Assembly (NCBI GenBank): GCA_965153355.1
Contig: OZ231126.1
Span: forward strand, 10,044,001-10,108,000
Direction: 5' to 3'
Length of the DNA stretch: 64,000 nt
Origin: Flaccisagitta enflata
Lineage: Eukaryota
Part shown: positions 1 through 64,000 of the stretch, in pieces
Layout of the letters: every line of letters starts with the position of its first letter
Position numbering within the stretch: position 1 is the stretch's first letter
Translations under genes and position numbers: made by a program
Notes under the pieces: generated by a model
Told to the model about the DNA's origin: nothing
The model's database searches: none
Seen by the model: only the letters and a program-made list of their open reading frames with translations

Positions 1-3000
1 CCGTCAACTTCTCGAAATCGGCGGCCGACTTTCGAGAAAGGGAGGGGGGGAATCGGAAAGGGAGGGGAAGGGTGAATAGCACGTTATAGAGGAAGACAGT
101 ATTGACACTAAGGACAAATCGAGGTAGAAGATAAGGGGAAAATAAGATATAAGGGGAAAAAGATTAAAGGACAGAGAAACGACAATCGCGTTAAGTTAAC
201 ATGTGATCACAATTGATGGCTAAAGTGCCAAATATTGGAGAGACAAAGGAAAACTAAGGGTTTCTGGAGGGTATTGGAGATTAGAAAAGAAATCATCGAC
301 TTGGCTTAGGCTGACCGGCCTACATAGATAAAGGCAAATTTTCATGTGCTTACCTTATCGACGAAGAGCAAGAGATGATTTTTGATGTCTCCTCCGAAGA
401 TCTTTTGCGCGGATTCTTGCGTGAATTCGATGACGAGCGGAAGAGAGTTTTCGGCGACGTGCTTCTTGACGGCGTCGACGGTCAAGTCGGCCGTTGACAA
501 CACGTTGCGGCCTTCGTCGAACTTCTTGAAGAGCACCACCGCGTCACCGTCGACAGACTGGGAGGCGGCCACTTCCGCCGAGGACACGACGCCTGATGAA
601 GAAAGACGCAAGATTTCATTATACAAAAGTGGGCTTATTAGAATGCTCATCAATTGTAATGAGTAATGAGTAATGAAGAGTAGTACCCCTGGGCAGACCA
701 TAAGAGTCCGCATGGCGGGGACCTCGTTAACGTTAAATGTGTGCAACATCTGTTCGTCTATTCGCCTTCTTAGTTTTTTTCTTGTTCTTTGTTTAAGAAC
801 ACTGCTGCACTGTCGTCAGTTTTTTTTTTTTTTTTCTAATCCTCCATATTGATCCACTCCAGCTTCTCAGGCCGTTTTTTTCGCGTTCCGTTTCCATTTG
901 TCGAATGCATTCTTGAATGCATTCACCGACTTCTGCTCTCTCACAATATCCGGAATTGAGTTCCATATCCTTGACGCCCTCGCACAAAAACAGTTGCGTC
1001 TTATTTCCAGTCTTGCTGATTCTTCTTTCAGCACATTTTTCCTTCTTTCCTCCTTTCCATCTGTCACCTTGGTATTTCTTCTTGTGGGCCTTGCGTCATC
1101 TTCCTCTAATTGGAACCATTTTTCCTTGTCGACCCTGTTGAACCCGTTGAGAGTCTTGAAGGTCTCAATGGCGTCACCTCGTTCCCGTCTTTCCGCCAGC
1201 GTTGTGAGGCCAATTTTCTCCAATTTTTCCTCGTACGAATCTCCGCGGACGTCTGATAGCAGCCTTACCATCCGTCTTTGCACTTTTTCCAGTAAATTTT
1301 TGTCTCCTTCCAACCATGGACACCATGACTGCACAGCAAATTCCAGCTTAGGCCGGACAAATGTTTTGTACAATGGGACGAGGGTTTTTGCGTTTCTATA
1401 GTGAAAACTTCTTTGAATTTGCCCAAGTGCAAAATTCGCCGCTTTTGCCGCCACCGCACATTGCTTTCCCGGTTTTCCTGTTGCTTCCACCCAGACTCCC
1501 AGGTCTTTCTGCTCCGTCGTTTCGCCGATTTGTTGACCATTCATGACATATCCATATTTTGGATTGTTTCTCCCGACATGCATGATTTTGCATTTGTCCG
1601 CATGAAACGACATACCCCATTTCTCGGCCCATTTCATCAGTCTGTCGATCGTTTCTTGCATGCGTCTTTGGTCGTCGTCATTTTCAACCACTTGAGCGAC
1701 CTTCGTGTCATCCGCAAACAGAAGCACCAACGCTTCCAGGACTTCTTTGCATATGTCATTGATGAAAATATCAAAGAGGGTTCCTCCCAGCACTGAACCC
1801 TGTACAACACTGCTTAGCACCTCTATCCATTCCGAGAAAACTCCTTCCACTTTCACACGCTGCCTTCTTCCCCTCAGCCAGTCTTCAATCCATTTGAGCA
1901 GTTTCCCTTTTATCCCCACCGTTTCCAGCTTCAACATCAGTCTTCGATGACAGACTTTGTCAAAGGCCTTACTAAAGTCAAGGTAAAGGATGTCATATGA
2001 CTTGCCCTCGTCCATCCATTTAGTTGTTGCGTTGTTAAATTCAACGATATTTGTCATCACGGACCTCCCCGACCGGAAACCATGCTGTTCTTCCGCAATC
2101 AGCCGATGTCCCTCCATATGACTCATCACCGACTCTTTCACCAATCTCTCCATTATCTTTCCAGTTACGTTTGTCAAGCTCACAGGCCTGTAGTTCGCCG
2201 GGTCCGCTTTTTTTCCCTTCTTAAATATAGGCGTCACTTCCGCGTCGCGCCAATCATCAGGGATTTTGCCGTCTTCCATGGATTTCCTAAATAACAACGT
2301 GAGCGGCTCTGCAATTTCATTTTTCAGTTCTTTCAAAACTCTTGGCGGGATCCCATCTGGTCCTGCTGATGAGTTTTCTTTCAGGTTGCCGATGATACGA
2401 AGGACTGCTTCTCTTTCGATAGCGACATCTTCGATGACCTCGTTTGCTTGCTCCGTCTGCCTGGCCGATAACGTTTCATTACAAACTGTGAAAACCGATC
2501 CATATTGTTCATTAAGCAGATTCGCCTGTTGTTTCGGGTCAGTCACTATTCGTTTTTCTCTGTCCATTAGCGGGCCAATTCTGCAGCGTGTCTTTTTCGC
2601 CTTATTCACAAAAGCGTAATATAATTTCGGGTTTGTTTTGCGGCACTCAGCAATCTTCCGTTCATGAGCATTCTTCTTTTTTCTTATCTTTTTCTTCGTT
2701 TCATTTACTCTTTTCTTATACTCATCTCTATCTCTCTCCTTTTTCGTTTCCTTCCACTTCCTCCACGCGATTTTCTTCTCACGTATGCATTTTTTCACAT
2801 CAGCGTCCATCCATGGTGGATTTTTTCCATTTTTTCTCTTCTTCCATGGAATGAATTCAGCCATTGACGTTTGGATATGTTTCTTTATCGTATTCCACAT
2901 TTCATTTACATTTTTCTCTGCAAGCTCTCTTTTCCAGTTGATATTTGCCGTCGCCGCGCGCATCTCGTCAAATTTGGCTTTCCCATAATTCAGTGACATC

Positions 3001-6000
3001 CGTTCCTTCTCCTTCTCGGTTGCAACACTCATTGTAAACGCGATCAGATCATGATCACTTTTTCCAATTCTACTCTCGTTCTTCACATCGTTTACCATGT
3101 CCTCTCTGTTGCACAGCACCAAGTCCAAGATGTTCCCGCTCCTGTGAGTTGGCTCCGTCACTAGCTGTTCCATGTATTGTTCCATTGCAACCTCGTGGAA
3201 GTCTCATCCTTTACTTCCTGCTTGGCCGTTTTCCCAATCAATGTCCGGTAGATTGAAGTCGCCGATGATTACATTTGGCCCTCGCATCTCTCTTACCCAT
3301 CGGCACAAGTCTTCGTCATTTTGTTTACTCGAGTTTGGGGATCGATACACAACGTGTAATTTCACATTTTCCCCGCCGTTTTTTATTTCAATCGATGCGC
3401 ACTGATTGAAAGTCGTTTTTACGTCTATTTGTCGCAAGTCTACGGCTTTATTCGCGTAGATGACGATTCCACCTCCTCGCCCCCTCTCAGTGTCGTTGCG
3501 ATCTGACCTGGCCACCAGCTCAAATCCTTCCACATTTAGGAAGTCGCTTCCTATTTCTCCGTGCGTCCAAGTCTCCGTAAACGCCACAATGTCCGGTTTT
3601 TCCAACGCCATAATTGCTCTTACTTCTTCTATCTTATTGACGATACTCTGCACGTTTCCAAACATTACTTTCACCTGCCTGGTGCTCTCTCCTCCCACCA
3701 CACCACCTTCCTTTCTCCTTTTATCGTTTTCACCTTGTATTCTCCTCCCGTCCTGCCCTCGTTTTTTGCCGTGTCGTTGAGTCGATCCCTCTCCTCCTTC
3801 AATTCTTTTTCCTTCTTCTTTCCCTCTTCACGCTGTTTCTTAGTGAGATCCGGTGACACGTAGACGTCTCGCCATCCGGCCTTCCTTCCCAGCAAATATG
3901 CTTTCTTCAGGATCCCTTCCCGGGTTCCTTCGTCACTCAATTTCACGATGAGAGGTCGCTTTTTGCCTTGAGTTTTGGCTCCTGCCCGAAACTTGACTTC
4001 CACAGTGCCCTTGACCTCCACCCCCACTTCCTCTGCGATGCGTTTGACGATCTCAACGTCATCTTCTTTCTCTTCCTCGTCGGTTTTCGTCGATTCCGTT
4101 GCGCCGTAGACCACAATGTTGGAACCGCGCTCTTCCATTTCTTTCAGCTCAGTCGACATCTCTTCCTTCACCTCCTTCTTGGCCTGCTCCATCCCTGTCT
4201 CAATCTCCTTCTCCATTTCCACGACCTTTTCTTTCACTTGGTTGTTGTTGGTCTGCAAGAGTGCAAGCTGAGCCTGCAACGCCTCAATCATTGCTTTCAT
4301 CGCTGCCCTTTCGGCGTCTGCTACTGCCGCCTTTTGCTCCATACTTTCCACTTTTGCCCGAATCGTAAGCAGATCTCCATTCAGCCTTGGAGCCACTTTC
4401 ACGCATGTGTTACACAAAAACCTTCCCGTTCCAAACATGTGATTTATCATGTCACCCATCTCGACATGTTCTGGTGTCGCGTTTTCCATGCACTTAATGT
4501 GGATCCATTGTCGGCAGAGAGCGCAGACAAGGCCTTCACTCTGCAACGCACATTCCTTGCTGCAACGACCACACAAGTTTTTGGCTCCTCCTTGTGCTCT
4601 TTTTTCTCTCCCTGCTGGCGTGCCGGTTCTGTCGGTTTTGTCCGCGTTCTTTAGCTGATCCGCAGCAGTGGCGCCGGCTTCCCAGCGGCGTCGTTTCAGC
4701 GGCGTCGTTTCAGCGGCGTCGTTTCAGCGGCGTCGTTTCAGCGGCGTCGTTTCAGCGGCGTCGTTTCAGCGGCGTCGTCTCCGTGTCGGCGTCGCCCAGT
4801 GTCGCCCCTGGGTGCGATGCCAATCTGCTGCCGATCCACCGAATCTTTTCCCGTCTCGTTCTTTTTCTGTTTGAGTTAATGTTTGAGTCTTGACTCTCGA
4901 GTTTTTTCGTTCTCCGTTGAGAAGCTTTCATAAATGTTCCACAATTGTTTAGGACGTTGGCTCGTCCGCCCGAGACCGTCACACGTCTCCCAGGGCCTTC
5001 GTCTTAATCAATTAATATCTGAAACACTTTTATTAAGCAAATAAAAGAATTTTAGCTTACAACTGTTTTAGTTGTTTTTTATTGTTAGTTTATTTTATTC
5101 TTTATGATTAAGAGCATTTCAAAATACAAACTTATTAGAATATCTCTCAATTACAACTTTTTGTTGTTGTTGGGTAATGTTTTTTCTAACTCTTTTTCTA
5201 TTATTTTTTTTTTTTTTGCGCTAGTATGCTCGCAATGTTCTGGTAATCACACCACTGCCTCTGCTTTCTACGGCCAGTCAATCTCACTCACGCACTCACC
5301 CATGGGAATTCCTTCAATCTCAGCTGCTGCTTTGAGGAAAGTGGCCATGGCATCGGCGCTGGGATCGGCGAAGAATCCGACGACGGCGACTTCGGCGGCG
5401 TCGATGAACCCTTTCAACTCCACCGCCGAACTCAGCGTCTTCGCAGGAGGACCTTGATTTTTCAAAGAGATATAAATGTGAAGAATAAGACTCAATGGAA
5501 CCACAGAATATTTGCGGTGGATTACATAATATCCGAGGGGGGGGGGCAGAGAGTTAATCTCACTCTTCTTTTCCAATGTTCTTCCATTCGTCCTTTTTTA
5601 CTCAATTTGTTTCCCATATAAACTCTCCTTCCCATACGTCTTTTTATAGAGCCATCTCTCATCGTCAACCAAGCTGTAAACTCATGATTGTCAAGCGGTA
5701 AAATCACGATGATCCACCAATCATAAATTGCAATACTAACTCCACACTAACACCCTTTCTCAAACACTCGTGCGCACCCGTCTTTTTGTTGAGCCATTCG
5801 ATGATGTCTGCCGCTTTGCGTCCTCCGCCGTATTCAGTCGGGTTTCCGCCTTTGAAGAACTTCAAAGTCGGATAACCGCGAACGCCGAATTTCTCACCCA
5901 AAGCAGTCTCAACCGTCGCGTCAACCTGGCAAGAGACGGGGAAGAGGAGTGGAAGGGAGAGGAGGAAAGGGGAGGAGGAAAGGGGAGGAGGAAAGAGGAG

Positions 6001-6943
6001 GTGGAATAGGTGGAGGGGAGAGAAAATGAGTTAGTATGGAAGGGGAGAGGAGGGAAATGGAGTAGAAACAAGAAAAGACGGAAGAGTCGGAAGATGTAGT
6101 GCTTATTTGGAGGAAGAAGAGGAAGAAGAAGTGAGAGATGGAAGAAGAGGAAGAAGGGAGTATGGGGAAGGGAAGTAGGCATAGAAAATGAGAAAGATTA
6201 AGAAGACAGTTGGAAAAGAAAGGAGCGTTAATCTTTCCTCTGATTATGAACTAATGATTCTCGTGATCGATAATTACACCTTCATGTAGGGAATCAACAT
6301 ACAAGGGCAAATGAACTCACTTTGGCAAGTTTGACAGGCGATTCTTCCTCCTTTAATTGCTGGGCGGCTTTGGCATATTCTGGGGCCAAGGATTTGCAGT
6401 GACCGCACCAAGGAGCATAAAATTCGACTGCGTGAAAAAAAAGAGAGACATAGAATGATATAAATTGAGGTTTCCCTCATTGCCGCCCCTCGCCCATGGT
6501 CGTCCTTTTGCCAATCCATCATCCAACCAAGTTGACAATCTTGCTGAGATACATTCACTCAATCAAACGATTTCGCAAACAGGAAATAAATCTTCTAATT
6601 CCTTCTGAGTCTGCTTGACAACCGCTTAGACGGTTTCAGGAACTAAAATCAATCTCCAATTTGCATGCCGGCAAAAAACAATCAGAATTCAGGAACTAAA
6701 ACCAATCTTCAATTTACCCACGAAACAATCGGGAATATATATCAAAGGAGAACAACCAGAACTTTTACCAAAAATTCTCTAATCATAACACCCCCCCCCC
6801 ATCTCCTTACCTAGAATGAACTCGTTCGCGGCGACTGTGGCGTCGAAATTATCGGTGGTTAAAACAAGGACGCCCTCTTCTTCCGCGACGTCGCTCGACG
6901 CCAGCACCGCCAATGATAAAATCAACAACAAAAGGCCCTTCAT
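1..6943 (-). CDS. P4HB: Protein disulfide isomerase (PDI/P4HB-like), multi-exon, 3' end runs out of the window
   Basis: GT-AG exons 6943-6811 (signal peptide [17 protein letters not shown]), 6427-6321 ([12 protein letters not shown] active site), 5925-5778 ([10 protein letters not shown]), 5452-5300, 592-354 ([18 protein letters not shown]) and 28-1; intron phases are consistent. Confidence 0.93.
867..3665 (-). pseudogene. LINE ORF2 (APE endonuclease + reverse transcriptase) with one in-frame TGA at 3206-3204
   Basis: APE motifs [23 protein letters not shown] motifs [20 protein letters not shown]. ORFs 3204..3701 and 867..3185 share a frame and are separated only by the stop. Confidence 0.88.
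3671..4576 (-). CDS. LINE ORF1: PHD-like Cys finger, coiled coil, RRM/CTD-like region
   Basis: CGRC...[12 protein letters not shown]...FLCNTC, followed by NIVVYG, RPLIVKL and [11 protein letters not shown]. The true start is unclear. Confidence 0.8.
   Translation of the reverse strand: MCGRCSKECALQSEGLVCALCRQWIHIKCMENATPEHVEMGDMINHMFGTGRFLCNTCVKVAPRLNGDLLTIRAKVESMEQKAAVADAERAAMKAMIEALQAQLALLQTNNNQVKEKVVEMEKEIETGMEQAKKEVKEEMSTELKEMEERGSNIVVYGATESTKTDEEEKEDDVEIVKRIAEEVGVEVKGTVEVKFRAGAKTQGKKRPLIVKLSDEGTREGILKKAYLLGRKAGWRDVYVSPDLTKKQREEGKKKEKELKEERDRLNDTAKNEGRTGGEYKVKTIKGERKVVWWEERAPGR
4682..4780. repeat. Tandem 14-bp repeat (CAGCGGCGTCGTTT)n in the LINE 5' region
   Basis: About 7 near-perfect copies are visible. 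Confidence 0.9.
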
Positions 6944-7461
6944 ACTTGATTTGTTTTAAAAGGTGTTTATATAATTGAAACCTAATGTTTATACAACTTG
7001 ATAAATAGTATAGAGATGGAAACGTTCGTTGCCGCAGCTTCCTACTGAATGTGTAAATAATAAAAGTGTGAATAAACACAAGTATAAGTACTTGTAATAC
7101 CTAACTGTGCAGAAATTCGAAGTAAAAGTATGGTTATCAAGGAAAAAAAACGGAAACCAATTTTTCATCATCATACAAGGGGTCACGATCTAAGAATTAA
7201 TTAATTTGCGGCGAGACGGAAGCGAGGTAAGGCTTGATAGAAAACAGTTCTCAAAGTTGCTCTACAGCGCATCGATCAACGAAACGCCGTCAAGCGAAAT
7301 GATTTCAAGTCGGAGAAAAAACTTATGACATAAGATAACGTCAGAATCGCTTGAATGAGATTTCGAAAAGGCGGATACAAAAAGAGACGATGTAACTAAA
7401 AACGAAGAAGATTGAATTAATTATCTTTATTCGTCTGTATTTGTTTTCTCAAAATTCCCGA

Positions 7462-10400
7462 TTAAGAAATTCCGGCGATGTTGAAATTTCTTTGGAAAAC
7501 GTTTTGCGGCATTTGACATTTGGTGACCGGTGATGTCAACTTGTTCGACAACGCCATTGACGATGCTGATGAAGTCATCGACGTCGACATCGGCGTCACC
7601 GTCGTCGTCGAATCCTCGGCATCCATCTTTTTTTCCTCTTCCCCTTCATTCTCCGCCCCAGTTTCAGCGGCTTTCCTCTCCAAATCGACACCCAACGCCT
7701 GGAAGAGGGCTCTTTGAGACACGAGATATTCTGGCGTGACTTTCTTGGCCATGTTGGCGAGGCAGTTGGTGACATCCTCGGCCAATCCCAACTCCTCCAT
7801 CGACGCGGGACGAACCAGCGCCAAGTGCGGCGGCGGAGCGCGACTCAATCGAGACATTTGCATCCGATGAAGAGATTCCAGTTGAGACGCCGAAGCCGAC
7901 AAAAGTTCGTCCATCGCGATAACGTGGGCGGGGAGAGATGACGATCCAGTTTCCGTTGGACTTTCTTCGGTAGATAAAGTCATCGTGGATGCGACAGCGG
8001 CGGAAGCGACACCCTCACAAGCCATCTTGGCGATCTTTGATTCCGCTTCCACCAACTGCTTTCTAGATTCGACAACTTCCGGCCGTTTCCGGTATTCACC
8101 GCCAGACAGCGCGTCCAGCAGTCCGTCAACTGAATCTAACTCGTAATCGACGACGTCGCCGCACTTGGTCGCAGCTGCGGCAACTGCTGCCGTTCCGCCT
8201 CCTCCTCCTCCTGGCGTAACCATGGCTTTGGCGATGGCGTTCCTGATCGCGTCGGCGTGAACGAGGTCGTCCTCCGCGTGGAAGGAAGAAACGAGTTGAT
8301 CCGAATCTTGTTTGGACAGAGTCGCGAATCGCGAATCGTAAGACGGACCGAAAGAACAAAACGGAGTCTCCTCGATCGCTTTCACCTGCGAAAAGGAGAG
8401 GGTTGAGTTTAGATAAGACACGTGTAGAGCTGACTTACTGTAATTATCGTCTGTCAATCTTCACCAAGAGTAGGCCTAGGTCTACAATTTGGATAATTTG
8501 AAAAAAACCTAACGAACCGGTTTGACGAGGTTCCGGCGATCCTCCTTAAAACCGGCGAGAGTGACGGCAGAGGCCCCTCCAGCAGCACTCGACGCGGCGC
8601 TCACGGGCGCTAATCGATTCAGCGTCTGCTTCATGGAGATGGCGGCGCTCATCGCGACGTTGTTATCTAAGCTTCCTCCTCTGGCGGCAGTCGGTTGCGT
8701 GGATCTGTAAAGCGCCTCTCCATTCGGATCTACATGCACGGCAGCGTTGTCCGGATTCAAAATAGCCAAAGAAGTCAATCCTTGAGAGCTATCTCTGCGC
8801 GTCATTACCGCACCCGCGGGACGCGTCAGACGCTGATTAGAGATCGCCGTCGCCGCTGCGGCGCCGCGTTTCGACACCGCCGTCGAGTTTCCGGCGACGC
8901 CGTTCATCCACGTGGTGACGATGTCTCTGGGAATGACGGCGTCTGGTAGCGCCGGTCTCGTGGTTGACGTCGTTTTCTTAGCCGATTTAGCTGCAGAAAC
9001 TGCGCCGGATTTGGCTTTGGCCTTTTCTTCTTTGTCCATTCGAATCCACTCGATTTTGAGATCCTCGTCGGTGAGAAGCGCTTCCGGTCGATCGATCTCC
9101 ACGAACCTGAGATGGACCAACCGTACGGCAGTTTAGGCAGTGCCCAAGGGCCCCGCGCTTCAAGAGGCCCAACGTCTTTTAAGGACAAAGATGTCTGTAT
9201 TTGTTTCTCTCTCTCTCTCTCCCTTTGCCGTATACACAGACCCCCAATCGCGGAAGGGTGGGCAGGAGCACTAAAATAATAATACGCTTACATTTAGAAA
9301 TTTTTCAGACTTACGGACCGACTGACACGGCAAGCTCGAGTTGTATGTCCACGACTAAACCAATTTGTGAATGCAATTATCTAAAGATGTATTTATTTGC
9401 TTACTAAGTAATTTGTTAGGCTGTGCATATATTGTTATATCTGAACATAGTCATGAATTTTAGTTACATTCATAAATAATTTTTAAGCTATCAAATCATT
9501 GATAATCTTTTTCAATATGAGGGAAGGGGGAACAGAGGGGCGGGGGGGGGGGGTTCCGCGGCCCCACGCCATGCGGATCCATATCAGCCACGTACATGTT
9601 GCCTTCGTCGTCGTATGGACTTGATGATGAGGATGACGCTGTCGTGGGAGTTGTTGTTGTAGCGGCAGCGGAAGTGGCAGCGGCAGCTCCATCGGCTGCA
9701 GCAGCGGCGGCGGCGCCGACTTTCGTGGGCGTTCCAGCTGCGGCGGCCGCTATTTCCGGAGCCGGTTTCTGCGCGGCCAATTCTGCTTCATCCAATCCCA
9801 GTTGAGCGATGCTGATGCCGGCCATCAGAGTCGGAAACGCGAACTTCAAACCCAACAAACCATCCTTGACGGTCGTCTTTCGTACAAACTGACGCAATTT
9901 ACGCGCGGAGTGATACATCACCGAAGATGAGTCGAAGTACCTGCGGAGGGAGAAGGTGGAAGTGATGGGGAGGGATAAGGAGGGAGAGGGATACGTAAGG
10001 AGAGGGGAAGAGCAGAGAAAGGTGAGGGGGTAAGGGGGAATAGGAAAGAAGAGGGAGAATGAGGGAGAACGAGGGAAGGGGAAAGAGATGGGAGAAACAA
10101 ACAAATACTAGGTTTCCAAATGGAAATTCAACATGTAATGAAAGTGCAAGATGAAATTGAAACAACAAAAGTTTCTTACTTGATGGCGTTGTCGAAAAGC
10201 AACATGGCATCGGCGCGAAACGACGTGAGATCTTGATAATCGCCGGCCTCGAATCGCTGCTGAATTAAATTCAGATCCATGCGAGTGTCCACGCGTGAAA
10301 AATAACCCGGGAAAAGCGTCTCTGTTATGTCATTACGATTGAGTGAAAAGGAAGGACACTCGATGAAAAGGGACTAAAAATCAGCACTGCACAGCGCAAT

Positions 10401-13334
10401 CTGTAGTACAAAAAAGTGACATTAATGCCCCAGGCAAAAGCCTCAATGTCCCCTTTAAAAAAAGTTAGAGTTTGGATATGCTCAAATCTATGCCCCGTTA
10501 AAAGTTAGTGAAAAAAATGATTCAAGGACTAAACAGGGACTTAACGGGGCATATGCCTCATTTAGTTTATTTTTTCTTAATCAAAAATGTTTTGCACAAG
10601 AATCAGCATTGGAAAATGAAGAAAATAAATTAATCTAAATGGGGGATTCCTCAGGGAATTCTTCCAGGATTAAACTCTGATATTTTTAGAATATGCTCGG
10701 TTCACTGATGAATAATTGTAATGGGGGAACTCCCCGGGAATTCCCAGGGGCATTAATATCACTACAGATTGCGCTGTGCACTGGCTCTCAAGGACAGTTC
10801 AAACTATCTAGATTAAGTTTATTTGTAACAGCCATTTTGTCAATGACGTAAAACGCAAAATATAGGTAAATTTATGAACGTCAGAACAATTATAACCCAG
10901 GTTTACGATGTCATCGCGGACGGTGGAAGAGCTCACGGATGGAGGGACGGCCAAAACCTTTCACGGAGTCCGCGACCAGAAAGCTTTTTTTCTATAGCAT
11001 TTTCTAATAAGCCAAAGATCTGATCATAAGATGTTTCACACTTTTCTGTCACTAACCAGTAAGCGGATGAGCGAAAAATCCGTGTTGATCCTTCCTTCTG
11101 AGAACCCTGATGAAGAAATCGATGAGATTCTGGAAGCCGACTGCGTTGAAGGCGTTGACGCGGAAAGTCACCGTCTCTTTCGGCACGGGAGGGGGAGGAG
11201 GAGGAGCCGGCGTCTCTTCCTTACCCGAACCGGCGCCGCCTTCTTCCTTTTTGAACAGAGATGAATTCGCATCAAAGGCGCCGCCGCCGACGCCGCTTCT
11301 GGGAGTGCCGGGCGTTGAGGAGGAAGCGGATCCGGATTCTTTCTTGAAACCAAAGGCCTCTTTCTTCGGCGTCGATTCTGCGGAGGAATACACGAGGAAA
11401 TGTGAAGTGGTTGGGAGGAGAAGGAAGAGTAAGAGAAGACAAAAATGAGGAGGGAGCAAATGAGCGTTGTACAAAGCTTGATGCAAGATACTGACGAGGT
11501 TATACCCGGTTTGGTGACTGCCCTCGCGAGACGGGGTCTTTTCCCAGGCGGCGTCTCAGTCCCAGAATTGCCTTCGCCGCCAACATCAGGTTCTGTACAT
11601 AGAATCAGAAAAAAAATTGCCAGTATAATTGATGTCAAGGCAAACATATTAAACAAACACTCGATGACAACGTGGAAGTTCCATGATGGAACAATACCTA
11701 ACAAGATCAACAAACAAAAACTATAAAGATCAACAAACTTCTCTCCCTTTTCAGAGAGAACTTTGATGGAACTATATTCATGTACATGTACACATCTGCA
11801 GCCGATTTTGTTGAAGTTGGCCACAGGTGCCGATTTTGCTAAGCTTCCGCGTAGCAAGGGAAATTAAGCACAAGCTGTCGCATTTTTACAAGCTTGTACG
11901 TTGGCTTAGGACCGTGTGTTAGTTTCTCCCGCCTCCTATTTATATGAAGTGCTCAATGACCCTTACCGTCGAATGTTGGACTCCGTCAAATCCGATTAAA
12001 GGTCAACATAGCAAATTATGTGATGTAACCGCACTCGCACTCAGGCGCAAGCTCAAATGTACTCCTGTTGCATGCTCCGTGTTCGAGCGAAACATCATTG
12101 GAGAATTCCACTGAATATTAGTTGCTTAGTAACAAAACGTAATTGTGTTTCACAGTCAATTTTTCTTTGATAGATTCACCATTTTACATTATCATTACGA
12201 AATCATCTGGTCTTTACTCGGCCATAAAAATAAAGAAATGTTTGACACTCAGAACGACTTCAATTATGGTTTAAAAAACTTTGAGTGGCATGTATAAAAT
12301 CTTTAACTGCAATATGCAAATGAGCATTTCATCCACCGAGACAAGCAGAGCATCAAGTAGTTGCAGTTGCATGAAATCGGCATTCGGTTCTTTCCTCCCT
12401 ACATTCCTTCAATCCTTCTCCCCCTTGTCCTTAATTCCCCGTTAACCATCTCTCCCCCCCCCCTTCCGCCCCTTAAGCACATCTAGTGCACTTTGGCGCT
12501 TGTTTGCCGCGTAGCATTGCTACCAAGCTACGCAGAATCGGCACCTCTGATTAGTTGGCCTCCTTGGCCCATTCATATATCATCGCGAATTACTCTTTTT
12601 GGCGGCAGAGGCCGGTGTTTGCAGCAGTCTTTTGGCGACTTTGTTGGCGTTGGGGCCTTTGACGGGCGTAGCAGATCGACTGCCTTCCTCCACTTCGCTT
12701 AAAGCGGCGCCGAAGTCGTCGACGGCGTCGTCTTCACCGTATTTGTGACGCTTTTTCTTGATCTTACGAGTCGATCTGAGATGTGAACGAGAAAAAGATA
12801 ACTTAAACATACATACTAAATCATACAGACTTAATCATCTCTATCAAATATCCATCAAAACCACTCCTTCAGAACATAATGACACTTGTATACAGAGAAG
12901 TCATTGCATTTACCCGCTTCCCTGCTCAAGCGCTCTAGCCTTATTCGACCAGATCGACACCACCTAGCCTAGACGGCGTTTTCACTGTACCCGCCTTTAG
13001 TCTCTGGCTCGTACTATCCTTATCTTACAGACTGGAGCGTCAGCCCGCAATCTACTCACCTTCGCTCTTCCGTCCCATCCTCGTCCTTTCCCTCGTCTTT
13101 CGGTGACGCCGCATCCCCGCCTTCGCCGTCTGGCTTCTTTCCCACGCCACCCAACTTCTTCTCGGAGGTCGAAGCAGAATCACCGCCACCGCCGCCGCCG
13201 CCGCTGGTTTTAGCCATCAGCGCCGCTGCAGCAGCAGCCGCAACTTCCGCCGCTGCCTTTGCTGCCACAGCGGAAACATCATCTTCCGCAATGTTCTTGT
13301 CTTGAAGATGAACGATACGCTTCACCTTCACCAT
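7462..13334 (-). CDS. Bromodomain protein BRD7/BRD9-like, multi-exon
   Basis: Bromodomain split across exons (LRRKDQHGFFAHPLT; FPGYFSRVDTRMDLNLIQQRFEAGDYQDLTSFRADAMLLFDNAI; YFDSSSVMYHSARKL). The last exon has FCSFGPSYDSRFATLSKQDSDQL, typical of BRD7/9. Confidence 0.8.
10390..10778. mobile_element. Non-autonomous Transib/RAG-like MITE in a BRD intron
   Basis: Perfect 18-bp TIR CACAGCGCAATCTGTAGT; 5-bp TSD CACTG at 10385-10389 and 10779-10783. Confidence 0.75.
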
Positions 13335-14304
13335 TGTAGAGTTGGTGATAACCAAATCAATGAATTGGTGATAGTAAATTGTCTCTAGAGAGAAATAGCG
13401 ACAAGGTATAAAGCAATGATTGAAAAAGAATTATAACCATCCATTCCAAAGTTATATTCGGAGAAAAAAACGATTTAGGAATAATAATAATTAGAAAAAA
13501 AAATACCGTCGATGAAAAAAAAATGCGCGTGGAGAATATTAATATATCATCATTATCAATTTTCAGTTAGTAACGTGTAACGCGTGATTTTTTAGTGTTG
13601 TTCCTGGGACACCTGCGCCAACATGAAAAAAAAGAAAAAAGAAACCAAGACAAAAAGAAAAACGAAGACCAGGTCACCAAGACTAGCAAAGAGGTATAAA
13701 CGGGGAGAAAAAGCACAATAAAGATATCGAAGAAGAAAATGATGATATTTCTCCGTCGGAAATAAAAAACGTTGCAACACAAAATTTTCATCATTTTTTT
13801 TGTTTCTTTTAGTTTAAAACGGAACGTGGTCTTTATTGTAACGAATTCTCTTCAGACTTACGCAATAAACTCCCCACTCTCTGGGTACGTTAAATACACA
13901 TCATATCAATGAATAGACGACTGCTCTAAGAAATACACGGCACTATATTCCATATCTGTGGCTCGGAATTGAAGGCAACAGGTCTCAAGGGGGGATTTGT
14001 AAATTTTTTATCCCAACGACCGAATCCAAAACGGGGGTCATATCGTAAAGGCCGGTAAAGGTGGGAGGGGGGAGGCGGGGGTATGATTAGATTACCAAAA
14101 CAAACGGAGGAGGGCGGTTATTTTCTGGAGGGCGGTTATCTTTTTTTAACGATTTATTTATCAGTCGTAGAGAAAGAACTCCATAATTTCACCACCACGC
14201 TAAAAAAAAGAGAGAGAACGAGGGGAGGGAAAAAGAATGAAACTTCAACAAGTATGTTTTAGATATATATATATTCTTCGCTCGATATATAATATTACAT
14301 ACAG

Positions 14305-17300
14305 TTAAGCATTTTTGAGTTCCGTGCCAATTTTGTATCCTAGAATTTTATTCCAGTCGATTTTGGTTCGGGTGACGGGAAGTTGCCTTCTTAGCGCTTT
14401 GAACGTCGTGTCGGACATCGCGGTGTAGTTCTCAGAAATGGCACTCTGGATGGTAACAGGAAAGGACAAAGGGAATTGGGCGGTGTTGTCTTATAATTGG
14501 AACTTAATGACAAAGAAAGGCTACGGAAATGGCGCTTTACAACTTTATATATAAGAGCCGATTCTGTGCAATGCGCTGAGCTGTGGGATCAACTATAAAG
14601 ACTGTTCTAAAAGTGACATTATTAAGTTTCACATTCGCTGTTCCTTATCATTTGTATTTCATTGCTCATAGTTGAAGATGTCAGGGATGTCCTTTATCAT
14701 GATATTTCCTTTGTCTTTGTATCTTTAGTGTTAGACCTTACATTGTCCCCTGTGGCTTTTATGCCTGGATTTGATATCAAGACTAAGCTAGTTCTCTGGA
14801 ATAGAGGCCCATATGGTTACATCTTTCGTCCCGCGTGCTTTCCTTCCACATTGTATTTCTTTGCTTAGTGCCTAGCAGAGAATCGATCAATGAAGCCTAC
14901 AAGCAATTAACTCTCAATAGATATCCAGCTACGTTAAGACTCAATCAAGCGATCGGGTTCAAGCCTACGTGGAAGAAGGTAAGGACCGCAAGATATAGGC
15001 TCTTACATATATACAGAAAGTAGCAAATCAAGAAGGAAAGTATCGTTAACAAATTGACACTGGTTCGACAAAACCGTAAGCGTTTAACCAATGCGTTTTG
15101 CATGTTGAAGAGCAGATGCAAAATCCAATGTCTGACATGCAGTTCCTTTACATGCAAACCGAACAAACCTGGTAGCTGCTCTCGGCTTCTTCGACGAGCT
15201 TGACTATTTCCTTGGCCGTTTGCTGTTCGTTGGTGACCGTCACCGATTCTTTCACTTCTTTCGAACTCACCAACTGGACGTTACCATCTTCGTAATAGTG
15301 CACCTAAAACACAATCACAACTTTTCAACATTGTATCAGAACGTTCAAAGCATGAAAGGGAAAGGCGTTGGGTGAGGAGGAGAAAAGGACAAAAGTCAAG
15401 GACAAAAGTCAAGGACAGAAAGTCAAGGCTGACAAACGTGCGCGAATGAAAGATACATATGACATGGAGTCAATTTACCGACTATGCGTAAAAAATTCTT
15501 AAAATCATGGAGTTTTTCAAATAACACTAAGGACCTAGAAACATATCACAATACATGTATACTTGTATTTTACCGTCGTATCAGAATGTTTAAAGCAAGA
15601 AAGGGAAAGGCGTCGGCCGTCGGGTGAGGAGGGGAAGAGGGAAAGAGTACAAAGGCAAAAGTCAAAGCCCAGTCCAAGTCAAGGCTGACAAATGTGCGCG
15701 AATGAAAGAGATGACATGAAGTCAAGTTATCAACTAAGCGCAAAAATTTCTTAAAATCATGGATTTACTTGGACTTTGAGGAGGCCGTTCAACTCGGCTG
15801 TTGCTGAGGAAAAAGTGGCGGTCCATTGAGAGCGCCATCTCCCGTTCCAAAAGTTCTTTGGCTGAAATTGATGACTTTCGATGCAGGCAGTCAGCGTCAC
15901 GTTGCCGCTGGAACTCGACCCGTACACGGTGCACACCCCGTACTTGTAGTGCTCCTGTGAAATGAGAGTACAGATCCAATGATAATAAAATACCTTAATT
16001 CCTTTAGGGAATTCCGGATTCCTTTCGCCATCCACCCCAATCGACGTGTGGGAATTCGCTCGTCGAAATCTCTCTCAGCGAAAATCCAAACAAAAGGATA
16101 AAGCTTTTCCGCCGAGCCGCATGGTGGCGGCTGGTCTGGGCCTGTCTGGCCATGAACAATAGCCCGTAGCCGGCGAAAAGCCTCACTCGTCTGAAGAAGG
16201 GGGGCCCTGGGGGGTCACCCCCAGATCTCGGCAGTAGAAACGGAAAAACACTTCCGCCCCTGACCAGTCACCAGCTCGTAAAATAGCCTCTATGTCAACT
16301 CCACCTGCCAAGGCGGCGGAGGTGGACATGGCTCTGGTTGAGCCCGGAGGTGCATTAATTCCAGCTTGACTAAGAATTGACTTGAGCCGACGAGAAAAGG
16401 CTGATGAGGAAAGGCGGGCAAACGGTGGTTTGTCCTCGCAAAACAAGTAATCATGACTTATATTTAGCTTATTTCTTTCAGCAATGAGCGCCTCTAAGGC
16501 CGAAACAGGGCATATGGAAGAGTCATTAGGCAATCTGTAAATGATAATGGGCTTACCCATCCGGCCTGCTTTATCTGTCTTACTTAGTTGAGACGGGATA
16601 AATCTTGCACTAGTTGAATTAATGGACAGAAAATTGGCCGAAATTCGGAGGCTTGCTAGTTCGGAAGGTCGTCTAGTAGAAGCCATCGCTATGAGAAATG
16701 CAGTCTTTCGGATAAGAAGATGGAAAGGAGTCGGAGAAGGGAAATCGCGAAGTAATTTTATGACTTCTCCGGCGTTCCAAGAAGGAAAGAGGCGACGCGA
16801 AGCTGGGCGTCGGTTATAAATACCTTTCATGAGGCGTTTGATAAGAGGATGTTGACCCACATGAAAACCGTCAATTGGAGGAAGAGTCATGGAAATGGCT
16901 GATCTATGTACATTCACCGAAGAGTATTTAAGACCTTTCTTGAACAACATGGAAAGGTAATCGGCGACATTATTTACAGAGACGGAATCGATAGAAATGT
17001 TGCGGGCACTGAGGAAGCGGGAGAAAGAGTCCCAGGCTCGATTGTATCTGTCTCCCGAAGATTTCCTCCATCCATCGGAGATAAGCTCGAAAGCTGCATC
17101 TGTAACTCCTGAGAGGTTGTACGCCCTCCTAAAATCTTCCAAGCGACGAGATGAAGAGACTCTAGAAGAGGAGGTGGAAGATCTGTTGACAGGTCTACTA
17201 AAAGGCGGCTGTTGAAAGGCAGACGTCGAACTTGGAGGACGCGTAGTTGTTGAAGCTTGGGGAACCACGACTGGGCGGTCCAAAATGGAATTATCAGGAT

Positions 17301-20300
17301 GAACACTCCTTGAGACAGAAGAAGCTTTTCTATCACTCTCGGAATCAGAGGAAGGGGAGGAAATACATATGCGAGGTTGAAGTTCCAGGGGAGAGACAGA
17401 GCATCGAATGCTTCTGCTGTTGGCGCTTCCCCCCACGCCATGAATCGAGGTAACTGAGCCGATTTGGGGGAAGCGAACAGGTCTATTTCCGGTACTCCCC
17501 ACAACCGGCATATTTTGCGGAACACTTTGGGACAAAGGTGAAGGTCCGGAAGCTTCTTGAACCTCGACGCAAAATCGGCGTGAAGGTTTTGTTCGGAGGG
17601 AACATAAACGGGAATTATTGCTACCTGTAATTTTGCTGCCAAGAGGAGAATCTCCGTTGCAATTTTGAGGAGTGGCAGTGAATGTGTTCCTCCCTCCTTG
17701 GCGATGTACGACAGGGCTGTCGTCGAGTCTGTCTCCCAAAGGATTGTTTTTACTGGTTTGGTTAAGGAAGGAAAGTAATCCCGGAGGAATATCAACAATG
17801 TCATGGCTTCCTTCGCATTGATATGGTGACGGGCAAGAGCACCCCATTGCCCGTTCACCATCTTCCCCATGTAAAACAGGCCCCAGCCCTCGTCTGAGGA
17901 GTCTGTTGCCACCGTCAAATCCGCATCCTCCAGACTCGGGCGCCAGATTGGAGCCTTGCAATCTTCCATTGTCAGGTTCAAGACCCATTTCATCTCCTGC
18001 TTGGCTTCCTTGGTGAGATGGAGATGTAGAAGAAGATCCGAGGAGGTCTTGTAGAATTTGTTTAGACACACTTGGATCTGACGGCAATGGAGACGGATTA
18101 AGGGTACTGCTGTTATTGCTGCAGTCATTAGCCCCAGAAGCTTCATCACTGAGCGGCATGTCGGAGATGGAAGCGAGAGAAGGAGAGTGGCTTGAGATTG
18201 GAGAGCCGATAACTTCCGCTCCTCCAGAGACACTAACTTGGTCTTGCAATCCCACCAAAGACCTAGAAAGAGGAACCTCTGAGCTGGGATGAGATTCGAC
18301 TTCTTCCAGTTGATCACGAATCCAGCTTCCTGAAAGGTTTTCAACGCTAATGTTACAAACCGTTGGCATTCCTCCAGAGTTGTTCCCAATATCAGAACAT
18401 CGTCCAAATAAAGAATTGCCCTGACCCCCTTTGAGCGGAGAAACGCGGCCAGAGGGCGGGTTATTTTCGTGAACAGGAATGGGGCTGTACAGAGGCCGAA
18501 AGGGAGCACTAGGAATTCGTAGAGTATCCCTTTCCAAACAAAACGAAGAAACTTGCGATGAGTTGGGTGAATTAGAAGGTGAAAGAATGCATCTTTTAAG
18601 TCTATGGTGGCCCCCCAATCGCCGGGGCGAAGGAGAGAGGCCACGTCTCTCACAGTGTCCATCTTGAAATGGGGGGCTGAAATAAATTGGCTGTCCCGGA
18701 GGAGGAAGGGAAGGAGGAGGAGGAGGAGGAGAATGGCGGCCTTGTCATTCTTTGCCGGCCCCCTTGCCGCGAGGGGGGCGGCTCGTAGCATTTCCCCGCG
18801 CAGAAGGCTTGCGGGAAGAAGCTGCCCCAGATTTAAAGTTTTTGCCCCTATTGAAACGAGACTGAGGCTGGCGAGATGCATATGAAAAACTTCCTTTAGC
18901 AGCAGGCAAGAAACGGCGGGAAGACTTGTCATCCAAGGACCGAAGCATGAAAGCACTTGAAATGGCTGAGTTGACTTTCTCTGATTCATTGCCAAAAAAG
19001 TGAGAGGCAGATGGTTTGGCCTCTTTCAATGCAGACTTAAGTTGTCGGGCTTGAGGAGAGGCAATGACAAGCCGACGGACATCTTTAACACAGTTGTTGG
19101 TAACAGCTGCAAGGCACGTAGTTGCATCAGAAATTGGCGAGAGAACACTAGACTTAAATGAGTCCTTCGTAGTTGATCGCCATTCAGCCCACTCCTCTCT
19201 GGAGGGTGGGTTTTTGGGCAGCTCACTCAAGAAGCACTGAATAAAGGCCTTTGCCGATAAAATTGCGTGAGCAGCCGCACCGGTACAATTCATGGTCGAA
19301 TTGAGCAAGTTGAACTGAGCCTTAGACTTTGTTTTGACATGTTCGAAGGCGGCAGAAAGAGAATCATCTGCCTTGGGAGCTGCAAAGGAAGGGGCACCAA
19401 TTGCATGTGCCCATTTACGTTTGAAACGATTTGTTGAAATGCGGTCCCAATCAGAGGACATTTTACCAAAGGCCAGCTCTTTAGAAGGACCTTTGTCCGT
19501 AGAATCAGACTCGGTAGTTGCATCAGAGAGGCAACGGGCTGTAAGCCACTGGGATTTGACCCATTTGCCCTCTGTCACGTACTTCCATGAACGTTTGGAA
19601 GACTGAATCGATTCCTTAGAGGAATTAGACTCGGCATCAGAAGGATGAACATCTTCTATGTCCGAGGCCGCACGGGATTGCTCCGACGAAGATAAAGGCG
19701 ATTTATCCATCTGGCGATAACGTTTGGTTCGACCAGAGGATGTGCGGCAGGGGGACAAAGGACGCTTCTGTCCTCGACCAGAAGCCCCCCCTCCTTCTGC
19801 TTATAGTATGACGTCATCAGTCATAGAGCAGAAGGGAACACAATGGAGGGACCGGAAACATGGTTTCACAATGTGTTTTACCGGAATGAATGGATGAGGG
19901 ACCGGAAAACATGGTTTCGATCATCATTCCGGAGTCAAAAATCACGAGGAACAGATTGGAGAGAGAAAGCGCAGCAGGCGAAAGGAAAGTTGCGTAACAC
20001 ATGAAAGAAAGAAATCACAAAAAAATTTAACCCCAATATACTACGATGACTCCCAGCCTAATCCCCACCAGAGGTGGAGACTAGGGGTGGAAGGTGGGAA
20101 TCGATTGGGGTGGATGGCGAAAGGAATCCGGAATTCCCTAAAGGAATTAAGGTATTCCATTTCGCCATCCACCCCAATCGACGTGTGGGAATATGCAAAG
20201 AACAGGAGGAAGCGTAGGAATGTAGAGCGGTGATTGGGGTGAGCAAGCGCAAGGAAGAAAACCGACCTGGCTGGGACGTTGGAATCTTAGATAGAGCGTC

Positions 20301-22880
20301 AGAGAGCAAAGAGCGCAATTGGCCAAAGTCGGCATCTCGTGATTTTGACTGACCAGGTCCACTTGACTGATCTGCAGGCGTCACGCGGACCGAGCGGTCA
20401 AGACGGGAACGGCTGGCACGGGTCTGGTCACCTACTTCAGCTCTAGCTCCAGCAAGAGACTCCAAAAAAGCGGCTGAGCGTTTTGGAGATTTGTGTGACG
20501 AAGATTCGGGAGGACGAAAGTAGCCAGTAGGAGGAAGGTAACACTCCTCATCATCGGCAACGAAGGCGTCATATTGCGATCGATATTCGTCTTCGTATTC
20601 ATTCTGATCGGAAAAACTATCGTCCGGAGTGCGGTCCCACCGCGGCGAGAAGGCGCGTTCCTTACGACTTCGATCACGATTCTCGTCACATTCACGGAGA
20701 AGCCTACGCGCTTCGTCATAATCTTGATGAGCGCGAGACTCGGGAGACAAACTTTGCTCCCAGTTTTCATCATCAGAAATCTCATCCATGATGGAAGAGT
20801 TTTCACTTGATTTAGATACGATTTCAAGTTCGATCGTTTAGAAGAAAAATGCGACTAAACGAGATAAATGGAAGTGCAATCAAGACATAAAATGCAATGC
20901 ACGACGAAAAAGCAGATCAATGTTAATAAACATTTAAATAAAATAATCGAAAAATACGTGTTTACACGAAGCGTGAGCGAATAGAAGTGAGGCTTTTCGC
21001 CGGCTACGGGCTATTGTTCATGGCCAGACAGGCCCAGACCAGCCGCCACCATGCGGCTCGGCGGAAAAGCTTTATCCTTTTGTTTGGATTTTCGCTGAGA
21101 GAGATTTCGACGAGCGAATTCCCACACGTCGATTGGGGTGGATGGCGAAATGGAATGAGAGGGGAAGCAAAATCGCTAGCACCCCTACCCACAGCTCAGA
21201 TAAACAATGTTACATGGACAACCAAGATAACAATCCAAAGCTAATCCCAATTCAATTCCCGTCATGAGAGCGTTTTTTGAATTTCCACTTGGTTCCTGAA
21301 ATATTGGTCATAAAAGGGCTAAATCCAACACTTCCAAAAATGGCGGATTTTCACCCTTAAAAGGCCTATATCTTGAAAACTAGGTTGAATTTAAGAAATC
21401 GCCTCGATGGCGGAAAATGTATTGGGATAAGCTACTAGCCACCACCTTGCATATCTGTGTGGTATCGAACATCTAAGCTGCAGGTAGGGGTGCTAGCGAT
21501 TTTGTCTACCCCTCTCACTTTAATATCATTGCTTCTGTAGATGTAAACCTTTCCCATTTGGGTACAAAATGTGGTCGTGTGCACTACTGTATGTGCTAAC
21601 CCGTACATTGAACATTCTTAACAGAAGACGGGGTCTTGACTTCCGTGGAGCATGTTCTTACGGCGTTTTCAAATCGGACAAGGCGCGTGCTCTTACCTTG
21701 ACATTCCCAGAGCGAGCATCATGAACAGCGTGACGCCAAGGTTCAGCAGTATGTAATCTCAAGATCAGCAATTTGAATATTTTTACCTTGACCTTGACGT
21801 ATTAACTATCAAGAGGACATCTTGAAGGGTGTGACGCCAAGGTTCCGCTGCATTGTTAACTTCAGTTGGTCGCCTAACCGTACCTTGACATACGAAGAGA
21901 GAGCATCTTGGAGGGCGTGACGCCAAAGTTCTGCTGCATTGTTAACTTCAGTTGGTCATCTAACCTTACCTTGACATACGAAGAGAGAGCATCTTGGAGG
22001 GCGTGACACCAAGGTTCCGCTGCATTGTTAACTTCAGTTGGTCGCCTAACCTTACCTTGACATACGAAGAGAGAGCATCTTGGAGGGCGTGACGCCAAAG
22101 TTCTGCTGCATTAACTTCAGTTGGTCATCTAACCTTACCTTGACATACAAAGAGAGAGCATCTTGGAGGGCGTGACACCAAGGTTCCGCTGCATTGTTAA
22201 CTTCAGTTGGTCGCCTAACCTTACCTTGACATACGAAGAGAGAGCATCTTGGAGGGCGTGACACCAAGGTTCCGCTGCATTGTTAACTTCAGTTGGTCGC
22301 CTAACCTTACCTTGACATACGAAGAGAGAGCATCTTGGAGGGCGTGTCGCCAAGGTTCTGCGGCGTTGTCGAGTTCAGTGGGTTGCACGTCGGAAGCCTC
22401 TTTGCGCAGGTGATCGAATTTGAATGACTGTTTTGAACGCGGATCCACAAAACGGCCGTTGCCTGCAGATATCAAAGCGAGTTGTTGTTTCAGAGATAAT
22501 GGCTTACCGCTTATCACGTTGTTCAACGGGAAAATATCGGAATATGCCTATCGGCTAACTCCTAAAATTGTAATTACAAGAATAAATCGAGACATTTCAA
22601 ATGACCACAATTGCACACAAATAGGTCAAAGTGTACCTAAGTCGGCAAACTCGGTAACGAGCGCTTTGTCCTCTGCGTTGTCGGTGAGGGCGACGGGCGT
22701 GAACTGATCTTTGTTGTACTTGGAAAAGGCGGGCGTGGCGCCGTCCTTGAGCAGATTGTCGTCGTTGACGAGGATGCGGACGTCGTTGAAGACTTCGTTG
22801 AACTCGCCAGGCGGCGCGTGAAGGATAAAGTCTGACACGATGCGGATCTTCTCGTTCTCGGAAATGGGATCCTCATCCAT
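14305..22880 (-). CDS. CAPZA: F-actin capping protein subunit alpha, 5 exons
   Basis: Exons 22880-22637 ([18 protein letters not shown]), 22462-22311, 15954-15769 ([15 protein letters not shown]), 15303-15169 ([13 protein letters not shown]) and 14445-14305 ([20 protein letters not shown]). Confidence 0.96.
16183..18618 (-). CDS. DIRS tyrosine recombinase ORF (overlaps pol)
   Basis: [28 protein letters not shown] and AGDWS...FFRFY with the catalytic Tyr. Confidence 0.88.
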   Translation of the reverse strand: MGGHHRLKRCILSPSNSPNSSQVSSFCLERDTLRIPSAPFRPLYSPIPVHENNPPSGRVSPLKGGQGNSLFGRCSDIGNNSGGMPTVCNISVENLSGSWIRDQLEEVESHPSSEVPLSRSLVGLQDQVSVSGGAEVIGSPISSHSPSLASISDMPLSDEASGANDCSNNSSTLNPSPLPSDPSVSKQILQDLLGSSSTSPSHQGSQAGDEMGLEPDNGRLQGSNLAPESGGCGFDGGNRLLRRGLGPVLHGEDGERAMGCSCPSPYQCEGSHDIVDIPPGLLSFLNQTSKNNPLGDRLDDSPVVHRQGGRNTFTATPQNCNGDSPLGSKITGSNNSRLCSLRTKPSRRFCVEVQEASGPSPLSQSVPQNMPVVGSTGNRPVRFPQIGSVTSIHGVGGSANSRSIRCSVSPLELQPRICISSPSSDSESDRKASSVSRSVHPDNSILDRPVVVPQASTTTRPPSSTSAFQQPPFSRPVNRSSTSSSRVSSSRRLEDFRRAYNLSGVTDAAFELISDGWRKSSGDRYNRAWDSFSRFLSARNISIDSVSVNNVADYLSMLFKKGLKYSSVNVHRSAISMTLPPIDGFHVGQHPLIKRLMKGIYNRRPASRRLFPSWNAGEVIKLLRDFPSPTPFHLLIRKTAFLIAMASTRRPSELASLRISANFLSINSTSARFIPSQLSKTDKAGRMGKPIIIYRLPNDSSICPVSALEALIAERNKLNISHDYLFCEDKPPFARLSSSAFSRRLKSILSQAGINAPPGSTRAMSTSAALAGGVDIEAILRAGDWSGAEVFFRFYCRDLGVTPQGPPSSDE
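16974..18995 (-). CDS. DIRS pol: RT, RNase H and adenine-methyltransferase-like domain (RT N-terminus appears to be missing)
   Basis: [51 protein letters not shown] and YVFPP. Confidence 0.9.
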   Translation of the reverse strand: MAMNQRKSTQPFQVLSCFGPWMTSLPAVSCLLLKEVFHMHLASLSLVSIGAKTLNLGQLLPASLLRGEMLRAAPLAARGPAKNDKAAILLLLLLLPFLLRDSQFISAPHFKMDTVRDVASLLRPGDWGATIDLKDAFFHLLIHPTHRKFLRFVWKGILYEFLVLPFGLCTAPFLFTKITRPLAAFLRSKGVRAILYLDDVLILGTTLEECQRFVTLALKTFQEAGFVINWKKSNLIPAQRFLFLGLWWDCKTKLVSLEERKLSALQSQATLLLSLPSPTCRSVMKLLGLMTAAITAVPLIRLHCRQIQVCLNKFYKTSSDLLLHLHLTKEAKQEMKWVLNLTMEDCKAPIWRPSLEDADLTVATDSSDEGWGLFYMGKMVNGQWGALARHHINAKEAMTLLIFLRDYFPSLTKPVKTILWETDSTTALSYIAKEGGTHSLPLLKIATEILLLAAKLQVAIIPVYVPSEQNLHADFASRFKKLPDLHLCPKVFRKICRLWGVPEIDLFASPKSAQLPRFMAWGEAPTAEAFDALSLPWNFNLAYVFPPLPLIPRVIEKLLLSQGVFILIIPFWTAQSWFPKLQQLRVLQVRRLPFNSRLLVDLSTDLPPPLLESLHLVAWKILGGRTTSQELQMQLSSLSPMDGGNLRETDTIEPGTLSPASSVPATFLSIPSL
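18745..20789 (-). CDS. DIRS gag-like ORF1, possibly two exons (20789-20267 joined to 19796-18745)
   Basis: Occupies the ORF1 position ahead of pol and has a basic C-terminus; two open frames can be joined by a phase-1 GT-AG intron. Confidence 0.55.
20101..20192. other. DIRS internal complementary region (ICR)
   Basis: 20101-20156 is the reverse complement of 15989-16044, and 20154-20192 is the reverse complement of 21118-21156; the two halves overlap at ATT. Confidence 0.93.
21690..22360 (-). repeat. ~86-bp tandem repeat derived from the CAPZA exon 2 3' end plus its splice donor
   Basis: About 6 good and 2 degenerate copies of the [11 protein letters not shown]|gtaagg junction. Confidence 0.9.
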
Positions 22881-23520
22881 TTCGATTGTTGTTGTTTTTT
22901 TTCTAATATGATTACTCCAAGTGTAAGTTTTTGTTTATTCAGTTTTTGTTTAGTCTTTGGTTTTTTTGCTTTCAATACAGTTCGTTCTCAACTACCGCTA
23001 ACACAGTATCTATGGGAGTAGACGACGCACCCGAGGCTTCTATGCACGATGCGGATTCTGATTCTGATCTGATGCTGAAGTTGAAATTATTAAAATTGAA
23101 TCACAGATGAAAGAGGAAACATCAATTGAACCGTAGGGGGTGCTAGGGAAGGGGATGAAAGCTTTATTTAGGATAATGAATTAGAATATACGATCACAGA
23201 CGTGAGCGACGGCGGAGTCAGGACAACAAAGCTTGAAGAAGTTAACATAATATAGTTACAGTCGATTATCGATGACCAGCATCTTTAAATAATGCGTCGC
23301 AAATAAGTCCACCAAGAGGTTCCGTATACTTGTTTTTTCTTTTATTACTGTTTTTTGAGTAATCGATATCGTCATCGACAATCGTCATCAGTCGATCATC
23401 GTCATCGATCGTTATCACCAGCAAAACAATTCCCGATCCGATGACGGTTTCCATAAATGGCCGATAAATGATTATCCCCGATTTCACAACCACCACCGCA
23501 TCATCATCCATCATCCATCA

Positions 23521-23558
<38 letters not shown>

Positions 23559-23584
23559 ATTCATCGACAATCATCATCAATCAT

Positions 23585-26500
23585 TCAATCATCATCCTTG
23601 AACGGATTCAAATCGTCCTCATCTTCATCATCATCGTCCGCGAAAGGATTCAGTTCATCGGCTTTGTCTTTAACTGCGTTTTTGACGCCGGTGGAAGTAG
23701 AAGCGGCGCCTGAAGAAGCGGCGCCGAGTTTCGTGGGCGTGGATGTCCTTTGCCTGGCGGGTGACGCCACTTTCGTAGGTGGCAAATTCTGGGCGGCCGG
23801 TCGATTGGAACCGACGTTTGATGACGGCGTCCCCGTCTTCGTCGTCGATCTCGCGGCATAGGATGATGATGCCGACGCCGACGCCGGTAAGCGAGAAGTC
23901 TTCTCGGCCGAGTGGCGCCCAGCTGATCCCGCAACGCCTGCCGACGACGGCGTCACCGACGCCGATTTAGGCGCGATTGGCGTGGATTGTTTTGACGAGG
24001 CTGAAGCGGCGTTGTTGATGTCGTCGTTGAGAGTGGTAGAAGCGGCTAAAGAGGACGCCGCCGATTTAACCGCGGCGGAGGAAGAGGAAGAGGAAGAAGA
24101 TGCCAAGCTGATGGATGATGATGATTGCATCGAAGAATCCGGGATAATCGTCACCTTAAATCACAATCATGAGGACAAATGGGGAGAGGACGAATTGGGG
24201 AAGGAACAATTTCAGCACAACTTGCTAAGTCGGGGAGGGAACAAACTTTATTGAGTTTCGGGACTTGACAGGAACCTGAAGGAAACTCGCCATTAAGACA
24301 ACTTAATAAAATATAAACAACATACACACGTTTAAATACACAATGGTTGTTAGGAACGTTTTGATAATTGTAGATGACATTCGCCATTTGAATCAAACCC
24401 AATAATCCGATATACACCTTGTTAAAGACGCCACGACCGAAGTAATCTGCGACGACGGAGAAGCCATCGGCCGATCTTTCCAGTTGATGGTGGAATTGCT
24501 CGTGCAAATCTCGTCCACTCCCCTGCTGATCTTGAGCTTTTATCACGTCCTGAGGCATGGAGGATCGAATGGTTGATGGGTTAAGCACGATTTGACAGTT
24601 GTTATCTAGTATATACGAGGACCCATGCACCCAGTCCTTTTTAGGTGCGCCATAGCACCTCTATAAGAGCCTCTGTCTGTTGGTTGGTCGGTCAGTTGGT
24701 CGGTCGTTTGGTCGGTCGGTAACGCTCGAGTTGAAAATCACAGAAAATGTATGAAATCTCATGGAAACTCATCTCGTTCATCATTCATGTTACTCGTTCA
24801 TTCATTCATTCATTCATAATTCATTCAATATCATTTTTCTACGGTTAGGTCTAATAGAGCTAAGGATAGATGCAGGAATTCATATTTCTGGTCATTTTAT
24901 CCATTATCATATTCATCTATGGTTAGGTGGATAGAGCTTGGGATAGGTCAGATAGAGCTCGGGATAGATCAAAGAATTATTAGCGCCCGGCGCACCGTCT
25001 TGGCCCGTGTATCCGGCCTTGTTTATTTGTTTGATGGGAATTCCGCGCTTTCTTTCACTTACAATTGATGTCTTTTCATTTCATTTTTGAACCCAGCTGC
25101 CGGACCCTGCGTAGCATACGCTTTCATTGTCCGGAAAAAACACAATTTCTTGGGCTTACATTACTCGAAAGCTATCTCCTAGTACTTCTCGATAATAACG
25201 GAAATTTGTCCAGATGTTGAACCGGTTTGAGAAGCGAGGGGCATCTATCGCACTACCTGAATTCTCCTGACTTCGGGTAAACAAGTGAGGCACTCTTGAT
25301 CGTTGTCGGCGTACGAGTCGAAGCAATGTTGATGAAAAGAATGTCCACACAGGAAATGGACAGACGGAAGGTCCAACTGATTGGGACATATCTCGCATTT
25401 CGAGACCTGCACGAGATAAAGGAATTACTTACGCTTGTTCATCGTTATCTTGCGAAGCGTGGAACAAGCCAAAAGACGTTTCAGAGCAAGTGAGCAATCC
25501 ATCAGTTAGGCCTTTCGCTTTCTACGCACCAATAGGCGCCGGGGGAAACAACAACAACAACAACAACAACAAAACAGACCTGAAAGATCTTGGCTTTAGT
25601 TTGCAGCGCCTCGATTTCCTCTTTGATCTTTTGGGTTCCATCTCTGTAAGTTCGAATTTGACGCTCGTCTTCTGCGATCTGATACGAGAGGAGAAACCAT
25701 CCTTTGGTCCTTACGTAGGGAAAAGTATAGGCTAATAAAACTGACTTGACAAATCACTCAACAACGCACAAACCTGCTCATCCTCTTGAATGAGTCTCCG
25801 AATGATGTAATCTTTTACGACGGCCAAAGTGGCCGTTGAATTGTGCGCCAGCGTTTGAATCACCTAACCAGAAAATGGAGCAAAGGATTTCATAGAATAA
25901 TTGGCAGAGCCGAGGCGCTTACTAATTCTGAGACACCAGCAATAAACATACTTGATCGGCTCGAACAGCAAATTATATAAAAGGGACAATTATTCAATCA
26001 ATCACCAGTAAAGGAGGGATAAGGTTTTTCTCGTCAATTTGATCGAGAACTTGAACAAGATGATCTTTGCAATCTTCTTCCCGCTGAGCGAAGTAAGTCA
26101 GAGCTTGAACCCAAAGGTAAGGTTCGTTCCGGAACCGTTTGCACGTCTCGATGATGTTGTCGTATTCGCTGTGGTCCATGTGGTACCGAACGATTTGCTG
26201 ATAGCGATACGAGACAGGGACAATGGAACATTTCTTAATTCACTGTTTCTCGGACAGCATTGCGTCTTCGCGTATGTCAAATCACACGCAACGAACTTAT
26301 TCATGACACTGCGGCGACCGATAGAGGTCGTTGCAGGGGTGTATATTCTTGAGTCGCTTTTGATTTTTTTCCCCCCCCTGCCTTTGATTTTCTTCCCCGC
26401 GACGCGTCGCGTTGCATTTTTATATCTATGATTTTCTTCCCCATATAGCGATGAAACTATGTAGTTAAGGTTTAAATAATGTTAAATTGTGTTTTACAAA

Positions 26501-29500
26501 TTGAGTTTTATGATTTAGTACTGTAAAAAGTTATATTTTCCCCAAATTTCCTTTTTTTCTCTTTTTTCCCCCTTTGATTTCCTTCCCCATCTCCAGACCC
26601 TTTGATTTCCCCCCTCAAGAATATACAGGCCTGGACCGTCGTTGAGAACTGCCAACTGTTTCAATGACTCCTTCGAAAACGGTGCAAAACATCTCTTCCT
26701 TCAAACCTGATAGAGATGAGCTTTCTCGTAAAGAAACAAGATTCCGACTTTGAAATTGTTCATTTGGCAGAGAATGAGAGCGTGGTCGATGTCGTACTTG
26801 GCCTGCGGCTTCTGCAGCAACTCTAAAGCGCGACGCTCTTTGTCTCGTCGCACGGGATCGTTTGTCTCGTGAACAATTTGCTACAAACGAATGATCAAAT
26901 GATATCGATAGGTTACGATGCTACAAGAAGAATAATTTGGAAGACAAGCGAGTAAGACATGATGGTGCCAAAAACGTCGCAATACGTCAATGACTGCATT
27001 GGTATCGGTTGCAACGTGTGTAATTGGGGAAAATTTTACTTCTGTTTAAATCTAGCCATAAGCCTTCATCTCCCGTGATAACTGCCGTGTTATCTTCCCC
27101 ACCTGCAAAAGTAATTCCAAGAGGGTGTTGTAAACCAATGAAGATGATTCTGGGAATACGTTGATCATGTGCTCGAGGAATTCTTCCAACTTTTCCGAGT
27201 TGTTGACGAAAATGTGGATGAATTCTTCGGGCGAGGATCGCGGAGAATCCGCATCTGGCGACCTAAGATCATATCAAACGAATCAATCAAATCAATAAAT
27301 GAAAGGCTGAGAAACTGAATAAATGGCCTTTTGAAGAAGAATCGAGGAGAACCCTATTATATCGTCAAAGATATATGACAGTAGATGACAATTTATTGGG
27401 CGGTTTGATACATACATCAATGAAATAAAATATTGATAACGCTGCTTAAAAGTTGAAACACGCTGCTTCGGAATACTCAGTACTCACCCTTCGCCGGCTG
27501 GTTTATAACCGGTGCATAGTTGCTTCAGGAAAGAAGTAGTTTGATCGGGCAAAGAACTGATCAACAATTTCCCGTACATCTTCATATTAGACTCGGCCTC
27601 TCGAAAATCCAGTCCAGCGATGTAAGACAAGGCCTAAGAAGACATTATGTTTCTTTGTCAAATCGCAACTAAGTAGCGCGATTCGATGAAAGAAAAACGC
27701 CACAGTCCATTTTATAACCAAGACACAATCACGTTTTCCTCTACTTTCAGTGTAAAAACAAAACCACGCAAGCTTATAACTAACGAACATGCGCCTACCT
27801 TTTGATAATCTAAAACGTCTTCCAGTTGGATCCTGAGATACCATTCGTGTTTCTGATGCTTTTCAGCGAGGACCAGAGCGTGCTTAAAGTACGAAGCTTG
27901 CCTACAGACCTGAGGGAAGAAAGAAAAGAAGCGATGAGTGGAAAATTCTTGAAAAAGAGCTAATTTGCATATTGCAGTCAGATGCACTTCATACCCGAAT
28001 GGCGGTTTCGACGTCGAAATCCACGTCTCGATCGATGAATTTGTCCAATTGATTGACGTCTTTGAGTTTGGTGTAACAATTGAGAAGAAGCGTGGTATGA
28101 TCAGAGTCCGCCAATCGCTCTTTGTGCAGCGCCTGTAATCAATTTTAAATGAAGGATTGAAATGTTGCGTGGAATAATTATTCCGCGCTAGATTTAACGA
28201 AACCGAAATCTGTCGAATCGTTTGTTTTTCATCATTCCGTGCTCGGGCTAGCAGGAAGTCAATCCAGCCAGTCTTGGCCGACTGTCAGGCAGAGAACATT
28301 AGGCATATGACTAAATTTCTCGACGATAATTAACGACAGAACAAAAAAGGGGGGGAGGGAAGAGAAGGCCGAAGGTGCGGCATAGAATAATGAAAAGAAG
28401 AGAAGCTAAAGACTCTTCAAGAAATACCGAGTACGTCAAACCACCTGCAAATATGCGGTAAGATTGTGAATTCTTTGAGCGTCGAGAAACTTTCTGATGA
28501 CGTAAGAGGGTTCCAAAGTGCCGATAGTCTTCATATATTGCACGATGGCTCCTTCGTAGTCACGTTTGGCGTAAAGGTGGTCACCGTATTGTCTAAAAAG
28601 AAGTGAGATGGTAATTTTCATTATCAGTTAAAATGTGGCAGCGAGAAACTCGGGTATCGATTTTACCAAGACATTTGCATGAATCTCATTTGCATATTGC
28701 AGTAGCCAGTAGGTCGTTAGGTTCTTTTGACATTGACATCTGGAGAAAAGCCTCGACTGAAGGTATGATCTCAAGTTTCATCATACGCGTTTTCATCTCG
28801 TGTTACAGCCACGGCAGCAATCTCTCCCGCTACAGAAAGAAAACCATCCATTAAAGTAATGAACATATGCATGCACATTCTTTAACGCAGGACACACGCT
28901 AATGATTACTCTTGATCTCCCGAGCAACTCACGTAAAGATGTCTATCAATCCATCTGGGTCGTATTGTTGACTCTTGGCCAGGTTGATGGCCAGATCGAA
29001 CATGCTCTTCTTGAAGAGATCTTTCAGCTTGGCTTGCATATCTTTCTCGTGGAGGATAAATACTTTGCGTTCTTCCTTGACGGCGCCGGTGATGACGTAA
29101 AGGACGCCCCACTCGCACAAAACGTCCACAATCGGCGGGAATGGTTGCAACGAGTGATAAGCGATGAATTTGTTGTGAATGTCGTAGACCGTTAAACGAT
29201 CTTGCGCGGCGGATTTGCTGCCAACCGGGGATATGCCTCTGGTGAAACGAGAGAGAGAAGGGACAAGTTAGAAGGTGGCGCTGAGAGGCAGGAGAGATAA
29301 GCAGAATTTATGAATTTTAGAAAAAGATCGAAAAAGAGATATCCCAAACCTGAATCGGACAATTGAAAATGACGAATGATGAAATGAACAAGATAAAATG
29401 CACTTGACAAATGAACTGGAAAAATGAAGCTAACCTGGAAACTGCTGGTTTGTTGTCCTTAGTGACAACAACCAGATATCCCCGACACCAATACACTGCG

Positions 29501-31733
29501 ATCTTCTCTCCCTCGAAAGCCAAGCAAGGACCGCGACCATCAGGCTGGTAGAAATACACCGCATCTTGCCTGGAAAAGAGCTTATGTGTAAATCGTATTC
29601 TTGCAAAATATATGTTTAATGAGCTTCATCTACGCAACGAGTGTTCTTAAGTTTCTCCTATGCCTAGCGTTCTAGATACATATCACCAGCATTGTTTTCC
29701 CTCCTTTTTCCACATCGTGATAATGAACTCATTCTTCAAGTTCTAGACTTAACCTTGGGGGCTGATTTAAGCTTGATAGTCCCCGGGACTGACCTCGCAA
29801 TGACGAATTGATTCTCCAAGACTGCGTCGGTGATGGCGGCGCACTTGGGTTTGCAACCGTGTTCGTCGAGGATCTCTTTATGCGGTTTGTCGCCTCCTTT
29901 GTTGCTCAACGTGAAGGAGAGAACGTGATGACGCGTGGAAACGAAAACAACCAACTGAAGCGCGGTCTGCTTGAAGCCGAGTCCAGTCACGGGATCGGGA
30001 CCCTCGTATATGATCTGAGAGGAAAATAAGTAAATCAGGATAAATGTGATAATGGAAGCAAAAACGACCAACTGAAGCGCGGTCTGCTTGAAGCCGAGTC
30101 TAGTCACAGGATTGGGACCCTCAAAGATCTGAGAGGAAAATAAGTACAGGAGAAATGTGATGACAAGTGAAAGCGAAGGTAACCAATTGAATCGCGGTGT
30201 GCCTGAAGTCGAGTCCAGTCACAAGATCGGGACCCTCATAGATGATCTGAGAGGAAAATAAGTCATCCAGATAAATGTGATGACACGTGGAAGCAAAGAC
30301 AACCAACTGAAGCGCTGTCTGCTTGAAGGCGAGTCCAGTCACAGGATAGGGACCCTCGTAAACAAGAACAAAATGTGATGTCAGATCAGATAAACAGTGA
30401 TGAGGCGTGGAATCAAAGACGAGCCGGGATCTCCTGCTAATCAGGATGTCAAATAAACTTTTTGTACACTGCAAATAAACTTTTTGTATACTGCAGAGTT
30501 CATTGCAATTCAGTCCAGGGGTGTATATAATTCCATAACCTTTGATTATTTTCCCCCCCTGCCTTTGATTTTCTTCCCCGCGACGTATCGCGTCGCGTTA
30601 CCAAATCAATGCTTTTCTTCCCCATAAACCACTAAAACTAGGTGTTTAAGGTTTAAATAGTGTTGAATTGTGTTTAACTTATCATGTCTTATGATTTTTT
30701 ACTGCCACAAGTTATATTTTCCCCAAGTTTTCTTTTTTTTCTCTTTTTTCCTCCTTCCTTTTCCTTCCCTTTCTCCAAACCCTTTGATTATTTTCCCCCC
30801 CACGGGGGGGGGGGGGGGATACGGAACAATATACAGGCCTGATTCAGTCTGCAAGAAGCTTAACATTATCTTAAGACGTTTGTGGACCGTCTGTTATAGT
30901 TATGCCTCTGTCTAACCTTGGGTTTCGAGTGTCGATCTTTGGTGACGTCTCCTCTGAATAACACGATGGTTCCATCCTGAAATCCAAGCACCATGTGTTG
31001 CAAACCCTCGTGCACCGCGACGCACGTGACTTGCACCACGTTCTCTGCGGCGCCTCTGCCAGGGATGGACGCGCGTGAGATACGCGTGCATGTCGGGAAA
31101 CCGGAAGTCTTGTCGGGCTTGTCGAGATCCCAGACTTTGATGAGCGGCGTCGTGGATTCAACGACGCCGGCGGAAGCTCCGAGTTCGGCATTCGGGTCGC
31201 CATCGACGCCGATTGTGACTGAGGCGAAGGAACATCAAAAATCACATTACTCATGAACTGTTGTGGTTTTGAAAATCCATACAAGTCAGTCAGACAACCA
31301 GCCATACAACCAAGTCTTCCATAGAGATAGATTGCATATTCCAAACCCAAGTTCCCATTTGTATTAACTGTGTGTTGATTAAAGGTGTCTTTTTCACTCA
31401 ATATTGCAATAATGCAATATTCAAGGGGCAGAACTTCAGCATTCTTCGGCATCTGTTAAAGCCCCACGCCCCACCAAATCAACCTAGAATGGATTGCTGC
31501 TTGGCGGCGGCGATGTGCGTGACTTTGTTGGAGTAAGCTGAGAAAGTTTTGGCTTCGAGAGTCCTGGAGACGAGTGTGACGCCGCCTTCCGCGTCGCCGA
31601 AAATCAGCTGAGCCTGACCCGATGTGCAGCAGGTCAGGTCCAAGTCTCTTAACAGTTCCCAAGGAGAACCAGAGGGACCCTTCAACACTTCTTGATTGAA
31701 GAAAGTGCATTTTCTCCACTGTGTCACCGCCAT
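23585..31733 (-). CDS. VPS11: Vacuolar protein sorting 11 (HOPS/CORVET subunit), multi-exon
   Basis: MAVTQWRKCTFF start, DGRGPCLAFEG, QYGDHLY, LEPSYVIRKFLDAQRIHNLT, RING CEIC...SVHFLCGHSFHQHC and FSVVADYFGRGVF. Confidence 0.95.
26334..26633. mobile_element. hAT-like MITE (same family as 30516-30841)
   Basis: CAGGGGTGTATATTCTTGAG ... CTCAAGAATATACAGGCCTG termini, with internal similarity to the 30516 copy; no clean TSD. Confidence 0.6.
29930..30365 (-). repeat. ~116-bp tandem repeat of a VPS11 splice acceptor plus exon 5' part
   Basis: Four copies encoding variants of IYEGPDPVTGLGFKQTALQLVVF. Confidence 0.88.
30516..30841. mobile_element. hAT-like MITE
   Basis: CAGG...CCTG imperfect TIRs; 8-bp TSD ATTCAGTC at 30508-30515 and 30842-30849. 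Confidence 0.78.
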
Positions 31734-31738
31734 TGTTT

Positions 31739-31911
<173 letters not shown>

Positions 31912-32159
31912 TAACAAGAAGACCTCTCTCTTTTATCAAAGTTGCACTTCCGTTTTTTAGCGTTAGGCATCTGGTTTATCAAAAATAAACAAACATCAAC
32001 ATCCATGTTTAGGCTGACAAATATTCAACGTAGAAGCTCAGCAAAAACTAAAAGGCACGCCTGCGCTTAGTTGGTTTTGTTTTGTAAGTCTGGAGTGGGA
32101 TTCAGGAGATCCGAAAAACACATGAGTAAAATCCGACGAACCAATCACAGTTAAAAAGT

Positions 32160-35100
32160 TTATTTGGTCTTAATCCCTCCAAATACGAGCCCGTAGTGGA
32201 AAGTGGAACCGGGATTGTTTGGCGCGTTATCCAACGACGACCGATTCGATTCCACTTCCGCTTCCGACCATTTTCTGCCGCTTAAAACCACCACCATCAT
32301 CGCTTTCGAAGGAAGACTAGAGTAAATCTGAGCAAAGAATGACGAAAGAATTGGACGAAATTTAATGATCTGTGCCCCGCTGATGAGTGGAAGTCATAGG
32401 GGAAGTAGAGGTGCAGGTGAAATAAGAGTGACCCCTGACATGAGCCATAGCGAGGCAAAACAATGTTTCTGTTCTTTGAATTCAAAAGGTCGTTTAAACG
32501 ATCAAAACCGCAATCACAATAAAATGGATATTAGATCTTTTAGTCGCGTGCACGCGACTCGACCACTTGGTCTGTCAGTCGGTATGTCTTTTGGTCCGTC
32601 CCTCCGTTACCTTTTTAAATTTTTAATGTTTTTTAACGTCTTTTTAACATTTTTTAACATTTACTAACATTTCCTAATATTCTTTAACATTTTTTATCAT
32701 TTAAACTTTTTAAACATTTTTGAATTTACTTAACATCTTTGACGTTTTTCAACATTTTTTAACATTCTTAACGTGTTTTTACTCTTTCGTTTGTCATTTC
32801 CAGAGGCACCCAACTGTTGCCCTCTTGAGCTTGTTTTTTTGACGTGCCACTGTCATTCTGAAGTGCACAAGAATTTGAACCTACCTTTCGCAATCTTCGA
32901 TCCAACTTTGTCAACGCTTGTCTTTTCTTCTCCGCTTCCGCGTCGACGAAATTCCGACATCGATGCAACTGCGTGCAAACGAAGAAGTGTTCAGGAATCA
33001 GCTTCACCGCCTCTCGCACGATTAACTTGTCCGTCGGCGCGGATCGAGCCGTTGCAGTTACGGACGCCGTTTCCGGCGATGAAGCCGATTTGGATACTTT
33101 GTCCATCGACGCCGTCGTCGATGTCTCTTTCTTTATCAACGACGCCGCCTGCAACGCCTCTTCGTGATCGACAACAACGCCGCTTCGTTGACGTTGAATG
33201 CGCAGTTGATCAAACACATTTCGGAAACAGAGTCGTTGCTTGGTCGCCGAACGCTGCAAAAATGCGTCGCGAAGCGGAATGTGGACAGTTTTGTTGGCGG
33301 CAGTATCGGTAGGAATGGAGGAAACGATGGAAGGAATGGAGGAAGCGTCCGCGTTGGAGTTGGAAGTGCCGTTTTCCAGCAAAGATTTCCCATTAGCATC
33401 AACGCCATCGACATGCGTTTTCTCTTGCGATTCCTCAATCTCCATCTCTTCCTCATTCTCCTCCTCGTTTCCGCTCTTCCTCTTCTCCTCCCTCTCCTCT
33501 TCTCGCCTTTTCTTCTGCTTGATAGCGACACCTTCGTACCAAGTCACAAAGTCGGGAAGACCTCTGGGCCATTTGCCTTCGTTTTCGACGTCGTTGAAAT
33601 CGGCGAATCCGCGTCCGTTTCTCAGTTTCAACAGCGCCAACAACATCGTGGCTTTGGCGTCCTCCAGCGGGTCGTGGCCGTGGCCCTTGCGGCACTGATT
33701 AAACTCTTGGATCTTACGGCCGAGGAGGATGTAGGCGAGATCTCTGAGTTTGGACTTGTGGCCTCGATAACCGCGTAAGTTGAAGATGACGGAAGTGTCG
33801 ATGACGTAAGGATGGATGAGACGCATCGCGGTCAAATCGCCGCTTAAAGAATGACCGACTAAAATGGCGTCGCGTGGAAGAAGTTGACGCAGCTTCCTGG
33901 AGGAGGGGAGGAAGAGGATGGAGAATGTATAATGAGAAAGGAGAGGCATTAGGGGAAGAGGGAGGGGAAGGAGGAGAGAAGGAGTAACAGGGGGATCCAG
34001 TTTAAACGGTGTTCCTGACCAACAATAACAATCTCATCCGGGACTGTGAGAGTTGGGTGCTTCGCATAGCAAAAGTTGGTTATTTCTTTACCTAATGTGG
34101 AGTGACCAATTTTAGGACCCTTACCATTTTTGTTTTATCAAAAATCGTTCATCTTCCGTTTTTTAGAAAATTGCTTTTGGGGACCTAATTTGCATAATGC
34201 AGTGGGATAAAACAATATGCTGACATTGTTTAAATCAGCTTTGATAATTTTTTACTCTTCACAGAATTGCAATTCTGCCTTTTCATTCGCTCTTTCATAA
34301 CTTATGTTCTGATATTTTAATTTATTTTTTCATACATTATGATTTTTTAAAATAAATAATTGTCCTTTGTAACAAAACTACACAGGATTTTGCTGAATTC
34401 TGGGAAATCAGTGGAAACTTTAAGGCCAAAACAAAAACGGAAGATCAAGGAATTTTGAAGAAAGGAAAATGATCATCTTCATGATTTTTACTCCTCCACA
34501 TTACCTAAGTAGGGTGAAGGGATACTCCCAACTTTTGCTATGTGAAGCACCCAACTGTGAGAGACATACATTTGAACTTGTTTGACGGTCAAGACGCCGG
34601 GATTGGCCATGTCTCTGGCCGTGACGCCGCTGTACTGCGTTAAGTAATTGGTTATCTTCGCCTCTGGTTTGACGTGGGAATTGAAGACGCAGCGAAGCTT
34701 CTCGTCGACCACGGCCACGTGCGTCAATTCGAGGATGTTCCGGTTGGTCAAGCACATCTCGCAATCGACGGCGAACAACGGAGACGAAGACGTCACAGCT
34801 GAGTGATTAAAATGGGTTAATCGGAGATCGAATAAGTTACTAAGGTCATCAGAATAATATCCTCGATAAGAAGATTGGAGCAAATGGACAGGCGGAGAGT
34901 ACGGATGGAATGATGTGCATTACATTAGTGGTGAAGACCTAGTGAGATTTGATAATCAAGCGTCTTACTGACGACCGCGTTAGATAACATGTAAGATAGA
35001 GGCCAGTTCACAGAGAGGCCCCATCAAGTCGTAGGGATTACTGAGTGGATCAGGTCTTCTCGCCACCAGGTGAGTTCATGTCCATTCGATTATTTTAAGG

Positions 35101-37225
35101 AGTCTAGATATTTCACCTGCGTCAATTACCATTTGTGCGATTGTGGGCGGCAGTTTCCTGTAGGAATTGATTGTGATATTCTGTAATCATATTTCATCGT
35201 TCATTAATCATCAAGCATGCTAATAATCACCTTACCATTTCCTTTTGTATTTACACTAACATCATAGATTATCATTAAGCATATTCTATCCTTTCCTAGA
35301 TTTTAGTCACCTCAGTAACTAACGGTTCTTTGTGGTAACTCATAATAACAGTCACATTTCCATTGGGTATGGTCTATGCATGGCCGCCTATTTTAACTCA
35401 CTAATCGCACGTTATCCCGCACATCATTTGCCTCTGTAGGTATACTGATTACTAACCCGCATGAAATTCTATTTGGGCTAAACCTTATTGACAATCAATG
35501 GCCCACCGGTGACTGGATATGCCATCCATTGTGCGCACATAAGTGGTATTCTTGCGGGAATCTACCGCTTATACAATGTCATCCCTTTAAACGTAATGCA
35601 ATCATCCCAGTGAGCAAAAAGATATTAGAATTGAACTATTCATATAAGCCTTTTTGCTTTGTCTTAGGAAGTTTCTTTAATCCTACAAGTGAAGAAACAT
35701 TTGACGCTAAGTATAAATCTTTTCTTGTTGATGAACATTCATCGACTTACACAAGACTTAAAACTGCAATATGCAAATGAGATAACATCGCAGAAGATAG
35801 AATCGCCTGCGCCTCCGCAGATTTTATCAAATCTATACACCACCCATTGACGGAAAACATTCTTTCTGTCCCTCTATTCTGCCCTCCCTGTTTTCGCCTT
35901 CCCTCTTTCCCCCCCCCCCCCTTTTACTACTTTGCCCCAGGGCCAACATTCTGGGCCGCCCGTGTACCGCGTAGCATTACTACCACGCTACACATAATCG
36001 GCCTCTCCAAAACGTATGATCGCAGATGAAAACTTAAGTACTAACCGCCGTAAGATTCAAATAGAGGCACAAACTCTTCGGGATAGTCCGTGGGCAGAGT
36101 GTAAGGCAGAGGCAGATTCTCTCTGGCCATTTCCGGTTCGGTCAACAGCAAATCCTTTCTCGGAGTCACGTCCACGTGAAGATCCACGTCGACCCACGTC
36201 ACCACGCCATCGGAAGTCAACAAATCGCGGACGAGACTGTCGGCGGAGGGAGGAGCCGTTACGGGAGATGATGCCGCAGCGGCCAATTCTCCTCTTCCTC
36301 GTACTTCAGCCGCGGCTTGACGCTTTAATTCGTCGAGATTCTGGAGGAAATTTGTCGCTTGCAACTGCTTTAGAGTCGGTTCATTGTTATTGTTACTAGC
36401 TTTATCACCGCCGCCCAATTTATCAAAATGATCCAACACTTTAATTTCCGACAGACTAAATGGAATATTAAAGAGTTCTTCTAAAAACGACGTTCCTTGG
36501 ACTTCCGGCGGCAGCAACCTGGCGGGCAGTTCGGGCATCATACATTGGAGATGCGGTAAACAGTCGACGTGCTCGTCCCATTCCTTTTCGGAGACGCCGT
36601 CGACGACGACCAAAGCCACTTTGGAGACAAACTTGAAGCGCAGCAAATTGCACCATCGTGGAACGTAATGGCCGCCCAACAGGCCGCGCAACAGCAGCTC
36701 TTGGACGTCGAAGGGGAAGAGGAACGGCTCGCCGTCGACGGTGGATCGTGATCGAGAGGATACGGCGGCGGATTCAACAAACACCGACTTGAGATGCTCG
36801 ACGTCTTCAAAAGCGACCGCGGCGCCACGGACGCCGTCGGAGAGGAGTTTGGCGGCGGCGTTGGCGGCGGAAGACGAAGCCGCGGCCTTGAGTTTGTCCA
36901 ATTGGAAGAAGAGTTTCGGAGTCTGTTGAGCTTCCTTTTGTTTGGCTTTGATTCTTTCTCGGATGGCCGCTAATTCTTCCGGGGAACAAAGACGATGAAG
37001 AGGATCGTCGGGAGGAGGCGTTGAAGAAGAGGAGGAGGAGGTAGTTGCTCCTGCTTTTTGTCCGTTCTCTACACCTGAAACTCCGTTATGGCGATTGAGA
37101 ATAGTTTGAAGAGGAGGTGCGCCGTTAGAAAACTTAGTGTCGCCGCCGGTTTTCGTCTTAGTCTTCTTTTTGTTTTTCTTCTTTATTTGTTTGGAGTTTG
37201 CTGACACAGCCATCTTACAGATCAT
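32160..37225 (-). CDS. DEDDh RNA exonuclease, REXO5/REX1-like, 4 exons
   Basis: FAVDCEMCLT, NYLTQYSG, ILVGHSLSGDL, HPYVIDTS and GHDPLEDA. Exons are ~37225-36048, ~34796-34572, ~33896-32885 and 32327-32160. Confidence 0.85.
34050..34560. mobile_element. MITE with ~30-bp TIR in a REXO intron
   Basis: AGTTGGGTGCTTCGCATAGCAAAAGTTGG is inverted at 34528-34558. Confidence 0.65.
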
Positions 37226-37995
37226 ATATGGTCAATAAACGTAGATATGAAAATTCCACTCTCGCCCCTTCCACCCCGAATCAAAACCGCGGGGGTCAAT
37301 AGATCAATCTGTATCAATCACGCGTACATAACAAATCAGTCAATCAAATCAATAACAACGGCGAGAGAGAGAGTGAAAGAAAAGGGAAATGGATAAACAA
37401 ACATGACGGAATGGATCTTTTTATCATATACAGAGCATAAGAAATGGTGGCTAGAGCGCATAAGTCAGCGATCTATCAACCCCCCCCCCCCCCCGCAATT
37501 TAGTGGGAATTGTAAAACGAGACAAGTCTTCTCTCTTTTGCATCCGAATGGGTGAATTGGCATGAATAATAATAACGGCTTTTTTTTCGGAGAGAGAGAG
37601 AGAAACGATGGAAATCAAGGATCAGCGGACTAACAAACAGACCTATAGATCGTAAATCAACTGACATTGGCACCCAGAATTGACCCGGAATACTAAGACT
37701 TAATCATTTCAATGTTTGAAAACTAAAATCCGCTCGGGATGTGGATGAAGATAATGACGCATCGATGATAACAATAACAAGGTTGGTGATGATGGTGATG
37801 ATGAGAAGGATGATGATGATGATGATGATGATTAAGGTGATGACAATGGATGACATGGGGGGAGTATCCGATCGGAGATGATGCAAGTAGGAAACCCCGG
37901 CGGATGGAATCGAGTAGAAAGGTGATCAGGATTGAGATACTCCTCATCGTCGACGTCAGTCGACGACGGGATCGAGTTACACCGCATCATCAACA

Positions 37996-38572
37996 TTAGT
38001 GGACAACCGGATTGAGAGGCTCCGCCCGAATGTCGCCGAGATCAAGTTGCTTGTCCGTCACCTGTAAAGGACAATAAGACAGTAAATTGGTTAGTTAATG
38101 GAGGTAGAAGGGGGGATGATTAAGGATTTGTATTACAACCAACGAGCAGTCAGCTGATAATTAACCAACCTCGTCGATTTCGCCGATGAGAGCGACGTTA
38201 TCGCCTCGAATGATATAGAGGCCGAGGACGACGTGCTCCACGCCCTCTGACGAACTGAACACGCGCTCGTGACTGTCGTCCAAGATCAAGTTTATCGTTT
38301 GGTCGAACCCTGAATCGAAGGAGGAAGAGGATGAGGAAGGTTAGGATGAGGAGGGCGAGGAAGGACGATAATAACTTGATACTCATTCTAAGATAGAATT
38401 TAGATTTAAGAATTCTTAAAATTCCAGAATTCTTAAATCCTAGCATTCTAGAATTCATTGTAAACATACTCCTCAAATGAGACAAACCTTTAAGAGTGCC
38501 GATGATTACTCTTCCGTCAGCCGTGATGACGGACACCGAATGATTGACGAACGTTTCCAGCGCCGTCGCCAT
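37996..38572 (-). CDS. LSM8: U6 snRNA-associated Sm-like protein LSm8, 3 exons
   Basis: MATALETFVNHSVSVITADGRVIIGTLK | GFDQTINLILDDSHERVFSS...VVLGLYIIRGDNV | ...IRAEPLNPVVH*. Confidence 0.96.
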
Positions 38573-39489
38573 CCTCTCCGGTCGTCCTCTTTGCAACCCG
38601 TCGTCGCCACCTGCAGCGCGTCGTCGTCGTCGTGGTGGTCGTCGTAGTTACAAACTACACTCGATTGTCGCTTCGACGTCGTAGCCAGTCGTCGTCGTCG
38701 TCGAAGTCGTCGTCCTCGCCGTCGTCGGCTAGGCAAATACAGTCAATTCTTATCGCAGAGGCCGGTTTACAATGACAACGCGAAGAATCACGACAAAAGG
38801 AAACAGAGAGAATCACTTCACTCTCCCAAGTTCCAAGCACAAAAGCTCTTTAACCTCACAGGAAGAGTGACAAGAGTAAGTCAAAGATTCTTTACAGTCC
38901 AGTTTTCAACAGATCATTCTGCGGAAGACGAACTGCAAGATTTGCATGAACACGGAAACTGAATACTGACGCCAAAAAGCCCATATTTGAAAACAATGAG
39001 TAAATTGGACCAGATATTCGAAAATAGAGTAAATGAGAGCTATATTAAATTGAATGTGTGTAGCGTAACTGAAAGGCTTGAATAGACTGTAATACAGAGA
39101 GTAATACGTCCTAACACGGAGAAATATGAGTAAATCGCACTGAACTAGAAATGCAAGATGACCGTCTGACAGAAAATATGCTAACTACGAAAATGAAAAC
39201 TAGCTGGAATGGCACTGACGTATTGAAAAAAATTGGAATTTTTAAATGGAATAAATGCGCAAAAAAAGGATTTTAACTAAGGAAAGAACAAAATCATTTC
39301 CAAATGAGTAAAATATTCAAAGATGCACTAAGTCTTTATTCCTCTGACAAGTATGATTGAGTGATTGCTTTTCACTTGTACATCAGTCCACAGACACAAC
39401 ATCCATTGCAAAACCAACTCAACGTTCGTCTGCATTCATCTGTTGTAGGCCTAACACCCTTTTATCCGTCGCTGGGCCGTTGCCCTGCG

Positions 39490-39649
39490 TCACTGCCGGC
39501 CCAATTTGATGACGACTCCGTCTCCGGGTGCCAGCAGCAGATGCACCGGATTTTCCGCATCTTCGACGTCGAGTTTAGTGCCGACTTGAAAGTCCGGATG
39601 AGCGCCGGAAGTCGTTGCCACCACCTCAGCCTCACCAGCGTCAGACAAG

Positions 39650-39714
<65 letters not shown>

Positions 39715-42700
39715 CCAAAGCAGAGAATAGAAATTCAAATTCGAGTGAAAAATGAGGATTCTAAATTCATGCACAAGAACTCCAAGTCACCAGTCCTGAA
39801 TTCTAACATTGGGGGAGAGTTATTGTCATCCTAAAAAATTGATTGTGACTTTCGAGTTGCTTGCTTAATGACTCGTTAAGATATGGTTTAGGTAGGTAGG
39901 TAGGTAGGAAGATTCGTCGGTTATGCTGTTTCTTGAAGGGCTCAAATAGGGCAAGAGATTTCTGCCTCTGCCAAACAGCTAGCAATCACGTGTCGGTCGT
40001 ATATACGACCTTGTTCAAAAATTAATCTAACGATCATAAGTTTAAATACGGATTAGCACGTTTGGAGAATTATTGCCATCTTTAAAATAGATTGCGACGA
40101 TTTCTCTACAATCAGTTTATGAGCGGACTTAATACAAAACCTCAACACATAAGTCATAACATTTATACATAATCATTCACAAAAGTGAAAAAGGGTGAAA
40201 CAAGGTCATTAGACCTAAGTCGCGTGCGTCGGCACTTTCAAAATAAATCAGGCAAACAGACAGACAAACAGTTTTTTTTTTCTCAAAAAGACATTTGAAA
40301 AGGCCATTTACTCCTTAAAGTTTCATTTCTACCATACAAAGACATAAAAAACGCTTTGAAAAACCTTTATATCAGTTTTGTGACGGACGGATGGACCGAC
40401 CAACCGACGGACCGACCGAAAAGTGGCTTAAAGAGTCGCGTAGCACGCGACTAAAAAAGTGTGCAGCTTAAGAATAGATAAATGGTCGACAATTGACTTT
40501 TTTCACCATTTTCGCCGCTACCGTTGTTCCTAATACATATAACACATAAAGAATACATAAAGACATAAACACAAACACAAAGAAATTGCCTTTGAGTGAC
40601 TAGTTCTTTTCGCTTTTGTTGGCCACAAAGAAGCAATGAAGCAACACGTTTCCATTTTGATTGGTGCCCTGACTATTACAACAGTAAGTCATGAGATTTT
40701 CAAGCAGTTAACAAAAGGTCTACAAGAGTCATGCAAAAGCACACTAAGTTTCAGCTCCTACTAAGTAAACAAAACAACTTTCGAGCTTTCATTTGTTTGA
40801 ATTGAAGGTATCTTCTTTGACTTGGACTAACTCTATGAATGAAGACGCGGAAAAACACGCCGAGAGACGGGCTTTGGGTAATGCTGAAATTTACAGGGGT
40901 ATATATCAGGGATGTAGAAAGTTCCATGGCCTTTCATTAATTTCCCCCCCCCCCCGCCATAAAATCCATGATTTTAATCTCCACAGTATATATAGGTTTT
41001 AATAGTGTTGAATGGTGGAACTACCAAAAGTGTAAAACCTTCAAAAATTGTTTTTTTTCTTCATTTCTACGTTTTCTAGCTTTTGCATTTCCCCCAAACC
41101 CTTATACGAGCAGTATTTTGCATCAACGGCATCAAGGCCCCTGCCGCGGCCAATGACTAAATGACCTGCACTGATATCTCTGTCCCTGTCTAGACAAAAA
41201 GCTTTGACTTGATCATCAAGTGTACCACTTTATTGGGTACCGTGACGAGGAGATCAGTGGTTAACGATGCGTAATGTTTCCTTTTCTTTTAACATAAAAC
41301 AGAGGTGACGTGGCGTGACGATGGGCGATGCGGAGGCGGATACACTAAGAACGGAAAACAAGCTAAATGCAACCCTTTCTCACTTAAGCCTTGCTGTTCC
41401 GCCAACCTTCGGTGCGGAAGAACGCCAACGTTTTGCGATTGTGCATCCTGCGCCGATTATCGACGTGAGTGGACTTAGCTATACACCTTTAATTGACGAA
41501 ATCCTTAACCCGAATCCCCCTCCTCCATACTTTATCCTTAACTGTCAAGGTGACGTCAACAATATGTCCGCACCACCCCCTCCCCCTCTTTTCCTCACAG
41601 CCTGGCATCTGGTTACTCCCAGTGACGAAACGAGAATCGACACTGAAACCGTTTGGAAAACCGAGAAAACTTGTCCCGAAGGGTATTTCGTCCACGGGTT
41701 CAAAAGCATGCAAGACTTGAAGGGGAAAGGATTGATCAAGATCAAAGTGCTTTGCAAACGGAATCGGGACAGATGGGAAAACGAGGCGAGGAATCGGCTG
41801 CTGTCCGGAGGATCCGTACCCAATGAAGACCAAGACTGGTCGGATGTAAGAAACTGCGGGAGGGACGCCTGGCTGGTCGGCATGCGACTAGGTGAGAAAT
41901 TGGAAATGAAGGAGAGCATCGTTATAATGCCCATGACAGAAGCGCAAGAGCCAATTCACCTCCCCCCCCCCCTGAGACAAACTACCCCTGCACAGACTCA
42001 AATTACTGTCCCTGCCTACCCGCAAGCGACTACTTATTGGCCGGGTATCCGGCCTTGTCTTCCTCCTCATGAATCCCATCCCGTCCTCTGTAGTGTCTGG
42101 CGACGCCGCGCAAGGCGCCACCTCGGTTTGGTTCATTTGCGGAAAGCCATCCGGGGGAACGACGTCACAAGACAGATGGACTGCCTACTCGGACGACCCT
42201 AGTTGGGTTACTACCGAAGCAATTCTGTGTCCGACTTATTTCGCCGTCTGCGGGATTCAGACGAGGGCCTGGCCGGCAGCGGACTCGAACAGAGCCGGCA
42301 TCAGCCAAATCGGGATCAAATGCTGTCCTCTGACGGACACTCCAGAGAACACGGTCATTCGACCGAGAACGTTGGGTTAATTTGTCATGTGAAGATTTCG
42401 TACCAACGTCAAGTATCTGGGTTTTTTCTCTCTTTTTTTTTTGTTTTCGTTTTTTGTTGTTTTTAGTCGCGTGCACGCGACTCTACAACCCGCTTTGTCC
42501 GTCCGTCGGTCCGTCGGTCCAACTTTACTTTTTTTATTACTTTTTGTTATTTTTAGTCATCTAAGGTCATTCTTAGTCATTCTAAGTCATTCTGATAAGT
42601 CATTGTAAGTCATTTTAAATCATTTTACTTCATATTGAGTCACTTAAGTCAATTTGGTCAATTTAGTCGTATAAGTCATTTATCATCATTTTATGTCTTT

Positions 42701-45700
42701 TTAAATCATTTTAAGTCATCTGAAGTCATTTTAAGTCACTTTGAGTCATCCTAAGTTATTTATGTCCCGCACGCGACTTATAGGTGTGACATGGATTCCA
42801 TTTTTTCTCCCTGTATTAGTCACGTGCATATTTATCACTATGTACTTTAATCAACCAGGAGCTGCACTTTTTATCAGTTTTTTGTGCCTCTGTCCCGACT
42901 TAACGGCGTTCGAAAATTAAATCTAAGTCCCCGACAGAGAACCTGTCTTGCCATCTCTAATTGTTTGTTAAAAAGAAATACACCAACACGGGACATATGA
43001 CTGTTTTTTATGTCGCCGTACAGGATCGGCCCAAATGGCAAAATCGATCTATCAACTTATACTAAAGCTATACACAGACCTGATAAAGACCTTGAACTAG
43101 TAACCTGTAACTGGTTGCTGTCCGAGATTGACGGCGATCAAGAATGCCGGATGCCCTTTGGCGATTCTAGTGAAGCTGAGGAGTCCGTTGTTCGAAGGCA
43201 ACACGTTCAAGTCTCCGTAGGCGAAGGCGTTTTCCGACCGCAACTTGACGAACGACTCGAAGGCCAAGAGATGCGAGGACTTGGCACCGCGAGCGCGTTG
43301 GAATTTGACGTTGACCGTGTCCACGTCGGTGTTGACGGAGAACTTGGCGTTCTTAGCGGAAGTGAAGCCACCGGATGCGTCGCTGCTCCACTGATTAAGA
43401 GACAAAGATTTAACAAATGAACAATGATTACGCCGGAAAAGGGAGATACAGGAGACACACGAGAACTTGTCAACCAGTTCACCTGCATAACAGAACGAGT
43501 GATGGCTCCACCAGCTGCATTCACCATTCCCAGCTCGTCACCATAAAGCACCTGTGAGAACAAAAACAATAATCAAGTTTGATCGTTACGTTAAAGAGAC
43601 AGATCACAAGTGTGGTATCAGGGCAGTCAATGACTAAACTAAGTAAATGATTGAAGTTACTCTTGTTCATGACTAAAATCAAATAATCAACCAGCGGATC
43701 GCAGATTGGAGAAAAAAAAAAGAGTTAGTGTGAAACTGCCTATGAACAGTTTAATGAACTTTACTTTGTATTGACGTACACTGTACACCGTACAGAACGA
43801 TTAGAAGGGGCAGGGAAAAAGGAAAGCTCGGAAACATGTAAATAAACAATTGAAGACGTAATATGACTGACCACGGGCGTTCCTTTGAGAGTGAGCAAGA
43901 TGAGATTGTAGGCATCGACGAATTTGTCGTCGTCGATTTGCGAGGCGATTCTTCCCGACAACAACGAGGACAAAGCCCAATTGGCCCAAGGACGATCCAA
44001 GTTGAATTTGCGTTGATGGCTCTCGCGCACGATCCTGAGGGAATCCTCCACGGCAGCTTTAACGCAAGAACTCTTTAAGCCGGAACACGCGCCAGAAACT
44101 GGTCGAAGGAGGAGGAAGAGAAGGGAGGGAGGAAGGAGGAAGAGAAGGGAGGAAGTGGAAGAGGGCGAAGGGGGTGAGAGGCAGAGTGAGACGCGGGGGA
44201 AATAAAGCACACGCGAAACATTAGGAAGAAAATGACAAGAAGGTAAGTGAAAGAACAAGTGACGCGGGGCCACAATATCGTTGCAGACGGGCGGGCAGGG
44301 GCATTCAACCCCCATCCACACCCAAACCTACTCCCAACACTCAACACACACAATAAGTATCAAAAACATACGTTTCAACTTGATGACCCCAGACAGACGG
44401 ACGGACCAACAGACGGACGGAAAAAGCCTTTTATAGAGTTGCGTGTCCGCAACTAAAAAGAAAACTATCTTTAAGAAAGAAGTTCTAGAGGCTACCAAAG
44501 AACGAGAGTCTTTCCGAACAGAGAAACTTTCTCCCTCATGAAATTGAATGCTTTTAAAAACTCGGGCCCTACTCTTACCCAGCGCGTTAGCGAGTCGATC
44601 ATCAAGCACGAGATCGGCTCCTTGATGATCGGTCGATCCGTAAAAGACGCTTCTTTGGGTCGCGTTTCCACCGCCAGAACCCAGACTGACGATCAAAGCG
44701 CGATCCTTGCCCGTCTCCTTCGACACTTTGGTAAAGGCGCCTCTCATGGCGTAGACCACTTCCGCCGACGCCGGATCGAAGACGGCCTTCTCAGCGCCTT
44801 CGACGAAATATTCGGCGCCGGAAACCACAAAGCCGTCGATGCCTTCCTCCATCAACCAAAACTCGAGGCAAGCGATGATGTCGTCCTAGAAGGAAGAGGA
44901 AGGGTGAAGGAAGGGGCGGAAAACGCGGATGAGGAGGAGGAAAACCAAGATGGCGACTGGCGAGGGAAGGATAGAAAATGAAAGTTGAGGAAAAAGAGGG
45001 TAAGGAAAAAAAGAGGGTTGGGAGAGGAAGAGCAAAAGAGGAGGAAATATTGGAATAGAGGATAGGAAGAATTGGAGGAAGGAGAGAAGAGGGGTGAAAT
45101 TGGAAGAAGAACAGGTCGCCCAAGGGCAATATGTGGTCAGCGGTACCCGTTGCCCTGCTTTGCATGGTTGTAAATCGGAATGAGAGGAAGCAGGGCAGCG
45201 GCCCCGAAAGGGACGAAGTCCTGTAGAACACAGGGGGACTTTTGTTCATCCATTCGTTTGTCCGTCCGTCCATCTGTCAGTACCCCCCATGCCCTCTCAG
45301 GCCTGAAATCTGCCCTCTCAGGCCTGAAATCTGCCCTCTCAGGCTTGAAATCTACCCTCTCAGGCCTTGAATCTGCGGGGGAGATTTAAGGCCTGGGGTT
45401 TCAGGCCTGAGAAGGCAGATTTCAGGCCTGAGAGGGCAGATTCAAGGCCTGAGAGGGCAGATTCAAGGCCTGAGAGGGCAGATTTCAAGCCTGAGAGGGC
45501 AGACTTCAGGCCTGAGAGGGCAGATTTCAGGCCTGAGAGGGCAGATTTCAGGCCTGAGAGGGCAAAGGACCTGGGGAGGGGGACGAACGAACGTACGAAC
45601 AAAAGTCCCCCTGTGTTCTACAGGACTTCGTCCCCTTCGGAGCCGCTGCCCAAAAAGAAGAGGAAGAGGAGGAAAGAGAGAAGAGAAGAAGAGGAAGAGG

Positions 45701-47984
45701 AGGAAAGACAGAAGAGAAGAAAAAGAAGAGGAAAAGGAAAGAGAAAAGAGAAGGGCAAGCGGAAGACGAGAAAGAAGAGAAAGACGTAGAATTGAAAGGG
45801 AAGAAAAGTAAAGGGAAAAGGGTGAAGAGATGAGAAAAGGGAGAAGGGGGAAGAGAGGAAAAGGGAGGAGGGGGAAGAGATAAGAAAAGGGATACAGTAG
45901 ATGTCGTCTAGACTTGGAAATACGGGGGAGCTCATAACCTCAGCATCAGTACAGTGAGGGGACTGATATTTTGCTAATGTAATGTATAGACCCTAAGGGG
46001 TTGACGATGGGGTATGGTATCCCCCTACGGCTTACCTTACAAAAAAAACTTTTAGTATAAAATATTAGGATCAATCACTTTTTTGGCAGAATTTCAGCTT
46101 CATCTATTTGCTTTAATTGCAAAACCAGCCTGGGATTCGAACCCGGAAAGAAATTGATCGATCAAGAAGGATTTGAAGACAAGTGAGTTAACCACTAAAC
46201 CAATTCTGGCAGCTGTTCAAGCAAAACAGATTTGTTTTAGTATATTCAAAAGAATTTTCTATCCACAGAGCTGCCATACCCCATCGTCAACCCTATAGGA
46301 CATAAGCATTATACAGACACAGTTTCATTTCATTGGCGCAAATGGTAGTTACGATATGAGGGCCCCTGTATTTCCAAGTCTAGACGACATCTACTGTAAC
46401 TCTTCAGGAAAGGGAAAGAAGGAATATGGAGAGGAAGAAAAAGAGAACAGGAGTGACACTTATAGATCTATACGAAAAGAAAGTCTTCTCAAAAAGTTTC
46501 TCTCCTTACCTGAACGGCTTTTTAGATGCGTCCTCGCATCTCTATAAGAGGGTCTGTCCTATGTATGTATGTATGTATGTATGTATAGGGAACGCGAAAA
46601 TTTCCAAATGCGATTTCTAAGGTTTTCTCTTCATTTCTCTTTATATCTCTTACATCTCTTCATGTGTCTTATGTCTCTTGTATCTCTTTTGTCTCAGTTG
46701 TCTCTTCGGTCTCTTTTGTCTCTTTTGTCTCTTTTGTCTCTTTTGTCTTTTTTGTCTTTTTTGCCTCTTATGTCCCTTATGTCTGCTATGTCTCTTATAT
46801 CTCCTATGTCTCGTATATCTCCCATGTCTCTTATATCTCCTATGTCGCTTATGTCTCTTATTAGATGCGTCCTCGCATCTCTATAAGAGGGTCTGTCCCT
46901 TGGTCGGTCTGTCTGTCTGAATGTCTGAATGTCTGAGTGTCACGCGAAAATTTCAAAACGCGATTTTCAAGGTTTTCTCTTCATTTCTCTTCATGTATCT
47001 TCTTGTCTCTTATATTTCTTTTGTCTCTTTCATCTCTTTCATCTCTTTTGTCTCTTTTGTCTCCTATATGTCTCTTATGTCTCCTATATGTCTCTTATTT
47101 CTCTTATGTATCTTAGGTCTCTTTTGTCTCTTATGTCTCTTATGTGTCTTATGTCTCATATGTCTCCTATATGTCTCCTATATGTCTCCTATATGTCTCT
47201 TATGTCTCTTTTGTCTCCTATAAGTCTTATATGTCTCTTATGTCTCTTATGTCTCTTATATATCATATCTCTTATATCTCTTATGTCTCTTATCTCTTAT
47301 GTCTCTTATCTCTTATGTCTCTTATGTCTCTTATGTCTCTTATGTCTCTTATGTCTCTTATGTCTCTTATGTCTCTTATGTCTCTTCATGTCTCTAAATG
47401 TCTCTCCATGTCTCTAAATGTCTTCCTCTTGGGGGAGGATGGCGTGGGAGGAGGAGGGGGGAGGGTGGGGAGGCGTGGGAGGGGTGGGGAGGGTGGAGGG
47501 TGGGGAGGGGGGGGGGGGTGGGGAGGCGTGGGGGGGAGGAGGGGAGGGGGGGGGGGAGGCGTGGGGAAGGGGTGGGGAGGCGTGGGGAGGGGTGGGGGAG
47601 CGTGGGGAGGGTGGGGAGGCGTGGGGGAGAGGTGGGGAGGCGTGGGGAAGGGGTGGGGAGGCGTTGGGGGGTGGGGAGGGGTGGGGGAGTTGTGGGGAGG
47701 CATGGGGGGGGAGAGATGAATCAGTTTATATTTTTCTCTTTATCTCTGAATCTTTATATTTTCAAACTATTATATCTTAATATCTATATATCTATGTATC
47801 CTAATAATTTGTATGATTATATCTTACGTCTAAAGAGGACGCATCTATTGGACATCTCTTGGCCTTGTTCCTTCAAATTCAAGTCCGGTAACGTTTCTCC
47901 ATGAGCAGCGTAGTAAAACTCGTTCCTGGTAGCATCGTCGACCCAAGCGCTTTTACTGCCATCATCAACGTTCCTCCAATCGTT
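39490..47984 (-). CDS. SLC3A (4F2hc/rBAT)-like non-catalytic GH13 alpha-amylase-family gene; 3' exons only, possibly a disrupted allele
   Basis: NDWRNV...SAWVDD...EFYY...PDLNL, FWLMEEGIDGF (R-x-D nucleophile motif replaced), LLTLKGTPV|VLYGDELGM, RSVMQ|WSS...GFT, and a C-terminal beta domain. 5' exons were not found. Confidence 0.75.
41303..42380 (+). CDS. Nested gene: Cys-rich hevein/chitin-binding-like module plus VMO-I-like beta-prism domain (5' end undefined)
   Basis: Phase-compatible exons 41303-41464 (WRDDGRCG...CNP...PCCS...CG...CDCASCADYR), 41601-41891 (CPEGYFVHGF...) and 42094-42380 (CPTYFAVCGIQTR...IKCC). Confidence 0.7.
45193..45651. mobile_element. Foldback-like MITE with inverted arrays of 21-bp repeats
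   Basis: ~55-bp TIR (GGGCAGCGGCCCCGAAAGGGACGAAGTCCTGTAGAACACAGGGGGAC) and internal (GCCCTCTCAGGCCTGAAATCT)n in both orientations; related fragments near 62350 and 63600. Confidence 0.8.
45895..46396. mobile_element. TA-flanked MITE containing a second inverted-repeat element (~45992-46299)
   Basis: TIR CAGTAGATGTCGTCTAGACTTGGAAATAC; inner IR GGGTTGACGATGGGGTATGG / CCATACCCCATCGTCAACCC. Confidence 0.8.
46522..47867 (+). mobile_element. DINE/HINE (Helentron-associated)-like non-autonomous element with internal simple repeats
   Basis: TTAGATGCGTCCTCGCATCTCTATAAGAGG head (repeated at 46861), subterminal inverted GAGGACGCATCTA, GGCCTTG end, inserted in a T run. Related elements occur at ~24640-25020 and ~59590-59740. 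Confidence 0.65.
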
Positions 47985-47990
47985 CTGAAG

Positions 47991-48082
<92 letters not shown>

Positions 48083-49499
48083 GAGCCGGTGAGGATTGTT
48101 CGAGGATGAGCTAACCGTAACTGAAATGAGCTGAGCCTGAGCAAACCTGCACTAAAAGAAGAAGAAATAAGAACGATATCGCCCGAGAATGTCTTTATTT
48201 GCGTAAAAGCGGTAACGAAGCCAGCGAGAATCGATCGGACTCCAAGAAAAGCCTAGGGCAACTGCCCAGAATCATAATCATCGTCGCTTTTATAGCGCTC
48301 GAACCGGTGAAATGCGGGAGAAGAAGAAAAGAGGAGAGGCTCGTGACAAAAGGGGGGGATTCGGGCGCGAGCAGAACGGGGATGAGCGGGGCTCAGGGCC
48401 AGACGCGCCCCTCCGTCTCAAAACGCCAATTTGTGAGCGAAGAGACAAAGGGGAGTTTTGCTAAAGAGAAGGCCAGAGCACGCGCTGATACCCGGCTGTC
48501 GCGGAATCTCAATTTTGGAACGAGCTCTCATGTAACTAAAAATCACTGCAAAACCGAGTATATGAATATTAGATGGGAAAAGGAACGGGTGGGGGGGGGG
48601 GGAAAGTAGCGGTAGAAAACTGGGTGGTTGGGAAAAGGGGATGGGTTTTGGGTGGTGATGTATGGGTAAAAACAAGGCAATACTCTCAAGTAACTAACAA
48701 GGTATAAAAAAACAAGGTATTATTCTCGTGTAACTAAAAAGGCCATACTTTCATGTAACTAAAAATCATTGCAGAATCGAGTATATGAATAGTAGATGGG
48801 AAAAAGGTACGGGATAGTTTTTGTGTGGTCAAGTATGGGAAAAGGACAAGACTATACTTTTGGTACGGGGGGGGGGGTGGGGAGGGTAGGCTGGCTGGTA
48901 TTGGTAGATTAAAAGGGGAAGAAATACTTCGAAGTAATGACAGCAGCGTCTAGACCATGCATTATGGACATATTGATAGACGTATCATGTATCTAATAAG
49001 ATGTGGTTTGTGAAGTGAATGGAAGAATGTTATTGGCAAAATTACAGTGAAGGAAGATACAGTACAAGATACAGTAAAAGATTACGGAACAGTCTCAATA
49101 AGAATATGAAGGGTGGTGTGGTTCTTCTCGGGTTAAGATGTTGTTGCGACGTCGAACATGTCTAGCCGAGTGGGTTTCAGATAAGGTGGGTCCGCGGTAG
49201 GGTACTGTGAGTCTGCGGGAGGATCCCGGGTGGGAGGATTCTTGCTAGGAGCGCCGGGATGTTTGGCGGAGGTGAAGAGATTGAAACGGTGGGTCGGGTA
49301 GAGGAGTGGATTAGAGAATCGAGATTGACTTCGCTACGGAGGGCCCTCTCTAGGAGCGCTGGGTTGGATGGAAGAGGTGAACATCAGGTTTGATGGAATG
49401 GTAGACTTGATGTGCGAGGATCGGTGACGTGGATTGACGGAGATCCATTCAACGGGGTCCATTCAACGGGATTGACGGAGATCCGTTCAACGAGATCCA

Positions 49500-51470
49500 C
49501 TCAACGGAGGTGGGCTTTCTATGTTCAATACGCGATGATGCTAATTTGATCCATCGAGCGAGCGAGCGAAGGAGGCAGGGTGGGGGGGGCTGGATGAGGA
49601 AGCCATTGAGCATGGAGTTGCCATAGACCTGTATGTGCCATCTAGTGTGTGACAAAAATTTTGACCATCGAGTTGAGCAAGGGTTAAAACCGCCAATCCA
49701 CGCTTGCCGGTAGCGAGGGAATAATGGCCAGTGTGGGGAGTTGCGATAACGCATTTTTGTGCAAATGATCGATACGTGATGAGGGCTCATTTGGTCCATC
49801 GAGCGAGGGAGCGGGGGGGGGTAGATTGTATGCGGCTGAGCATGAAGTCGCCCTGATCTGTACTGTTTCGTGTGTGACTCTAAATTTTGATCATGGAATC
49901 TAGCGAACGTTCAAACCACCAATCGACGCGAGACGTTGAGCGAGGGAATGATGAAGGAAGGGGAGTTGTGACGGCGCATTTCTTGTGCTGATGATCGATG
50001 CGTGTTGAGGTTTATTCGATGCAGGGAGGGAGGGAGGAGAGTTGATGCGGCTGAGCATGAAGTCGCCATACGTGTGCACCGTATCGTGTATCCGTATCCG
50101 TATCCGTATCCGTATCCGTATCCGTATCCGTATCCGTATCCGTATCCGTATCGTGTATCGAAGTTGCCCTGATCCGTGTGCGCCGTTTCGTGCGTGACCG
50201 CTTTCTCTCTTTGGCCTCCTGGGAGATGGAATTCACCAGGCGCAGCCTCGGGCGAGAGCCTTTCCAAATATACCTGTCACAGGTTCAGGTGGCCCATGGC
50301 TTCCTATGAAGACTACCTGATGATCTGCTAAGTATATTCCACATGCTTCCCGGAAGCTCCTTTTCAGAGATTCCGATCACATGTGCCATGTTCTGGTGAG
50401 ATAGAATTCAACTGTTACATGGGCCTGACTGTACATTAAGCCACTGACAGGAAATCAATGACCGACCAATGACCCAGTCGATAGCGATCCCAGCCCTTTC
50501 CGATCTAGGTTCTGCCCAGTCTCAGGAAAGTTCGGAGCCGACGGTCTAATCCTGCAAGGACTTAGCTATCCTTACAAAATGTTGACCGTTAACATTGGTC
50601 TTGCCTGCAGTGAAATTGGCTAATTGCACCCCCTTGCGCTTTCGAGGAGGGCACTCAAGGCCAAGTCCTCATTTTGCGCTTTAATCCCCTGCAATCAACC
50701 AATTTACCTGGGTGTAAGCTGTCGCTTACGTACCACGGTCCCCCACTTACTATGTAACTGAGTTACATAGCAGCCCGAGTTTCCGCCGACTAGGAAGTTC
50801 CACTGTAGTATGTTAACTCATACTTCGTTAGACACGGGGGCCTTCAGTATCTCCCCAGCACTATATCAAGTTTTTAACGTGCCCCCGGACCCTCGCAGGT
50901 CCACAGCTTCCTGTTACAGGCAACATTATAGGGACCCGATCCCCCTTATGCTACCAATTTTGACCATCGAATTGAGCGAGCGTACCGACCACCAATTTAT
51001 GCGTCGTCAATGAGCGAGGGAATGATGAAGGAAGGGGAGTTGGGACGGCGCATTTCTTGTGCCGACGGTCGATACATGTTGAGGGTTCATTCGATCCATC
51101 GAGCGAGAGAGCGAGGGAGGTAGGTTGTATGCGGCTGAGCATGAAGTTGCCCTGATTCATGTGCGCCGTTTCGTGCGTGACACCAATTTTTGATTATGGA
51201 ATCGAGCGAACGATCAAACCACCAATCTACGCGTCGTCATTGAGCGAGGGAATGATGATGGAAGGGGAGTTGGGACGGCGCATTTCTTGTGCCGACGATC
51301 GATACATGTTGAGGGTTCATTCGATCCATCGAGCGAGAGAGCGAGGGAGGTAGGCGTATGCGGCTGAGCATGAAGTTGCCCTGATCCGTGTGTGCCGTTT
51401 CGTGCGTGACACCAATTTTGACCATCGAATTGAGCGAGCGTACCGACCACCAATTTATGCGTCGTCAACG
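49500..51470. repeat. Degenerate ~230-bp tandem repeat interrupted by a ~750-bp unrelated segment (~50200-50950)
   Basis: Repeated GCGGCTGAGCATGAAGTTGCCCTGAT and GAGCGAGGGAATGATG blocks; a (TATCCG)n run at ~50090-50150. Confidence 0.75.
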
Positions 51471-52522
51471 TCGATTGAGATGTCAAGAACCATGCAGGAG
51501 TGACGAAGGCGAACGGGAGAGTTGAGAAATCGCCAGGAGTGCGGGAAAGACTTCACAGCAGAGATTTGGACGTGATGTCGAGCTGAAATTCAATGGCGGA
51601 CCACCGAAGGGAAAAACTCCCAGCTTATCCGTGTATCTTCGTACTAGAGAAGCAGAAGTTGACGATCAGCCAATATGAGTTGAGTCTATATCTTATACGT
51701 AAGTGAAGGCACTCAGCCATGTGAAACAGTAATAGGATGAAAATCAACGATTATGAGACATGTTATTGAGATAAGAAAAAAATGGAGAGACAAGAAAGGA
51801 TTACCCTCTTGGAGGAAATTGATATTTCGTGATTATGATAGGTTGAGCTGAGGTAGGAGTACAATTTTAGAGTAACGGTATTATATATTACAAGACTAAA
51901 AGGTGTTAAAGATTGGTGGAGAAGGACGTAGGCCTTACTCCATGAAATTTCATCGTAATGGTAAAGGGGAAGCTATAGGAAATCGTAAAAGCACAAAAAA
52001 TTTGCAAAAGCACAAAAAATTTGATTGGGTAGGAGGGAAACTATAGATAAACTTATATGGTGAGGTAAGGGTGGGGGGGGGGGGGTACGTCCAAAGAGAA
52101 CAAAGGAAAGGGCCCGACTTTGACGGGCAGATAGACAAAGGCAGGTATAGTAGGATGGTTGATAGACTGATAAGGGGCGGGCGGAAAGATTGGAGTGGAT
52201 AATGAGTCATTGCGTACACATCGTAAGGATAGAATCTATTGAACATTCTGTTGGATTTGACAGAATTATAACAGCTATATTGATAGTGATTCATTAATTT
52301 GCGATATAAACTGATCAGCGGAAATAAGGGGAGGAAGACAGAATATGAATAGAAGGGAGATTAACTCAAGAAAGGGATGGGGAAGGGGGGGGGGTAGGGA
52401 AGAAGCAAAGGACGAGAGGAGTATTGGAAAGAGTTCATAAAGAAAGGAGAAAGAAGGAAAGAACAAAAAGGAAAGAGAAACAGAAAGAAAGAATGAAAGA
52501 GAGAAAAGAAAGCAAGAAAAGC

Positions 52523-52553
<31 letters not shown>

Positions 52554-53739
52554 TAGGGGAGAGAGAAAGGAAGAAAGAAGGAAACAAAGAAAGAAAGAAA
52601 GAAAGAAAGAAAGGATGAAAAGAGGGAAGCAAGGAAAGAAAGAAAGAAAGGAAGAAAGAAAGAAAAGGCAAAGAAAGGAAGAAAGAAGGAAAGTGAGAGG
52701 GAAAGGGAAAGAATAAAGAAAAGAAGAAAGAAAGATATCAAGAAAGTAAAACGTGTAGAGAAGGAGGAAATAGGAAGTAAGGATGAAATTGTATTTTGGG
52801 TAGTATAGTACAAAGAAGATAGAACTTAATCATCTGTTGAAGAAATCATTTGAGGTTCGTTGATAGGCATGCATTAACGACGATGAGAGCGACGAAAAAA
52901 AAAACGTCGAGAGGATGATCATTTTGGTTGAGATGAAAAAAAGGTGATGTTGGGTTACGTGTCAAGCAGATAAGCAGGGGTAATCGATATAAACTGCAAC
53001 TACCATTACTCTCTAGCATAGATATAAACATGGCGGATTTATAAAAGGCTAATTTTTTATTGTTTCCAATTCGTGCAAACGGACCGACGGATGGATCAAT
53101 AGACGGAAGGATAGAGCGTTTTATGTATTAATGTGTACGCAAAACAAAGAATGCAATAAAAGATTGATTCAATGCATGCTAGGTATTGAAATGAAAGGAT
53201 TTGTAACATCTACTCGTTGTATGCGGTACTAGTAGAATGTATTACTTAATAAAATTAGTGAGGACTGAAAGTTGTCAGTTTTGTTTTAAGTTTGCCGTGA
53301 ATGATGGTGTCATGTAGTTAGCGATGGGAATGAAAGAAAGATAGAAGAGAAGGATAATAATATATAGAAATAAGGCCGGACACGTGGCAATTCAGTCGCG
53401 GACGGTTGGGGAGGAGCAGTAATGCAAAACGCTCGCAACTCAGATGTGTCAGGGGCGGACTGACGGACTGACAGATTGACGGACCGATCGACACGGCGTG
53501 TCCGAGATTAAAGTGTAGTGTTGATTTACGTCTGTCATGATTGAGAGGGGCTTGAAGGTATGAAACGAGTTAATGGTAACCGTGCGGAACATCAGAGTCA
53601 AAGGTGGTGGTTGGGGGAGGGAGGGGGGGGGTGTGCGGTATAGAACTACATCTGGGTAATCGAAAGCTTGGATCATGCAGTTAGAGTGCTTATTGGCCAA
53701 AGTCGTTGTTCAAATAAGAATGCGAGTTAATGTTATTGT

Positions 53740-53820
53740 GGTATGTTGTTGTTGTTGTTGTTGTTGTTATTGTTGTTATTTTTGTTATTGTTGTTATTGT
53801 TGTTATTGTTGTTATTGTTT

Positions 53821-53876
<56 letters not shown>

Positions 53877-53960
53877 ATTGTTATTGTTATTGTTGTTGTT
53901 GATGTTGTTATTGTTATTGTTGTTAATATTGTTGTTGTTGTTGTTGTTAACATTGTTTTC
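53740..53960. repeat. (TGT/TAT)n microsatellite
   Basis: Simple repeat. Confidence 0.95.
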
Positions 53961-54322
53961 TGTTGTTTTACCTTAGAATTTGATGGACAGTTGATGCGGA
54001 AGGGAAGCGTGTACACGCTGATTGGCAATCGAAATTGTCACGGCGGTAAAGCGAATTCAGACCGATTACAACGACAACCCGGATGTGTGGACTTCAGAAT
54101 GACGTAAGAGATAGCGATCGATAAACAGCATAGGGACTGAAAATATCAAGGGCTTTGAATGGAAAAAGCCGGTTGGACGGTGATTATCTAATGTTGGTCG
54201 TAATTGGGAGTTGAACAGGACAGAAGGTATGGACATTAATGTTTGGACAAAAACGTGTTTAGATCAGGGTCAAGATGGTAATTATACGTGTGAGCGCCAG
54301 TCATTGGAGAAGGAGAGAGAGC

Positions 54323-54387
<65 letters not shown>

Positions 54388-54400
54388 AGCAGAAAAGGAT

Positions 54401-55567
54401 TCATACCTCATTGTCTCGGGTGTTGGTTGAGCGTGAATTGGCACCTGCTGTGAGAAAAAGATGCGTTTTCCCATGGGTTCTCTCCGGCTTGGCAGGCGGG
54501 GAAAGGATGATTGACCGACGGCGATTATGTTTGGTTGTGATAATATCGAGTTTTGACGAGAGCTCCGCTACCTGCGATCTCAGTTCGTTAATTGAAAGGT
54601 ACAGTTCTGTTATATTTTCGTAAGTTATTTTGTCCATGTTTGTTGCGTGGCCAAGTCCTGCCTCCTCTCTCATCTTTTGTGCTAGGAGTGCTTGCTGTCT
54701 TTCTTTTGCGGCCTTGCGAAAGCCTAAATACTCTTTTGTTCTTTTAAACAATACAAAGCAGAGCTTCATGGCATCAGAAATTTTAACACCTTTCTTATAA
54801 GCAACAAGACATAAGATTAGGCAATAGAACGTATAAAAACCTGAATAAGCCGTGGTTGCGAGGGCAAAAAAACGACGAAACTGAAGTTTGAATAAAATAA
54901 GCGCGTTACACGAATTTATGCCACAGATGGAACACTCAATACGGTAGACAAGTTCGTATATTGCCTGAATGGAGAATAAATTCGTTGCCTTGATTCCCGT
55001 ATCGTGCCCTTGCATCGCGTGACCTGTTGCGACGGAGAAACTTCTTGATTTCGCCTCAGCTATTAATGTATTTTTCAGGTTTTGATGCATGTTCTTGGGT
55101 GTTGGGCAGGGGATATGTTCCGGCTCGGGGACGATTACATAATTTCCGTCGACGAAGACAATTTCGTTATTATCCAGCCTGCGGGCTCGCGTTGATTGAC
55201 CTGCAAAACAAGTACTAGATGGGATATGGTTTACCGTGACCGCGTCACATTTCAGTTTGTAGAGATGCGTGGAGTGGCCAATGAGCACAGTGGGAGGGAA
55301 TTCCTCGTGAATGTAAGCTGCACCCTTGTAGAAGGCGTCAGAAACCGCCTTTCGTGGCGATTCTTTGATTTGGTGTTTTGTCAGTTTGACCGCTTTGGAT
55401 GTGTTAAAGCAGTCTGCTGCTACGTAAGCCATGTTATTTTGGGTGTTTCTTTTAGATCTTGAGACGTCTGTCTGGTTGTCTGTCTCATTGTTTAGGTCAG
55501 AGATTAACGCCATTGTTGTGATGAACAGCAGGAATGCTGCAGCCAGAACGTTGAAGAAGTCACCCAT
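54401..55567 (-). CDS. Intronless type I membrane protein, putative viral envelope glycoprotein-derived ORF (388 aa from ATG 55567)
   Basis: Hydrophobic N-terminus, RSKR furin-like site, Cys-containing ectodomain, TM segment and coiled-coil tail; an open frame in otherwise repeat-rich DNA. Confidence 0.55.
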   Translation of the reverse strand: MGDFFNVLAAAFLLFITTMALISDLNNETDNQTDVSRSKRNTQNNMAYVAADCFNTSKAVKLTKHQIKESPRKAVSDAFYKGAAYIHEEFPPTVLIGHSTHLYKLKCDAVTVNHIPSSTCFAGQSTRARRLDNNEIVFVDGNYVIVPEPEHIPCPTPKNMHQNLKNTLIAEAKSRSFSVATGHAMQGHDTGIKATNLFSIQAIYELVYRIECSICGINSCNALILFKLQFRRFFALATTAYSGFYTFYCLILCLVAYKKGVKISDAMKLCFVLFKRTKEYLGFRKAAKERQQALLAQKMREEAGLGHATNMDKITYENITELYLSINELRSQVAELSSKLDIITTKHNRRRSIILSPPAKPERTHGKTHLFLTAGANSRSTNTRDNEV

Positions 55568-55890
55568 GATATCACCGAATGACCACCGTGTAACGAAGGA
55601 AGAAGTAAACAATTGATTCGTACGAACAATGCGCCTCCCGATCGCCTCTTGAGAAATTGAAATCGCCTCTTGAGAACTACAGATCGCTCCTATTCAGCCG
55701 CGGATCCTGATTGTGCGCTCGAAGGGATGGTTTATATATGACTTAGTGAAGGACAAAAACAGGGGGGGAATGAGGTATAGCGTGGGAAGGGTGGTAGGGT
55801 TCGTCCTGGAAAACAAAATGATAGAAATAAGAATAACGGGAAAAGGGAGGGAAGAGAGAAATACTGCGAGAATTGGCGCGAGAGAGAAAA

Positions 55891-57730
<1,840 letters not shown>

Positions 57731-59994
57731 AAGGGTTGGAAGAATAAAAATGAATAGAAGACAAAAGGATAAGGAAGATAAAGAAAAGGAACAAGTAACG
57801 CAGGGGTTACAGTATCGTTGTGGACGGGTGGGCAGGGGCGACTAAACCCCCCCCCCCAGCTTCATCTAACCTTATCTTTACACGCTAACACACACTTACT
57901 TATCAGTGACAACTGCGGCATTATAAAATGCACTTCCTCGAGTTTTCAACTTCAGCGCGACGGGCCAACCGACCGATTGACCGACCGACCAACCAACCGA
58001 TGGACGGACGGACAAAATATCTTATAGAGTAGTATGTCTGCAACCGAAAGGGAAGGCGGGGGAAAAGGAAGATGAAGAAGAAAGAGAAAAGGGACTCATG
58101 GTTAGCGGGAGGGGTTGAAAAAGAAGAGGCAGGAAGAGGAAGAAGAGAAGTAAAAAGGAGAGAATCATTTCTGGCATGGGGAGCTGTCTTGTCGTGCGAG
58201 CGGTAAAACCCGAGAGATCCGTGTTTTTTTTCTCCGTATAGAAGTGATCATGACGCTCGACGGACCTCACCCAAACGAAGAGTTGGGTGGGGCGAGTTAC
58301 GAACCCGTCCTCCTCATCCTCCCGTCATTGATTCGGTGGAAATAAATTGACGGCGCACCGATGGACCGCACATTCGATTACATCTGTCAAAGATATCACT
58401 CGAAAGAGGGAAATCAACAAAAATTTAGTAATTCTGCTGTACCAAGAAAACGTTTTCTTTAAAACTTTATCGGCGACAATAACAACAAAACCAAACAAAA
58501 CAAAACAAAACAAAACAAAACAAAACAAAACAAAACAAAACAAAACAAAACAAAACAAAACAAAACAGAACAACAAAAAAATAACAAAAACAACATCCCA
58601 GAAAACTTATCTTTTATTATTGGATTACAATTGAAAAAATAAAAATGAAGGAATCACACGACGAGAGGGGAAACGACGCCGAGGGTACATCTGGAGGAAT
58701 AATCGTCAAGGTAAATTGAATCGTTATTGAAAACCTGGTTATTGTAGATGTACGCAGGTGGGCAGGGGCGGTGGCATGGAGTCCCACTTGTTTATAATAT
58801 AAGGCACTTAAGAATCGGGGGGCTTAAGAATTGTGAAGAAAGATGGTTAGACAGACAGATAGATAGACAGACAGAGAGACAGACAGACAGAAAGACAAAA
58901 GACAGATGGTGCATAAGAATCGTGAGTTTTTGGGGAAGAGAAGGGCACTACGTATTGAGTAGAAAGCCGACCAACGGACTATAAGACAACAGACAGACAG
59001 ACTGATAGGCAGACAGGCAGACAGGCAGACAGGCAGACAGGCAGACTGACAGACAGACGGGCAGATAGACAGACAGATGGACCAGACTAATCTTATGAAG
59101 GAAAGAGGACGAGAACGGTCATTATCTATTGACTGACAGACAGATGATTAGATGGAGAGACAGCCAGACAAACAGACATAAATACAGACAGGCTGCATGA
59201 GGAGTTGTGTCGATTGAACCGTAAAAAAGGAGAAATAATTTGGAAGGAATTTTAAAGAATAAATTTTAGCGGGGGGGGGAAAGGATTATAAAGGTGTGAA
59301 TTAAAGCCCGTAGTACTGAAAGTTGGAGTACAGCATTAAGAAACTTAAAGCCCAAAAAAAAATCTGTCGCGGATGGTTGGGCAGGAGCAGTAATGCAAGA
59401 GCAAGATGTCAGGGACGGACTAACCTACCGACCTACCGACCAACATGGCAAGGTGTCTAGTCGCAAAAAAAGATAGACTCAGGAGGGGGGTGATTTTTTT
59501 ATCCTGTATAAAATGATTCGTAAATCAATTGATGTGTTTATAAAGTATTGAGGCAGTTATTGATGAAATTAAAACATTAAAGCATATATTAAACAAGGCC
59601 GGATACACGGCCATCAGTTGCGGACGGGTGGGCAGGGGCGGAATTGCGCGTTTTTCACTTTTCAACTTGAGCGTGACGGACCGACCAACCGACCAACCGA
59701 CCGACCGACGGACCAAGCCTCTTATAGAGTTGCGTGTCCGCAAAAAATTTCATAAATTGGTTCATAATATGAATTGATTCATGAATCAATTAATGATAGT
59801 ATAGAGCATTGAAGAATAATGGTTGAACGTTGCCTGAACATACATTTTACCTGAGCAAGCGAACGAGCGAGCGTACCCGCCGGTCGAACGCACCCGTTGA
59901 CATGAATGAAGACACCTGTCCGTTCATTTCATTTCTTATTTGTTTATTTTATTTCTTAATCGGTTCAATTTGTTTCGTATTATTTCGTTTCGTT

Positions 59995-60027
59995 NNNNNN
60001 NNNNNNNNNNNNNNNNNNNNNNNNNNN
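59995..60027. other. Assembly gap (N run)
   Basis: 33 Ns. Confidence 1.
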
Positions 60028-61271
60028 CCACCCTACCTTTGAACCCACCCCTAACCTTAAACCCACCTCTAACTCAAACCCAGCCTAAACCTACCCCTAA
60101 ACCCACCCCTAACCCTAAACCAACCCCTACCCCAAACCCTAAACCCACCCCTACCCCAAACCTACCCTTAACCCTAAATCAACAAGATAAAATCAAAGAA
60201 TCATCGATAAATCAACATAAATCAACAAGAAATCAATAACTCGACGTAAGAAGTAGAAGCGAGAGTGAGAAATAGTCGAGAGAGGCCGAAACTCGGCTGA
60301 AAACGAAAACAAAGACATCGCTCTAGTCCGGTCGTCTCCTACACGTAGACCAAAAAGTAAAGTTTGACAGACCAACGGATGGGAGGACGGATGGACGGAC
60401 GGACAAAGCAGGCTGTGCCTGTAGTCTACAATGTAGAGTCGCGTGCACGCGACTAAAATTGCGATGTTCATTTGTTATGTTGTGCAACCCTTGAAGCACA
60501 GATGGAGAGCCTTGTTCCATCTACGTCAACCCATCGCCTATAATCCTGTTGCTTCTAGAAAATGATAATGTTTGTCACCCCCGTTTGCGCGTTACAACGC
60601 CGCTTTTCTCAGCCGTCCCCGGAATGGGCGTAACCTGCCGGTCCTGAAGCATCTCTCTCAACTCTGACAACAGTTATCCTCCCTTTAATCATCTCATTGA
60701 ATGAAAAAATCACCGGGTACACGCGGCGTGTTCTAGCAGGACGGATCATCCACTGTCCTCAGCCTAGGGCCCCGTCCTGATAGGCCGCCTCATTAAATAG
60801 AGATGTCGTGATTATTTGTAACTCTTTTATTGGAAGAAAGAAAAAATTGTTTTCGGCGTAATTTGATAATTGATAGATGCCTTTTCCTCTTGTTTTCCAG
60901 AAAAAAATAGGCCAGGCAGAGTTATCGTGCCCCTTGTAGTACCGGTACTACCGTGCCCTAGGGTTATAGTACCCCTCCAATCCCCTCTTAAATGATTCCC
61001 CCTTTTTGATTAGCCGATCTTTTTTAAAGAACTATTATGACGCACTGAAATTAAAGTAAGAGGAATTTACCCAGAGGACAAAGCTACCATTCACTTCACT
61101 ATTTTTGCTTACGTCAATGCTTGTGTGTATTTTTTTGTACTGAAATGTATAAACTTACATGAGGAAACGGAACTGTCACTGTCAAACGACAAAAATGCAA
61201 AAACATTGAAGGAGATTCGATTCTAATGAGACTAAAAAGTGAAAAAAATAGTGACAATCATTTCAGTAACT

Positions 61272-61420
61272 GCTCATTGAAAATTTTAAATTTGCATAAA
61301 AAATCCAAATATCATTAAAATAAGAACATAGCGCCCTCAGCATATGCTTTAGGAATCGCGCTATGTTCTTGTTTTGTTGATATTTTGATTTTCTATGCAA
61401 ATTTAAAATTTTCAATGAGC
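61272..61420. repeat. Long imperfect palindrome
   Basis: GCTCATTGAAAATTTTAAATTTGCATA...AGAACATAGCGC / GCGCTATGTTCT...TATGCAAATTTAAAATTTTCAATGAGC. Confidence 0.85.
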
Positions 61421-61679
61421 CATGGTACATTGACAAAAGAAGTTTTTTATTGTATTTCCCATATTTTTTTTCAGCTCAAAAGTAAAGGATTGGAGTTCAA
61501 AACTGGCATATGCAAGTCAATTCATGCAAAATATGGCTGTTGACAGTTTAATTGAAAACATAAAAACAAAAATTATCATTAAATTTCATTTTAAAAATTT
61601 CATGATTTATCTAGCTCGGGTAGCAAATTCTATGGCAATATTCAGTGCGTCTTATTAACCTCAAAGGGGGACGCTCAAC

Positions 61680-61727
<48 letters not shown>

Positions 61728-62664
61728 TGTGTATCTTTTCTTTTCAGAAAAAAAATCTCCCACAAAAAATAAGAGGAGAAAAGAGAGATAGAGGAAGAAA
61801 TTACGAAAAACACAAAAACAGAAAAAGGTTATCATCCTTGTCCTTCTTAAACCTGTCCCAATGAATGTATAAATTCCAATTTAAAGGAACTGCAATATTT
61901 TTAAAAGAGGGGAACTACAGTGTATTACAAAATCCATAATTTCTTTCCCGTCTTTACACCTACAGTACCTAGAACTTTTACCGTACCCCCTGAAGGTACT
62001 GCAGTGAGGGGTACTGAGACAATATTTTTCCGTCCTGATAGGTTCACAAGATTAGCAGGAGGGGGGGGGGAAGAGATCCCGCGCGCTCTGCTGAAAGAAA
62101 AAAATATTCATTGCGCGACGCTCCTGTAATTTCATCTATTTACCTGTTATTCTTTCTTTTACTGGAAACGGGAGAGATAACATAATTTAGAAATAGACCG
62201 GTGTGTCAGTGGTGTCGGAGGTATTGCTGAAACTCCCTCAAAGTTGACGGCACACGGCACAAATGACAGGATAACCAGTCATCCAAGGGCAATATGTGGT
62301 CAGCGATACCCGTTGCCCTGCCTTCTATGTTTGTCAATGCAGATGATGGTTGGTAGGGCAGCTGCTCCAAAGAGGTTGATGTCCTGTAGAACCCAGGGGG
62401 ACTCCTGTTCTATTAGGTTTGAGAGCACCATTGAATAACATGGAAAATTGATGAAAAAGTAAAAAAAATGCAAAAGTTTCTATTGAATAGCATAGAAAAT
62501 TGACCAATGACCAATAAATGAAAAATGAGTAATCCACATCGAATGATATAGAAAATTGACAGGAAAATGTAAAAAATGTAGAATTATCATTGAATGACAT
62601 AGGAAATTGACAAAAAATGATGGAATATAAGATCCCCATTGAATAGCATGGGAAATTGACAAAA

Positions 62665-62850
62665 AACAAGGCCGGATACACGGCTACCCCAGTCGCGTGC
62701 GGGTGGGCAGGGGCCATAATTGAGGTCAACGGAGCATTTGGGCAGGAGCAGTAAGGTCAAAAACCCCATTAACGCCAAAAAAGTAGTGTGACGGACCGAC
62801 GGACGGACGGACGGACAAAGCGGGGTGTAGTCGCGTAGCACGCGACTAAA
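62665..62850 (-). mobile_element. Member of a dispersed short element family (AGTCGCG..CACGCGACT hairpin plus (GGAC)n)
   Basis: Similar motifs at ~32540, 40435, 42465, 60437 and 63797; AACAAGGCCGGATACACGGC end. Confidence 0.6.
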
Positions 62851-64000
62851 AATAAGAAATTATTATCCCTATTGAATAATAATGATAATAATAATAATGG
62901 GAAATTAAAAAAATTATCAAAAAATAATATTGAATTCCGATTGAATAGTATGGAAAATTGAAAAAAATGTAGAATTCCCATTGAATATCATGGTGAAGTT
63001 GACAAGTCTCCCCATCGTCCCCCTCGGAGCCGCTGTCCATAAAAGGAATACAAGTATTAAGCAACAAGGGGTCTTTGATGTGGGGGGGGGGGGTAGAGAT
63101 GGTGAGTGGGGCCGAATTACCTATTTTTATTATTGTTTGTTTAGGTATATGTAGTGGGGTGTAACTGCAGGAGTCCTTGAAGGCGAGGGCCTTCATACTC
63201 GGGTGAATTTCATGTTATAAAGTGAAGATATAACCTTAAAGTACTTATGCAAGTCCTGATTGGGTTACCTTGGGCCTAACATGACTGAAGTGTTTCTCAA
63301 CGGCTTCCGTGGAAAGAAAGTCAAGATAAATAGGGAAAAAACAGGGGAAAGAAAAATGAAGAAAAGGTCGCAAAAGCGTTACATGGTCAGCCGTACCCGA
63401 TGTCCCTTGTTAAGTTGATTTATTTAAGGATGTGATAGTGAGAGGAGCAGTGGCTCTGGAGGGGCCGATAACTAATGATTCCGCCAAAGATGATTTTTTT
63501 AGTTAAGGTCTGAGACTCTGAGTCTTTTTTTAGAGGTGGATAGGGAGGGGCAAAAAATAAACTGGTGAAATCGCCCTATAAGGAATTATAGATCATCAAC
63601 CCCTCCGGCCGCTGCCCAAAAATGGAAGAAAGAAGAACAGGAAAAAGAATGATTGTGAAAGTCGTCGATCTAGATCTACGAAGAACAAGTCCGTATTCAC
63701 TCACCCTCAGTCGCGGACGGGTGGGCAGGAGCGGGAAATAACAAATTTGACGGATCGACGGACGGACCGACGGACGGACCGACAGACAAGTTCAAGAGTC
63801 GCGTGTACGCGACAAAAAAAGGGGATAGAGATATAAAGAGAGAATGAGAAAGCAAATAGAATGGAGATTGAAAGAAGAATAACGACAAAGCAACAAAAAC
63901 GTGATACTAAAAGTATCGAAAATGTATGAATTACAGTAGCTCACCATACAAAACGGTTCGATTTTGTCGGCCTACATTTTATGATGGAGTGGTCGGATCA

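What the first reader, a model, noticed from the sequence alone, without database searches (positions are those of the whole stretch)
19797..20266. DIRS element with its ICR at the 5' end, apparently inside an intron of gag
Seen: the ICR (junction copy of both termini, overlapping at ATT) is at 20101-20192, ~1 kb from the 5' terminus. The YR stop codon lies in the edge of the 3' ITR, leaving no 3' non-coding space. Established: in canonical DIRS1-like elements the ICR lies downstream of the ORFs near the 3' end. Seen: removing 20266-19797 (CCA G|GTCGGT ... TAAGCAG|AA GGA, phase 1) fuses ORF 20789 and ORF 19758 into one frame (...[20 protein letters not shown]...). Inference: spliced mRNA would make Gag but lack the ICR, so only unspliced RNA could complete circularisation. 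Splicing would then separate message from replication template and keep the intron from being lost. The splice sites are only moderately consensus.
Basis: partly seen in the sequence, partly recalled or inferred. Interest (0 to 1): 0.85.

Follow-up and report, generated by a model that had tools for sequence, protein, structure and literature searches.

The report
DIRS retrotransposon with front-placed ICR
A young DIRS-type jumping gene carries its essential end-joining sequence near the front, inside what looks like an intron splitting its gag gene; no surveyed DIRS element places it there, but the splicing itself is still unproven.

Summary
A 5,168-bp DIRS1-like tyrosine-recombinase retrotransposon lies on the minus strand (21156..15989; the 3' end is 5 nt inside my first estimate). 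It has 170/171-nt ITRs. Its 92-nt ICR (20192..20101) matches both termini perfectly and overlaps on AAT. The ICR starts at 19% of element length; in 28 of 28 published DIRS1-like elements it starts at 86-95%, downstream of the recombinase motif. The recombinase stop codon lies inside the 3' ITR.

The intron reading is supported only indirectly. Removing 20266..19797 (GT..AG) fuses ORF A to ORF B in frame. In relatives, ORF A conservation stops at the donor. ORF B conservation starts at the first codon after the acceptor. The 29 conserved residues before ORF B's first Met cannot be reached here from any in-frame start codon: a TAA lies two codons upstream, and that Met is kept in only 1 of 6 relatives.

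Splicing was not shown. The one RNA run placed no reads on the element, and no fused Gag protein was found. No intronless DNA copy was seen.

Verdict: a new structural variant of DIRS. An intron is likely (about 0.55). The proposed split between message and replication template is plausible inference.

The parts
15989..21156 (-). Whole DIRS1-like element, 5,168 bp. It begins ATTCC... and ends ...GGTATT.
   Evidence: Termini are defined by perfect matches to the ICR. An uninterrupted copy of the surrounding MITE in run X8 joins 15988 to 21154 with 3 shared letters.
20986..21156 (-). Left terminus / 5' ITR (171 nt).
16018..16187 (-). 3' ITR (170 nt). It contains the YR stop codon TGA at 16185-16183.
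15989..16017 (-). Right extension (rE), 29 nt, complementary only to the right half of the ICR.
20154..20192 (-). Left ICR: a 39-nt perfect reverse complement of the 5' terminus.
20101..20156 (-). Right ICR: a 56-nt perfect reverse complement of the 3' terminus. It shares AAT (20154-20156) with the left ICR.
20267..20789 (-). Proposed gag exon 1. This is ORF A from its ATG at 20789 (A at -3, G at +4) to the G before the donor. The product is acidic, and no Pfam family matched.
   Evidence: Relatives P0009, P0010 and P0013.
19797..20266 (-). Proposed 470-nt GT..AG intron. It holds the ICR hairpin and two tandem hairpins (19843-19918).
   Evidence: MFE -147.4 kcal/mol, z -7.6. Indel variants lie inside it. 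Splicing itself was not shown.
18745..19796 (-). Proposed gag exon 2 (ORF B). It has a conserved block [18 protein letters not shown]..., a helical core and a basic tail, and ends at TGA 18747-18745.
16974..19025 (-). pol frame (RT/RNase H/MT motifs). It is open from 19025, its first ATG is at 18662, and it overlaps the end of ORF B.
   Evidence: RVT_1 E 8.4e-20. Motifs DLKDAF, YLDD, ATDSS, ADFASR, VFPP and PFW appear in the translation. Alignment to solved RTs.
16183..17196 (-). Tyrosine recombinase domain. Its frame is open back to 18744 and is the same frame as ORF B.
   Evidence: Phage_integrase E 7.1e-07 and Phage_int_SAM_1 E 2e-05. ORF table.
21157..21538 (.). Very high-copy MITE-like element into which the DIRS inserted. 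Its remaining 20 nt lie at 15969-15988.
   Evidence: Inverted repeat 21161-21226 / 21446-21511. Depth about 85,000-97,000 in X1. An empty allele joins 15968 to 21539 in X1 and X8.

Best explanation
This is a recently inserted DIRS1-like tyrosine-recombinase retrotransposon. It lies inside a MITE, within an intron of an F-actin capping protein alpha gene, in the same orientation as that gene. Its family has moved the ICR, the splint sequence that lets the two termini be rejoined, from the usual 3' position to about 1 kb from the 5' end. There the ICR sits in a structured 470-nt non-coding module that interrupts gag. Most likely this module is a GT..AG spliceosomal intron in phase 1. Spliced RNA would then encode a 524-aa Gag made of an acidic ORF A part joined to the ORF B core. 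Unspliced RNA would keep the ICR and would be the only form able to complete the DIRS replication cycle, so spliced cDNA could not propagate and the intron would not be lost. What is shown: the anatomy, the atypical ICR position, the in-frame fit, the conservation boundaries, and the recent, polymorphic insertion. What is inferred: the splicing itself and the split into message and template.
For: Anatomy and element identity:
- establish the ITRs, ICR, ORFs and protein domains.

ICR position:
- The ICR starts at 0.187 of element length. In 28 of 28 annotated elements it starts at 0.858-0.945, downstream of the YR motif.
- The distance from the YR motif to the 3' end is 355 nt here, against a minimum of 447 nt in those 28.
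- Relative P0008 (66% identical) also reads from ORF A into a conserved ICR, so the 5' ICR is a family trait.

Donor side:
- ORF A relatives keep 61 of 90 identical cells over the last 30 residues before the donor.
- They keep 7 of 9 identical cells over G-x-F, the codons that span G|GTCGGTTT.
- Similarity then ends. P0009 and P0010 stop 6-7 codons later.

Acceptor side:
- ORF B residues 2-30 are 56% identical across relatives (89 of 160 cells), against 62% for residues 31-100 and 68% for residues 101-351.
- A TAA lies two codons before this block in the window.
- The first Met, M31, is kept in only 1 of 6 relatives.
- What the relatives have upstream of the block is unconserved. In P0002, P0004 and P0005 it is rich in residues with U/C-rich codons (for example LLHLLLCCCASI), as a polypyrimidine tract would give.
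- The split codon is E, V or G in relatives, all of which have codons starting with G.

Non-coding nature of the interval:
- 1-nt indel variants occur at 19826, 19875, 20204 and 20220, with larger differences at 19932>20040 and 19988>20073. The only indels listed in exon 1 are a compensating pair at 20594 and 20598.

Weak donors are used in this organism:
- The host donor CAG|GTTTGT at 15169 is marked by 7 RNA reads with loose ends.
- A neighbouring host intron is 465 nt long.

No intronless DNA copy:
- None of the 15 listed joints, from 795 (X1) and 761 (X8) laid contigs, is 19796/20267.

ICR is essential in DIRS-1:
- Passages of PMC7192593 report that deleting the ICR abolishes retrotransposition.

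Recent activity:
- ITRs are 100% identical over 165 nt.
- An empty allele is present in X1 at depth 92.7 and in X8 at 67.4.
Against: - No RNA evidence exists. Of 12.16 million RNA reads sampled (about 6% of run X7), 13 were laid. All were only 90-95% alike, none lay on the element, and no junction read was seen.
- No protein joining ORF A to ORF B was found among the hits (7 hits; 5 hits, no length limit; 13 hits).
- The splice signals are weak: C at donor position +3, and a purine-rich last 25 nt before the AG.
- The in-frame fit is cheap. Four acceptors 3 nt apart all fit, and 20 in-frame pairs exist in the region.
- P0001 (85% identical) has an in-frame ATG 8 codons upstream of the conserved block with no stop. 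ORF B could therefore have its own start there, and this copy could simply be broken.
- ORF A stays open for 69 codons past the donor, through the ICR, here and in P0008.
- P0013 has no Gly at the donor position.
- No DNA of any relative could be obtained, so GT/AG conservation was never seen directly.
Confidence: 0.55

Rival explanations
1. There are two separate ORFs and no splicing. ORF A and ORF B are independent cistrons separated by a non-coding spacer that houses the ICR. ORF B is translated from its own start just upstream of the conserved block, perhaps from a subgenomic RNA. This particular copy has lost that start to a TAA and moves with proteins supplied in trans.
For: No fused protein was found. 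P0001 begins MTDDVIIL-EGGE from the same ATG that the window has at ATGACTGATGAC, with no stop. All 6 full-length relatives were called with a start codon upstream of the block. The splice signals are weak. DIRS-1 proteins act in trans (passages of PMC7192593). Introns are rare in retroelements (recalled).
Against: The position of the start differs between subfamilies, from 0 to about 25 residues upstream, and the extensions are unrelated. The extensions of P0002, P0004 and P0005 are rich in L, F, S, C and P. The gene caller writes M for any of its start codons. In the window a stop lies two codons before the block, and no ATG precedes M31. Ribosomes would have to pass ORF A and several AUGs across 470 nt. 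The X1 contig covering 19089-19901, at depth 347 (about 2-3 times the host flanks), differs from the window at only 1 letter, so the same arrangement is probably shared by the other near-identical copies.
Confidence: 0.3
2. ORF A is a 243-aa protein that is translated through the ICR, so the ICR is coding sequence and there is no intron. ORF B is a second gene.
For: ORF A's frame is open for 69 codons past the donor to 20058. P0008 also reads through the ICR and stops at about the same place.
Against: P0009 and P0010 stop 6-7 codons after PGxF. P0008's copy is frameshifted in its first 35 residues relative to the window's ORF A, so it is itself a decayed copy. 1-nt indel variants at 20204 (depth 1028 of 2938 in X1) and 20220 lie between the donor and the ICR. 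Between the donor and the ICR, P0008 matches at only 6 of 16 aligned cells. The ICR sequence is fixed by its complementarity to the termini, which explains why it is conserved.
Confidence: 0.07
3. The 5' ICR is an assembly or rearrangement artefact of this one copy.
For: De Bruijn contigs break around the ICR (X1 records end at 19901 and begin at 20192), because the ICR repeats the ITR ends.
Against: Independent relative P0008 has ORF A and the ICR on one contig. There is no room for a 3' ICR, because the YR stop lies inside the ITR. The element is compact and self-consistent, with both ICR halves perfect.
Confidence: 0.03

Closest known systems
DIRS1-like retrotransposons with ITRs and an ICR (Dictyostelium DIRS-1; animal elements such as AcaDIRS1, LgDIRS1-3 and DpuDIRS3 of Piednoel et al. 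2011, PMC3266345)
   Same: Gag-like ORF, RT/RH/MT pol and tyrosine recombinase. ITRs. A two-part ICR complementary to both termini. ATT/ATT termini with an AAT junction, the commonest type in their Table 3. A right extension only. Size close to 5.2 kb. A long ORF overlap. Insertion at the trinucleotide without target duplication.
   Different: The ICR lies at 19% of element length, between two gag-region ORFs. In 28 of 28 annotated elements it lies at 86-95%, after the recombinase. There is no 3' non-coding region. Gag is split by a 470-nt non-coding module.
Retroviral packaging signal placed downstream of the major splice donor (recalled, not from a call)
   Same: An essential cis element for replication lies in sequence that splicing removes, so only unspliced RNA can serve as the genome.
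   Different: In retroviruses the unspliced RNA encodes Gag and splicing gives env or accessory mRNAs. Here splicing would be needed to make full Gag. The element removed acts in cDNA end-joining, not in packaging.
BARE1 LTR retrotransposon (PMC3735527, abstract read); copia gag mRNA (recalled)
   Same: Splicing produces a Gag-favouring message that is distinct from the RNA pool used for reverse transcription.
   Different: [quoted passage not shown] No essential replication element is described inside that intron. BARE is an LTR element with an integrase.
PAT-like and Ngaro YR retrotransposons with split direct repeats
   Same: An internal copy of the terminal junction serves to regenerate the ends, and the guide notes that other repeat configurations exist.
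   Different: Their repeats are direct (A1...B1-A2-B2). [quoted passage not shown]

Membership tests
DIRS1-like (ITR/ICR-type YR retrotransposon) | Encodes a tyrosine recombinase | tested here: met
   Phage_integrase E 7.1e-07 (29.6 bits, cut-off 27.1) and Phage_int_SAM_1 E 2e-05.
DIRS1-like (ITR/ICR-type YR retrotransposon) | pol with RT, RNase H and the DIRS methyltransferase-like motifs | tested here: met
   RVT_1 E 8.4e-20. The six motif types listed by Piednoel et al. appear in the translation as DLKDAF, YLDD, ATDSS, ADFASR, VFPP and PFW. No Pfam hit was obtained for the RH or MT parts, and the RT finger region was not recognised.
DIRS1-like (ITR/ICR-type YR retrotransposon) | Inverted terminal repeats | tested here: met
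   165 nt at 100%, or 171/170 nt with one indel.
DIRS1-like (ITR/ICR-type YR retrotransposon) | Internal region made of two adjacent parts complementary to the start of the left terminus and the end of the right terminus, overlapping on 3 nt | tested here: met
   39 nt and 56 nt, both perfect, overlapping on AAT.
DIRS1-like (ITR/ICR-type YR retrotransposon) | ICR located at the 3' end of the internal region, downstream of the YR ORF | tested here: not met
   The ICR is at element positions 965-1056 of 5168. All 28 of 28 reference elements have it downstream of the YR motif. This is a positional convention rather than a mechanistic requirement, so I treat the element as a variant member.
DIRS1-like (ITR/ICR-type YR retrotransposon) | Insertion without target-site duplication at a trinucleotide equal to the junction | tested here: met
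   The flanks are CTCTC|ATT...ATT|TTATT. A MITE copy without the element joins 15988 to 21154, skipping 5165 nt with 3 letters fitting both sides. This rests on one X8 contig with a 30-nt side.
Spliceosomal GT-AG intron | GT and AG boundaries that restore one reading frame | tested here: met
   Removing 20266..19797 gives 525 codons with no internal stop. This is weak on its own, because 20 alternative pairs exist.
Spliceosomal GT-AG intron | Exon-exon junction present in RNA | tested here: inconclusive
   Run X7 gave 0 reads on the element among 13 laid, from about 6% of the run, and all 13 were only 90-95% alike.
Spliceosomal GT-AG intron | Coding conservation stops at the donor and resumes at the acceptor in relatives | tested here: met
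   Shown at protein level only. No relative's DNA was available.
Spliceosomal GT-AG intron | Consensus donor, branch point and polypyrimidine tract | tested here: inconclusive
   The donor is CAG|GTCGGT, with G at +5 and T at +6 but C at +3. A pyrimidine-rich run lies at about -35 to -60, but the last 25 nt are mixed. This was read by eye and no scoring model was available.
PAT-like / Ngaro (split direct repeats) | Direct terminal repeats A1...B1-A2-B2 | tested here: not met
   The terminal repeats are inverted. No long direct repeat of the termini was found.

The most novel reading that the evidence does not exclude
A DIRS lineage has moved its ICR into a functional intron of gag. Splicing then acts as a switch. 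Spliced RNA is the only source of full Gag but cannot replicate. Unspliced RNA is the only replication template. The intron cannot be lost by retroposition because it carries the element's essential end-joining sequence. The short non-autonomous derivatives that keep the ITRs and this module would exploit the same cis module. I know of no other YR retrotransposon in which a cis replication element enforces intron retention.
Probability: 0.35. Interest if true: 0.78.

Novelty: new variant of a known kind. Interest (0 to 1): 0.6.

Why it matters
**ICR position is not fixed.** The element shows that the ICR need not sit at the 3' end. This bears on the DIRS replication model: a splint that works from 1 kb behind the 5' end argues for position-independent, intramolecular annealing.

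**Annotation.** Rules and tools that expect the ICR after the recombinase would mis-annotate such elements.

**Intron persistence.** If the interval is spliced, it gives a clean natural example of how a retroelement can keep an intron and separate its message from its replication template. The logic resembles the retroviral packaging signal placed behind the splice donor, but it uses a different cis element. It is directly testable by RT-PCR.

**A tractable family.** The family is young and polymorphic in its host, which makes such tests feasible.

Tried and rejected
**RNA test.**
- No RNA holder was listed. The one RNA run of the same study (X7) was laid on 15100-21700.
- 13 reads were laid, none on the element. 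Nearly all lay on the two host-exon bins, and all were 90-95% alike. They carry synonymous differences, so they probably come from a paralogue or a divergent genotype.
- The run says nothing about expression or splicing of the element.

**DNA of relatives.**
- The search for related loci with the ORF B alignment found nothing in metagenome contigs (164 pattern matches, 0 confirmed), genome contigs (86, 0 confirmed) or viral contigs (114, 0 confirmed).
- The 21-nt ICR core gave 0 matches in metagenome contigs.
- No whole genome is held for this window.

**Fused Gag.** Not found. These collections are mostly gene calls on genomic contigs, so this is weak evidence.

**Codon-usage log-odds.** Uninformative. 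The training set contained overlapping frames and one off-by-one coordinate, and the scores did not separate even the known coding segments.

**Structure of ORF B.** Mean pLDDT 50.7. Only a helical hairpin, about residues 146-247, reaches 70-79, and residues 1-140 have low confidence. The model was too poor for a fold search, so none was run.

**Other tools.**
- Atlas look-ups and cluster-member listing were not available.
- Earlier scan notes returned nothing.

**Literature.**
- Searches found no report of a 5' ICR or of a native intron in a DIRS element.
- Goodwin & Poulter 2001 and 2004 are not held. The Poulter reviews were not looked up. Repbase and Dfam cannot be searched here. Absence from print is therefore not established.
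- The ZIP supplement of PMC3266345 held no sequence matches.

**Rejected idea.** I first thought pol was 5'-truncated. The RT frame is open for 121 codons upstream of FKMD and overlaps the end of ORF B. That is about the length that precedes the same point in Ty3 RT. The fingers region may therefore be present but divergent.
Full report
**1. What is there**

Read on the minus strand, 21156..15989 is a compact 5,168-bp DIRS1-like retrotransposon.

- **ITRs.** Two inverted terminal repeats (20986-21150 and 16023-16187) are 165 nt long and 100% complementary. With a single 1-nt indel the match runs to the very 5' end, giving 171/170 nt.
- **Right extension.** The 3' terminus carries a further 29 nt (16017-15989) that has no partner in the left terminus.
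- **ICR.** At 20192-20101 lies a 92-nt internal complementary region. Its first 39 nt are the perfect reverse complement of the 5' terminus. Its last 56 nt are the perfect reverse complement of the 3' terminus. The two share AAT.
- **Correction.** My first 3' boundary (15984, taken from the 97% arm) was 5 nt too far out. The exact matches end at 15989.
- **Coding content**:
  - ORF A runs from the ATG at 20789.
  - ORF B spans 19800-18745.
  - The pol frame has RVT_1 at E 8.4e-20 and the motif series DLKDAF, YLDD, ATDSS, ADFASR, VFPP, PFW.
  - The tyrosine recombinase hits Phage_integrase at E 7.1e-07 and the SAM-like N-domain at E 2e-05. Its TGA (16185-16183) lies inside the 3' ITR.

**2. Setting and age**

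The flanking ORFs are exons of an F-actin capping protein alpha gene. They match Pfam PF01267 profile positions 1-67, 117-176 and 177-221. The element sits in the intron between them, in the same orientation as the gene.

It is nested in a MITE-like element of very high copy number (depth about 85,000-97,000 in DNA run X1). A MITE copy without the DIRS joins 15988 to 21154, skipping 5165 nt with 3 letters fitting both sides. That is the expected empty site for integration at ATT without target duplication (one X8 contig with a 30-nt side).

Both DNA runs of the organism also hold an allele that joins 15968 to 21539, lacking MITE and DIRS together (depth 92.7 in X1, 67.4 in X8). With the perfect ITRs, this marks a young, polymorphic insertion.

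In X1 the element interior has depth 341, against 98-255 for the host flanks. The ITRs, the last 220 nt of the YR ORF and the stretch 19741-20403 reach 1,000-2,400. A joint 20253>20951 removes ORF A. This pattern suggests short non-autonomous derivatives that keep the ITRs and the ICR module. I could not examine them further.

**3. Is the ICR position unusual?**

In the accessible literature, yes.

- Piednoel et al. [quoted passage not shown]
- Their coordinate table puts the left ICR downstream of the recombinase motif in 28 of 28 annotated elements, at 0.858-0.945 of element length.
- Here the ICR starts at 0.187 of element length.
- The distance from the YR motif to the 3' end is 355 nt here. 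The smallest of the 28 is 447 nt.
- Relative P0008 (66% identical over ORF A) reads straight from ORF A into a conserved ICR, so the arrangement belongs to the family and not just to this copy.
- Five full-text searches found no report of a 5' ICR.
- The Goodwin & Poulter papers are not held. The Poulter reviews were not looked up, and Repbase and Dfam cannot be searched here.

**4. Is 20266..19797 an intron?**

*The fit.* Removing it (CAG|GTCGGT...TATAAGCAG|AAGG, phase 1) gives one frame of 525 codons including the stop. This fit is cheap. AG recurs every 3 nt (AAG CAG AAG GAG), and 20 in-frame stop-free pairs exist in the region.

*Comparative evidence at the donor.* ORF A relatives P0008, P0009 and P0010 show three things:
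- They share 61 of 90 identical cells over the last 30 residues before the donor.
- They share 7 of 9 identical cells over the G-x-F codons that span G|GTCGGTTT.
- After that, P0009 and P0010 run into stops within 6-7 codons.

*Comparative evidence at the acceptor.* Six ORF B relatives (62-85% identical) begin their conserved sequence at [15 protein letters not shown], the first codon after the proposed acceptor.
- Residues 2-30 are 56% identical (89 of 160 cells). Residues 31-100 are 62% identical and the rest 68%.
- In the window a TAA lies two codons before this block.
- The first ATG is M31, which only 1 of 6 relatives keeps.
- What the relatives have upstream of the block differs in length (0 to about 25 residues) and in sequence. 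In three of them it is rich in L, F, S, C and P, as a translated pyrimidine tract would be.

A conserved coding block with no reachable start codon, beginning at an AG, downstream of an ORF whose conservation ends at a GT, is best explained by splicing.

*Further support* (unless stated):
- 1-nt indel variants occur at 19826, 19875, 20204 and 20220, and larger differences at 19932>20040 and 19988>20073. In exon 1 the only listed indels are a compensating pair at 20594 and 20598.
- The host uses a similarly weak donor, CAG|GTTTGT at 15169, marked by 7 RNA reads with loose ends.
- A neighbouring host intron is 465 nt long.

**5. What speaks against it**

- The direct test failed for lack of data. 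The only RNA run (X7, polyA, about 6% sampled, 12.16 million reads) laid 13 reads. None lay on the element and all were 90-95% alike. They carry synonymous differences from the window's exons, so they probably come from a paralogue or another genotype.
- No protein joining ORF A to ORF B appeared among 7, 5 and 13 hits.
- P0001 has an in-frame ATG 8 codons before the block, at the same ATG the window has. ORF B may therefore have its own start in some lineages, and this copy may simply carry a stop.
- ORF A remains open for 69 codons past the donor. P0008 shares this, but P0008's own first 35 residues are in another frame, so that copy is decayed.
- P0013, a 35% relative, has no Gly at the donor position.
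- GT/AG conservation could not be seen directly, because no relative's DNA could be fetched.

I put the intron at about 0.55 and the two-ORF reading at about 0.3.

**6. How it would work**

The ICR is needed for DIRS-1 retrotransposition. An ICR-deleted marked element still made cDNA but gave no new insertions, and DIRS-1 proteins can act in trans (PMC7192593, abstract and passages of sections 18, 20, 21 and 26).

If the interval is spliced, the spliced RNA encodes full Gag. That Gag consists of an acidic ORF A part, an N-terminal part of ORF B modelled with low confidence, a helical core and a basic tail (low-confidence model). The spliced RNA has lost the ICR, so its cDNA could not be closed and integrated. 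Unspliced RNA keeps the ICR but would yield only the ORF A product from its first cistron.

This would separate the message from the replication template and would protect the intron from loss. Consistent with this, though equally with no splicing at all, none of the 15 listed DNA joints is 19796/20267.

The interval is strongly structured: MFE -147.4 kcal/mol, z -7.6, and 0 of 100 shuffles fold as well. A near-perfect ICR hairpin and two tandem hairpins at 19843-19918 account for much of this.

Known analogues:
- The retroviral packaging signal placed behind the major splice donor (recalled).
- The spliced Gag-only RNA of BARE (abstract of PMC3735527).

**7. Verdict**

The element is a member of the DIRS1-like group by every mechanistic criterion tested: YR, RT, ITRs, a two-part ICR with a 3-nt junction, a right extension, and insertion without target duplication. 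It differs in the position of the ICR and in a gag that is split around it.

I rate it a new variant of a known kind. The anatomy is solid and the splicing is probable but unproven. The test that would decide it is simple.

Noticed in passing
21157-21538 and 15969-15988: A MITE-like element of about 400 nt with terminal inverted repeats (21161-21226 / 21446-21511, 73% complementary). Its depth is about 85,000-97,000 in both DNA runs of the organism, and it is also present in a marine metagenome run. The DIRS inserted into its terminal repeat at an ATT. An allele lacking both the MITE and the DIRS (joint 15968>21539) coexists.
   Followed up: partly
21770-22451: An 86-bp tandem repeat with 6 listed copies of a 255-nt (three-unit) register. 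It duplicates the 3' end of a host capping-protein exon together with its AAG|GTAAGG donor, creating a row of potential alternative donors upstream of the intron that holds the DIRS.
   Followed up: no
19800-16183 (minus strand): ORF B (gag) and the recombinase are in the same frame, with a single stop (TGA 18747-18745) in 1,206 codons. The 853-codon open frame overlaps the whole pol ORF. Long ORF overlaps are known in about half of DIRS1-like elements. Readthrough of the single in-frame TGA would give a Gag-YR fusion.
   Followed up: no
19741-20403, 16205-16425 and the ITRs: These parts are 3-7 times deeper in DNA run X1 than the coding interior. Joints 20253>20951 (deletes ORF A) and 16247>16387 also exist. 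This suggests short non-autonomous derivatives that keep the ITRs plus the ICR module, which nearly coincides with the proposed intron.
   Followed up: partly
19843-19918: Two tandem copies (51 nt apart) of a 25-nt unit each form a CCGGAA...UUCCGG hairpin in the predicted fold of the interval. Their function is unknown; they may be cis elements.
   Followed up: no
protein P0011 (matches 20789-20694): A database protein shares its first 32 residues (100% identical) with ORF A. It then continues as unrelated sequence containing LLIGSPECKAFS and FLHEHP, which by recall resemble cytosine-5 methyltransferase motifs. The break falls at a GT in the window (CTCC|GTGAAT). It may be a chimeric transcript or a copy disrupted by another element.
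   Followed up: no
protein P0012 (matches 21026-21156 / 16147-16023, then 20189-20085): A database ORF from a relative reads through a full ITR directly into right-ICR-like sequence. This is what the antisense strand of a circle junction or a tail-to-head (tandem) pair of elements would give.
   Followed up: no
18698-18741: A (CCT)n run lies right after the gag stop and reads as poly-Leu in the pol frame. The reads tool skipped it as a repeat. The RT finger motifs are not recognisable around it.
   Followed up: partly
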